Shown: piece after piece, positions 1 through 42,058 of the stretch
Position numbering within the stretch: position 1 is the first letter of the stretch
Layout of the letters: each line of letters begins with the position of its first letter
Assembly: GCA_038243585.1 (NCBI GenBank)
Contig: JBBSQY010000029.1
Location: forward strand, 1-42,058
Length of the DNA stretch: 42,058 nt
DNA from: Candidatus Sumerlaeales bacterium
GTDB taxonomy: Bacteria; Sumerlaeota; Sumerlaeia; Sumerlaeales; Sumerlaeaceae
Direction of reading: 5' to 3'
Made by a program: the position numbers and the translations under genes
Notes under the pieces: model-generated
Seen by the model: the letters and a program-made list of their open reading frames with translations, nothing else
The model's database searches: none
Told to the model about the DNA's origin: nothing

Positions 1-1
1 A

Positions 2-505
2 GGCTTCGATGCGGCTGTTGCCGATCTCGACGGAGCGGGTGGTGGATTTGAATTTGGGAACGCGCCCGCCGAAGAAGGTGTCGCGGATGTGGTCGTTTGT
101 GCGCAGCTCGCGGACGATGGTGGCGATGCGGTTTTTGGCCTGGGCCATGGTGCCGCTGATGATGACCTGGTGGCGTTCGCGTCCGGAGAGGATGTCCATG
201 ATGGGGAACAGCATGGTGTGGACGGTGGACTTGGCAGCGCCGCGGGGGGCGGCGATGGCAAGGCGGCGTCCGGTGCGGCCGGGCAGGGGCTGCTCGTGCT
301 GGCGCTGGTATTGCGCGAAGCTGAACTGGTGCATGACGTTGAAGTCGCTGCGGCAGTGGTGGGGCAGGTTTGCGCGGAAGAACTTTTCGGGGTCTGCGGT
401 GTGGCGGAGGAGGTCGGCGAGGGGGATGGTGGGCTCGGCTGGCGGCGGTGGGGCGAGCGGTTTGGTGTTGGTTTTGGTGGTTTTGGTGGTTTTATTAGTC
501 ATCAT
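2..505 (-). CDS. Phage terminase large subunit, N-terminal ATPase domain (partial, runs off left edge)
   Basis: Manual translation from ATG at 505: MMTNKTTKTNTKPLAPPPPAEPTIPLADLLRHTADPEKFFRANLPHHCRSDFNVMHQ...RRLAIAAPRGAAKSTVHTMLFPIMDILSGRERHQVIISGTMAQAKNRIATIVRELRTNDHIRDTF... The IAAPRGxAKST Walker A and IISxTxxQA motif are typical of Terminase_6-type large subunits. The frame is open to the window edge with strong C3 codon bias. Confidence 0.85.
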   Translation of the reverse strand, partial: MMTNKTTKTTKTNTKPLAPPPPAEPTIPLADLLRHTADPEKFFRANLPHHCRSDFNVMHQFSFAQYQRQHEQPLPGRTGRRLAIAAPRGAAKSTVHTMLFPIMDILSGRERHQVIISGTMAQAKNRIATIVRELRTNDHIRDTFFGGRVPKFKSTTRSVEIGNSRIEA

Positions 506-537
506 ACCGGCTGGTTTAGCGCGGCGATTTTTGCCTG

Positions 538-565
538 GGTATTCCCGCACGGGCACTTAAGGGGG
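538..565 (-). promoter_or_regulatory. Conserved upstream motif, copy 1 (minus strand CCCCTTAAGTGCCCGTGCGGGAATACC)
   Basis: Ends 32 nt upstream of the terminase ATG; 22/26 identical to 13745-13770. Confidence 0.45.
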
Positions 566-572
566 AAAAGAT

Positions 573-603
573 AATTACGAATTACAAATTACTAATTACG
601 AAT
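573..603. repeat. Heptamer tandem repeat (AATTACN)x4
   Basis: aattacg aattaca aattact aattacg aat. Confidence 0.8.
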
Positions 604-828
604 GGAGGGGTCGCTGCGCGACGAGGATATGGGAAATGAAATTGCATAACGCAAAGGGGCGTAAGGGGCGTAAGAGGAGATGAAAGGAAAAGCTTTTGGT
701 GCTGAGGCGCGGAGACGGGGAGGGCAAAACGACAGGGTGAATATAGGGCTTGGGAGTTGTGATGGGTAGCCGCGAAAAGCCCGAAGGAGGGCAGGTTAGC
801 TGCTATTCAACAGCTTTCTATAGGGACA

Positions 829-894
829 GTGGTGCGCGTCCCCGAATAGCCCGTGGTGCGCGTCCCCGCGTGGTGCGCGTCCCCGAATAGCCCG
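829..894. repeat. Triple direct repeat GTGGTGCGCGTCCCCG(AATAGCCCG), REP/RAYT-associated-like
   Basis: Copies start at 829, 853 and 870; copies 1 and 3 carry the gaatagcccg tail. Confidence 0.85.
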
Positions 895-1047
895 GCTATG
901 GACTGTAAAGATGTTGAGGAGTCTTCCCATTTACTTCTCATTTCAGGCTGTATTGCTATTGGAAGATGATCGAATTAAGACGCGAAAAGGTACTAAGGTT
1001 GACGCCGAAGTGGTTGAGGGGGTGCAGCCGGTGGGGCAGGGAACGTT

Positions 1048-1701
1048 TTAAGGAGCGAGGTAATGACCGACTAAGACCTCTGGCTCGCGCTGTGATCTGG
1101 CGATGTCCCCGACGCTTACCACGCCGTTTGTCGCGTCATAGGGTATAATAAAAGTACCACTCAACCCGGGATCTGCAAACCCGATGTTGTATACATAGGT
1201 ATCAGGTCCTGCCGCCGTGAGGCGCCATTCACCATATCGGGCAAAAAGAATTTGCTGAGTATTTTCGGCATTCTCAGGTGATTGTCGCGTGGCGACGTAT
1301 CTGTAGCGCCCTAAAATCCATGATGAGTTCGGACCCGATGGACCCGATTTAACGCGGGTGGGGTCATAGTGGGGTGCCTGAAATGGATCAATCAATGTGC
1401 GTTCATCAGAAAGATAAGCAACTGGTGTAGTTACCCAAATCGGATCCAAAACCAGGGAATACTTACTGAGAGGAGTAACCGCAGTTGCGCTGCGGTCATA
1501 CAAACCGCGCGGCGGAAACCGGTTCACGTGGTCTACTGCATATGCCTCAAGAGCAACTGCATTGGTACGCAGATCACTGTAGACCTGAGTTATTTTTTTG
1601 CGCTCCTGCGCCTCAATAAAGTTAGGGACCGCGATAGCGACAAGAATCGCCGAGATGGCAAGCACCACCAGCAGTTCAAATATACAAATGCCTCTGTTCA
1701 T
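1048..1701 (-). CDS. Prepilin-type N-terminal cleavage/methylation domain protein (GspG/pseudopilin-like)
   Basis: MNRG|ICIFELLVVLAISAILVAIAVPNFIEAQ...SDLRT.AVALEAYAVD...VTTPVAYL...DPF...GPD...YDATNGVVSVGDI; AGGAGA RBS before ATG 1701. Confidence 0.85.
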   Translation of the reverse strand: MNRGICIFELLVVLAISAILVAIAVPNFIEAQERKKITQVYSDLRTNAVALEAYAVDHVNRFPPRGLYDRSATAVTPLSKYSLVLDPIWVTTPVAYLSDERTLIDPFQAPHYDPTRVKSGPSGPNSSWILGRYRYVATRQSPENAENTQQILFARYGEWRLTAAGPDTYVYNIGFADPGLSGTFIIPYDATNGVVSVGDIARSQREPEVLVGHYLAP

Positions 1702-1879
1702 GTTTATTTCTCCTGCCGGGCTGGACCAGCGTTTTCCAAAACCCATACGATATTTTATCTTGACGACTCTCGAACATTATCTTACAAGGTAAAGAGAAAT
1801 CGACAAATGACTCACAGATCTTGTTTGTAACAGGATTGGGTTTCAAGCCGGACGACGAACTGAGCAAGAGGACAAAGAC

Positions 1880-3223
1880 ATGCAGACATCGTGGAACAAG
1901 ACTGATGGGCCGAGGTTGAACAGATTTGTTGGGACTGCTGCCGTGCTTACAGTTTTCGCAGTCATCGAAACCTCAACGGCTTGTGCCTGGAATCCTCCAG
2001 TCGCGATTGATCTGAACACTTCTTCGGGTCTGCGTGCTGATAGTCAATTATCCATCGCAGGTGAAACAGGGGCTTACGGAGCTGTCTGGTCCTCGACCTC
2101 TGACGCGCGGGGTGATTTTGGAATACGGTTTAGTCGAAGCACGGATGCCGGCGTTACTTGGAGTTCTCCTGTGGATCTTACCGGACTCAATGGCGAAGCA
2201 AACGGACGCTTCGGTGATAATCCAAACGTGGCGGCGGGTGGTAGCACATGGCTCGCAGCCTGGGATGCGTGCGACGCTTCCGGGAATATGATCGACACTT
2301 CCAGAAACATTTACTTGCGCCGTTCTACTGATGCGGGCCAGAACTGGTCTCTTCCTCAATTATTGAATTCAGATTTCGCGGATTCCAGCGTTCGCAACTT
2401 CTCGCCGGTTTTAGAGAGCGACGGATTTGGCACGTGGACAGCGCTTTGGGAATCGGAAATTCAGGACCCCTCGGATTCCCTGTTGAAACGGGGCATTTCT
2501 ATGTCGCGTTCTGTAGACGGAGGAGTCAACTGGTCTGCCGTGCAGCGGCTTGAGGCACATACCAGCACAACCGTCATCATGAATCCATGCGTAGCCACAA
2601 ACAATCAAGGCCTCTGGATGGCGGCCTGGGAAATTCAAGGACCTAATTCCCGCATCCGACTTGTTAGATCAACGAACAATGGACAGACATGGTCGTCTCC
2701 AGTTGACCTGAATACAGGGGGAAGTCCGGAGGCGTCTCCGGTTTCTTACATTGGCCAGCCCAGCATTGCAACCGATGGAGAAGGGCGTTGGGTCATTTTA
2801 TTAACGTCAAACTATGACGCAGCCACGGATACGCGAGGCACTGATCGCATCCTGAGTGTGCACTCATCTGATGATGGATTAACGTGGAGTTCGAGCACAG
2901 AAGTGAATTCCAACGATGGACTCATAAAGCAGAATCCCCATGTTGTATGGGATTATAACCGTTTTGTCGCCGTTTGGCGCAGCCCACGGGAATTGGAGAT
3001 GGGCGTTAGTTCCAATGGTGGTGCATCGTGGGCGCCGATTGAAGCTCCGGGAGACCAGAACGACACCTCCGGTGCAGTAGTTAGCCACCCTCGCCTGATC
3101 CCTTCTTTATCAGCGGGCAGGCAGGCCGCCTGGCTACGTGTAGCGCCGGGTGCTACCGGACCAGATTTGCTAACTTCCCGCGAACCTCGCCAAACGTCTG
3201 CCGAAAAATGGGCTCTGTACTAA
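1880..3223 (+). CDS. Secreted Asp-box/BNR repeat (sialidase-like beta-propeller) protein
   Basis: Signal peptide; six SxDxGxxW-type boxes (STDAGVTW, STDAGQNW, SVDGGVNW, STNNGQTW, SSDDGLTW, SSNGGASW); C-terminus TSAEKWALY. Confidence 0.85.
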   Translation: MQTSWNKTDGPRLNRFVGTAAVLTVFAVIETSTACAWNPPVAIDLNTSSGLRADSQLSIAGETGAYGAVWSSTSDARGDFGIRFSRSTDAGVTWSSPVDLTGLNGEANGRFGDNPNVAAGGSTWLAAWDACDASGNMIDTSRNIYLRRSTDAGQNWSLPQLLNSDFADSSVRNFSPVLESDGFGTWTALWESEIQDPSDSLLKRGISMSRSVDGGVNWSAVQRLEAHTSTTVIMNPCVATNNQGLWMAAWEIQGPNSRIRLVRSTNNGQTWSSPVDLNTGGSPEASPVSYIGQPSIATDGEGRWVILLTSNYDAATDTRGTDRILSVHSSDDGLTWSSSTEVNSNDGLIKQNPHVVWDYNRFVAVWRSPRELEMGVSSNGGASWAPIEAPGDQNDTSGAVVSHPRLIPSLSAGRQAAWLRVAPGATGPDLLTSREPRQTSAEKWALY

Positions 3224-3345
3224 AAATTGGCGGCAGCCTTTTCGCGGGATGCGCACCAATGGACCTATTGATATTGCTTTAAATTTCTGCGGCTTTTGCC
3301 GCGCCAGTGAATTCGATCTTCCAAACACATCGCCACTCAGATCAA

Positions 3346-3570
3346 TCACCGGTGCTCACTTCGTCGTCTTTCCATGGCCATTTTTTTAAAGATTGGTTGC
3401 ATCATTTCCAGTTCTGTATAATACATGGCGCTGGGGTCTATTTTTTCTTTTTCGAGCCAGTCGAGGTGAGCTGCCATTCGGGGGCGATTCGCAGCCCATG
3501 GCAGGGCTACCAGCCATATGAGGGTTAGCAGGGCCAGCGCTGCTGTCAGCTTTAGCAGTCGGGCCGCCAT
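3346..3570 (-). CDS. Small membrane-anchored hypothetical protein, translationally coupled to the transporter
   Basis: TAATG stop/start overlap at 3570; N-terminal hydrophobic helix; IDPSAMYYTELE segment. Confidence 0.65.
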   Translation of the reverse strand: MAARLLKLTAALALLTLIWLVALPWAANRPRMAAHLDWLEKEKIDPSAMYYTELEMMQPIFKKMAMERRRSEHR

Positions 3571-5030
3571 TAATAGACCAGGTCTTTAAAGATAACTCCG
3601 AACATGAGCCATGCCATTAAAAGGGTGAGAACGAGGTTTAGGGATTGTCCGCAGATGTAAAGCACCAACGGGCGACCGCCGCGAAAGTAGGGCTGAAGTT
3701 CGCGGAAGTTAGTCTCCAAGCCAATACTGACGAAGGCCAGGCAGAACAGCCATTCGCGGATTATCTTGGATGAGTCGCCTATCATGGCGTCGATGATTTC
3801 CGGTCCGCCGGCGAGGGTCTCGTATAGCACGGAAAACAGGATGGAAACCAGTATGAAACCGAGTACGAACTTGGGAAAACGGGTCCAGATTTCTGTGAGG
3901 CGGGGACGTGGGGCATTGGGTTCGCGCTCGACTTTTGTGACCCAGTAGAGGGCTACGAAAAACGCGACGACGCCGATGAGGATGTTCTGGATCATCTTTA
4001 CAGTGGCGGCGGTTTCTAGAGCGCGCTCACCCAGGACAGCGCCCGCGGCGGCGACCGCTCCGGTGGAATCGATTGTTCCGCCGAGCCAGGCGCCGGCGAT
4101 GATCGGATCCATGTCGACAGCCTTGATAACCATGGGCATCAGAACCATCATAAGCACCGTGAATGACAGGGACATTCCGATGGCCAGGGTCAGCTCTTCT
4201 TTTTTCGCTTTGCAGGCGGCGCCCGTTGCGATGGCAGCGGATACGCCGCACACAGACATGTCTGCACAGATGACCATGTTGAGAGATCGGGACGGAATCT
4301 TTAGAATCTTTTGTCCGAAAATGTAAGTGGAGACAAGGACAACCGGGGTGACGACCCAAGCAACAAATATCCCGGGTATGCTGAGGGCAAGGAGGCGCGA
4401 CATTAATACTTCTGCTCCGAGGAGGACCAGGCCGGTCTTTATGTAGAACTCCGTCTGGATAGCGGGGCGCATCCAGTTGGGCGTGCGGATCGTATTACTG
4501 ATGATCAGCCCGACGAGCAGCGCCCAGAGGGCATACTCCAGGTTATAGGCTTTTATGACACTTTGCCCTGAGAGTACATACGCGAACAGCGCCAGCAGAA
4601 ATACGGCCGGAAAGGCTTTTAAAAAGGCGAGTCCGCTCTTCCCGCGCATCACCATGGCGAGGCTGCAGACAAGGGCGATCAAAGCGAAAATGCCAAGGAG
4701 TCCGGGGATGACGCTGACCGACGATGTCTTATCCGACGCCGGCTTTTGAAAAGCATGAACAGGGTTACTGGTCCATTTTGCGGGCTTGGCGAGGTATCCT
4801 TTTAGTGGGCTGTGGATCGAAATTTCTTCGTCGCTTGCCAGTTGAGCCTGAAAATCCGCAGGTCGGGCGAACCAGACAAGAGCGAACAAAACCAGTAATA
4901 AGAAACCACCGCACCATACGGCCCACCAGTCTTCGGATGTGCGCATTTCGGTCCAGGTTGACATTTTCGGCGGTAGTATAGCTTCCGAGGAGGGTACCTC
5001 TTCCGAGGATCGTGGGGAGTTGCTGCTCAT
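3570..5030 (-). CDS. Putative sulfate exporter (YeiH/PSE) family transporter
   Basis: Multi-TM; EFYIKTGLVLLG, SVCGVSAAIA, GAWLGGTIDSTGAVAAAG, RFPKFVLGF, AFVSIGLETNF motifs. Confidence 0.9.
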   Translation of the reverse strand: MSSNSPRSSEEVPSSEAILPPKMSTWTEMRTSEDWWAVWCGGFLLLVLFALVWFARPADFQAQLASDEEISIHSPLKGYLAKPAKWTSNPVHAFQKPASDKTSSVSVIPGLLGIFALIALVCSLAMVMRGKSGLAFLKAFPAVFLLALFAYVLSGQSVIKAYNLEYALWALLVGLIISNTIRTPNWMRPAIQTEFYIKTGLVLLGAEVLMSRLLALSIPGIFVAWVVTPVVLVSTYIFGQKILKIPSRSLNMVICADMSVCGVSAAIATGAACKAKKEELTLAIGMSLSFTVLMMVLMPMVIKAVDMDPIIAGAWLGGTIDSTGAVAAAGAVLGERALETAATVKMIQNILIGVVAFFVALYWVTKVEREPNAPRPRLTEIWTRFPKFVLGFILVSILFSVLYETLAGGPEIIDAMIGDSSKIIREWLFCLAFVSIGLETNFRELQPYFRGGRPLVLYICGQSLNLVLTLLMAWLMFGVIFKDLVY

Positions 5031-5227
5031 CTGGTTGCTGGCTCCTTAGTATGTTGCGGACTTGACGGAATTTAATCGAAATCGTCACGATATGCCGGTG
5101 AGGGGCAAGGATAAAATTTCAGGCTTAAATACGACGTAAACACCGAATCGAAAAAGTGGAAATCCAAAAATTTTCGCTGCTGGCTAGAAATCAGGAAAGT
5201 TGATTAGGCTGCTCAATTTTGCGCCAA

Positions 5228-6190
5228 CTAACGTTTCGGCAACCGAATCTGACCATTCTCAATCAGCCACTGGACCGACTCGTACACGGCCTGAAGTGAT
5301 GAGTAGCGGGGCTGATACTCAAGGAGACGCTCCGCTTTGACGATACTGCAACTCGGGCTGTGGGCGATATGGTCCCATGTCGCGTCAGCCTCGGCATCGG
5401 GCACCGTTTTGCGCCACTCCGGCCACGGCATAAATGTCAGTCGTGCTGGCTGACTGAACCATCCTGCTACCGCCTCTGCATAACCCCGGAGCGTGATCGC
5501 ACCCGGCGACACGACGTGAAAACTCTCGCCCACAGCAGCGCCCCAATGAGTCAGCGCGCTCTCAAATGCCTGCGCAACGTCGTCCGCATGAACATGATGG
5601 ACCGTCTCCAAGCCCAAATTAGGCAGTGCCAGATCGACCCCAGCCGCCAACTGCGTAAAAACGTCAGGGTTGAAATGGCCGGCCGGATTTAACGGTGGCC
5701 ATCCCGGACCAACTATATGCCCCGGATGCAACACCGTCGCCGGGAAGCCAGTGCGGCGTGCCTCGCCTAAAAGATAGGCCTCGATTGCCGCTTTCTGGAT
5801 ACCATAATCGCCAAACGGATTGCGCGGCTGGCTTTCGGTCGTTGGCACTACAGCGCTCGCACCATGAACCCAGATCGTGCCGCAGTGCAGAAAATGTTGT
5901 ATCGTACCGCGGAGCGCCTCTACCAGATGCTTTGCGCTGGGCAGAGTGAAGCAGATCATGTCTATGACGGCGTCTGGTCGCAAAGCCTGGATTTGCGCGC
6001 CAAATGTTCCTGCCGTCTCGGCCTCAACGCGATCAATAGTGTGCTGCTCAACTGACGCCCACGCCCCATGCGCCTGGTACGGATCCCGTTTTCCACGAGA
6101 AACCACAACCACCTCATACCCCGCCGCGACCAAGCGCGGGACCAGGTAAGTCCCCACATGACCGCTCCCGCCAATGATCACAACCCGCAT
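5228..6190 (-). CDS. NAD-dependent epimerase/dehydratase family protein
   Basis: GGSGHVG Rossmann motif, YGIQK catalytic YxxxK, HVHADDVA. Confidence 0.9.
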   Translation of the reverse strand: MRVVIIGGSGHVGTYLVPRLVAAGYEVVVVSRGKRDPYQAHGAWASVEQHTIDRVEAETAGTFGAQIQALRPDAVIDMICFTLPSAKHLVEALRGTIQHFLHCGTIWVHGASAVVPTTESQPRNPFGDYGIQKAAIEAYLLGEARRTGFPATVLHPGHIVGPGWPPLNPAGHFNPDVFTQLAAGVDLALPNLGLETVHHVHADDVAQAFESALTHWGAAVGESFHVVSPGAITLRGYAEAVAGWFSQPARLTFMPWPEWRKTVPDAEADATWDHIAHSPSCSIVKAERLLEYQPRYSSLQAVYESVQWLIENGQIRLPKR

Positions 6191-6197
6191 GGACGCC

Positions 6198-6386
6198 TTA
6201 CTTTTGTCTGATGGTTAAGCTGAAATAATTTATGCAAATTTTGACTCCAGTCCGCTTTGCGCATTGCGCGGGTATGTTCAGGCAATACCGCAGATCGTCA
6301 CGGTGAACATGACTGGGCATGGAGACTCCCCAGATGCACTCATGATGCGGACACATTGGAATAACGATGCGTGCTTGTCGAGCCAT
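6198..6386 (-). pseudogene. REP-associated tyrosine transposase (RAYT/Y1) N-terminal remnant
   Basis: MARQARIVIPMCPHH...DDLRYCL...CAKRTGVKI matches the RAYT N-terminus (MARxxRxxxPGxPHH...DDxxxYL...GVxI); QRGN region corrupted, truncated before the usual HUH position and the catalytic Tyr. Confidence 0.65.
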
Positions 6387-6466
6387 GGACGCAAGAAGAG
6401 GCAGCCCCCGCAGCAACGTCAAACCAGTTTCGCGACATCTTCGATCGGGCCACGAGCGTGCCAAAT

Positions 6467-6934
6467 CTATGGATTACTCTTTTTAGATTTTTCTGGAATT
6501 TGGATAATTTTTGTAAACGTTCCAGTACTCGGCGCCATAAATTCATCATACTGGTATCGTGCAATTACTGAAATGCGGCGCCCCCAAATTTCCGGTGGAG
6601 GGGCATCATCAAGAGGAACCAGTTGTTCCGGAGCCATGTTGGCAATTGGCCGCGCAGGCAGTTGCCCATAAGTGATGTTTTCCCCTTTTTCATAGCCCAG
6701 ACGTATACTCCACAATACATTACGAGCATCGTCTTCAACTCGAAATTCAAGTAATCCATTTGTATCTGACCGAGGCACATGAAAGACTAATTGGCCATCT
6801 TCAACGCTGACGGATACGTCAACTTTTGGATTCTGACCGCATCCACAGAAACAACAAACAGCCACCATAACGGCGAAACAGAGCTGAATACGAGTTCCAG
6901 TAATAAGTGTTGCGACGTGCCGGAAGCTAGCCAT
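6467..6934 (-). CDS. Hypothetical lipoprotein-like protein
   Basis: Hydrophobic stretch ending FCGC (lipobox-like) followed by a soluble beta-rich domain; AGGAGA upstream; start uncertain (6934 or 6946). Confidence 0.55.
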   Translation of the reverse strand: MASFRHVATLITGTRIQLCFAVMVAVCCFCGCGQNPKVDVSVSVEDGQLVFHVPRSDTNGLLEFRVEDDARNVLWSIRLGYEKGENITYGQLPARPIANMAPEQLVPLDDAPPPEIWGRRISVIARYQYDEFMAPSTGTFTKIIQIPEKSKKSNP

Positions 6935-7005
6935 GGACGAAATCAATTTAATTCTCCTATTTGTGGAAAACCTATGTTCTTTACTGAATCTTATGATACG
7001 AGTAG

Positions 7006-7704
7006 CGAAAATATACTGCAACTTCTTTTGCATCTGCCGCTGCCTTCTACAGGCTTCGCAATAGGGACAGCGATGGGGCTATAGAGATCGCAGCACTCCC
7101 TCTCCGGCTGACCCGGAGGCCTCCGCAGTCACACTTGGTGACCCACACCATAGGCGTGGCTGTGGGTGCCATGGCCTCAACGGCGCTTAACACAATTGCA
7201 GATCAAACCACAGACACTGCTGCGTTACAGCGCGGGCTGGATCTTATGACCGAACTACGGCCCACAGTCTTTCCCGGGGAGATGGAAAACTGGCGCTATG
7301 CCAGTTCGCTGGGGGCACTGCGATTCGCAGCGGCAAACGGCTATCCTGTGAACCTGGAACCACGACCGCTAGTGGACTATTACGAGGATGCGGGCGCGAA
7401 GCTGGGCCAGCACTACTCTCTGTGGATGGTAAACAACTTCTCTTCGTCTGACCCGCGGGCACAGAGAGCTATTGTTTATCTCTATAATTTCCAGAACCCG
7501 TTCAATATCGATGAAGCGTTTGAACTGTCTGATAATGATTCCAACCCACTGGAAGGTTTTATGAGGTACACAGAAGGGTTGGAAGAGCAACGAAAGAACA
7601 TGAGTGTTAATCGGCCAGCCGCATCAATATTGCGTATATATAAGGCGATTCGGTACTGCGTAATGACTAGCTATTGTAACAAAACAGGCGTTCGGGCTTT
7701 ATAA
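7006..7704 (+). pseudogene. 5'-truncated helical hypothetical protein fragment
   Basis: The frame of ORF 7135 stays open upstream to a stop at 7003-7005 (RKYTATSFASAAAFYRLRNRDSDGAIEIAALPLRLTRRPPQSHLVTHTIGVAV...) with no ATG or RBS. Confidence 0.5.
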
Positions 7705-7730
7705 GATTTTTATCATGAAAGGCATTAACT

Positions 7731-8126
7731 ATGGAGATCAAAAGGAATGGGTCCCAGCCTGCTGGGAAGGGACCGGATGATTATTTTACAGGCACGGTAC
7801 GCATTGATCCTCTTTTTCAGGCTCCCGATCCTGCACGGGTTGCCGGGGTAACAGTCACGTTTGAACCGTGCGCCCGCACCGCATGGCACACTCATCCCCT
7901 CGGGCAGACTCTGATTGTCCTATCCGGCAGTGGCCGGGCGCAGCGATGGGGCGGGCCAGTGGAGGAAATCAACCCGGGTGACGTGGTCTGGTTTCCGCCA
8001 GGTGAGAAGCATTGGCACGGTGCCGCTCCTACCACAGCTATGACCCACATCGCTATCCAGGAGCGGCTTGATGGCCGGGCTGTTGACTGGATGGAGCAGG
8101 TGACTGATGAGCAGTATGAATCCTGA
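7731..8126 (+). CDS. Cupin domain protein (hydroxynitrile-lyase-like cupin_2)
   Basis: [55 protein letters not shown]. Confidence 0.92.
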
Positions 8127-8200
8127 TTGAAAATGATGAAAGAGTTACGCATCATACGTCGGTAGTCTGTCAGCTTTAAGCGGTGGGCAATGCCAGGAAG

Positions 8201-10375
8201 CTATTTTTCTGCGGTCGCTGCATCCACGACACAACGAAAGCCAAGGCTGGCTGACCTATCCAGGCTGGGCGCCATAAGCAGGTATTTCCCGTGGGTGTTT
8301 AGTTCATGGGCCTGGGGGAAGTACCAGTTTGACCCCGATGGCCGGTAAGAGCTGCCTCCCCGCAACACTGCCGCGCGGGTGTGTACATCCTTGTACTCGT
8401 CTGTCCACTGCCAAACATTACCCACCATGTCCATCACACCGAATGGGCTGCCCCCCTGCGGGTGAGCATCGACGTCGGCCCGCAGTGGCTGAACGCGACC
8501 ATTGGCGAATGGTGGCATAGCCTTGGCCTTTTTGTCGTCGCCCCAGGGATATTTTCGGTGGTCTGTGCCTTGGGCTGCGTATTGCCATTCCCATTCATGG
8601 GGGAGGCGTTTGCCTGCCCACGCAGCATAAGCGCGCGCATCTTCCAGGGCCACCCACGTCACCGGCTTTTTATCCCACCCAGCGGGGTGTTTACGGCTAT
8701 TCCAATCCCGCAAAAAGTTGTGATCATCTGCGGGCCGATAATTTGCCGCCTCCAGAAACTGCTGAAATTGTGCACATGAGACGGGATATTTATCAATATA
8801 GAAGGCGTCCACATCCATCTCATGCCGATGCTTTAGCTCAGGCCTGTCTTCCCATGGGTATTGGAAATCATTCCCTTCATTTTTTTCCACCATCACCCCT
8901 TTAACTTCGAACAGGTAGCGGCCTGCAGGTATGGCAATCATTCCTTCTGGTGCCTGACCCTGGGGAACTGGTTTTGTTTTCTCGATCGGTACTATCTGCT
9001 GCTTCATGATCTGCCACTCGGAAGAGAGTGCTGACGGTGGAACATTGCTTCGTTTTCTCATATCTGCCAGCAATTGCGTTACGGTGGTTGAAGTGTCTGC
9101 CATTGCCAGCACTGCCGCAAATCCTTCTGCCTCTATTTTAAAACTGACTGTAGCAGACGTGCCAATAATATCAGGATGAAGTTCTTTCCCGGTCCATAGA
9201 TTAAAATACCTAGTACTGTCCCCGGCCGGCAGCGTCAGTTGTTTCCCGCTTACAGTGCTCGTAGTCTGATTTATCATAGTCGTTAACGAGCCGTCACCTA
9301 GTGGGAACCGAGTAGCAAAAACTCCCGTCTGCAAGGTCGGGTAATGGGGGATGTAATCCGGGCTCGACAGGAATTCCGGGACTGCTTTATAGATCATCCG
9401 GATGCGACGGATCGTTTCCCCATCCTTCGGGGTCACGCCATTCCAGATCCCCCACACGTTCTCCCAGCTCTGATGCCCGGCCCCATTAAAAAAGGCCAGT
9501 TGCAGCAAATCGTTGCGGTTGTGAGACCAGCGGTCGCACACATGAGTCATGTGGCGCGATTCCAGCCAACGAAACTTATTAATGGGAGGAATCTGCTGAT
9601 AAGGCCACCAGTATCCCCACGACATGGTGTTCCAAACCAGGCCTGTTGGGTCGGCAATTCCATTTTCTGGCTCCATTACCAATGGGTGACCGATGGCCAC
9701 GGACGCATCATAAAAATCTCGCGAGACGCCCGACATGGTATCGCCATTGAGCCCGTCGGCATTAATTTCTTTCGCCAACTGAGCAAGTGCCTCTGGCATG
9801 GATGCGCCCTCGTCGCGAGTGCCATGATCCCAATACATTATCGGGATAAATACTCGCACATGCCTCCGATGAAAATCCTCTACCATCTGACGTACGCCAG
9901 CAAGTCCTCCGGGCATGTCCCGCCACAAATCATACTGATTCCGGTCATCGATTCCCATGTTCGGATAGGTCGGCCATACCAATACGCTGTCGATGCCGCC
10001 GTATCGGGCTTCGAGGTCGCCGAGGTATCGATCAACCGTATAGCGCTGCTGCTGCGGATCAAAAAAGAAGCGATCGTGGGCCATCATCTGTGGCTGCACA
10101 AAATCGGTACGCGTCCACTCAAATTGTGGCAGCGAGTAAGGATCGCCTAGCTCTGCGATGACCGGACCCAGCAGCTTTCGCTGTTCCACGCGCCATGTCT
10201 TCATCCCTCGCAGCCACGCCTCATGCTCCGCGGGTGCCGCAGGTCCTTCAAGCAGTTCAGAAACGTGATTGCCCTCTAAAAGCCTTGCCGGTTTTTCCGG
10301 TGGTGCGGCGTCGCAGTGAAAAGTAAACAGGGCCAGCCAGGTGACGGCGAGAAGACTGCGGGGAAATATAGACAT
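8201..10375 (-). CDS. Secreted protein: N-terminal glycoside-hydrolase-like barrel plus C-terminal FGE-sulfatase (SUMF1) domain
   Basis: Signal peptide; C-terminal FYIDKYPVS, PVTWV, RLPHEWEWQYAA, YPWG, DMVGNVWQW, RGGS, GFRCV; N-terminal part has NGDT/EPE acidic motifs (domain call is inference). Confidence 0.8.
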   Translation of the reverse strand: MSIFPRSLLAVTWLALFTFHCDAAPPEKPARLLEGNHVSELLEGPAAPAEHEAWLRGMKTWRVEQRKLLGPVIAELGDPYSLPQFEWTRTDFVQPQMMAHDRFFFDPQQQRYTVDRYLGDLEARYGGIDSVLVWPTYPNMGIDDRNQYDLWRDMPGGLAGVRQMVEDFHRRHVRVFIPIMYWDHGTRDEGASMPEALAQLAKEINADGLNGDTMSGVSRDFYDASVAIGHPLVMEPENGIADPTGLVWNTMSWGYWWPYQQIPPINKFRWLESRHMTHVCDRWSHNRNDLLQLAFFNGAGHQSWENVWGIWNGVTPKDGETIRRIRMIYKAVPEFLSSPDYIPHYPTLQTGVFATRFPLGDGSLTTMINQTTSTVSGKQLTLPAGDSTRYFNLWTGKELHPDIIGTSATVSFKIEAEGFAAVLAMADTSTTVTQLLADMRKRSNVPPSALSSEWQIMKQQIVPIEKTKPVPQGQAPEGMIAIPAGRYLFEVKGVMVEKNEGNDFQYPWEDRPELKHRHEMDVDAFYIDKYPVSCAQFQQFLEAANYRPADDHNFLRDWNSRKHPAGWDKKPVTWVALEDARAYAAWAGKRLPHEWEWQYAAQGTDHRKYPWGDDKKAKAMPPFANGRVQPLRADVDAHPQGGSPFGVMDMVGNVWQWTDEYKDVHTRAAVLRGGSSYRPSGSNWYFPQAHELNTHGKYLLMAPSLDRSASLGFRCVVDAATAEK

Positions 10376-10523
10376 GGGTGGATGTGCCGATTTAAGGGAC
10401 GAAAAGTAAAGCGTTTTCAAACGTGTGGCAAACTAACTTGTTCGAGTCTGCGGACAGTCGTTATTCGAGAAATTACAGAGAGCCTGACATGGACGCGATG
10501 AGGGGTGTAAATAAACAGCCTAG

Positions 10524-10557
10524 AAGCGGGTGGGGGCCAGACGCCCCACCCGCTTTT
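10524..10557. terminator. Rho-independent terminator hairpin downstream of the beta-helix gene
   Basis: aagcgggtgggg ... ccccacccgctt 12-bp stem. Confidence 0.75.
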
Positions 10558-10569
10558 GTTTTGTTATAG

Positions 10570-12711
10570 TTAAAACGTTACGTTGGTGAACGGGCTGGTT
10601 GCGGTTGATGCCGGGCTTGACGGCGCCAGGTCGCTGTCAGCTGGGGCGCTGATTGGCGAGGGACAATCAGAGCTGGTGTTGTTACTAATGGAATTACCGG
10701 TGGCCGCGACTAAGATCCCGGTGCGGTTTGATATGGTCACGTTATTGCATATCTCACCGTGAGTCCCGCTGACCAGGCTAATGCCACTCAGGGTATTTTT
10801 GCACGCCCGATTTTCTGACACGCACATACCGGAGCCACTCAGCACCATGCCAGAGCTCGTATTTTTGTCTGCCTGGCAGCTGGTGATTGTGGCGCCGCTC
10901 AGGCACGCGAGATCGAGGCCTGTTTGGTTACTGTTGAAACAGGATTTAACAATTGTAACAGTTCCACGCGCCTGGCTGTTGGGGGATTTGCCAACCGACA
11001 TTCCGCTGCCGCCATTGTTGCTGCAGACAATTCCATCACAGTCCTGATCCACTCCCCCGCCTTCGATCAAAGCACCGGAGGCCGCGTTAAAGCTGAAATC
11101 GCAATCAACAAATTTCGATCCGCCTTTAACAGTTCCATCCCATCCTTTGCGGAAGAATCCGGAACCTGAGTTGTTGGTGCAACGGACGGATGAACACACA
11201 ACACTGGAATTACAGGCATCAACTTGAATCCCGTTTTCGCCGTTGTCTGAGAAGTCGCAATCGTTGTCTATCCCGATGCTTCCTTTGGTGGTGCTGTCCC
11301 ATCCGCGGACACGCACGCCGCACGCGCCATTTCCGCCTGCAGACGTGCTGGAGCATGTCAGGTGAAACGGGACTCCATTCAGATCAATACCATCAAGAGC
11401 GTTGGACGAACAGGTGGAGTCGCTTAGTGATCCTCTTGCCTTTAAAACTGTTACGTGGCCGTCAAACCTGATCCCTGAGCCGCCGTTGTCGATACAGGCA
11501 AGTTCTTTGCAGCGGGCACTTTTGCTGGAAATCTGGGCGCCGTGTCCGCCGTTTCGGCTAAAGTCACAATCGTTACAATCAACCTGGCCCGATTTTACAA
11601 AACACCCAACGGTACTGTTGTCACTACAGCGGCCTTTGTCCTTGTCAAAACTAGCTTTGATCCAGTTATCTACATGATTTATTCCGCCACCTTTATTGAA
11701 ACAGAACGCAGAATCCGCTATGGAAACGCTGGAGGATCCGGCGGATCCCGGAGCTGTGAGGAACCTGAAGCCATCGCCGCCATTTGATGAGCATGTCATT
11801 TTACTGACAGATATATCGAGCGGCCCATTGATGCTGCCACCACCCTGACCTCCACCGCCGGCCGTTACGGAAAAACCGTTGCCACCATTAGAGCTGTTCA
11901 CGCAGTTTTTAAGGTCGTAGCAAACAGAGCCGATAGATGGCAACTGCAGGCTCGTTCCATGAGTGCTATTGCTGGAACAAACAACTTGGCTGCTGCTCCA
12001 GGTCACAACGGAAGTCACCTCAGATACGATTGCCTTAATACCGGAACCCGAGCCGGTGGTCCCATTGCCGGTAAATTTACAGGATTCGATATCCACGGGG
12101 CATGTTCCGGAAGGCGAGAAAGTCAGACTGAGTCCATCCGACCCATTGTCTCGGCATACGCTGCTTATACAGCGAAACGGCGATGCGCTACTGGAAGAGG
12201 CCACGATGCCGGTTCCGCTACTGCCGGAGACTATGCAGCGGGAGAGTGTGCCGCCCAGCATATCGATGCCGGATTCGCCGCACTTTGATATAAGCAAGTT
12301 TTCCAGCTGCAGGTTGGACGGGCAGCGGCTGCGTATGCCGGCCTGATTGAAGCCGGTGCACGAACCATTTTTTATTGTTACGTTTTTACTGGTCGCTGCA
12401 ACCACGATGCCCGCGACCGCGCCACCTGCGATTCCGGAGATTGAGGACCCATTCAAGTCCAAGGTCACATCGCTGGCTTCTATGGTGATACCGGAGGTTG
12501 TGGTGCTAAGATTGCCGACCACCTTATAAGTGCCGGGAGCGGATATGGTGAACGGCAATCGTTTGATGATAATCGCCGTCTCGACCTCGTCAAGGGTCCG
12601 CATGGTGGAGGTGGGCGGACCGACCGGGGGGGTGAGGCTGCCGGCCATAACGGCCGTGCAGCAGGAATAAACTATTGCTGCGATCATGGAGTGAAATCCA
12701 AGTTTATACAC
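10570..12711 (-). CDS. Secreted Cys-rich right-handed parallel beta-helix repeat protein
   Basis: GTG start at 12711 with AGGAGA RBS; signal peptide; AGSLTPPVGPPTSTMRTLDEVE N-terminal motif, PFTISAPGTY, VTLDLNG, many xxNxxxG beta-helix coils; ends SPFTNVTF. Confidence 0.85.
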   Translation of the reverse strand: MYKLGFHSMIAAIVYSCCTAVMAGSLTPPVGPPTSTMRTLDEVETAIIIKRLPFTISAPGTYKVVGNLSTTTSGITIEASDVTLDLNGSSISGIAGGAVAGIVVAATSKNVTIKNGSCTGFNQAGIRSRCPSNLQLENLLISKCGESGIDMLGGTLSRCIVSGSSGTGIVASSSSASPFRCISSVCRDNGSDGLSLTFSPSGTCPVDIESCKFTGNGTTGSGSGIKAIVSEVTSVVTWSSSQVVCSSNSTHGTSLQLPSIGSVCYDLKNCVNSSNGGNGFSVTAGGGGQGGGSINGPLDISVSKMTCSSNGGDGFRFLTAPGSAGSSSVSIADSAFCFNKGGGINHVDNWIKASFDKDKGRCSDNSTVGCFVKSGQVDCNDCDFSRNGGHGAQISSKSARCKELACIDNGGSGIRFDGHVTVLKARGSLSDSTCSSNALDGIDLNGVPFHLTCSSTSAGGNGACGVRVRGWDSTTKGSIGIDNDCDFSDNGENGIQVDACNSSVVCSSVRCTNNSGSGFFRKGWDGTVKGGSKFVDCDFSFNAASGALIEGGGVDQDCDGIVCSNNGGSGMSVGKSPNSQARGTVTIVKSCFNSNQTGLDLACLSGATITSCQADKNTSSGMVLSGSGMCVSENRACKNTLSGISLVSGTHGEICNNVTISNRTGILVAATGNSISNNTSSDCPSPISAPADSDLAPSSPASTATSPFTNVTF

Positions 12712-12824
12712 GATCAGGTTTCTCCTGAGAAATGAAGTCGTACAACCGTACTTCTGCAACGGGACAACATCCATCCTGGACTAGAATGGGATACTAACTT
12801 GTGATCATGGAAATGTGAGTGAGC

Positions 12825-13361
12825 TCATTCTGAGTAGTATGAGCCCAGGTTAACCGGGACCCCGGCGTTCGAGACCGTTGCCACGTCTGGCAGCGGAACA
12901 GTATCAAAAGAGATCCAACCGAGGTTCTCGCTCCAGGCGTTTCCGCTGAAGCGGCCGGTGGAAGGATCGATGGAAACGTATGACGCATCGGGGGATTCGC
13001 CAAAGTTAACCCAACCGGCATTTTCTGACCAGGCGAGGCCCCACAAAGTTCCCGCATGGCTTTTGTTGATTCCAAAATTGGGAGCGGTGTTGGCATCAGG
13101 AGCGGTGTTCGAATAATGATTATCCACCGCGTTGGTCACGCCCAGGCCAAGATTCAGCCAGCCCGCGCTTTCAATCCATGCGAATCCCTGGAGGTAGTCC
13201 GGGGAGACTTTTACCGCGGTAGCGCTATCCCCATAAAAATTAACCCAGCCGGCATTTTCTGACCAGCCAAATTTTGCAACAGGATCAATATTACTTGCGG
13301 ACCACCCGCAACTGGCAAGGAACGACAGAACGGCAACAGCACTGACATGGTGGAAGTTCAT
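12825..13361 (-). CDS. Secreted protein with WSENxGWxxF repeats
   Basis: Signal peptide; GWSENAGWVNF, AWIESAGWLNL, AWSENAGWVNF, AWSENLGWISF; C-terminus VPVNLGSYYSE. Confidence 0.8.
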   Translation of the reverse strand: MNFHHVSAVAVLSFLASCGWSASNIDPVAKFGWSENAGWVNFYGDSATAVKVSPDYLQGFAWIESAGWLNLGLGVTNAVDNHYSNTAPDANTAPNFGINKSHAGTLWGLAWSENAGWVNFGESPDASYVSIDPSTGRFSGNAWSENLGWISFDTVPLPDVATVSNAGVPVNLGSYYSE

Positions 13362-13744
13362 TGGTAAACCTTTTCATTGAAGAAATTAGACAAGATGAGG
13401 GATTACACCGGCTGAAAAATACCGACCATTCAGGAGCATAGTACAGGAAAAAGATACTGTCACACATTTGCATTTCATTTATAGGCACAACTATGTGGAG
13501 GCCTGGCTGAGACGTGTAATTCTGACGCCCTAACGTGAGCGGGTGGATTGCAGGGCCTAAAAATATGGGCGCTTTTTTCGTACCCTTATCCGCGTGGCTT
13601 TTTTTAATTAATTACCATGGAAGCGCTGCAGACGGAGTGCTTTAGCTGCTTCTATTAGGGACTTAATTAATATTGGAATAGCGGGTTGGTTCAGGTCCGG
13701 TTTTTTGTTTCATGGTGTGGTTTTGCCATGGGGGTTTTCGGCGC

Positions 13745-13770
13745 GGTATTCCCGTATGGGTACTTAGGGG
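13745..13770 (-). promoter_or_regulatory. Conserved upstream motif, copy 2 (minus strand CCCCTAAGTACCCATACGGGAATACC)
   Basis: 22/26 identical to 538-563; ends 31 nt upstream of an ATG at 13713. Confidence 0.4.
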
Positions 13771-13841
13771 CACCTGTCACGGATACCTAGAGCTGGGCCT
13801 CAAGCAGGTATGCGGCGCAGGTAGGCACTTTATAATAGAAA

Positions 13842-13880
13842 AGCGGTAGCCGGGCGGGTGAGACACGCTCTGCTACCGCT
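13842..13880. terminator. Hairpin (terminator or REP-like)
   Basis: agcggtagc...gctaccgct stem with inner gggcg/cgctc pairing. Confidence 0.5.
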
Positions 13881-13933
13881 GTTTAAATTGGCGGAATTGG
13901 GTGGATTGGGTGGAGGTTAAAGGTGGATGGAGC

Positions 13934-13959
13934 GGACGGCTCGGCGAGCCATCCTTACC
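13934..13959. repeat. REP-like palindrome
   Basis: ggacggctcggcgagccatccttacc; reverse complement begins GGTAAGG followed by a hairpin. Confidence 0.55.
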
Positions 13960-13992
13960 TTGCCAGATTTTTTTCGGTTTTATTTAGAGAGC

Positions 13993-14391
13993 TTAATTGC
14001 CTCGATATGTGCTGTAACCGAAGGGGCTTACTACTACGGGAACGTGGTAGTGAATGGCCGGATCGCTTACGCGAAAGGTTACGGAGATCTCGGGGAAAAA
14101 CGGATCTGATGGTCCGGCCTTGTATTTTGTCATGTGGAAGGTCAGGCGATAGACGCCGGCGGTTGTCTTATTGTCGTCGCTAAAAGCCTTTACTCGACCG
14201 TTGTCGTCTGTGGTGGCTGATCCGACCTTGGTCCAGTCGCCGGCGGGGGATTTTATTTCCAGTTCCACGGGGACGGCTTTTCCGCCAACCCCTTTGCCGA
14301 GATCCAGCACGTGGGTTGAGATATCCTGACCGGAAACTGTGGCCGGGGCGAGCGCACCGGCTAATACGACATTAATCCATAATTTCGACAT
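13993..14391 (-). CDS. uraH: Hydroxyisourate hydrolase (transthyretin-like), exported
   Basis: ISTHVLD, TDDNGRV, FFPEISVTF, HYHVPVVVSPFGYSTYRGN; signal peptide. Confidence 0.92.
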   Translation of the reverse strand: MSKLWINVVLAGALAPATVSGQDISTHVLDLGKGVGGKAVPVELEIKSPAGDWTKVGSATTDDNGRVKAFSDDNKTTAGVYRLTFHMTKYKAGPSDPFFPEISVTFRVSDPAIHYHVPVVVSPFGYSTYRGN

Positions 14392-14596
14392 TGGAAACCT
14401 TTCGAGGTCGCGGCTGATTAAGAGATATTCTGAGCACGAATGGTGCCACCGGATCGGTCTGCTTACGAGACGGATATAAGCTGCGGATGAGATTAAAGTT
14501 CTTGACGATAGGGACAGCATTACGATTAAACGGAAACTGCAGATGGAAGAGTTGAGTTTTCGCCGATCCACTGTATAAAATCAGGAGAAATCAAAC

Positions 14597-16096
14597 GTGT
14601 ATAAGTTGCCATTTTTAAGTGCTTTGGCTCTACTGGCTTTGCCAGCAGCGGGGTCTGCGGCGATCGTAATCAACGAGATCAATTATGATCCGTATGGGGG
14701 CGACAACAGCACTAACGCAGAGTGGGTGGAGTTGCATAATACGGATTCGACGCCCGTGGATTTAAGCAATTGGACGTTGGCAGCTGGATCGTTTTCGCTT
14801 TTTACTTTTCCAGCGAGTTCCACTATTCAGGGGAACGGATTTGTTGTCGTTCAGTACGGTGAAACTAGCCGCTTTGTAACTTACTATAAGGGCGGTGTTG
14901 ATCCATCGATTGTATACAACTTTGCACTGACAGGAACTGTCGGAAGCAAAATGGGCAATTCGGGCTCGACTTTAACTCTCAAAGATTCTGGCGCGAATAC
15001 AGTGGATACGGTTGCTTACCAGATAGTAGCGCCATGGCCACTGACGACTGCGCCCCGGAACACTAAAAGCAATGGACTGACGCTTGAGCTACTGGACCCG
15101 GCTACTGACAACAGCGACGGCGCAAACTGGGCTGTATCTGCTAGCCCTTCTGGTACTCCTGGCCGGTGGAACTCTTCGGCAGGTCTCTGGTATACTGGCG
15201 CTGGCCGCAACATTGTCTCTCCTGGCTCTAGTGATAATGTCACTATCAGCATTAGCCCGCAAAGCTCTGGCACTATTTCCAGCGTTGAGGCGTTTGTGGC
15301 CAAGGGATCTGGTTCGTCCAGCTATTCCCCTGTCGCGCTAACGGAAGCTGGAGGGATATATACGGGTAGTCTAGGCCTTAGTGCGGATAAGACTCTAGTT
15401 AAATATTATTTCCTGATCACGGGATCCCAGGGACAGCAGGTATCTTATCCGTTTCTGGCTCCGCTGGTTCCAGAAAGCTTTTTTGTGGATAGCGCCCCGC
15501 CGGCTGCGACCGATATTGTGATTAATGAGATTATGGTTAATCCAAAAGGAGCTGATAACGACACTAATTCAGAGTTCATCGAGTGGGTTAATCAGTCAGA
15601 TAACCCCATTGATATCTCCGGTTACATTGGTGGAAGGGAGTTTACCGATCCCTACTGGACCATCGTACCGGAAGGGACGGTTTTGGCGCCTCGAGGTCAG
15701 GCAGGCAGCTTTGTTGTTCTAGCTGGGCGTCCGTCTCTACTACCCGTGTTAGATCCTGCGGTGACAGTTGTCGATTTCGCCTGGACGCCTGCAGTTAGTA
15801 TTTTGGTGAACACGGCCAATACAAACGTATTTTACGCGCGGCCTAATGATTTTCATTGGAACGATGTCTGGACAGATTTGACTTTGACACCGGTTAGTAG
15901 GGTCACGTATTATCTTGCCAGTGGAGGAGTAGCGTCAAATGGATGGCCCAACAGCGTGGACGGAAAAAGCTATGAACTAACAGACCCGACTACGGACAAC
16001 ACCGTTGGCTCGAACTGGACCAATTCTCCGGGTGATGGCGGCACGCCTGGGGCAATCAATACTGTGGCTGATGTTAGCGACTGGGCGATATATTGA
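14597..16096 (+). CDS. Secreted lamin-tail-domain (LTD) protein with two LTDs
   Basis: IVINEINYDP...EWVELHN and IVINEIMVNP...EFIEWVN, GTPG motifs; GTG start with AGGAGA; C-terminus ADVSDWAIY. Confidence 0.88.
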   Translation: MYKLPFLSALALLALPAAGSAAIVINEINYDPYGGDNSTNAEWVELHNTDSTPVDLSNWTLAAGSFSLFTFPASSTIQGNGFVVVQYGETSRFVTYYKGGVDPSIVYNFALTGTVGSKMGNSGSTLTLKDSGANTVDTVAYQIVAPWPLTTAPRNTKSNGLTLELLDPATDNSDGANWAVSASPSGTPGRWNSSAGLWYTGAGRNIVSPGSSDNVTISISPQSSGTISSVEAFVAKGSGSSSYSPVALTEAGGIYTGSLGLSADKTLVKYYFLITGSQGQQVSYPFLAPLVPESFFVDSAPPAATDIVINEIMVNPKGADNDTNSEFIEWVNQSDNPIDISGYIGGREFTDPYWTIVPEGTVLAPRGQAGSFVVLAGRPSLLPVLDPAVTVVDFAWTPAVSILVNTANTNVFYARPNDFHWNDVWTDLTLTPVSRVTYYLASGGVASNGWPNSVDGKSYELTDPTTDNTVGSNWTNSPGDGGTPGAINTVADVSDWAIY

Positions 16097-16120
16097 TTTT
16101 AGATGGTTGAATTTGTAATG

Positions 16121-16160
16121 AAAGCGGCAGCCCCGGAAATTGGGGCTGCCGCTTTTTTTT
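16121..16160 (+). terminator. Rho-independent terminator
   Basis: aaagcggcagcccc-ggaaatt-ggggctgccgc followed by a T8 tract. Confidence 0.88.
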
Positions 16161-16402
16161 GAGATGAACTTATTTAGAAACTTTGTGATCCCACACCGGT
16201 CTATCTTGTCGCGAGTCCCAGGCAAGGTCTGCGACCGGCTAATAGACCCACCGTCACCGTAAAAAAAAAGTAATGCCGACTTGCACATATCGTTGGTATA
16301 AGATGCATAGCTACGATGGCAGCTATGGTCTGCACAACAGGCAAACAGGAGCGGACAAACTTGCGTGAACTATCCGCTCCCATTTTCGGACTATGAGTCG
16401 TT

Positions 16403-18091
16403 CTACTTCACTTCCAATTCGACGTCGAGTTTCTCTCCAGCTATTACTTCCACTTCCTGCTCGCCGGTTTTGTCGAGTTGCTCTAATGTAACAAAATATT
16501 TCCCGGCCGGAAGGACCACTATAGTGGTTTCATCATAGCTCGATGTGATTTTTTTTCGTTCACCGGATAGGTTTGCTTTTGCTTCGCTAATGCTCCAGAA
16601 GCGTCTTTCACTGGAGACCTTTGGTTTGAGACTCAGAATTCCTGCATTCAGGTCCAATGTCGGCGCTATGGCTTCGTTGGCCTTAACTTCTATTGGCGTT
16701 TCGGCGGTGGCTGATCCACAAACGATTTGTAAGACGTAATTGCCAGCGTTGAGTTTAAACGTCGGTTTTTTATCGTAACTGGTGGTTACAGACTCTCGTT
16801 TACCTTCCAAATCCTTTTCCGCGGAATATACAGTCCAAGCCGTATTGTGTGTTACTTCTTCCTGACCGGAATAGACTACGACAGGCTTTACAATTCCCGT
16901 GCTTAAATCGACAACTGGTTTGAGCGCAGTTCCTGCCTCCACTGTGAAGCTGGTCTTGCCTTCAGCATCTCCAAATTTGGCGGTAAGAATATATGTTCCT
17001 GCTGTAATGACTAGTGAGGGTGCGTCTTCGTAGCTGGTGAATATAGAGGTTTTGGCGTCCTGGTCTGAGTATAAGCTCCATGTGACGTCTTTTAATGTTT
17101 CGCCATCTTCACTGGCCCTGGCCACCGGCTGTACAACGCCTGCGTTCAGGTTGATGGTTAATTGTTTATCTTTCGCGGTGTCCCAGCTTACCTGAGCTTT
17201 GGCGATATTAGCCGAGGCCTCGACTATGTAGTTCCCTTCTGGGATCTCTGCCGTGTAAACAGGATCATAACCGGTCGCGAGAGCAGTGCCCAATTCCTCG
17301 CTGCCAGCTTTATCTTCGTAAATGTCGAACCGAATGTCACGTTTGACAGCCTCACCATTTTCTTTAAAAACCGCCTGGACTGTCAACTTGTCTGTCTTAG
17401 GAGGTGCAACAGAATCGGCGCTTTTTACCTGCTCCACCACCTCGGAGAGGGCGGACTTAAGTTCGCCCGCACTCTGCGCGTTGAGATATTTCCCACCCGT
17501 GTTTTCGGCGAGGCATCGCAGTTGAGCCTGGTGTGCGGGATCGGATACATCGAACCCTATGACATGAGCAGTAAAATTGATTCCTTTTCCTTCCAGCTCA
17601 GTTCCCACATCACAGGGGTTTTTATCACAGGTCTCTTCGCCGTCGCTAATGAGAATGACGGTCGCGGTTTCTTCGCTGAATTTCAGCGCATCGGCAGCCT
17701 TGATGGTGGCATCGCTTAGCGGCGTTTTACCCAGCGGGGTGAGCTTATCTGCGGCATCCAGAATGGCTTGTTTATCCGGCGTACCAACCGGCACGACCAC
17801 CTCAATATCGGCGCAGTCGCCTTTACGCCTGTGTCCATAAGCCATCAGGCCTACTTCCACCTCAGGGTCCCACTCGTTCATCAAATCAGAGAGAGCCTTG
17901 CGAGCAATGGTCATCTTGTCGACATCGCCAATTTTGCCCATCATACTGCCGGATGCATCGAGGACGATCATAACCCGAGCCTTGGGTGCAGCCTGGATGG
18001 CAGCGCACATCAGCATGGAAAGTGCTAAAATGGCTATAACTTTAACTCGTAAACCTGTTGTTAAATTACACATTCGGATAACTCCTGTCAT
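16403..18091 (-). CDS. Secreted VWA domain protein with repeated beta-sandwich modules
   Basis: MIDAS LDASGSM, AYGHR...C.DIE, GKTPL, LISDGEETC; repeated (T/S)SYD...L.AG.Y modules. Confidence 0.88.
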   Translation of the reverse strand: MTGVIRMCNLTTGLRVKVIAILALSMLMCAAIQAAPKARVMIVLDASGSMMGKIGDVDKMTIARKALSDLMNEWDPEVEVGLMAYGHRRKGDCADIEVVVPVGTPDKQAILDAADKLTPLGKTPLSDATIKAADALKFSEETATVILISDGEETCDKNPCDVGTELEGKGINFTAHVIGFDVSDPAHQAQLRCLAENTGGKYLNAQSAGELKSALSEVVEQVKSADSVAPPKTDKLTVQAVFKENGEAVKRDIRFDIYEDKAGSEELGTALATGYDPVYTAEIPEGNYIVEASANIAKAQVSWDTAKDKQLTINLNAGVVQPVARASEDGETLKDVTWSLYSDQDAKTSIFTSYEDAPSLVITAGTYILTAKFGDAEGKTSFTVEAGTALKPVVDLSTGIVKPVVVYSGQEEVTHNTAWTVYSAEKDLEGKRESVTTSYDKKPTFKLNAGNYVLQIVCGSATAETPIEVKANEAIAPTLDLNAGILSLKPKVSSERRFWSISEAKANLSGERKKITSSYDETTIVVLPAGKYFVTLEQLDKTGEQEVEVIAGEKLDVELEVK

Positions 18092-18197
18092 TTAAACCTG
18101 AAAGCGATGGAGTGACCGAAGTAAAAAATTCTGTCAACATCAACTTAGGAACAGGGAGAAAGCCTTTATACGCTGCCGCTTCTGCGAACTACTGTGG

Positions 18198-19862
18198 TCA
18201 GATAAACAGTAGTATGATAATCTGTGCTGCTACGATTCGCAGAATCATTGTGAGCGGGTAAATTGTGGCGTAGACTGTGGTTGGGATATCGCTTCCGGTG
18301 CTTTTGATCGCGAAGGCGAGGGCTGGCGGGTCGGTTGAGAATCCGGCTAACAGACCACAAATTTCGGAGTATGTTTTTCTAAAATACCGCTTTGCGATTA
18401 ATCCCATGGTAACGTGTGGAACGAGGGTGATGAGAGCGCCCATGCCGAGCCAGATAAATCCGCGGCCGCCTTCGAATGCCCGTGATATGCTGGCTCCACT
18501 TCCGAGGCCCACGCTGGCGAGAAAGAGGGTGATGCCGAATTCGCGCATCATTAGATTTGCGCTGCTGGTGGTGTAACTATTAAGGAAGAATCTGCCGCCA
18601 AACCGGCTGAGCAGGAGTGCAACAATCAACGGCCCGCCGGCGATTCCAATTTTGAGAGCTGACGGCATGCCGGGTATCATTATGGGAATGCTGCCGAGGG
18701 TGACGCCGAGTACGATGCCGAAAAAAATAGGTGCAAGATCGGGCACGTCCAGAGCTTTTACGGAGTTTCCTAATTTCTGGCTGACTCGTTCAACTCCGCC
18801 ATGGGTGCCGACTACCTTAACCGTATCACCGAGTTGCAAATACATGGATGGACTCGGGATTAACTCCATGTCTGCACGCATCAGCCGCGAGATGCGGTAA
18901 TCGGGGCCATTCAGTTCAGGTATGTTTCCCATTGGCCCGTAGGTTACTTCTGCGTGCGTAACCAGAATCAGCGCATCGTAAATTTCGTTATCGGAAACCC
19001 GTTTCAGGTCGACGTTTACTTCGTCGCCGATTAACATTCTAAGCTGAGAGAGCTGACTCCTGGGTGTTACAATAAGCATTATATCGCCGTCGGCGAAAAC
19101 CGTATCCTGGTTGGGAGTAAAGATCACCTCGTTTCGCATCATCCGGGTAATAACTAATGGTTCCCGCATGAGAGTGTTCAGGGATTGAATGCGTTTACCG
19201 ATGAGTTTCGGATTTTCCAATCGCATATGGACGGCCCTGATCTGGGTGGTGCCCATAGCAGCCAAACGCCGATGGAGTTTCTTCTCGCGGTCCATGTCTA
19301 CGCGAAAAATCCGCTTCAGTATCAGCATTGAAAATATGATCCCAACGACGCCGAAGGGGTAAGCCACGGCATACGCCAGGGTTACCATTGTTCGATCGAT
19401 TTGTATGCCGGTATCTTTAAGGGTGGACTGCGCGGCACCGAGGCCCGGGGTATTTGTTACTGCGCCGCTCATGAGCCCGGCCATTACACCGATATGGGAA
19501 TGGCTTAGAAAGTAACACAGGATAGTCATGAGAACGCTCATAACTACTGCGCCGGCAGCTATCAGGTTGTTCGTAAGTGCTTTCTCTTTCAGGGAGGCAA
19601 AGAAGCCAGGACCTACTTGCAGCCCGATAAAATAGACGAATAGAACCAGGCCGAAATCTTTGAGGAAACCGCGGACGGATTCGTCGACGGTTGCCCCTAC
19701 GTATGAGAATGCAAGCCCGACAAAGAGAATCCACGTTATGCCGAATGCGACTCCGAATATGCGGATCTTTCCAAGCCATATTCCGATAAGGATTACGAGC
19801 GAGTAAACAATAATTGTTTGTTCGATGCCGTGTCGTGAAAAGAAGTCTGCAAGCCAAGCCAT
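18198..19862 (-). CDS. AspT/YidE/YbjL family putative transporter with TrkA-C domains
   Basis: FGLVLFVYFIGLQVGPGFF, GAVTNTPGLGAAQ, YAVAYPFGVVG, STDPPALAFA, YATIYPLTMILRI. Confidence 0.92.
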   Translation of the reverse strand: MAWLADFFSRHGIEQTIIVYSLVILIGIWLGKIRIFGVAFGITWILFVGLAFSYVGATVDESVRGFLKDFGLVLFVYFIGLQVGPGFFASLKEKALTNNLIAAGAVVMSVLMTILCYFLSHSHIGVMAGLMSGAVTNTPGLGAAQSTLKDTGIQIDRTMVTLAYAVAYPFGVVGIIFSMLILKRIFRVDMDREKKLHRRLAAMGTTQIRAVHMRLENPKLIGKRIQSLNTLMREPLVITRMMRNEVIFTPNQDTVFADGDIMLIVTPRSQLSQLRMLIGDEVNVDLKRVSDNEIYDALILVTHAEVTYGPMGNIPELNGPDYRISRLMRADMELIPSPSMYLQLGDTVKVVGTHGGVERVSQKLGNSVKALDVPDLAPIFFGIVLGVTLGSIPIMIPGMPSALKIGIAGGPLIVALLLSRFGGRFFLNSYTTSSANLMMREFGITLFLASVGLGSGASISRAFEGGRGFIWLGMGALITLVPHVTMGLIAKRYFRKTYSEICGLLAGFSTDPPALAFAIKSTGSDIPTTVYATIYPLTMILRIVAAQIIILLFI

Positions 19863-20195
19863 AAATCTCGGGGCGATTAACGCACTACCTTTCGATTTTC
19901 CGCATCATGCTCGATGCTACCATTGGTATTGCCAAAAACTATGGTTCTCTGGATTTATATTATGGAATCATGAAGCGGGGGTGATGATGCAAGGGGCGCC
20001 GGGAGTTTCAGGCTCGCGCTCTGCAGTGGGGTGATAGAGAAGGGTCGGGCTGTTTTTGAAGGATTAGGCCCAGGAGAATACGAATGGGTCGCGGGGAACG
20101 TATAGAATCTCTGTCGGGAGTGTTTGTTTTACTGGACTCCGGGTAGGTCGCGCTTGCGGCACGTCTACCCGGTTACCTTTTTTAAGGATATAACC

Positions 20196-21143
20196 ATGAA
20201 CTTCCTGCTCCTCGTTGTCGGATTGGCGGTATTGATTAAGAGTGCCGACTGGCTTGTGGAAGGCGCGGCATCGATCGCCGATCGCTTTGGAGTCGCACCC
20301 CTGGCCATTGGCTTGACGATTGTCGCATTCGGGACTTCTGCCCCCGAGCTTGTGGTTAATCTGATTGCTATTTTCCAAGGCAATACCCAACTCGCTATCG
20401 GGAATATTGTCGGTAGCAATATCGCAAATGTCCTTTTGATTCTCGGTGTTTCCGCAGCCATTTATCCGCTCAGCGTGAAGAGCAGCACGGTGTGGAAAGA
20501 GATTCCCCTGGCGCTACTGGCCGCCGTGATGATCATGATCATGGCCAACGACATGCTTCTGGAAGGGACGAGCGTGTCGACGCTGGGACGGATCGACGGG
20601 CTAGTGCTGCTGGCGTTCTTCCTGGTCTTCCTCTACTATAGCTGTTGCGTTTCCAAGGTCGCGGGTGAAGAGGAAACGATAAAACAGATGCCGATGGGAC
20701 GTTCGATACTGGCTACGGTTGCGGGCATCGCCGGCCTGGTGATTGGTGGAAAACTCCTCGTGGACAGTGCGGTATCGATCGCGACGGACCTGGGCTTGAG
20801 CGAGGCGCTGATCGGCCTGACGGTTGTGGCGATCGGCACGTCATTGCCTGAGCTGGCCACATCGGCGGTGGCGGCTTACAAGGGTCAGTCGGACATCGCC
20901 ATCGGCAACGTGGTTGGTTCGAGCATCTTTAACACGTTTTGGATTCTGGGCATTAGCGCGACGATCAAGCCGCTGCCCCTGGTGCCTGCTAACAACTTCG
21001 ACTTTCTTGTGTCTATCGCTGCGAGTACACTCCTGTTCCTGGCGCTGTTTCTAGGCCGCCGCCACCTGCTGGAGCGGTGGCAGGGCTTCGTGTTCCTTGG
21101 GCTATACGCAGCATATCTATCGGTGCTGGTGTTGAAACAGTAA
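20196..21143 (+). CDS. Calcium/sodium antiporter (YrbG/CaCA family)
   Basis: GTSAPEL...GNIVGSN and GTSLPEL...GNVVGSS alpha repeats. Confidence 0.93.
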   Translation: MNFLLLVVGLAVLIKSADWLVEGAASIADRFGVAPLAIGLTIVAFGTSAPELVVNLIAIFQGNTQLAIGNIVGSNIANVLLILGVSAAIYPLSVKSSTVWKEIPLALLAAVMIMIMANDMLLEGTSVSTLGRIDGLVLLAFFLVFLYYSCCVSKVAGEEETIKQMPMGRSILATVAGIAGLVIGGKLLVDSAVSIATDLGLSEALIGLTVVAIGTSLPELATSAVAAYKGQSDIAIGNVVGSSIFNTFWILGISATIKPLPLVPANNFDFLVSIAASTLLFLALFLGRRHLLERWQGFVFLGLYAAYLSVLVLKQ

Positions 21144-21154
21144 TGGAAATGCGT

Positions 21155-21994
21155 TCAGGCGGCAGGACGGATAATGCGATACCTGGCGTTTACCAGTTGG
21201 AATACGCCATAGGCTAGAAGTCCGAGACCTACCAGTGCGAGAAGCCACGGGCCGTAGGGTTGTTGCAGGAGTGATTCTAAAGCTCCGCTCAGGCCTTTTG
21301 CTTTGGACGAGTCGCTTTTAAATCCTGCGGTCATTAAGAAGAAACCAATGATGAGACTGACAAGCCCACGGGCGGCATAGCCGACGCGGCCGATGGTGCG
21401 GATTATGTCGAGGGTTTTTGGATTAACGTCCGGTTGTTCGATTTTTTTCATAAACCGGGCATGATATGCGGCTATAAACTCTCTGACTGCCCAGATCATT
21501 ATGCCTACACCAACAGCGATAATTAAATATCGGCCAAAGGGTTGCGCCATCAAACGGGCGGTCCAGTCCTGAGCGCTGGTGTCTCCGCTTTTATCGCTTC
21601 CTCCGGCGGTGAGGCGAAAGGCCTGGAGAGCTAGTCCCCCGTGGAGAAATGCGCTGATGGCGTAGCCTGCGCGCTTCATAATTCCTTTGGTAGAAGTGCC
21701 TTCGTGTTCCGGGTCTTTTACTGCCTGGATGAGGCGCCAGAATGCGTAACCCATAAGCCCAATGCCGGCTATTATAAGCATGGATTTGCCGAAGGGCTCG
21801 TTGACCAGTGTTTCCAGCGCTCCGCCGGAATCTTCTACCTGAGTGCCTGTCCCCATGCCGGTTTTAATAGCAAGGAAACCTATAATAATGTAAACGAGTC
21901 CTTTAGCGGCGTAGCCGAGACGGGCGAGGTATTCTATCCATTTTGAGGGTGGAGCGTTTGTTGCGTTATTTACAGCGCGCTTGACATCGTTCAT
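21155..21994 (-). CDS. DUF1206 domain membrane protein
   Basis: ARLGYAAKGLVY, PFGK, GRVGYAARG, QPYGPWLL repeats. Confidence 0.85.
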   Translation of the reverse strand: MNDVKRAVNNATNAPPSKWIEYLARLGYAAKGLVYIIIGFLAIKTGMGTGTQVEDSGGALETLVNEPFGKSMLIIAGIGLMGYAFWRLIQAVKDPEHEGTSTKGIMKRAGYAISAFLHGGLALQAFRLTAGGSDKSGDTSAQDWTARLMAQPFGRYLIIAVGVGIMIWAVREFIAAYHARFMKKIEQPDVNPKTLDIIRTIGRVGYAARGLVSLIIGFFLMTAGFKSDSSKAKGLSGALESLLQQPYGPWLLALVGLGLLAYGVFQLVNARYRIIRPAA

Positions 21995-22340
21995 GTTTTT
22001 TTCCTGATAGTGCTTTATGATTTTGCTAGTAAGTAAGTTTGTTAAGCAATTCTTTTGCCACTGTCTTTGCATCTAACTTTACACGTTTCTTGCCTGACGC
22101 TAGCATCTAATGCGGTGACGAATTAGCCTGTAAAATATGCATCTAGCATGATTGATGCGTAATCTGAAAATGCACTGCTTAACTCTAGTAGAATCTACCA
22201 CGTATGAGGCAGAGTGCCTTTTTTTCAGTTGATTGTGTAATGCAGCGACAAGACTTAAGGCGGCATGAGTCAAAAGGTGGATTCAAACACGCTGCACTCT
22301 CGAACGCACTGGCACAGGCTGTCAGCTGATCGGAGCAAGT

Positions 22341-23015
22341 ATGACATGGTCCATGTCTAACGTTTGCCTTTTCGATAAAGGCCGCTTTATTGAGCTATCC
22401 AATGCCGCATTTTCTTACGATGCATCTAATAATGAAAATGATAGTGGCGACGATCTTAATCATGCTGACGATCTTAATAGTGCATTAGAGGTTTTGGAGA
22501 CTGATCCCAGCGATCTCATTGACTGTATTGTTGTTGTTTTTGAGGGTCGTAAAAGCCTGATTGATGTCGAAAGGCTTTGTGCATCTTCTGACGGTAAAGC
22601 TATTGTGCTGCTTGGATTGAGAGCTCTTCTGCATGACATTGGTAAGATGGGGATTCCTGACTCCATTCTCTTAAAGGCGGGACCGCTGTCTGAAGAAGAA
22701 TGGAAGATCATGAAGATGCATCCGGTGTATGCTCATGATCTTCTTTATCCTATCACGTTCCTACGGCCTGCACTGGATATTCCTTATTGTCATCACGAAA
22801 AATCCGATGGAACGGGGTATCCGCGCGGCCTGACTGGTGACCAAATACCGATGGCTGCCAAGCTGTTTGCACCGGTGGATATCTGGGATGCTTTAACGTC
22901 TGACCGGCCTTACCGCAAAGCATGGTCGCCGGACGAGGCGCGGAAGCATTTGGTCTCCCTTTCGGGCACTCATCTGGATCCAAATGTCGTCGGATTGTTT
23001 CTTCAACACCTCTGA
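22341..23015 (+). CDS. HD-GYP domain protein, N-terminally truncated or chimeric (possible pseudogene)
   Basis: LLHDIGK, HHEKSDGTGYP, DIWDALTSDRPYRKAW; the usual upstream T-x-x-H-S-x-R-V helix is absent. Confidence 0.75.
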   Translation: MTWSMSNVCLFDKGRFIELSNAAFSYDASNNENDSGDDLNHADDLNSALEVLETDPSDLIDCIVVVFEGRKSLIDVERLCASSDGKAIVLLGLRALLHDIGKMGIPDSILLKAGPLSEEEWKIMKMHPVYAHDLLYPITFLRPALDIPYCHHEKSDGTGYPRGLTGDQIPMAAKLFAPVDIWDALTSDRPYRKAWSPDEARKHLVSLSGTHLDPNVVGLFLQHL

Positions 23016-23135
23016 CATTCGGGATTATGAGATGCAGGGCATTTGTTTTTACGCGAGGTTTTTCCGTATTGACATCTGGGATGAGCTGATACTTATTTGG
23101 TTCCTTCACCAGACACAATGCACTCGGAGACCCTG

Positions 23136-24554
23136 ATGCGATTCCAAAGTCATTTTATCCTTTTAACGATTTTCACGGTTGGGATTTCAGTATTCTCCTG
23201 CCCGGAAAGGGTTAATGCTCAAACGCCATTTTCGCCGCAGAAGGTTCGCGAGCTTCCGGTAGGACGGCAGATGCAGGGTAGTGCGGTTATTGGGAAAAGG
23301 CTTTATGTGTTTGGAGGAAACACTACGGTTGCCTGGCAAGATGATGTAATTTCTGCGGAGATTAACGACGACGGTGGCCTGGGACCATGGCGGTCGGAAC
23401 TACCGATGCCTCAGCGAAGAGCCTATATCGGACAAGCGGTTGATGTCATTAACAACACTGTTTATATTACGGCGGGCATTGTCGCCTCGGCGCCGATTTC
23501 TTCGGAAGACATGCTCAAGCCGGTCTCGACAGTTCTCTACACTAGTGTGAAGCCAGACGGAAGCTTAAATCCATGGCAGGAAAGTGCTCCTTTTGGCAGT
23601 CAAGGTCGGGGGAATGTCGCGACATGTTCGAATGAAAATTTCCTGTTTGTTACGGGTGGCAAATCGGGCCAGAATACCTTCAACAGTATCATCCGGGCCA
23701 AGATTGGCGAGAATGGAGATCCGACAGACTGGAAAGAGTGCGGGCAGATGCCGGTAGGATTATGGTTTCATGGTGCTGCAATCATGGATAACCGAATGAT
23801 GATATGGGGCGGGCTGACTGGAGCGAAATCAGATACAACAACGCCTCAGGTGTGGACGGCAGATGTAGACAAGGATGGTATGATCTCCAATTGGCACACT
23901 ACTACGTCTATGCCGAAAGCAATCTACTCGTCTGTATTCTGTGGTTTTAATGACTACCTGATTGCTGTAGGCGGACGATATACTGGGGGTATTCCTACGA
24001 ATGATATCTGGTATGCACAACTTAGTAAAGGCCAGGTGCAGCCATGGACCCATTTGACTACAGATCTTGATTCGAGGCTTTATACAAGCCTGGGACTTGA
24101 TAAGGCGCGCGGAACAATTTACATTGTTGGTGGCAGACATCGCCAGGGTGGGGTGGGTGAAACGGGGCACCTGGTATCGGAGATAGGGGCATTTAAGCTG
24201 GGAACAAAAGCGGCGCCGGCGGCGGTTGCAGGGAGTTCTGCGAGTCACTCCAATATTGACCTGGCGCTGGCTGCCGCGGCAAAGTCTAAAAAGCAGGTAT
24301 TGGCTTATTTCTTTTCGCCAGATGTTCCCGCGTGTACTCGCTTTGCCAGCAGTGTTCTGGAGAGTGCGGCAATCAAGGCTTTGCTTGGTAATTACGAATT
24401 TGTTAAAGTCGATGCGAGCCAGGATTCCAAGCCAGGATACAAGTACTCGATTTTCCGGGTGCCTGCATTAATTCGACTTACTTCGAGTGGTGAACTGGTA
24501 GACAAGTCCAGGTCTTTACTGACAGTGGAAGACACGGCGGCTTTTCTCAAGTAG
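23136..24554 (+). CDS. Secreted Kelch-repeat beta-propeller with C-terminal thioredoxin-like domain
   Basis: LYVFGG, LFVTGG, MIWGG, IAVGG, IYIVGG repeats; C-terminal KKQVLAYFFSPDVPAC...FRVPALI. Confidence 0.8.
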   Translation: MRFQSHFILLTIFTVGISVFSCPERVNAQTPFSPQKVRELPVGRQMQGSAVIGKRLYVFGGNTTVAWQDDVISAEINDDGGLGPWRSELPMPQRRAYIGQAVDVINNTVYITAGIVASAPISSEDMLKPVSTVLYTSVKPDGSLNPWQESAPFGSQGRGNVATCSNENFLFVTGGKSGQNTFNSIIRAKIGENGDPTDWKECGQMPVGLWFHGAAIMDNRMMIWGGLTGAKSDTTTPQVWTADVDKDGMISNWHTTTSMPKAIYSSVFCGFNDYLIAVGGRYTGGIPTNDIWYAQLSKGQVQPWTHLTTDLDSRLYTSLGLDKARGTIYIVGGRHRQGGVGETGHLVSEIGAFKLGTKAAPAAVAGSSASHSNIDLALAAAAKSKKQVLAYFFSPDVPACTRFASSVLESAAIKALLGNYEFVKVDASQDSKPGYKYSIFRVPALIRLTSSGELVDKSRSLLTVEDTAAFLK

Positions 24555-24745
24555 GTTCGAGCGGGGCAATCAGTTCTAAAATGTGATTGCCATGCGCAGG
24601 CTGATGGCGTGCGGGTATGATTTTCTCTTGCAAAGGTTTTACAGACGGGAGGAAGTCATAAGTACCACGAGAGTCAGTATGAATTAATAGAAGATGAGGG
24701 AAGCTATGGCCTTTATTCTAACTATGCCAGTTCCAGATCTAAAAG

Positions 24746-27364
24746 ATGATAGCCGGTGGGTGCAATAGCTTGATCGATCACGCACCCTTGTCCTTGGCTG
24801 ATCATAGTAGGCACCGCCATGCAGCCCTTGCGGGACGAGTGCTTGGGATCTTAATGTGTATCACTGCTCTATTGGTTCTTGTGGGATGGGCGATGGATAT
24901 TGGTGTGATGAAGAGCATTACACCGGCCTGGATCTCGATGAAAGCTAACACGGCGATCTGCTTTCTGCTTTGTAGTGCTGCGCTGATTGTCACCTCGGGG
25001 ACTGGCCGCGGCTTCGTCGCGACCTTCATCGTAAGTACCTGCCTGGCGGCTACATTTCTTATTAGCAGTACGACTCTTCTTCAATATATCCTCAAAGCAA
25101 ATTTTGGTATCGACGAACTGCTTTTTTCGGACCCTATAGCAGGAACTGCGACCATTCACCCGGGACGCACGGCTCCAGCCGCGTGCCTTAGCTTTATGAT
25201 ACTCAGCGTTGCCTTGATGTTGACGTACATTCACCGCGCAATGTGGACTGCTCATATTCTCGTCGGAACGGCTTTTATTATTACAGGTTTCGCCCTGTCC
25301 CATTACCTTTATAATGTGAAGTCTTTCTTTGCAGTCCCTCGTTATACCCAACTCGCATTTCATACGATTGTTTTATCTTTTTCCGGGTGCCTGGGCACGC
25401 TTATGGTGGGTTCAGACGAGGGTTTGATGAAGCTAATATTCAAGCCAGGGGTCGGCGGAATGATCATGCGGAGGGTTATCCCGCTGGCTATTATTGTCCC
25501 GTCATTTTTCGGTTGGCTTCGCTGGCAGGGTCAGAGAGCGAACTTGTACGATACCGAATTTGGAGTGGCATTGACCGTTCTCTTTTCCACTGTGGCGCTC
25601 TTCCTAGTCATCATCTTTGCAGGCAGCCTTGCAGACAAGGTGGAACAAGAAAAGGATGCAGCGGCTCGCCTGCTTGAACGTACCATGCAACGGCTCAATC
25701 TTGCACTGAGCACGGCGGGGGTTGGGACATGGGATCTGAGTTTTTCTCCAGATCGATTCGAATGCGATGAGCATGTTTCCATGTTGCTCGGCCTACCAAA
25801 AGCGACAGTGGTAAGCGATCTTCAGGAGTTTCTTTCGCATCTGCCAATTGAAGACTCTAAGCGCGTTTTCAGCGCGTTAAATGCTGCCCGCGCAGAGCAC
25901 ACATCTTTTACGCCGGAATTCCGCGTAATCTGGCCAGACGGAAATTCACGCGTTCTGAGCACTCAGAGCAAAGTGTTTTTGCAGGATGGCCGGGAAAGAA
26001 TGACTGGTGTTTTTTGGGACATTACAGAGCGTAAAAGCATCGAAGATCAACTTCGTTTCGAAGCCTATAATGACCCGTTAACGCGTTTGCCCAATCGCGT
26101 GGCGTTTATACAACATCTGGACCGAGCCCTTGCTCATCAACGACGTCGCGGTGGATATGAGTTCGCTGTGCTATTCCTCGATCTTGACCGATTCAAACAG
26201 GTTAACGACACCTTTGGACATTCCATGGGAGATCAGCTTCTTGTACAGGTGGGACAACGGCTCGCTTCCCTGCTGCGTCCTGGTGATATAGCTAGCAGGT
26301 TTGGTGGTGATGAGTTTACTATTCTTCTGGATGACCTTAATAATTCCAGTGAAGGGGGCGATGCCGTGCGCGTTGCTTCAAAGTTGCACCACGGACTCAG
26401 CTTACCGTTTCACGTCGCAGGCCAGGTGCTTTACGTAGGAAGCAGCATCGGTATTGCCCTTAGTCAGTCCGGATATAGCGACTCAGACACTCTTCTGCGC
26501 GATGCCGATGTTGCGATGTACCAGGCAAAACAGATGGGCAAGGGTCGCGTTGAAGTGTTCGACAAACAGTTGTATGAACAAATGGCTATGACCCTGCTTC
26601 TCGAAAATGAAATGCGATCAGCTATCGAGCGCAACGAATTCTTTCTCAATTACCAACCGATTGTCCAGATTGCATCACGGCAGATAGTAGGGTTTGAAGC
26701 ACTCGCACGTTGGAAGAATCCGCATCGTGGACTAGTTTCTCCTGCTGAGTTCATCCCTGTTGCTGAAGAGTCTGGTTTAATCGTGCCGCTGGGCTGGTAT
26801 ATACTGGAGGAGGCCTGCCGCGCGAATACCAGATTACGTGAGGCGGGCATTGCCTGCCCGGTTAGCGTCAACGTCTCCTCACGACAGTTTCTGCAGCCTA
26901 ACTTCTGCAATAAGATAGCAGAAATCTTGACTACCACAGGAGTTCAAGGGCGACATCTAAAGCTGGAGATTACTGAGAGCTTGACGATGCAAAATGTTCC
27001 TAGGCACCAGGCAATTATCGAGACATTGAAGCAGTTAGGAATCGAGTTGCAGATTGATGATTTTGGTACAGGTTATTCTTCGTTAGTTTACCTCAGTCAG
27101 TTGCCCATCGACGCGCTAAAGATTGACCAATCTTTCGTAAGGCAGCTTGGGATGACTAGTAAAGGGGACGAGCTTTGTCGGACGGTTGTGGCGCTGGCCG
27201 CCAACATGAATCTGGAGTGTATTGCAGAAGGAATTGAAACTGAGGAACAGCTTAGCTTGTTATCAGATATGGGCTGCAAAATGGGACAGGGATACCTCTT
27301 TGCCAAGCCGCTTTCTGAATCAGGTGCTATAGATTTCGCCAGACAATCGGTGGGTGTTGGCTAA
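24746..27364 (+). CDS. Membrane-bound PAS-GGDEF-EAL diguanylate cyclase/phosphodiesterase
   Basis: Multi-TM N-terminus, PAS (DITERK), DLDRFK, RPGD I-site, FGGDEF, FEALARW, DDFGTGYSSL, EGIET. Confidence 0.95.
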   Translation: MIAGGCNSLIDHAPLSLADHSRHRHAALAGRVLGILMCITALLVLVGWAMDIGVMKSITPAWISMKANTAICFLLCSAALIVTSGTGRGFVATFIVSTCLAATFLISSTTLLQYILKANFGIDELLFSDPIAGTATIHPGRTAPAACLSFMILSVALMLTYIHRAMWTAHILVGTAFIITGFALSHYLYNVKSFFAVPRYTQLAFHTIVLSFSGCLGTLMVGSDEGLMKLIFKPGVGGMIMRRVIPLAIIVPSFFGWLRWQGQRANLYDTEFGVALTVLFSTVALFLVIIFAGSLADKVEQEKDAAARLLERTMQRLNLALSTAGVGTWDLSFSPDRFECDEHVSMLLGLPKATVVSDLQEFLSHLPIEDSKRVFSALNAARAEHTSFTPEFRVIWPDGNSRVLSTQSKVFLQDGRERMTGVFWDITERKSIEDQLRFEAYNDPLTRLPNRVAFIQHLDRALAHQRRRGGYEFAVLFLDLDRFKQVNDTFGHSMGDQLLVQVGQRLASLLRPGDIASRFGGDEFTILLDDLNNSSEGGDAVRVASKLHHGLSLPFHVAGQVLYVGSSIGIALSQSGYSDSDTLLRDADVAMYQAKQMGKGRVEVFDKQLYEQMAMTLLLENEMRSAIERNEFFLNYQPIVQIASRQIVGFEALARWKNPHRGLVSPAEFIPVAEESGLIVPLGWYILEEACRANTRLREAGIACPVSVNVSSRQFLQPNFCNKIAEILTTTGVQGRHLKLEITESLTMQNVPRHQAIIETLKQLGIELQIDDFGTGYSSLVYLSQLPIDALKIDQSFVRQLGMTSKGDELCRTVVALAANMNLECIAEGIETEEQLSLLSDMGCKMGQGYLFAKPLSESGAIDFARQSVGVG

Positions 27365-27400
27365 GCTGCAAACCTGTTTCTGAATGTATTGATGACGATG

Positions 27401-28633
27401 TCAGCGCAGTAGCCCGCTATTCAGCGGGCGGCCATCTACTGTATCGGGAATGGCTATTTTAAATGCTTTCAGCACCGTGGGCATCAGGTCAATGGTGCGG
27501 GCGTTAATTATCTTTGCGCCGGGTTTTACTCCGGCACCGAAAAACGCCTGGTATCCGTAGCTTTCGCGCTGGGTGCCGTGCGTGCCCGGGTTCTTGCGCA
27601 GGCGCCAACCGAGTGCCGGTTCAACGACGAAATCGCCGCCACTGGGGTCGCAGTTCATGCGTCTTAACGTGGTAGAATCCATCAGGCGTCCGAACCCCTG
27701 TGTGCGTGTGATAGCGGCAAACAGGCGTTCCTGTTCTTCCGGAGAAAATTGCCTGTTGAAATATCCCTGCAGGTTTCCGGCTTCGAGCAAGTAGAAATCA
27801 ACGGCTTTATTCTTAACCGGTTTTTTAGGAATGAGCCATTCGTAAGTCATGCCCAGTGTGGCGAGTTCCTTGTTTAGCGCGGCGAGCTCAATCTTTTTGT
27901 CGGTTAGAGACATGCCGTGGTCTGCCGATATGACTACCAGTGTATCCTGCAATATATCCAGCTCGGCGTAGCGGCTGACCAGGGACGCTATTCCCTCATC
28001 CACCAGACCGGCTTGCGCGCTCAGTTGAGGGCTGCCGGGTCCGAACACGTGGCCCGTGTGATCAACTTCCTGGTAGAGGACCACCATGAGATTGGGAACG
28101 GATTGCTTGTCGGCCAGCATTGACAGCGCCGTGGTGGTAATGCCGTGACTGTCCGCGTTTCTGGTATGCAGGTAGCGGTCGGCTCCGCGTTTCTGTAGCA
28201 TATACTGCTGAACGCCGGCCGTGGAATGGCCAGCCGCCTTGAAGGCTTCGGCCAGGGTGGTGGCGCGGTTGGTTCGAGGGCCGTTCGCTACCCGATACTC
28301 GTTTTTGAAAAATACAATGTTTCCGCCAACGCCGGTGGTGATGGGCCAGGCGCCGGTGTGAAGACTGGTCATATTGGGCGTGGTGGCGGTGGGATAAACG
28401 TTTATGGCTCCCGGTAGTGACGCGCCTGCGGGTGCCCAAGCGGCCAGATTTGGCATAATGCCGGACGTGATGTAGTCCTGGTCCATCCCGTCGACAGTGA
28501 TAAACAGGCAGTACTTTGGTGTAGGGTTGAACGAAGGCAACTTTAAAGTTTCGGTAGCGGAGGCGACGGCGCAGGTTATCACAGCGACAATACCGGCGAC
28601 TGCGTGGGGGGTCCATTTAGGGATCGTAATCAT
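27401..28633 (-). CDS. Alkaline phosphatase superfamily / nucleotide pyrophosphatase-phosphodiesterase
   Basis: ITVDG, PTATTPN (Thr nucleophile), DHTGH, SADHG, GTHG, DLMPT. Confidence 0.88.
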   Translation of the reverse strand: MITIPKWTPHAVAGIVAVITCAVASATETLKLPSFNPTPKYCLFITVDGMDQDYITSGIMPNLAAWAPAGASLPGAINVYPTATTPNMTSLHTGAWPITTGVGGNIVFFKNEYRVANGPRTNRATTLAEAFKAAGHSTAGVQQYMLQKRGADRYLHTRNADSHGITTTALSMLADKQSVPNLMVVLYQEVDHTGHVFGPGSPQLSAQAGLVDEGIASLVSRYAELDILQDTLVVISADHGMSLTDKKIELAALNKELATLGMTYEWLIPKKPVKNKAVDFYLLEAGNLQGYFNRQFSPEEQERLFAAITRTQGFGRLMDSTTLRRMNCDPSGGDFVVEPALGWRLRKNPGTHGTQRESYGYQAFFGAGVKPGAKIINARTIDLMPTVLKAFKIAIPDTVDGRPLNSGLLR

Positions 28634-28952
28634 AATTAAATCTTTCTTTAACATCAGCGCAGAAAAGCCAGCGTTAAATTGCCGACAGGCTATTTTTTGA
28701 TGCTACTGTCTTAGTGCCGTTGGAGATCTTTTCGGGCACGAAACAAATAGGGATCATGATTATAACAGTTATGAATTTCTGTCAGATCACAATGACTTCA
28801 GACAGCTTATTGGATCCGGATTTGTTTTCGCACTCGTATCTGTTTCGCATGCGTATGCGTGATGTCTTTCGCCCGGTTGGCATAAAAGGTGATATCTAAC
28901 TTGCCTGCATATCATACAAATTTCTATTATCCCACAGGAGGTTTTCTTAATT

Positions 28953-29396
28953 ATGAAGCCCTATACCCGCTTCGGCGCAATGGTATTAACGTCTACGGTT
29001 GTCATGTTCGGCCTTATGTATCTTAACACTTATCAGTTGTCACACGTTACTTACAGCGAAACCAGGACATATATGGCTATTGTAATGGGCGCGACTATGG
29101 CCGTTATCATGCTGGCTTATATGTTGCACATGTACACAAACAAGAAAGCGAATGTCGCAATACTTGTTGGAAGTGTATTGCTATTCTCTGTGGCGCTCTG
29201 GCTTGTCAGAAGCCAGAAGACAGTAGACGACGTCTCTTATATGCGAGCCATGATTCCTCATCATTCTATTGCAATCCTGACAAGTGAACGAGCACAAATT
29301 TCTGACCCGCGAGTACGCGCGCTGGCTGACCAGATTATGGAAGCACAGCGCAAGGAAATCGCTGAGATGAAATCGCTGATCTCAGATCTTGATTAA
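28953..29396 (+). CDS. DUF305 domain membrane protein
   Basis: YMRAMIPHHSIAILTS...AQRKEIAEM. Confidence 0.88.
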   Translation: MKPYTRFGAMVLTSTVVMFGLMYLNTYQLSHVTYSETRTYMAIVMGATMAVIMLAYMLHMYTNKKANVAILVGSVLLFSVALWLVRSQKTVDDVSYMRAMIPHHSIAILTSERAQISDPRVRALADQIMEAQRKEIAEMKSLISDLD

Positions 29397-29407
29397 AACA
29401 AGGTTTA

Positions 29408-29936
29408 GGGGCTGTTTGAGAAGTACATTTTTTCTCTGACCGCAGGGGTCATTCCGGGTGCAAGCTTGAGTTTTTTTTCGGTGCTGAAGGTGCGACTAGT
29501 TGCGTCCCTTCAGGACGCGGCTTGTTTTTGACAATACCCAGGATTTCATCCTGGGCTTTCCTATGCTGCACCTTCGGCGCGAAATGCGGGTTATGGATTA
29601 CAAAGGGCCGAAGGCTCAACTACATACCAGCCTGAGTCGCAGGCTCAAATGGTGATGCAAGTTCTTTCAGAGCTGAAAGGCCAGAGCATAGCGGGTAGAA
29701 GATAAGCCGAATGCTTCGGGCTTTCAGCCCTGGACTATTGTTAATACTATACCTGGGCCGCTGGCCCAGGCTGGTATGCGAACGAGCCTTCGGCCCTGAA
29801 AAACAAACCGAGTTGAATCACACAGAGACAGGTTCAAAGATTTGACCGATGACAAGGATTTCATCCTGGGCTTTCATATGCTGCACCTTCGGCGCGAAAT
29901 GCGGGTTATGGATGCCAAACAGTATTCTTGCACAGG
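29408..29936. mobile_element. Non-coding palindromic composite repeat (MITE/REP-cluster-like)
   Basis: 59-bp direct repeats at 29540-29598 and 29855-29913 (1 mismatch) flank a long imperfect inverted repeat 29604-29797; weak terminal IRs at 29408-29426 and 29922-29936. Confidence 0.6.
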
Positions 29937-29948
29937 TTTTTAAGATAG

Positions 29949-29984
29949 AAAGAGAGCGCATCTGGTAACGGATGCGCTCTCTTT
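29949..29984. terminator. Bidirectional terminator hairpin
   Basis: aaagagagcgcatc ... gatgcgctctcttt. Confidence 0.85.
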
Positions 29985-30021
29985 GTTGACTTTAGAGATG
30001 ACTTTACTGCTGCGGCTTTGA

Positions 30022-33000
30022 CTAACTCATTGAAGCCTTTGGTGCAACGGTTTCCATATGTACGTCCATTTGTGGAAATGGGATGGGGATGCCGACCGCT
30101 GACAACTGGCGTTCGAAGTCGGCTATTAAGGAATGTCTGGCGTCCAGAAAATTATCTGAGTTGGGCAGATGCGCGAAGACTACGAAGACGACACTGCTGT
30201 CGGCAAGCCGCTCGATACCGGCAGCGGGGCCGGGATCATCAAGAACGTATGGATTTTCTGTCGCCACCTTTAACAGGAGGTCTCTCGCCTGATCATAATC
30301 GCACCCGTATGGAACGCCTACATGGATGACCAGTCTCCGTCTCAGATTGCTTAAGGTCCAGTTTTCAACGGGCTTGGTTATTAGTTCTTTGTTGGGGATA
30401 ATGTGCTCAAAGTGGTCCCAGTCCATGACCGTGGTTGCACGAATTCGTATCTGGGTGATGTTGCCCTTTATACCGCCAACAGATACAAAATCACCAACGC
30501 GCACAGGACGCTCGAAAAGCAGTATTAAACCAGACACGAAGTTTGCGAAAATCTCCTGCAGTCCGAATCCCAGGCCGACGGAAACGGCGGCGGCCAGCCA
30601 TTGAAGTTGTTTCCATTCGAGGCCCATCAGATAGAAGATGTACACGACTCCCACAAGAATAATAACATAACGAATTAATGTGTTAAATGCGTAACGTTCA
30701 CCCGCCTGAATTGAGAATCTCTGGAACACGGTAATGTCCAGAAGGCCGGGGATATTCCGCAGCGCGGCGCTGGCCCCGATAATGATTAAAAGTACAAGTA
30801 ACATATCGGCAACAGTGACCGGAACCAGCCTTTGGTTGACTTCGATGGCGCCTCCGGCAACGGTTTCTGATACCTGCCGCGACACGCTCCACAAGGGTTG
30901 CGAGTCCAGATAACGAAGAGCGGGAAGTACCCCGGCCCAGACGCCCCAAAGCGCTACTATAAATACACCGAGCACCAGCGTCCGTAACAGGCGGCCGGCC
31001 TGTTGGCTGATTGCTGTGATATCGATGGTGGGCTCTGCGGGTACTACACCATCGGCATTTGTCAGCGTCTTACCGTCCGGGGCGGAAGTCTTTGCAGCTT
31101 CGCGGCGGCGTTGGACCTCTTTAATAGCCAGCCTTCGGCGCTTAACGAGTATCCCAAAAAAGATTGTTTCGTTAAAAAGAAGCAGGATAGCGGCAACCCA
31201 AAAAGTAATGTGTATACGCTGGGTTAGCTCGATAGCGGTGTAAACGTAGCCCATAACGGCGGCGGCGGCTAACCCCAAGGGTGCGGCAAGCATCATAACA
31301 TAAACAAGGTAACGCAGCTTATAAAGAGCGCCAGATGTTCTGTAAATTCTTATTCCGATCAGTATACTTCTGCGTGGGAGCATTATCCAGCCAATTGCGA
31401 AGGCGGCGATTAACAGTGCTACTATCAGAAAAATGCGAGCAGCCTCCATGCTCGTTTCGCTCCGGTAAAAGTTTGCTGCATTTACCAAAACAGTTGCGGG
31501 GACATATCCCCAGATCATTAAGGCAAGCGCTCGGCGTAACCGCAACATAGGAGTTGCGCCCCAGCCGAAAAATGTTGCGGCAATCCCAGATGGGCGAATG
31601 ATTTTTAGCGCCGTCTGAAGCAAAAACAGGGAGATGCCTCCGTAGACAAAACCTGTCGCAAGACTGGATATCTGTAACGGAACGTTTACAACATTTGCAA
31701 GTGGCCAGCCAACTGCCAGTAGAGCTGCTGGGACAGGCAAGGAGTACAGAGCGGCATATAGCAGCGACATTATCGCGGGACTAAACGCGGAAAGGCGACT
31801 CTTCGATGCGATTGCCAAGGCGGTTTTAAGTTTCATTTTCCAGCGACGATGCAGCAGCAGAACCGTAAGGAACGCGAGAATGACGGTAGTAAAAGAAATC
31901 GGTCGCGAGTCGGCACGTTCCATGTATGCCCGGAAGTAATCATGCCAGAGGGCCGGCTGAGACAGCGACTTTATGTATTGCATCGAGAGATCGACTGAAC
32001 TTAAGGAAACCCTGTCCGCACTGGGAAGCCACAAAATTCGCTGATCAATGAACTCCAAAAAGCTGGCGGTGCGCTTTACCAGATCTTCCTCGGCGGTGTT
32101 TAGCTCGATTAGAGTTTGAAAGAGGTCGTCATTTGCTTCACGCACCTCAACCAGATAATCTCCGCGAGCTGTCAACAAATCGGCAATCTGGCTTTGGATC
32201 ATTGCTGCCACAGTTGTGGCGGTGTCAAGATCCGACGCGGCAATAATTTCCGCGGCACGCTCCGCGGGATTTGCTAATGCCATAACCGCGTCTTGGACTT
32301 CGAGATTTTTTAAATTGGTTGCGGATAATTGCTTTTCCAAGAGCACAAGTGACTCGCGGTGATTTCGCAAATCGGGCAGCTCGTCTCGTTGTCTCCGCAA
32401 GAGGATGCCAAGTGCGTCTGAAAAACCTACAGCGGTAAATTTGGATTCCAAACTTGCATACTGTTCGGTAACACGAGCAAGCGCCTGGCGTACCGTATTA
32501 AGCTTTTCGATCGCCTCATCCTGGAGGTCTACGACGGCGCTTAGATCCATCTGAACGGTAATGCTTGTATTTTCTGATGCTATAGCGCTGACCAGCGGGT
32601 GTGACTTGTCAGCTTTTTGCGCTGCCTTGGTAAGTTCACGAGCAGACGCGGTAGCCTGTACTCTGCGAACTTCGGCAAGCTTGTCTTCGATCGTTTTTAG
32701 AAGCGTCTGCTTTGCTGCAATTCTTTGGCCTATCAATTTTTGAGCAGCCGGCAAGAGTTCTTCGCGGGCGTTATAGCGATTAAGTTCTTCCTCCAGAGCG
32801 ATGATGCGCGAACGCGCCGCCTGCATCTCTGCTTTGGCAAACAGGTTTCGAGCCTGAACTAATGCTGGATTCTCGCCGGTCGACGGAGACTGCTCAGCTA
32901 TTTCTGCCTGGTGTAGCGCCTGTGTCGCTTCAACGATTTCCTTGGGAATTTCGCCGATCCGGGTAGCACGTTTTTGCTGTTCGGCAGAAATTTCTTTAAG

Positions 33001-33456
33001 ACGCTCTTGCAGCCCCGCCAGTTCCGCCTTGGTAGTGTCGACTCGCTGGGCTAGAGTGTCAGCGGTAGCGGTGGTAAAAAACTCAACGGCGGTTGTGGAT
33101 GTGAGTTCATCTTTTTGAAATTCAAGCTTTACGCGTTCCAGCGCGGCCGGCGCCTCTCGAACGGCGGCCCGATGCTCCTCCGTCGCAGAGGTTGCGTTCT
33201 CGTGTTGCTTAATTTTTTCTGCCGCTTTGGATAGCAGGTCAACCGCGGTAGCTGCGGCGGCGGCCTCCGGATCGGCGAGTTTCTCTTTCTCCGCGCTTTC
33301 AAGGCTTCCTGAAATTTCAGAAGACAGCGACGTGACCTTGTCCGCCGATGATGCGGTTGATGTTGTCTGGCTGTGAGCTAAAAAGGGATTGAAGACAATG
33401 AGCGCCAGAAGTGCGCAAAAAAGTATTACAGGGATAAGCTGCTTACAAAAAGTCAT
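30022..33456 (-). CDS. Mechanosensitive channel, MscK/MscM-like (large periplasmic coiled-coil plus MscS domain)
   Basis: WLAAAVSVGLGFGLQEIFANFVSGLILLFERPVRVGD, IRIRATT, IPNK, NWTL, IPFPQ. Confidence 0.93.
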   Translation of the reverse strand: MTFCKQLIPVILFCALLALIVFNPFLAHSQTTSTASSADKVTSLSSEISGSLESAEKEKLADPEAAAAATAVDLLSKAAEKIKQHENATSATEEHRAAVREAPAALERVKLEFQKDELTSTTAVEFFTTATADTLAQRVDTTKAELAGLQERLKEISAEQQKRATRIGEIPKEIVEATQALHQAEIAEQSPSTGENPALVQARNLFAKAEMQAARSRIIALEEELNRYNAREELLPAAQKLIGQRIAAKQTLLKTIEDKLAEVRRVQATASARELTKAAQKADKSHPLVSAIASENTSITVQMDLSAVVDLQDEAIEKLNTVRQALARVTEQYASLESKFTAVGFSDALGILLRRQRDELPDLRNHRESLVLLEKQLSATNLKNLEVQDAVMALANPAERAAEIIAASDLDTATTVAAMIQSQIADLLTARGDYLVEVREANDDLFQTLIELNTAEEDLVKRTASFLEFIDQRILWLPSADRVSLSSVDLSMQYIKSLSQPALWHDYFRAYMERADSRPISFTTVILAFLTVLLLHRRWKMKLKTALAIASKSRLSAFSPAIMSLLYAALYSLPVPAALLAVGWPLANVVNVPLQISSLATGFVYGGISLFLLQTALKIIRPSGIAATFFGWGATPMLRLRRALALMIWGYVPATVLVNAANFYRSETSMEAARIFLIVALLIAAFAIGWIMLPRRSILIGIRIYRTSGALYKLRYLVYVMMLAAPLGLAAAAVMGYVYTAIELTQRIHITFWVAAILLLFNETIFFGILVKRRRLAIKEVQRRREAAKTSAPDGKTLTNADGVVPAEPTIDITAISQQAGRLLRTLVLGVFIVALWGVWAGVLPALRYLDSQPLWSVSRQVSETVAGGAIEVNQRLVPVTVADMLLVLLIIIGASAALRNIPGLLDITVFQRFSIQAGERYAFNTLIRYVIILVGVVYIFYLMGLEWKQLQWLAAAVSVGLGFGLQEIFANFVSGLILLFERPVRVGDFVSVGGIKGNITQIRIRATTVMDWDHFEHIIPNKELITKPVENWTLSNLRRRLVIHVGVPYGCDYDQARDLLLKVATENPYVLDDPGPAAGIERLADSSVVFVVFAHLPNSDNFLDARHSLIADFERQLSAVGIPIPFPQMDVHMETVAPKASMS

Positions 33457-33506
33457 GGATAGGATGTACGGCGCTAACGGCGGGTTGCATTCATTTTGTC
33501 GCTAAT

Positions 33507-34307
33507 TTAGCGTCTCGTCACAGTCGACAGGTTTATTAAATCTGGAATGCTATCGCTTCTTCCTGCAGTCACTTGCCCAGAGTTATCTATCAGGTTCAGT
33601 CGATTTAACACGGCTTTAACGGCATCGAAATCAAAGTATTTATCGTTGTCTACATGACTGTCTGTTCCAATGATAAAAGCTCCGGCGTGGGGCATTAGCC
33701 GGTTCACCAGATCGCAGGTGCGCGGGCCGAAATGACCGTTTATGCTCATGGTGTTAAACTGAAAAATGCAGCCCCGGTCTCGCAGATCGACAAACAATGC
33801 CATATCTTCCGGCAGCCATAGGTAGCGTTCGGGATGCGCAATGATCGGGATGACGCCGGCGGATAGAAAGTGATCTATGACTTCAAGGACGCCTTCGCTT
33901 CTGCGCTGAAACCCCAATTCCACAAGAATGAAACGGCCCTGGTCTGCCCATGTCAGCAGCTTGCCCTGGTCAAATAATTTCATAATGCGCCGCCGCAGAA
34001 AGATTTCGGTTCCGGGGAATACGCGGAGCGGAATCTCTTCGTCAAGCAGGGCACGATTAAGGGCGGCGACCTGATCGCGGAGGAAATTGGGGTCGACGTT
34101 GGTTTCAATGCCGGGATGAACGCCATGGGGGGTCGCGACGGCGTTCTGAATCCCGAGGGCAACCATGCGGCGGGCCATCCGAAGGCTCATCCCGAGATTG
34201 CGCGCGCCATCGTCAAGGCCGGGAAGGATGTGGCAGTGAGGATCGGTGCGGATAACATATCGACCTTCAATGCGCGGGTCGAGGAACTGATCTGGAGTAG
34301 CCGTCAT
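33507..34307 (-). CDS. CpsB/CapC (YwqE) PHP-family tyrosine-protein phosphatase
   Basis: DPHCHILPGLDDGA, ATPH, IIAHPERY, GTDSH. Confidence 0.9.
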   Translation of the reverse strand: MTATPDQFLDPRIEGRYVIRTDPHCHILPGLDDGARNLGMSLRMARRMVALGIQNAVATPHGVHPGIETNVDPNFLRDQVAALNRALLDEEIPLRVFPGTEIFLRRRIMKLFDQGKLLTWADQGRFILVELGFQRRSEGVLEVIDHFLSAGVIPIIAHPERYLWLPEDMALFVDLRDRGCIFQFNTMSINGHFGPRTCDLVNRLMPHAGAFIIGTDSHVDNDKYFDFDAVKAVLNRLNLIDNSGQVTAGRSDSIPDLINLSTVTRR

Positions 34308-34468
34308 ATTTTAATTCTATTACGATGCGGCTTAATGCTTCATTGGGATGGGATGGTGGGGTCGGATACTGTTGAAAATGGTGTTGAACTTCGGAGCTGG
34401 AAAACGGACTGGAGTGTTGCGTCTCGTTGTGGGGTATCGGGGGTTACGTGTGGTCGGATGATTGGAGA

Positions 34469-34527
34469 ACACAGGCGGGACGCCTATGTTACTTCTAGAT
34501 ACACAGGCGGGACGCCTATGCTACTTC
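34469..34527. repeat. Tandem pair of REP-like units
   Basis: acacaggcgggacgcctatg(t/c)tacttc at 34469-34495 and 34501-34527; reverse complement of copy 2 reads GTAG followed by a hairpin. Confidence 0.8.
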
Positions 34528-34530
34528 AAT

Positions 34531-34567
34531 TATAAAAGCGCCGGCTTTTTGGGCCGGCGCTTTTATA
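34531..34567. terminator. Terminator downstream of ilvC
   Basis: tataaaagcgccggc ... gccggcgcttttata. Confidence 0.85.
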
Positions 34568-34603
34568 TAATTCGGTGCTTTTAGAACAGGTGCTTATAGA
34601 TAG

Positions 34604-35689
<1,086 letters not shown>

Positions 35690-35893
35690 CTATTATTCAA
35701 AGGATTTCCAATAGTGCCCGATTATTGCTGTTGTTTGTCGTCTTCTTTAGATAATCGATGGATTTTCTCAAATTTTATCGGAAACTTTTGCGGTTGTGTA
35801 ACTAGTCATACTTTCAGTTCAGGCCTGTAAGGGCTATCGGCACTACTAATTTGCTGCGATGGATAATGCATAGTGACAGGGAGCGCCACTTAT

Positions 35894-38800
35894 ATGAATC
35901 TTAATACAATCTTACATCTTGTTATAGCCAGCTGTGTGCTGATCGGCGAGGCATCGGCGCAAACGGGCGCAGTCGCTCCGGCTTCGAGTATTGTTCGAGC
36001 CGTCCCTGTCCAGTCTGGTGACGCTCGCTCGACTGGCGTGCAGGCTGTGCATATTCAGCTATCTGCGGAGGACGCCGCTACGACCGGTGGTTATGCTAAG
36101 AGCTATACCATTTCCTCTCCGGCACAGCAAATTGCCGGCAATCTCGGCGACGCTTATCTGGGCGATCTTGTTCTTGAGAACGAGAAGCTGCGGGTGGCGA
36201 TCGCGAGGCCCGGAAAGCCGGAAATGGGCGCGGTGCGGGGGGGCACGATTATGGACATTGTGCGGACTGACGCGCCGGTGGATTACCTGGGGGGCATCAA
36301 CCTGACCATGGACCCGTCGAGCACCAGCTCGCAGGTGATTTATGAGAACGTTCAGCTATCCGGGGTTCTCGCCAACACCACGGCAATCCTGAGCATGAGC
36401 GGCTATGTGGGCGAGCCCGACACGCCGGCCCCTGCACTGGCGAACAGGATCGGAGTCAGCACCCGTTACACGCTTGCGAAGGGATCTCCGATTCTTCAGA
36501 TAGACACGAACGTTGTCAATCAAACTACCGGCACCGCCTGGATTCAACCGGCCGACACCATCGACTGGGGTGAGGCAGAGGTTTTCTCTGAAGGCAAAGG
36601 CTATAGCGTGACGACCGCGCCTTTAAACTTTGTTTTGGGGGCGGTGGATGATTTTTCTCTTGGTTATTATACTTCCGGCACTAAGCCGATGGAGGGGCTG
36701 CACCAGGGACGCGACAGTGTAATCCTGGCGAGCGGGGCCATCAGGGATCTTGAGGCGCGAGTTCTGGCGCGAAAGCAGGCGGATCAGGCTTCTGACCAGA
36801 ATCTTGCGCCGGAGTATCGCGGCTTTGGGGCCTCGACGACACAAGAGCCAGGAATGGTCATGTTTCCCGGGACAGAAACGCGGTACGGCATGGGGCCTGG
36901 TGGACTTCCTGAGCCTGCGCCTATTTACGTTCCGGAAGCAAGATTGCAGATAGTCGACGGGAAGGCCACTGTAACGTTGCCTCGCGTGAGAAAATCACTG
37001 TTTGAAGCGCCGGAATCTGAAAGCGAGTCCGCTTCGATCCAGCTGGAACGCGGCGAAACGTATAGCTTTACGCGTTTCCTGGTCGTATCTGACGGAAACT
37101 GGAAACCGATAGCCGATAACGCCTACGCTGCAAAAGATGTTAAGCTGGGTCGGTTATCAGGGGTAGTGGTCGAGGGGGGGTCGGGCAATCGCATTGCGGA
37201 TGCCACGGTTCGGATCAGCGGCGGCACGCAATGGAACGGCGCCGGTGCTGCGCCTCCCGTCTTGCAGGTGAAGTCCCGCAAAGATGGTTCGTTTTCAGCA
37301 CAACTTCCCGTGGGCAAGTATCAGCTGGAGCCGGTTGCGCTGGGGCGCAGGTCTGCTGGGAAAAACCCGCCTGTTGAGATTGAATCGAACTTTAAGGCCA
37401 GCGTTTCCGTGCTTCAGATGACAAAGGAATCCCTGCTTCGCATCGCGATAAGCGAAGCGGAAACCGTAACCTCTTCTCCCCTGCCGGTTAAAGTGACGCT
37501 GGTTTCCAAGCCTCCGTATCCGACAGAAAATTATGGTTTTACGCCGGACGTGAGCCGGGGGGTTCGAAACACTTATTATCTGCCGCAGGGCGCGGCCGTT
37601 TTCCCGGTGACGCCTGGCCGCTACAGGCTGGTGATCAGTCGCGGCGTGGAATATGATATTTTACAAAAGGACATTACGGTAGTCGCCGGGCGGGAACAAA
37701 CCGTAACCGGATCGCTGCCTCATGTAATGAAAGGCCTGCTGCCTGCAATGGTCAGCATGGACGCGGGAGTGGTTACAAACGCCAGCGGAGTCGGATATGC
37801 CACCGCCGCATCAAGAGCTATCCAGGCTGCCTGCGAAGGGGTCTCCATCATCGTCTCTGGCGATTATGGCCAGGTCACGAATCTGCAGACGGCTATTCGT
37901 AACCAAGGGCTGGAGCGCTGGGTGAAAGCGTTTTCCGGTCGCAGAGATCTACTACATAAGGGTGATCTGTCGGCTGACCTGTTTGTGTACCCGCTGGACG
38001 AATCGACGTCTGCCGCCTACAACACGGCTGTGGATTCTGTTAGAAGCCTGCCACCGGATGTGGCCCTGGCCGACCTGAAAAAACAGGTCCCCGACCTTAT
38101 CTTTGAGATATCGCGCCCCGTTCATCCCGAGGCTGGATACCTTGAGGCCTTCGCGTTCAACATGAACAAAAAGAGGTTTATCGACGACAACATGCCTCCT
38201 CCGGATTTCAACGCCATACAGGTGCTGGAAGGTAAGAAACTGGGGCTGGAGAATGAAGTTTATTCTCGTTATATGGCCATGCAGCTTGAGCGGCTTGGGC
38301 AGAACGATTTGTTTAAAGCGCCGCCGCTTTCTCCGGTGGGATCGTCTTTCTCCCGTCTTCCTTATGGCCAGGAGATTGGGTATCCCAGGGTCTATTTATA
38401 TCTGAACAGCGATAAAACCCTGGCGCAGGTTACGGCCAGCGATGTGGTCTCGGCGGTGCGGGGCCAGCATTACCTGGTTACGAACGGCCCCATTCTGCTG
38501 TTTGACGCTTTGAACTTCGACACCCTGGAGTTCAGCGTGAAACCGGGAGAGATTCTGGATGCGCAGACGACGGAGATTGTACGCATCCGGGCGCGAGTTC
38601 TGGCGGCCCCGTGGATCACTTTGGAAGGCATAAATACCCGGGAAAACGGATTGCGTGGAATTACGGTGTTTGGCATTCAGCCTTCAGAGAAGGTGCAGCG
38701 GTATCCGACCAATCAATCAGGCAGCCATATCTACACTCGCTATCTGAAAGAGGATGCGGTGCTGGATGCCTATGCCTACAGCAGCCTTCGCTCGCTGGCG

Positions 38801-38923
38801 CCCGTAGTGCCCGATGCCCTGGAAGACTTCGGGGGGGCGGCGTTTCCTTATTGCATGTCCGGACCTATATTTGTGGACCGCAACGGCGACGGCAAAATTA
38901 CCATCAATAACAAAGAGCCGTGA
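35894..38923 (+). CDS. Large secreted CehA/McbA-like protein (carboxypeptidase-regulatory-like domain plus degenerate PHP domain)
   Basis: GDLVLENEKLRVAI, GG.IMD, PGRY.L.ISRGVEY, GYPRVY, VTNGP, PIFVDRNGDG; metal-binding His motifs appear absent. Confidence 0.72.
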   Translation: MNLNTILHLVIASCVLIGEASAQTGAVAPASSIVRAVPVQSGDARSTGVQAVHIQLSAEDAATTGGYAKSYTISSPAQQIAGNLGDAYLGDLVLENEKLRVAIARPGKPEMGAVRGGTIMDIVRTDAPVDYLGGINLTMDPSSTSSQVIYENVQLSGVLANTTAILSMSGYVGEPDTPAPALANRIGVSTRYTLAKGSPILQIDTNVVNQTTGTAWIQPADTIDWGEAEVFSEGKGYSVTTAPLNFVLGAVDDFSLGYYTSGTKPMEGLHQGRDSVILASGAIRDLEARVLARKQADQASDQNLAPEYRGFGASTTQEPGMVMFPGTETRYGMGPGGLPEPAPIYVPEARLQIVDGKATVTLPRVRKSLFEAPESESESASIQLERGETYSFTRFLVVSDGNWKPIADNAYAAKDVKLGRLSGVVVEGGSGNRIADATVRISGGTQWNGAGAAPPVLQVKSRKDGSFSAQLPVGKYQLEPVALGRRSAGKNPPVEIESNFKASVSVLQMTKESLLRIAISEAETVTSSPLPVKVTLVSKPPYPTENYGFTPDVSRGVRNTYYLPQGAAVFPVTPGRYRLVISRGVEYDILQKDITVVAGREQTVTGSLPHVMKGLLPAMVSMDAGVVTNASGVGYATAASRAIQAACEGVSIIVSGDYGQVTNLQTAIRNQGLERWVKAFSGRRDLLHKGDLSADLFVYPLDESTSAAYNTAVDSVRSLPPDVALADLKKQVPDLIFEISRPVHPEAGYLEAFAFNMNKKRFIDDNMPPPDFNAIQVLEGKKLGLENEVYSRYMAMQLERLGQNDLFKAPPLSPVGSSFSRLPYGQEIGYPRVYLYLNSDKTLAQVTASDVVSAVRGQHYLVTNGPILLFDALNFDTLEFSVKPGEILDAQTTEIVRIRARVLAAPWITLEGINTRENGLRGITVFGIQPSEKVQRYPTNQSGSHIYTRYLKEDAVLDAYAYSSLRSLAPVVPDALEDFGGAAFPYCMSGPIFVDRNGDGKITINNKEP

Positions 38924-39017
38924 AGCTTTAACCTTTTTACCGGCTATTCAGCCCCCACAACCCTTGTATGTCTTGTAAAGATATGCGATCAAACCTGAAC
39001 CTCATGGAGCAATAAAG

Positions 39018-40487
39018 TTGGCAAAAGACCGCGGCAAAAAAAACTTCGTTAGAGAAATTACTCCCAAGTCGGAGGATTTCAGCCAGTGGTATGTGGACGT
39101 GGTCCGCAAAGCCGACCTTGCCGACTACACCTCATTAAAGGGCTGCATGGTTATTAAGCCCTACGGGTTTGGTTTGTGGGAAAACATCCGAGACGGCCTT
39201 GATCGGCGATTCAAGGAGACGGGCCACCAGAACGCCTATTTCCCGCTGCTCGTGCCGGAATCTCTGTTGAACAAGGAAGCAGAACACGTGGAGGGATTCG
39301 CGCCGGAGGTGGCCTGGGTTACCCATGGCGGCAACGAGTTGCTTGAAGAACGGCTGGCGATCCGCCCGACCTCTGAAGCCATCATTTGCTCCATCTACGC
39401 GAACTGGGTGCAGAGCTATCGCGACCTTCCGATTCTGATCAATCAGTGGGCAAACGTTGTCCGGTGGGAAAAAGTAACACGCCTGTTTCTTCGCACGACC
39501 GAGTTCCTATGGCAGGAAGGGCACACCTGTCACCGAACCCATGAAGAGGGCATCGAAGAGACCATGAAGATGCTTCGCGTGTACCAGGAATTCGCGGAGA
39601 CTGAACTGGCGATTCCCGTCATTCCCGGCAAAAAAACCGAAAATGAAAAATTTCCCGGCGCGGTCAACACCTTCACTGTGGAGGCACTGCTGAGCGACGG
39701 CAAGGCGCTGCAATCTGCCACGAGTCATGATCTTGGACAGCATTTTTCGAAGATGTTCGACATCATTTTTGAGGACGAAGATCAACAGCGCAAGCACGTG
39801 TGGCAGACGAGCTGGGGCGCTTCGACGCGGCTGGTGGGCGGGCTGATCATGGCCCACGGCGACGAAAACGGGCTGGTGCTTCCGCCCCGAGTCGCGCCTA
39901 TCCAGGTTGTCATTGTTCCGATTTTCAAGCAGGACAACAAGGTGATGATCCTGGAGAAGGCGCGGGAACTTGCGGCCATGCTGAAGCCTGTCGCGCGGGT
40001 TCACATTGACGATCGCGAACAGTACAGCCCCGGTTGGAAATTCAACCAGTGGGAGATGAAGGGCGTGCCCCTGCGTCTGGAGTTTGGACCGAAGGATCTG
40101 GAGAAAAACCAGTGCGTGCTGGCCCGGCGCGACACCCGGGAAAAAGAATTTATCGCGATCGACGCCCTCGGCAATCGTGTGCCGGATCTGCTGGCGACGA
40201 TCCAGAATGACATGCTTGAGCGCGCCCGCGCATTTCGCGATGAGAACACGCGGACCGTGGCGGACTTTCAGGAGTTCCAGACGGTGCTGGAGGAAAAGCG
40301 GGGCTTTATTAAAGCGCCGTGGTGTGGCGACGGCGCGTGCGAATTGAAGATCAAAGAGCAGACAAAGGCGACGATTCGGTGCATCCCGCTGATGGACAAC
40401 AATGAGCTGGCGCCCGCGCCGGACGCGAACTGCGTCCATTGCGGAGGCAAGGCGCAGCACGAAGTGTTGTTCGCCCGCAGTTACTGA
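39018..40487 (+). CDS. proS: Proline--tRNA ligase (archaeal/eukaryote-like type)
   Basis: EHVEGFAPEVAWVT, RPTSE, QWANVVRWE, FLRTTEFLWQEGHT, TSWG; C-terminal Zn-binding domain ending ARSY; no INS domain. Confidence 0.97.
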   Translation: MAKDRGKKNFVREITPKSEDFSQWYVDVVRKADLADYTSLKGCMVIKPYGFGLWENIRDGLDRRFKETGHQNAYFPLLVPESLLNKEAEHVEGFAPEVAWVTHGGNELLEERLAIRPTSEAIICSIYANWVQSYRDLPILINQWANVVRWEKVTRLFLRTTEFLWQEGHTCHRTHEEGIEETMKMLRVYQEFAETELAIPVIPGKKTENEKFPGAVNTFTVEALLSDGKALQSATSHDLGQHFSKMFDIIFEDEDQQRKHVWQTSWGASTRLVGGLIMAHGDENGLVLPPRVAPIQVVIVPIFKQDNKVMILEKARELAAMLKPVARVHIDDREQYSPGWKFNQWEMKGVPLRLEFGPKDLEKNQCVLARRDTREKEFIAIDALGNRVPDLLATIQNDMLERARAFRDENTRTVADFQEFQTVLEEKRGFIKAPWCGDGACELKIKEQTKATIRCIPLMDNNELAPAPDANCVHCGGKAQHEVLFARSY

Positions 40488-40547
40488 CGCGGCAGTCATA
40501 AGCTTGGAATGATGGCAACAGGTAAAAGAAATCGTTGGAGCGCGCGC

Positions 40548-40689
40548 GTAGGATGGGCATTCCTGCCCGTCTCGAACCCACTTGGGATTAGGCGTTATAC
40601 GCAGGCTTTCTTCTGGCTCAGATCTGACCTTTCAACGCAATTGGGTGTGGATAAACGTCCTCTCAGACGGGCAGGAATGCCCATCCTAC
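40548..40689. repeat. REP doublet (REPIN-like): perfect 25-bp inverted repeats
   Basis: gtaggatgggcattcctgcccgtct (40548-40572) and agacgggcaggaatgcccatcctac (40665-40689); GTAG tetranucleotide end. Confidence 0.85.
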
Positions 40690-40699
40690 ATTTAGATTC

Positions 40700-41809
40700 A
40701 TGATCCGCATTCTCCAACTCTGCTCGACTTCTGACCTGGGTGGGGCTGAGCGCATGGTCCTGAATCTGGCTTCGGTGTTGCCGCGGGATGAATTTGAAAT
40801 TCATGTGGGAGCGCTGGTTGGCTCCGGCGCGCTTATGACCAAGGCTGCGGATCTCGGTCTGCCTGCTGTTCATTTCCAGTTCAGATTTCCGGCGGACCCT
40901 GTTGCCATTTGGCGGCTCGTTGGGTATTGTCGTCGCAATAAAATCCAGATGGTGCAGACTCACGGGCTGCGGGCGGACGCTGTTGCCCGCTGGGCCGCCC
41001 GCATTGGCGGCGCGACCGCGATCATATCCACGCTGCATTCTATCGACCCATGGCGGCGACTGCCTCACGTGATGCTCGACCGGGCGACCGCGCCTTTCGT
41101 CACCCGCTATATTGCCGTGTGTGACGCCGCCCGCCAGGCCGCCGTTCAGCGGGAAAAAATTTCCGTCGATAAATGCGACGTTATTCCCATTGGGGTTCCT
41201 GCCCAGCAAGTTCCGCGTGGAGAGCGGGACGTCATTCGCGCGGGCCTTGGCCTCGCCGCCAACGATTATCCCGTTGTTGGCATTCTCGCCAATCTCCGCG
41301 ATATGAAGGGCCATCGCCATGTTATCTCTGCGCTGCCGGCCATTCTTGAAAAGAATCCCGATGCCCGGTTTCTGTTTGCAGGGCGCGACGACAGCAACGG
41401 CGCCATCGAGGCCGCCGCTCAGGCTGCCGGCGTCCACCACGCCATTCGGTTTCTCGGATTCGTGGAGGAGCCTGTCCGGCTGTTCGCCGCCATGGATATG
41501 TTTCTTCTGCCCAGCGACTGGGAAGGATTTCCGGTTTCTATTCTGGAGGCAATGCAGGCAGGCGTTCCAATTATCGCGTCGCGGGTGGGCGGGATCCCGG
41601 AAATGATTCGCGACCAGCAGGACGGCCTGCTGATCCCGGCGGGGAGCCCGGCGGCTATCGCAGAGGCGGTCAATCTCCTTGCTTATGACTTTGCGCTGCG
41701 AGCATCGCTGGTGCGATCGGCGGATGCGCGCTATCAGTCCAGCTATACGCTGGAAGCCATGGGCAGGCGGATGTCGGAAGTCTATCGCAATGTGACAAAA
41801 ATGACTTGA
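40700..41809 (+). CDS. Glycosyltransferase family 4 protein
   Basis: GGAER, KGH, PSDWEGFPVSILEAM, GGIPE. Confidence 0.93.
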   Translation: MIRILQLCSTSDLGGAERMVLNLASVLPRDEFEIHVGALVGSGALMTKAADLGLPAVHFQFRFPADPVAIWRLVGYCRRNKIQMVQTHGLRADAVARWAARIGGATAIISTLHSIDPWRRLPHVMLDRATAPFVTRYIAVCDAARQAAVQREKISVDKCDVIPIGVPAQQVPRGERDVIRAGLGLAANDYPVVGILANLRDMKGHRHVISALPAILEKNPDARFLFAGRDDSNGAIEAAAQAAGVHHAIRFLGFVEEPVRLFAAMDMFLLPSDWEGFPVSILEAMQAGVPIIASRVGGIPEMIRDQQDGLLIPAGSPAAIAEAVNLLAYDFALRASLVRSADARYQSSYTLEAMGRRMSEVYRNVTKMT

Positions 41810-41875
41810 TAACGCGAGCTGGCGGCATCACAAAACGTACTCACTGATGGACTTGGGCAAAGGGACACCTAAATA

Positions 41876-42058
41876 ATGACGAAGCTTGAAGTAGCTACGA
41901 TGTTGCGGGACCGCACAGGTCTTTCTCAAAAACAGGCTATGGAGTCCGTGGAGCTTTTTCTGGAGTCCATTAAGGAATCCTTAAAGGACGGCGATAAGGT
42001 GTCGCTGGTTGGATTTGGTACGTTTTATCTAAAAACCAAAGATGCGCGTAATGGTCGC
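41876..42058 (+). CDS. hup: HU family DNA-binding protein (partial, runs off right edge)
   Basis: MTKLEVATMLRDRTGLSQKQAMESVELFLESIKESLKDGDKVSLVGFGTFYLKTKDARNGR. Confidence 0.9.
   Translation, partial: MTKLEVATMLRDRTGLSQKQAMESVELFLESIKESLKDGDKVSLVGFGTFYLKTKDARNGR

Follow-up and report, generated by a model that had tools for sequence, protein, structure and literature searches.

A putatively secreted beta-helix protein of a Candidatus Sumerlaeales bacterium bearing short peptides that recur in unrelated scaffolds

Short-linear-motif mimicry, integrated decoys and bait regions belong to host-pathogen or immune-receptor settings, in which the targets are known. The protein studied here, P0001, resembles these systems in that short copies of other proteins' conserved peptides sit on an unrelated carrier, but here environmental bacteria secrete the carriers, and the peptides come from many families. 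By its fold, P0001 stands beside the PbH1 proteins, such as AlgE4 (2pyg), PL6 alginate lyase (7o7t), tailspikes, depolymerases and pertactin (1dab), with which it shares the profile match, the xxNxxxG coils, the three-strand solenoid and predicted secretion. In contrast to known PbH1 proteins, many of its coils are enlarged to 27-35 aa and carry peptides common to non-helix proteins, and the protein has its own N-terminal cap and C-terminal tail. A further comparison is offered by the type-B sorting domain, for which PMC12618676 describes five motifs, A-E, as required for secretion. Two conserved stretches of this domain (CHU_C PF13585/TIGR04131) of SprB-like adhesins are present in P0001, namely, FRKGWDGTVKGGSK (14/14 identical) and GHVTVLK (7/7). 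Unlike in CHU_C, the stretches are internal, have PbH1 coils between them and occur in a changed order.

P0001 is encoded in frame 10570-12774(-) of the window, i.e., the whole stretch of 42,058 nucleotides that was analysed, and has 734 aa when counted from the ATG at 12774. An AGGAGA motif lies 9 nt upstream of the GTG at 12711, and the public gene call P0002 has the same start (Table 1). All 11 short peptides listed in the initial annotation were found in this frame where it had placed them. The homologues have typical signal peptides ahead of the same GSLTPP motif and, from the signal peptide read in its own sequence, P0001, a Cys-rich, right-handed parallel beta-helix from a soil bacterium, would be secreted by the Sec route. 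In the 140-row alignment, cap residues G45, L47, P49, L61 and E65 are nearly invariant, while tail residues D715, A717, P718, S727, P728 and N731 are invariant within the clade of P0001. With a predicted signal peptide, the cap motif, a helix and the conserved tail, P0001 belongs to a large unnamed secreted family (GSLTPPGxPxPTM(K/R)TLD cap, helix, tail ending in F/Y) comprising 5103 representatives at E<=1e-3.

Table 1. Features of the beta-helix gene and its surroundings in the window.
Feature	Position	Strand	Remark
Beta-helix gene	10570..12711	(-)	713 aa from GTG start; residue numbers still count from ATG 12774
Putative Sec signal peptide	12643..12711	(-)	residues 22-44, end VMA/G; read by eye from sequence
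Family N-terminal cap motif GSLTPPVGPPTSTMRTLDEVE	12580..12642	(-)	common to homologues
Beta-helix coils, about 24 of 22-35 aa	10660..12552	(-)	stacking on xxNxxxG Asn
Gly-rich loop GGGGQGGGSINGP, then strand LDISVSK	11800..11859	(-)	loop 306-318, strand 319-324 (AF2)
WIKASFDK	11641..11664	(-)	low-confidence coil, pLDDT 50-65
GQVDCNDCD, third Asp/Cys strand	11563..11589	(-)	aligns with GVDDDCDG, GLDVDCDG of P0050, P0051
Word GHVTVLK	11440..11460	(-)	exact in G004 homologue and L016, twice in P0191
Two duplicated two-coil units	11026..11340	(-)	residues 479-531 vs 532-583
VRVRGWDSTTKG, older copy of GWD..KG word	11281..11316	(-)	two-coil duplication
GIDNDCD, second Asp/Cys strand	11254..11274	(-)	weak recurrence
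Word FRKGWDGTVKGGSKF	11110..11154	(-)	residues 541-555; loop between 2nd and 3rd coil strand
GVDQDCDG, Asp/Cys strand	11032..11055	(-)	beta-strand E577-580 in AF2 model
Word GTVTIVK, after private loop GKSPNSQAR	10945..10965	(-)	exact twice in P0191
Family C-terminal tail ...DLAPSSPASTATSPFTNVTF	10573..10632	(-)	homologues end in aromatic residue
G+C-rich hairpin, 15-bp	10521..10558	none	directly past stop codon; from consensus scan alone
Neighbour gene, 178-aa protein	12825..13361	(-)	four W(S/I)E(N/S)xGW repeats, lipobox-like LASC

The gene is patchily distributed, a homologue being present in one of 12 further genomes from the same order and absent at E<=1e-10 from both congeners; the two congeners are too divergent at the DNA level for a synteny comparison to inform. 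Among sequencing runs, the sequence was located in one DNA data set, perhaps the source sample, and in no listed RNA data set. A regular paralogue on C71 was the sole tblastn match within the genome itself. Using P0014 as the query gave no relative among the genome contigs, and the back-translated word pattern had 0 matches in viral contigs. The 178-aa neighbour protein matched no Pfam family; in the two loci whose flanks were compared, the G004 homologue is also adjoined by a gene with W(S/I)E(N/S)xGW repeats. A PADLOC scan returned nothing, and PHROGs returned solely Hcp-like and HU-like fragments again.

Profile searches bore out the xxNxxxG beta-helix proposed in the initial annotation, since P0001 matched Pfam Beta_helix (PF13229) over four stretches at 67.1 bits (cut-off 25.9, E 1.8e-18) and NosD (PF05048) at 8.2e-06. 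The AF2 model built from the 140-row alignment is likewise a continuous solenoid with three strands per coil (pLDDT 83.9), and its Foldseek matches include beta-helix enzymes, tailspikes and pertactin; a model from the single sequence (pLDDT 39.7) was set aside. The same annotation had read the peptides as out of register, but stacking the coils by their xxNxxxG Asn puts all of them in register, each falling in the same coil segment, after the strand that follows NxxxG, within enlarged coils of 22-35 aa. Five peptides (GGGGQGGG, GWDSTT, KGWDGTVKGG, KSPNSQAR and GHVTVLK) model as loops of 6-13 residues that share one turn from coil to coil, the five long loops spanning residues 306-318, 439-445, 491-496, 543-552 and 595-605, with modest confidence (pLDDT <50 at 441-443 and about 63-70 at 306-318), whereas seven (CYDLK, DISVSK, WIKASF, VDCNDCD, VRVR, IDNDCD and VDQDCD) model as beta-strands. 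Judging from the strand order, the word loops would be exposed along one edge of the helix.

The two duplicated two-coil units align with a score of 71 versus 28+-5 for shuffled sequences, and 0 of 500 shuffles reached 71. VRVRGWDSTTKG and KGWDGTVKG are a single motif copied through this duplication, so the VgrG-like and T9SS-like motifs that had been listed separately are one. P0050, P0051 and P0052 have the duplication as well, and in P0189 it has grown to some five GWD coils. All four proteins keep K543-G551 and G491-G498 unchanged. Several of the named peptides are kept in the nearest homologues, at 36-38% identity and, by this alignment, the words are older than the split of those homologues. 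Because of this conservation, most of the peptides would have been inherited, and then multiplied by the old two-coil duplication. P0050, P0051 and P0189 have a Gly-rich loop in the corresponding position, and P0050 and P0051 show KGHVTL(L/M)K where P0001 has GTVTIVK. The WIKASFDK coil reads GGGKVSIKDFTICK in P0050, GGGKVTFNQFSV in P0051 and ARIVHRDLACRNVLVS in P0189; WIKDSFDK is present in P0004, but at a different coil. Alignment with homologues, suggested earlier as a way to see whether the motifs are mobile insertions, showed words that are largely conserved and also one orthologous coil that holds different words in P0001, P0050/P0051 and P0189, of which the kinase-like and Hcp-like versions can be aligned. 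Insertions and deletions of coils were seen between relatives.

Recurrence of the peptides was assessed in 187 family proteins and 120 proteins with other scaffolds (307) against shuffled-motif controls. KGWDGTVKG, which was itself the search seed, was found at <=2 mismatches in 4/187 family and 91/120 other-scaffold proteins (controls 0). GVDQDCDG, as GVD(D/E)DCDG, was found in 4/187 and 18/120 (shuffled controls 0), and GHVTVLK in 4/187, as GHVT(L/I)LK, and 1/120 (control means 0.0 and 0.1). GTVTIVK occurred in 0/187 family and 1/120 other-scaffold proteins, and WIKASFDK in 1/187 family proteins. These five exceeded chance. GIDNDCD occurred in 2/187 and 3/120, a weak result given control maxima of 7 and 2. 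Six of the 11 peptides (GGGGQGGG, DISVSK, CYDLK, GQVDCNDCD, VRVRGWDSTTKG as a 12-mer, and GKSPNSQARG) recurred nowhere in the 307 proteins.

Four or five peptides (FRKGWDGTVKGGSKF, GHVTVLK, GTVTIVK, GVDxDCDG and VRGWDS) recur exactly in unrelated scaffolds, namely, T9SS type-B sorting domains, Bacteroidota CarboxypepD_reg "word" proteins and an Ig-like repeat protein. The exact 15-mer FRKGWDGTVKGGSKF was found in P0254, VRGWDS in P0190 and VTVRGWDPVKKEAI in P0191. The search for the same motif set on other scaffolds was answered by P0190 (E 3.1e-05) and P0191 (E 8e-03), which have nothing but words in common with P0001; both were chosen by similarity to residues 430-610, and KGWDGT was the search seed, so only the remaining words are independent. 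The P0190 family, whose members come from Lutibacter, Chitinophagaceae, Pedobacter and Paraflavitalea, numbers 119 proteins at E<=1e-5. Their annotations read hypothetical or "carboxypeptidase regulatory-like domain-containing", and cultured Pedobacter and Paraflavitalea are among the sources. KGWDGTVKG is exact in 78/119 of them, and the family also carries GVDDDCDG, HNSSRSNK, GVGIVVK, HRD(I/L)AARN, Hcp-loop words and NPLY..NPLF. Unlike P0001, these proteins belong to another phylum and have no beta-helix, their words standing in tandem or between prealbumin-like domains; in BLASTP against P0001, the words alone align.

Furthermore, 188 family and 119 word-family proteins share 70 exact 8-mers, compared to 0-5 in 20 shuffles, and the unseeded shared words include KAQDHNSSRSNK, KPISGVGIVVK, IHRDIAARNI, GDPIPGLDV and KGYDYY. 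Exact 13-15-mers are shared across phyla with divergent codons, and identical words written in differing codons argue for selection on the peptide. Our search of papers outside subscription journals found nothing on these words or on a beta-helix with Hcp mimicry or a decoy role.

The proposed likeness of GWDGTxKG to T9SS type-B C-terminal domains proved right, and stronger than stated, with the 14/14 and 7/7 identities given above. FRKGWDGTVKGGSK is identical to a stretch in domains scoring 1.9e-16 for CHU_C and 4e-12 for TIGR04131, and the 14-aa word is the same in five Bacteroidota loci (L015, L016, L019, L023 and L027), with 5-10 of 14 codons in common. L016 combines SprB and PKD with the domain that scores CHU_C 1.9e-16 and TIGR04131 4e-12, and the last strand of its CHU_C is an exact GHVTVLK, a word outside the seed. 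CHU_C domains with the FRKGWDGTVKGGSK stretch end in GHVTVLK or GHVTLLK, and a third CHU_C stretch, IYDRWGE, is present in family member P0019. No CHU_C/TIGR04131 profile matched P0001 at E<=1, at the C-terminus or elsewhere, and CHU_C is absent from the whole genome in a six-frame search at E<=10. SprA_N was not found in the genome by a search that was also silent in all 14 control genomes.

At E<=1, P0001 matched no Pfam or NCBIfam profile of a foreign family. As for Hcp/TssD, the family members P0078, P0014 and the G004 homologue carry the word formed by the Gly-rich loop and strand of Hcp1, in agreement with the Hcp1 alignment, but these words are single coils and not a domain, and P0001 itself is without significant Hcp similarity. 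Hcp profiles (PF05638, TIGR03344) did not match it at E<=1, and in the six-frame genome search at E<=10 they matched only an orphan Hcp1 homologue at C90. Smith-Waterman alignment of P0001 with this Hcp scored 36 versus 39+-5.5 for shuffles (149/200 as high), and a PDB search with the Hcp-like stretch gave no Hcp at E<=10. The suggested Hcp likeness thus failed for P0001 and held for relatives such as P0078, in which single coils match Hcp at 5.8e-11 and FG-GAP at 9e-08; a PDB sequence search with P0078 returned nothing at E<=0.01. The G004 homologue has the Hcp-like word and GHVTVLK, yet no Hcp gene was found there at E<=10. An origin of GWD..KG in the Hcp C-terminus was considered and dropped, as the genome's own Hcp is without such a motif.

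In all, 7 of 94 scanned family members have a non-beta-helix Pfam match at E<=1e-3, with about 0.09 expected. Inside single coils, an HU fragment (8.1e-07) was found in P0005, P0008 and P0085, a Tyr-kinase catalytic-loop fragment (2-3e-04) in P0026 and P0189, and an FG-GAP fragment in P0021; P0078, with its Hcp and FG-GAP fragments, is the seventh. Adeno_E1B_55K in P0057 and DUF4957 in P0058, both at E<=1e-3, were excluded from the seven as possibly fold-related. The VgrG/gpD likeness of VxVRGWDxxxK found no backing: PF05954 (Phage_GPD) had no match at E<=1 in P0001 or the six-frame genome, PDB phmmer with the VRVRGWD region gave 0 matches at E<=10, and tblastn against 50,697 phage records gave noise alone, at E>=2 and antisense to terminase genes. 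As for MopE, PF11617 did not match P0001 at E<=1 and stayed below the cut-off in P0021 (0.011) and P0025 (0.027); what stood of that claim is the bare GVDxDCDG, which recurs above controls.

Taken together, the best overall explanation, to which we assign a probability of about 0.55, is that P0001 bears inherited, in-register words of a shared vocabulary on a secreted beta-helix scaffold. An accessory gene would encode a Sec-secreted, Cys-rich beta-helix of a very large unnamed family, and the odd peptides would be the third strand and preceding turn of enlarged coils, not helix-breaking foreign insertions. Four or five of them would be part of a vocabulary of 7-15 residues that recurs in secreted scaffolds of other phyla; in other family members, single coils bear the Hcp, HU, FG-GAP and Tyr-kinase catalytic-loop signatures. 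The words would be maintained by selection on the peptide and not by recent DNA transfer. The impression of a mosaic would then be right in part, in the sense of a peptide vocabulary selected across the family; ongoing micro-segment capture is not supported. The shared words point to an undescribed code and not to freshly captured gene fragments, and our best inference is that the helix is a rigid extracellular scaffold displaying them as recognition or mimic epitopes.

More tentatively, and at odds that we place below even, this could amount to a cross-phylum code of extracellular mimicry. Unrelated secreted scaffolds would display exact conserved peptides of Hcp, HU arms, T9SS domains, FG-GAP and kinase loops to dock, decoy or jam their readers (toxins, proteases, receptors or like-with-like strand pairing), and a change of targets would bring an exchange of words among orthologous coils.

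It is rather unlikely that P0001 is an ordinary beta-helix, in which the peptides are structural turns and strands without a function of their own and the likenesses reflect chance, beta-hairpin convergence or an old undescribed mini-repeat. Such an account fits the lack of any foreign profile match at E<=1 in P0001, the six private peptides of 11 and the half of the peptides that model as plain strands. It also fits an ordinary coil of P0050 that matches IscU at E 0.006, which shows that PbH1 coils can drift toward foreign signatures, and the neighbours of the seven Bacteroidota word-protein genes, which are unrelated housekeeping genes with no common theme. However, it does not sit well with exact cross-phylum 13-15-mers in divergent codons, with 70 shared 8-mers versus 0-5 in shuffles, with Hcp (5.8e-11) and HU (8.1e-07) fragments within single coils, or with two CHU_C motifs that occur together in P0001 and in true CHU_C domains.

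Slightly less probable still is an enzyme acting on polysaccharides, either a depolymerase or an AlgG/AlgE/PL6-type lyase or epimerase, whose enlarged turns shape a groove and whose words are glycan or metal loops reused in carbohydrate-facing proteins. The best Foldseek matches of the AF2 model point this way (AlgE4, AlgG, PL6 lyases, Pel9A and phage depolymerases), as do the NosD and Beta_helix profiles, the Asp/Cys-rich DxDCD strands and FG-GAP-like Ca-type loops of relatives, and a sulfatase-maturase-like gene and a BNR gene within the window. Nevertheless, TM-scores of <=0.28 on the query and identities of 8-16% indicate that only the generic fold is common with the matched proteins, no catalytic family model in Pfam/NCBIfam matches P0001 at E<=1, and the HU, Hcp and kinase-loop peptides are left unexplained.

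Finally, active capture of 7-12-residue segments into the scaffold through an RT, recombinase or templated repair, as the initial annotation had it, would accommodate the differing words at one orthologous coil, the coil insertions and deletions and the patchy gene, but we regard it as highly improbable: blastn-short against the own genome (89.7% complete) revealed no nucleotide donors above codon-shuffled controls (best match 36.2 bits versus 32.2-38.2 in 20 shuffles; 19 matches of >=30 bits versus 9-32), tblastn yielded the one regular paralogue and nothing else, the words are absent elsewhere in the genome, CHU_C domains are missing from it at E<=10, words of identical sequence are encoded by differing codons, the co-occurring RT or recombinase that had been looked for was not among the 24 window ORFs scanned, and the words predate the split of the 36-38%-identity homologues.

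For annotation, single-coil Pfam matches to HU, Hcp and protein kinases in such proteins are to be read as grafted peptides, not domains. If the words are functional, they would also pose the question of what recognises extracellular copies of an Hcp loop, an HU arm or a T9SS sorting motif. They would then open a way into thousands of beta-helix proteins that lack annotation (5103 representatives) and into the Bacteroidota word family, and would make up a class of short linear motifs, so far unrecognised, in secreted and surface proteins of bacteria, one that keeps its exact letters from phylum to phylum whatever fold bears it.

The peptides under study all lie within P0001, a 734-aa open reading frame. 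An AGGAGA box stands 9 nt ahead of a GTG at 12711, where the public gene call (P0002, 713 aa) also begins, and the gene is therefore taken to start there; residue numbers are counted from the upstream ATG. The hydrophobic N-terminus ends in VMA-G and is followed by GSLTPPVGPPTSTMRTLDEVE and then by repeats. The protein contains 16% Ser, 13% Gly and 5.3% Cys and matches Beta_helix (1.8e-18) and NosD (8.2e-06) in Pfam, the sole further row at E<=1 being a chance match (0.089), and nothing in NCBIfam above cut-off. P0001 is a secreted-type PbH1 beta-helix protein. The gene downstream, whose 739-aa secreted-type product carries an FGE-sulfatase domain (4e-36) at its C-terminus, is probably not co-transcribed with the helix gene, because a 15-bp G+C-rich hairpin separates the two. 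A 178-aa ORF 113 bp upstream on the same strand has no Pfam family; its product combines four W(S/I)E(N/S)xGW(V/L/I) repeats with a lipobox-like LASC. This repeat is absent elsewhere in the genome (G000), and in G004, another genome of the order, a gene with W(S/I)E(N/S)xGW repeats adjoins the helix homologue.

Coordinates of the helix gene, its neighbours and related loci
Feature	Sequence	Position	Strand	Remark
P0001, 734-aa ORF	window	10570-12774	minus	contains whole finding
Helix gene from GTG	window	10570-12711	minus
FGE-sulfatase-domain gene	window	8201-10420	minus	downstream of helix gene
15-bp hairpin	window	10521-10558		between the two genes
178-aa ORF	window	12825-13361	minus	upstream of helix gene
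Second family member	C71 of G000	8882-10000	minus
Hcp1-family gene	C90 of G000	3525-4079	minus	same as L002:1432-1986, minus
Repeat gene next to helix homologue	L028 of G004	near 3561-3650

The initial annotation had located 11 short peptides in the protein, all of which were recovered at their positions, and had described them as out of register with the coils. This description did not hold: with the xxNxxxG Asn as the anchor for stacking (~24 coils, each 22-35 residues long), the peptides fell in register, and all 11 occupied one and the same segment of a coil, behind the strand following NxxxG. AlphaFold2 run on the single sequence was not usable (pLDDT 39.7); with a 140-row alignment it predicted one continuous three-strand solenoid (pLDDT 83.9, pTM 0.70). 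In this model CYDLK, DISVSK, WIKASF, VDCNDCD, VRVR, IDNDCD and VDQDCD form strands, and GGGGQGGG..., GHVTVLK, GWDSTT, KGWDGTVKGG and KSPNSQAR form loops of 6-13 residues, each lying between strands 2 and 3 of its coil. Judged from strand order, these loops should be aligned along one edge of the helix. Foldseek matches of the predicted structure (AlgE4, PL6 lyases, AlgG, tailspikes and pertactin; TMq <=0.28, identity 8-16%) are generic beta-helix proteins only.

A full-library search returned 5103 representatives at E<=1e-3, most of them alike only in the N-terminal 150-200 residues. Three relatives are closer (P0050, 2.2e-93; P0051, 1.4e-91; P0052, 5.9e-41), and a region search added P0189. 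In alignments with these four (34-38% identity), both GWD.T.KG sites are invariant, the Gly-rich loop and the GVD.DCDG strands stay in place, GKSPNSQARGTVTIVK is aligned with AKKEFKGHVTLLK, and the proteins differ by insertions and deletions at the level of coils. A single coil exists in four versions, GGGINHVDNWIKASFDK in P0001, GGGKVSIKDFTICK in P0050, GGGKVTFNQFSV in P0051 and ARIVHRDLACRNVLVS in P0189, the last matching a Tyr-kinase profile (2.1e-04). Residues 479-531 and 532-583 form a two-coil duplication (score 71 versus 28+-5 shuffled, reached by 0 of 500 shuffles), so that VRVRGWDSTTKG...IDNDCDF and FFRKGWDGTVKG...VDCDF, previously assigned to two donor families, are copies of one unit. 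These odd in-register peptides are in part inherited and in part duplicated. The gene is patchily distributed: among the order's other 12 genomes one (G004) has a homologue, and neither congener has one at E<=1e-10. The plain form of the family is seen in a second, short member in G000 (~360 aa; 3.4e-14 by tblastn), which shares the GSLTPPGAPGPTMRTLDEVE cap with P0001, has regular coils of 22-23 aa and a ...DAWANFAN end, and lacks the words, as we call short peptides that recur exactly in other scaffolds.

By the refuting conditions set in the initial annotation, the resemblances to Hcp, VgrG and MopE proteins that it proposed fail for P0001. The score against the genome's own Hcp is 36, with shuffles at 39+-5.5 (149 of 200 score as high); residues 480-507 had 0 PDB matches at E<=10, and a tblastn search of 50,697 phage records with the VRVRGWD stretch gave only E values of at least 2, antisense to terminase genes; Pfam held no MopE row at E<=1. 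Residues 284-330 had one irrelevant PDB match at E<=10. The single Hcp1-family gene of G000 (PF05638, 1.6e-21; best PDB match PA0085, 1y12, 1.9e-14) is an orphan with an N-terminal signal peptide, adjoining a TPR/transglycosylase-like gene, and VipB and Phage_GPD were not detectable in the genome. A Sec-exported Hcp would be unusual.

Ongoing micro-segment capture is likewise not supported. The best blastn-short match of the gene elsewhere in G000 (3.43 Mb, 89.7% complete) reached 36.2 bits, with 20 codon shuffles at 32.2-38.2, and 19 matches reached at least 30 bits (shuffles 9-32), so no nucleotide-level donor stood above controls. Beyond the C71 paralogue, tblastn of G000 gave only E values of at least 0.47, and the words occur nowhere else in its six-frame translation. 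Among the window's 24 larger ORFs, all ordinary chromosomal genes, there was no reverse transcriptase, recombinase or injection-system gene. No Hcp match at E<=10 was found in G004 (94% complete), although the helix homologue there carries GHVTVLK and an Hcp-like word; this speaks against a resident Hcp as source of captured segments or as pairing partner.

Relatives of P0001 do carry grafted signature peptides of other families. We scanned 94 family members with Pfam (P0001 and P0189, 30 plus 17 proteins drawn from the first search, and 45 of the 139 representatives listed, mostly 590 aa or longer), and seven had a non-beta-helix match at E<=1e-3, with ~0.09 expected; matches to Adeno_E1B_55K (P0057) and DUF4957 (P0058) were excluded from the seven as possibly fold-related. 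The seven have an HU arm in P0005 (8.4e-05), P0008 (8.1e-07) and P0085 (1e-03), two above the curated cut-off, NCBIfam HU-alpha also matching at 3.8e-06; a Tyr-kinase catalytic loop in P0026 and P0189; FG-GAP in P0021; and Hcp (5.8e-11) with FG-GAP (9e-08) in P0078. Each match spans 12-48 residues within one or two enlarged coils. A word of P0014 is identical at 14 of 16 residues to the Gly-loop and strand of the G000 Hcp. PbH1 coils can also drift towards foreign signatures, since an ordinary coil of P0050 (residues 405-451, ..NTGCGAVIQASSFV..) matches the IscU model (E 0.006) and one coil can be aligned between its kinase-like and Hcp-like versions.

The resemblance of GWDGTxKG to T9SS type-B C-terminal domains was borne out. 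Scanning one genome per species with a conserved peptide of the P0001 clade led to Bacteroidota loci, five of which (L016, L019, L023, L025 and L027) are C-terminal protein ends, with open frames of 1407 aa in four full-length loci and a 65-aa C-terminal piece in L025. L016, the one profiled, has SprB repeats, PKD and CHU_C (1.9e-16; TIGR04131, 4e-12), and inside this sorting domain FRKGWDGTVKGGSK is identical at 14 of 14 residues to P0001 residues 541-554. GHVTVLK, which lies outside both the seed and the confirmed match (query residues 515-557), closes the domain in L016, and GHVTL(L/I)K does so in the others. Only 5-10 codons of the 14 identical residues are identical, indicating that the peptide is conserved, not the DNA. 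According to PMC12618676, type-B sorting domains have five conserved motifs required for secretion. No CHU_C domain was found in G000 at E<=10.

At other loci from the scan, the KGWDG word stands in tandem arrays inside unrelated proteins. The region search added two proteins: P0190 (library-wide E 3.1e-05) combines prealbumin-like domains with three ARKGWDGTVKGGSK words and VIVRGWDSQKKASI, and P0191 (8e-03), an Ig-like repeat protein, carries RKGWDGTVKGGSK, VTVRGWDPVKKEAI, GTVTIVKRG and GHVTVLK; BLASTP of P0001 aligns the words alone, so the motif set does occur on other scaffolds. KGWDG was the search seed and both proteins were chosen by likeness to P0001 residues 430-610, so only the remaining words count as independent. 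At E<=1e-5 the P0190 family comprises 119 proteins (Lutibacter, Chitinophagaceae, Pedobacter, Paraflavitalea), annotated as hypothetical or carboxypeptidase-regulatory-like. In one member, P0308 (554 aa), three KGWDG words and an exact word of the Tyr-kinase catalytic loop accompany six or seven Hcp-loop words, and T6SS_HCP and PK_Tyr_Ser-Thr are the only Pfam entries precomputed for it. Unannotated Bacteroidota proteins built mostly of such words (P0190, P0193-P0310; L006, L007, L008, L011, L013-L015, L017, L018), some from cultured Pedobacter and Paraflavitalea, use RKGWDGTVKGG arrays, Hcp-loop words, NPLY..NPLF, ..RSN.. words and a C-terminal ..KDTLKT.V; their HE..H..QQ word matches eCIS_core (0.0029), and recX follows the word-protein gene in two Chitinophagales genomes.

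Comparing 188 beta-helix with 119 P0190-family proteins, and leaving out P0002 (self copy), P0192 (near-duplicate), P0191 and k-mers with <5 distinct residues, we found 70 exact 8-mers in common (0-5 in 20 shuffles), among them the unseeded KAQDHNSSRSNK, KPISGVGIVVK, IHRDIAARNI, GDPIPGLDV and KGYDYY. When each P0001 peptide was tested by itself, in 187 proteins of the family and 120 of other scaffolds, recurrence exceeded shuffled-motif controls for five peptides and not for six. Four or five P0001 peptides are members of an exact peptide set, with divergent codons, that crosses scaffolds and phyla. Neither the words nor the family cap, a GSLTPP-type N-terminal motif, was found described in the searchable literature. 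We infer that the helix displays the words as short motifs with a function.
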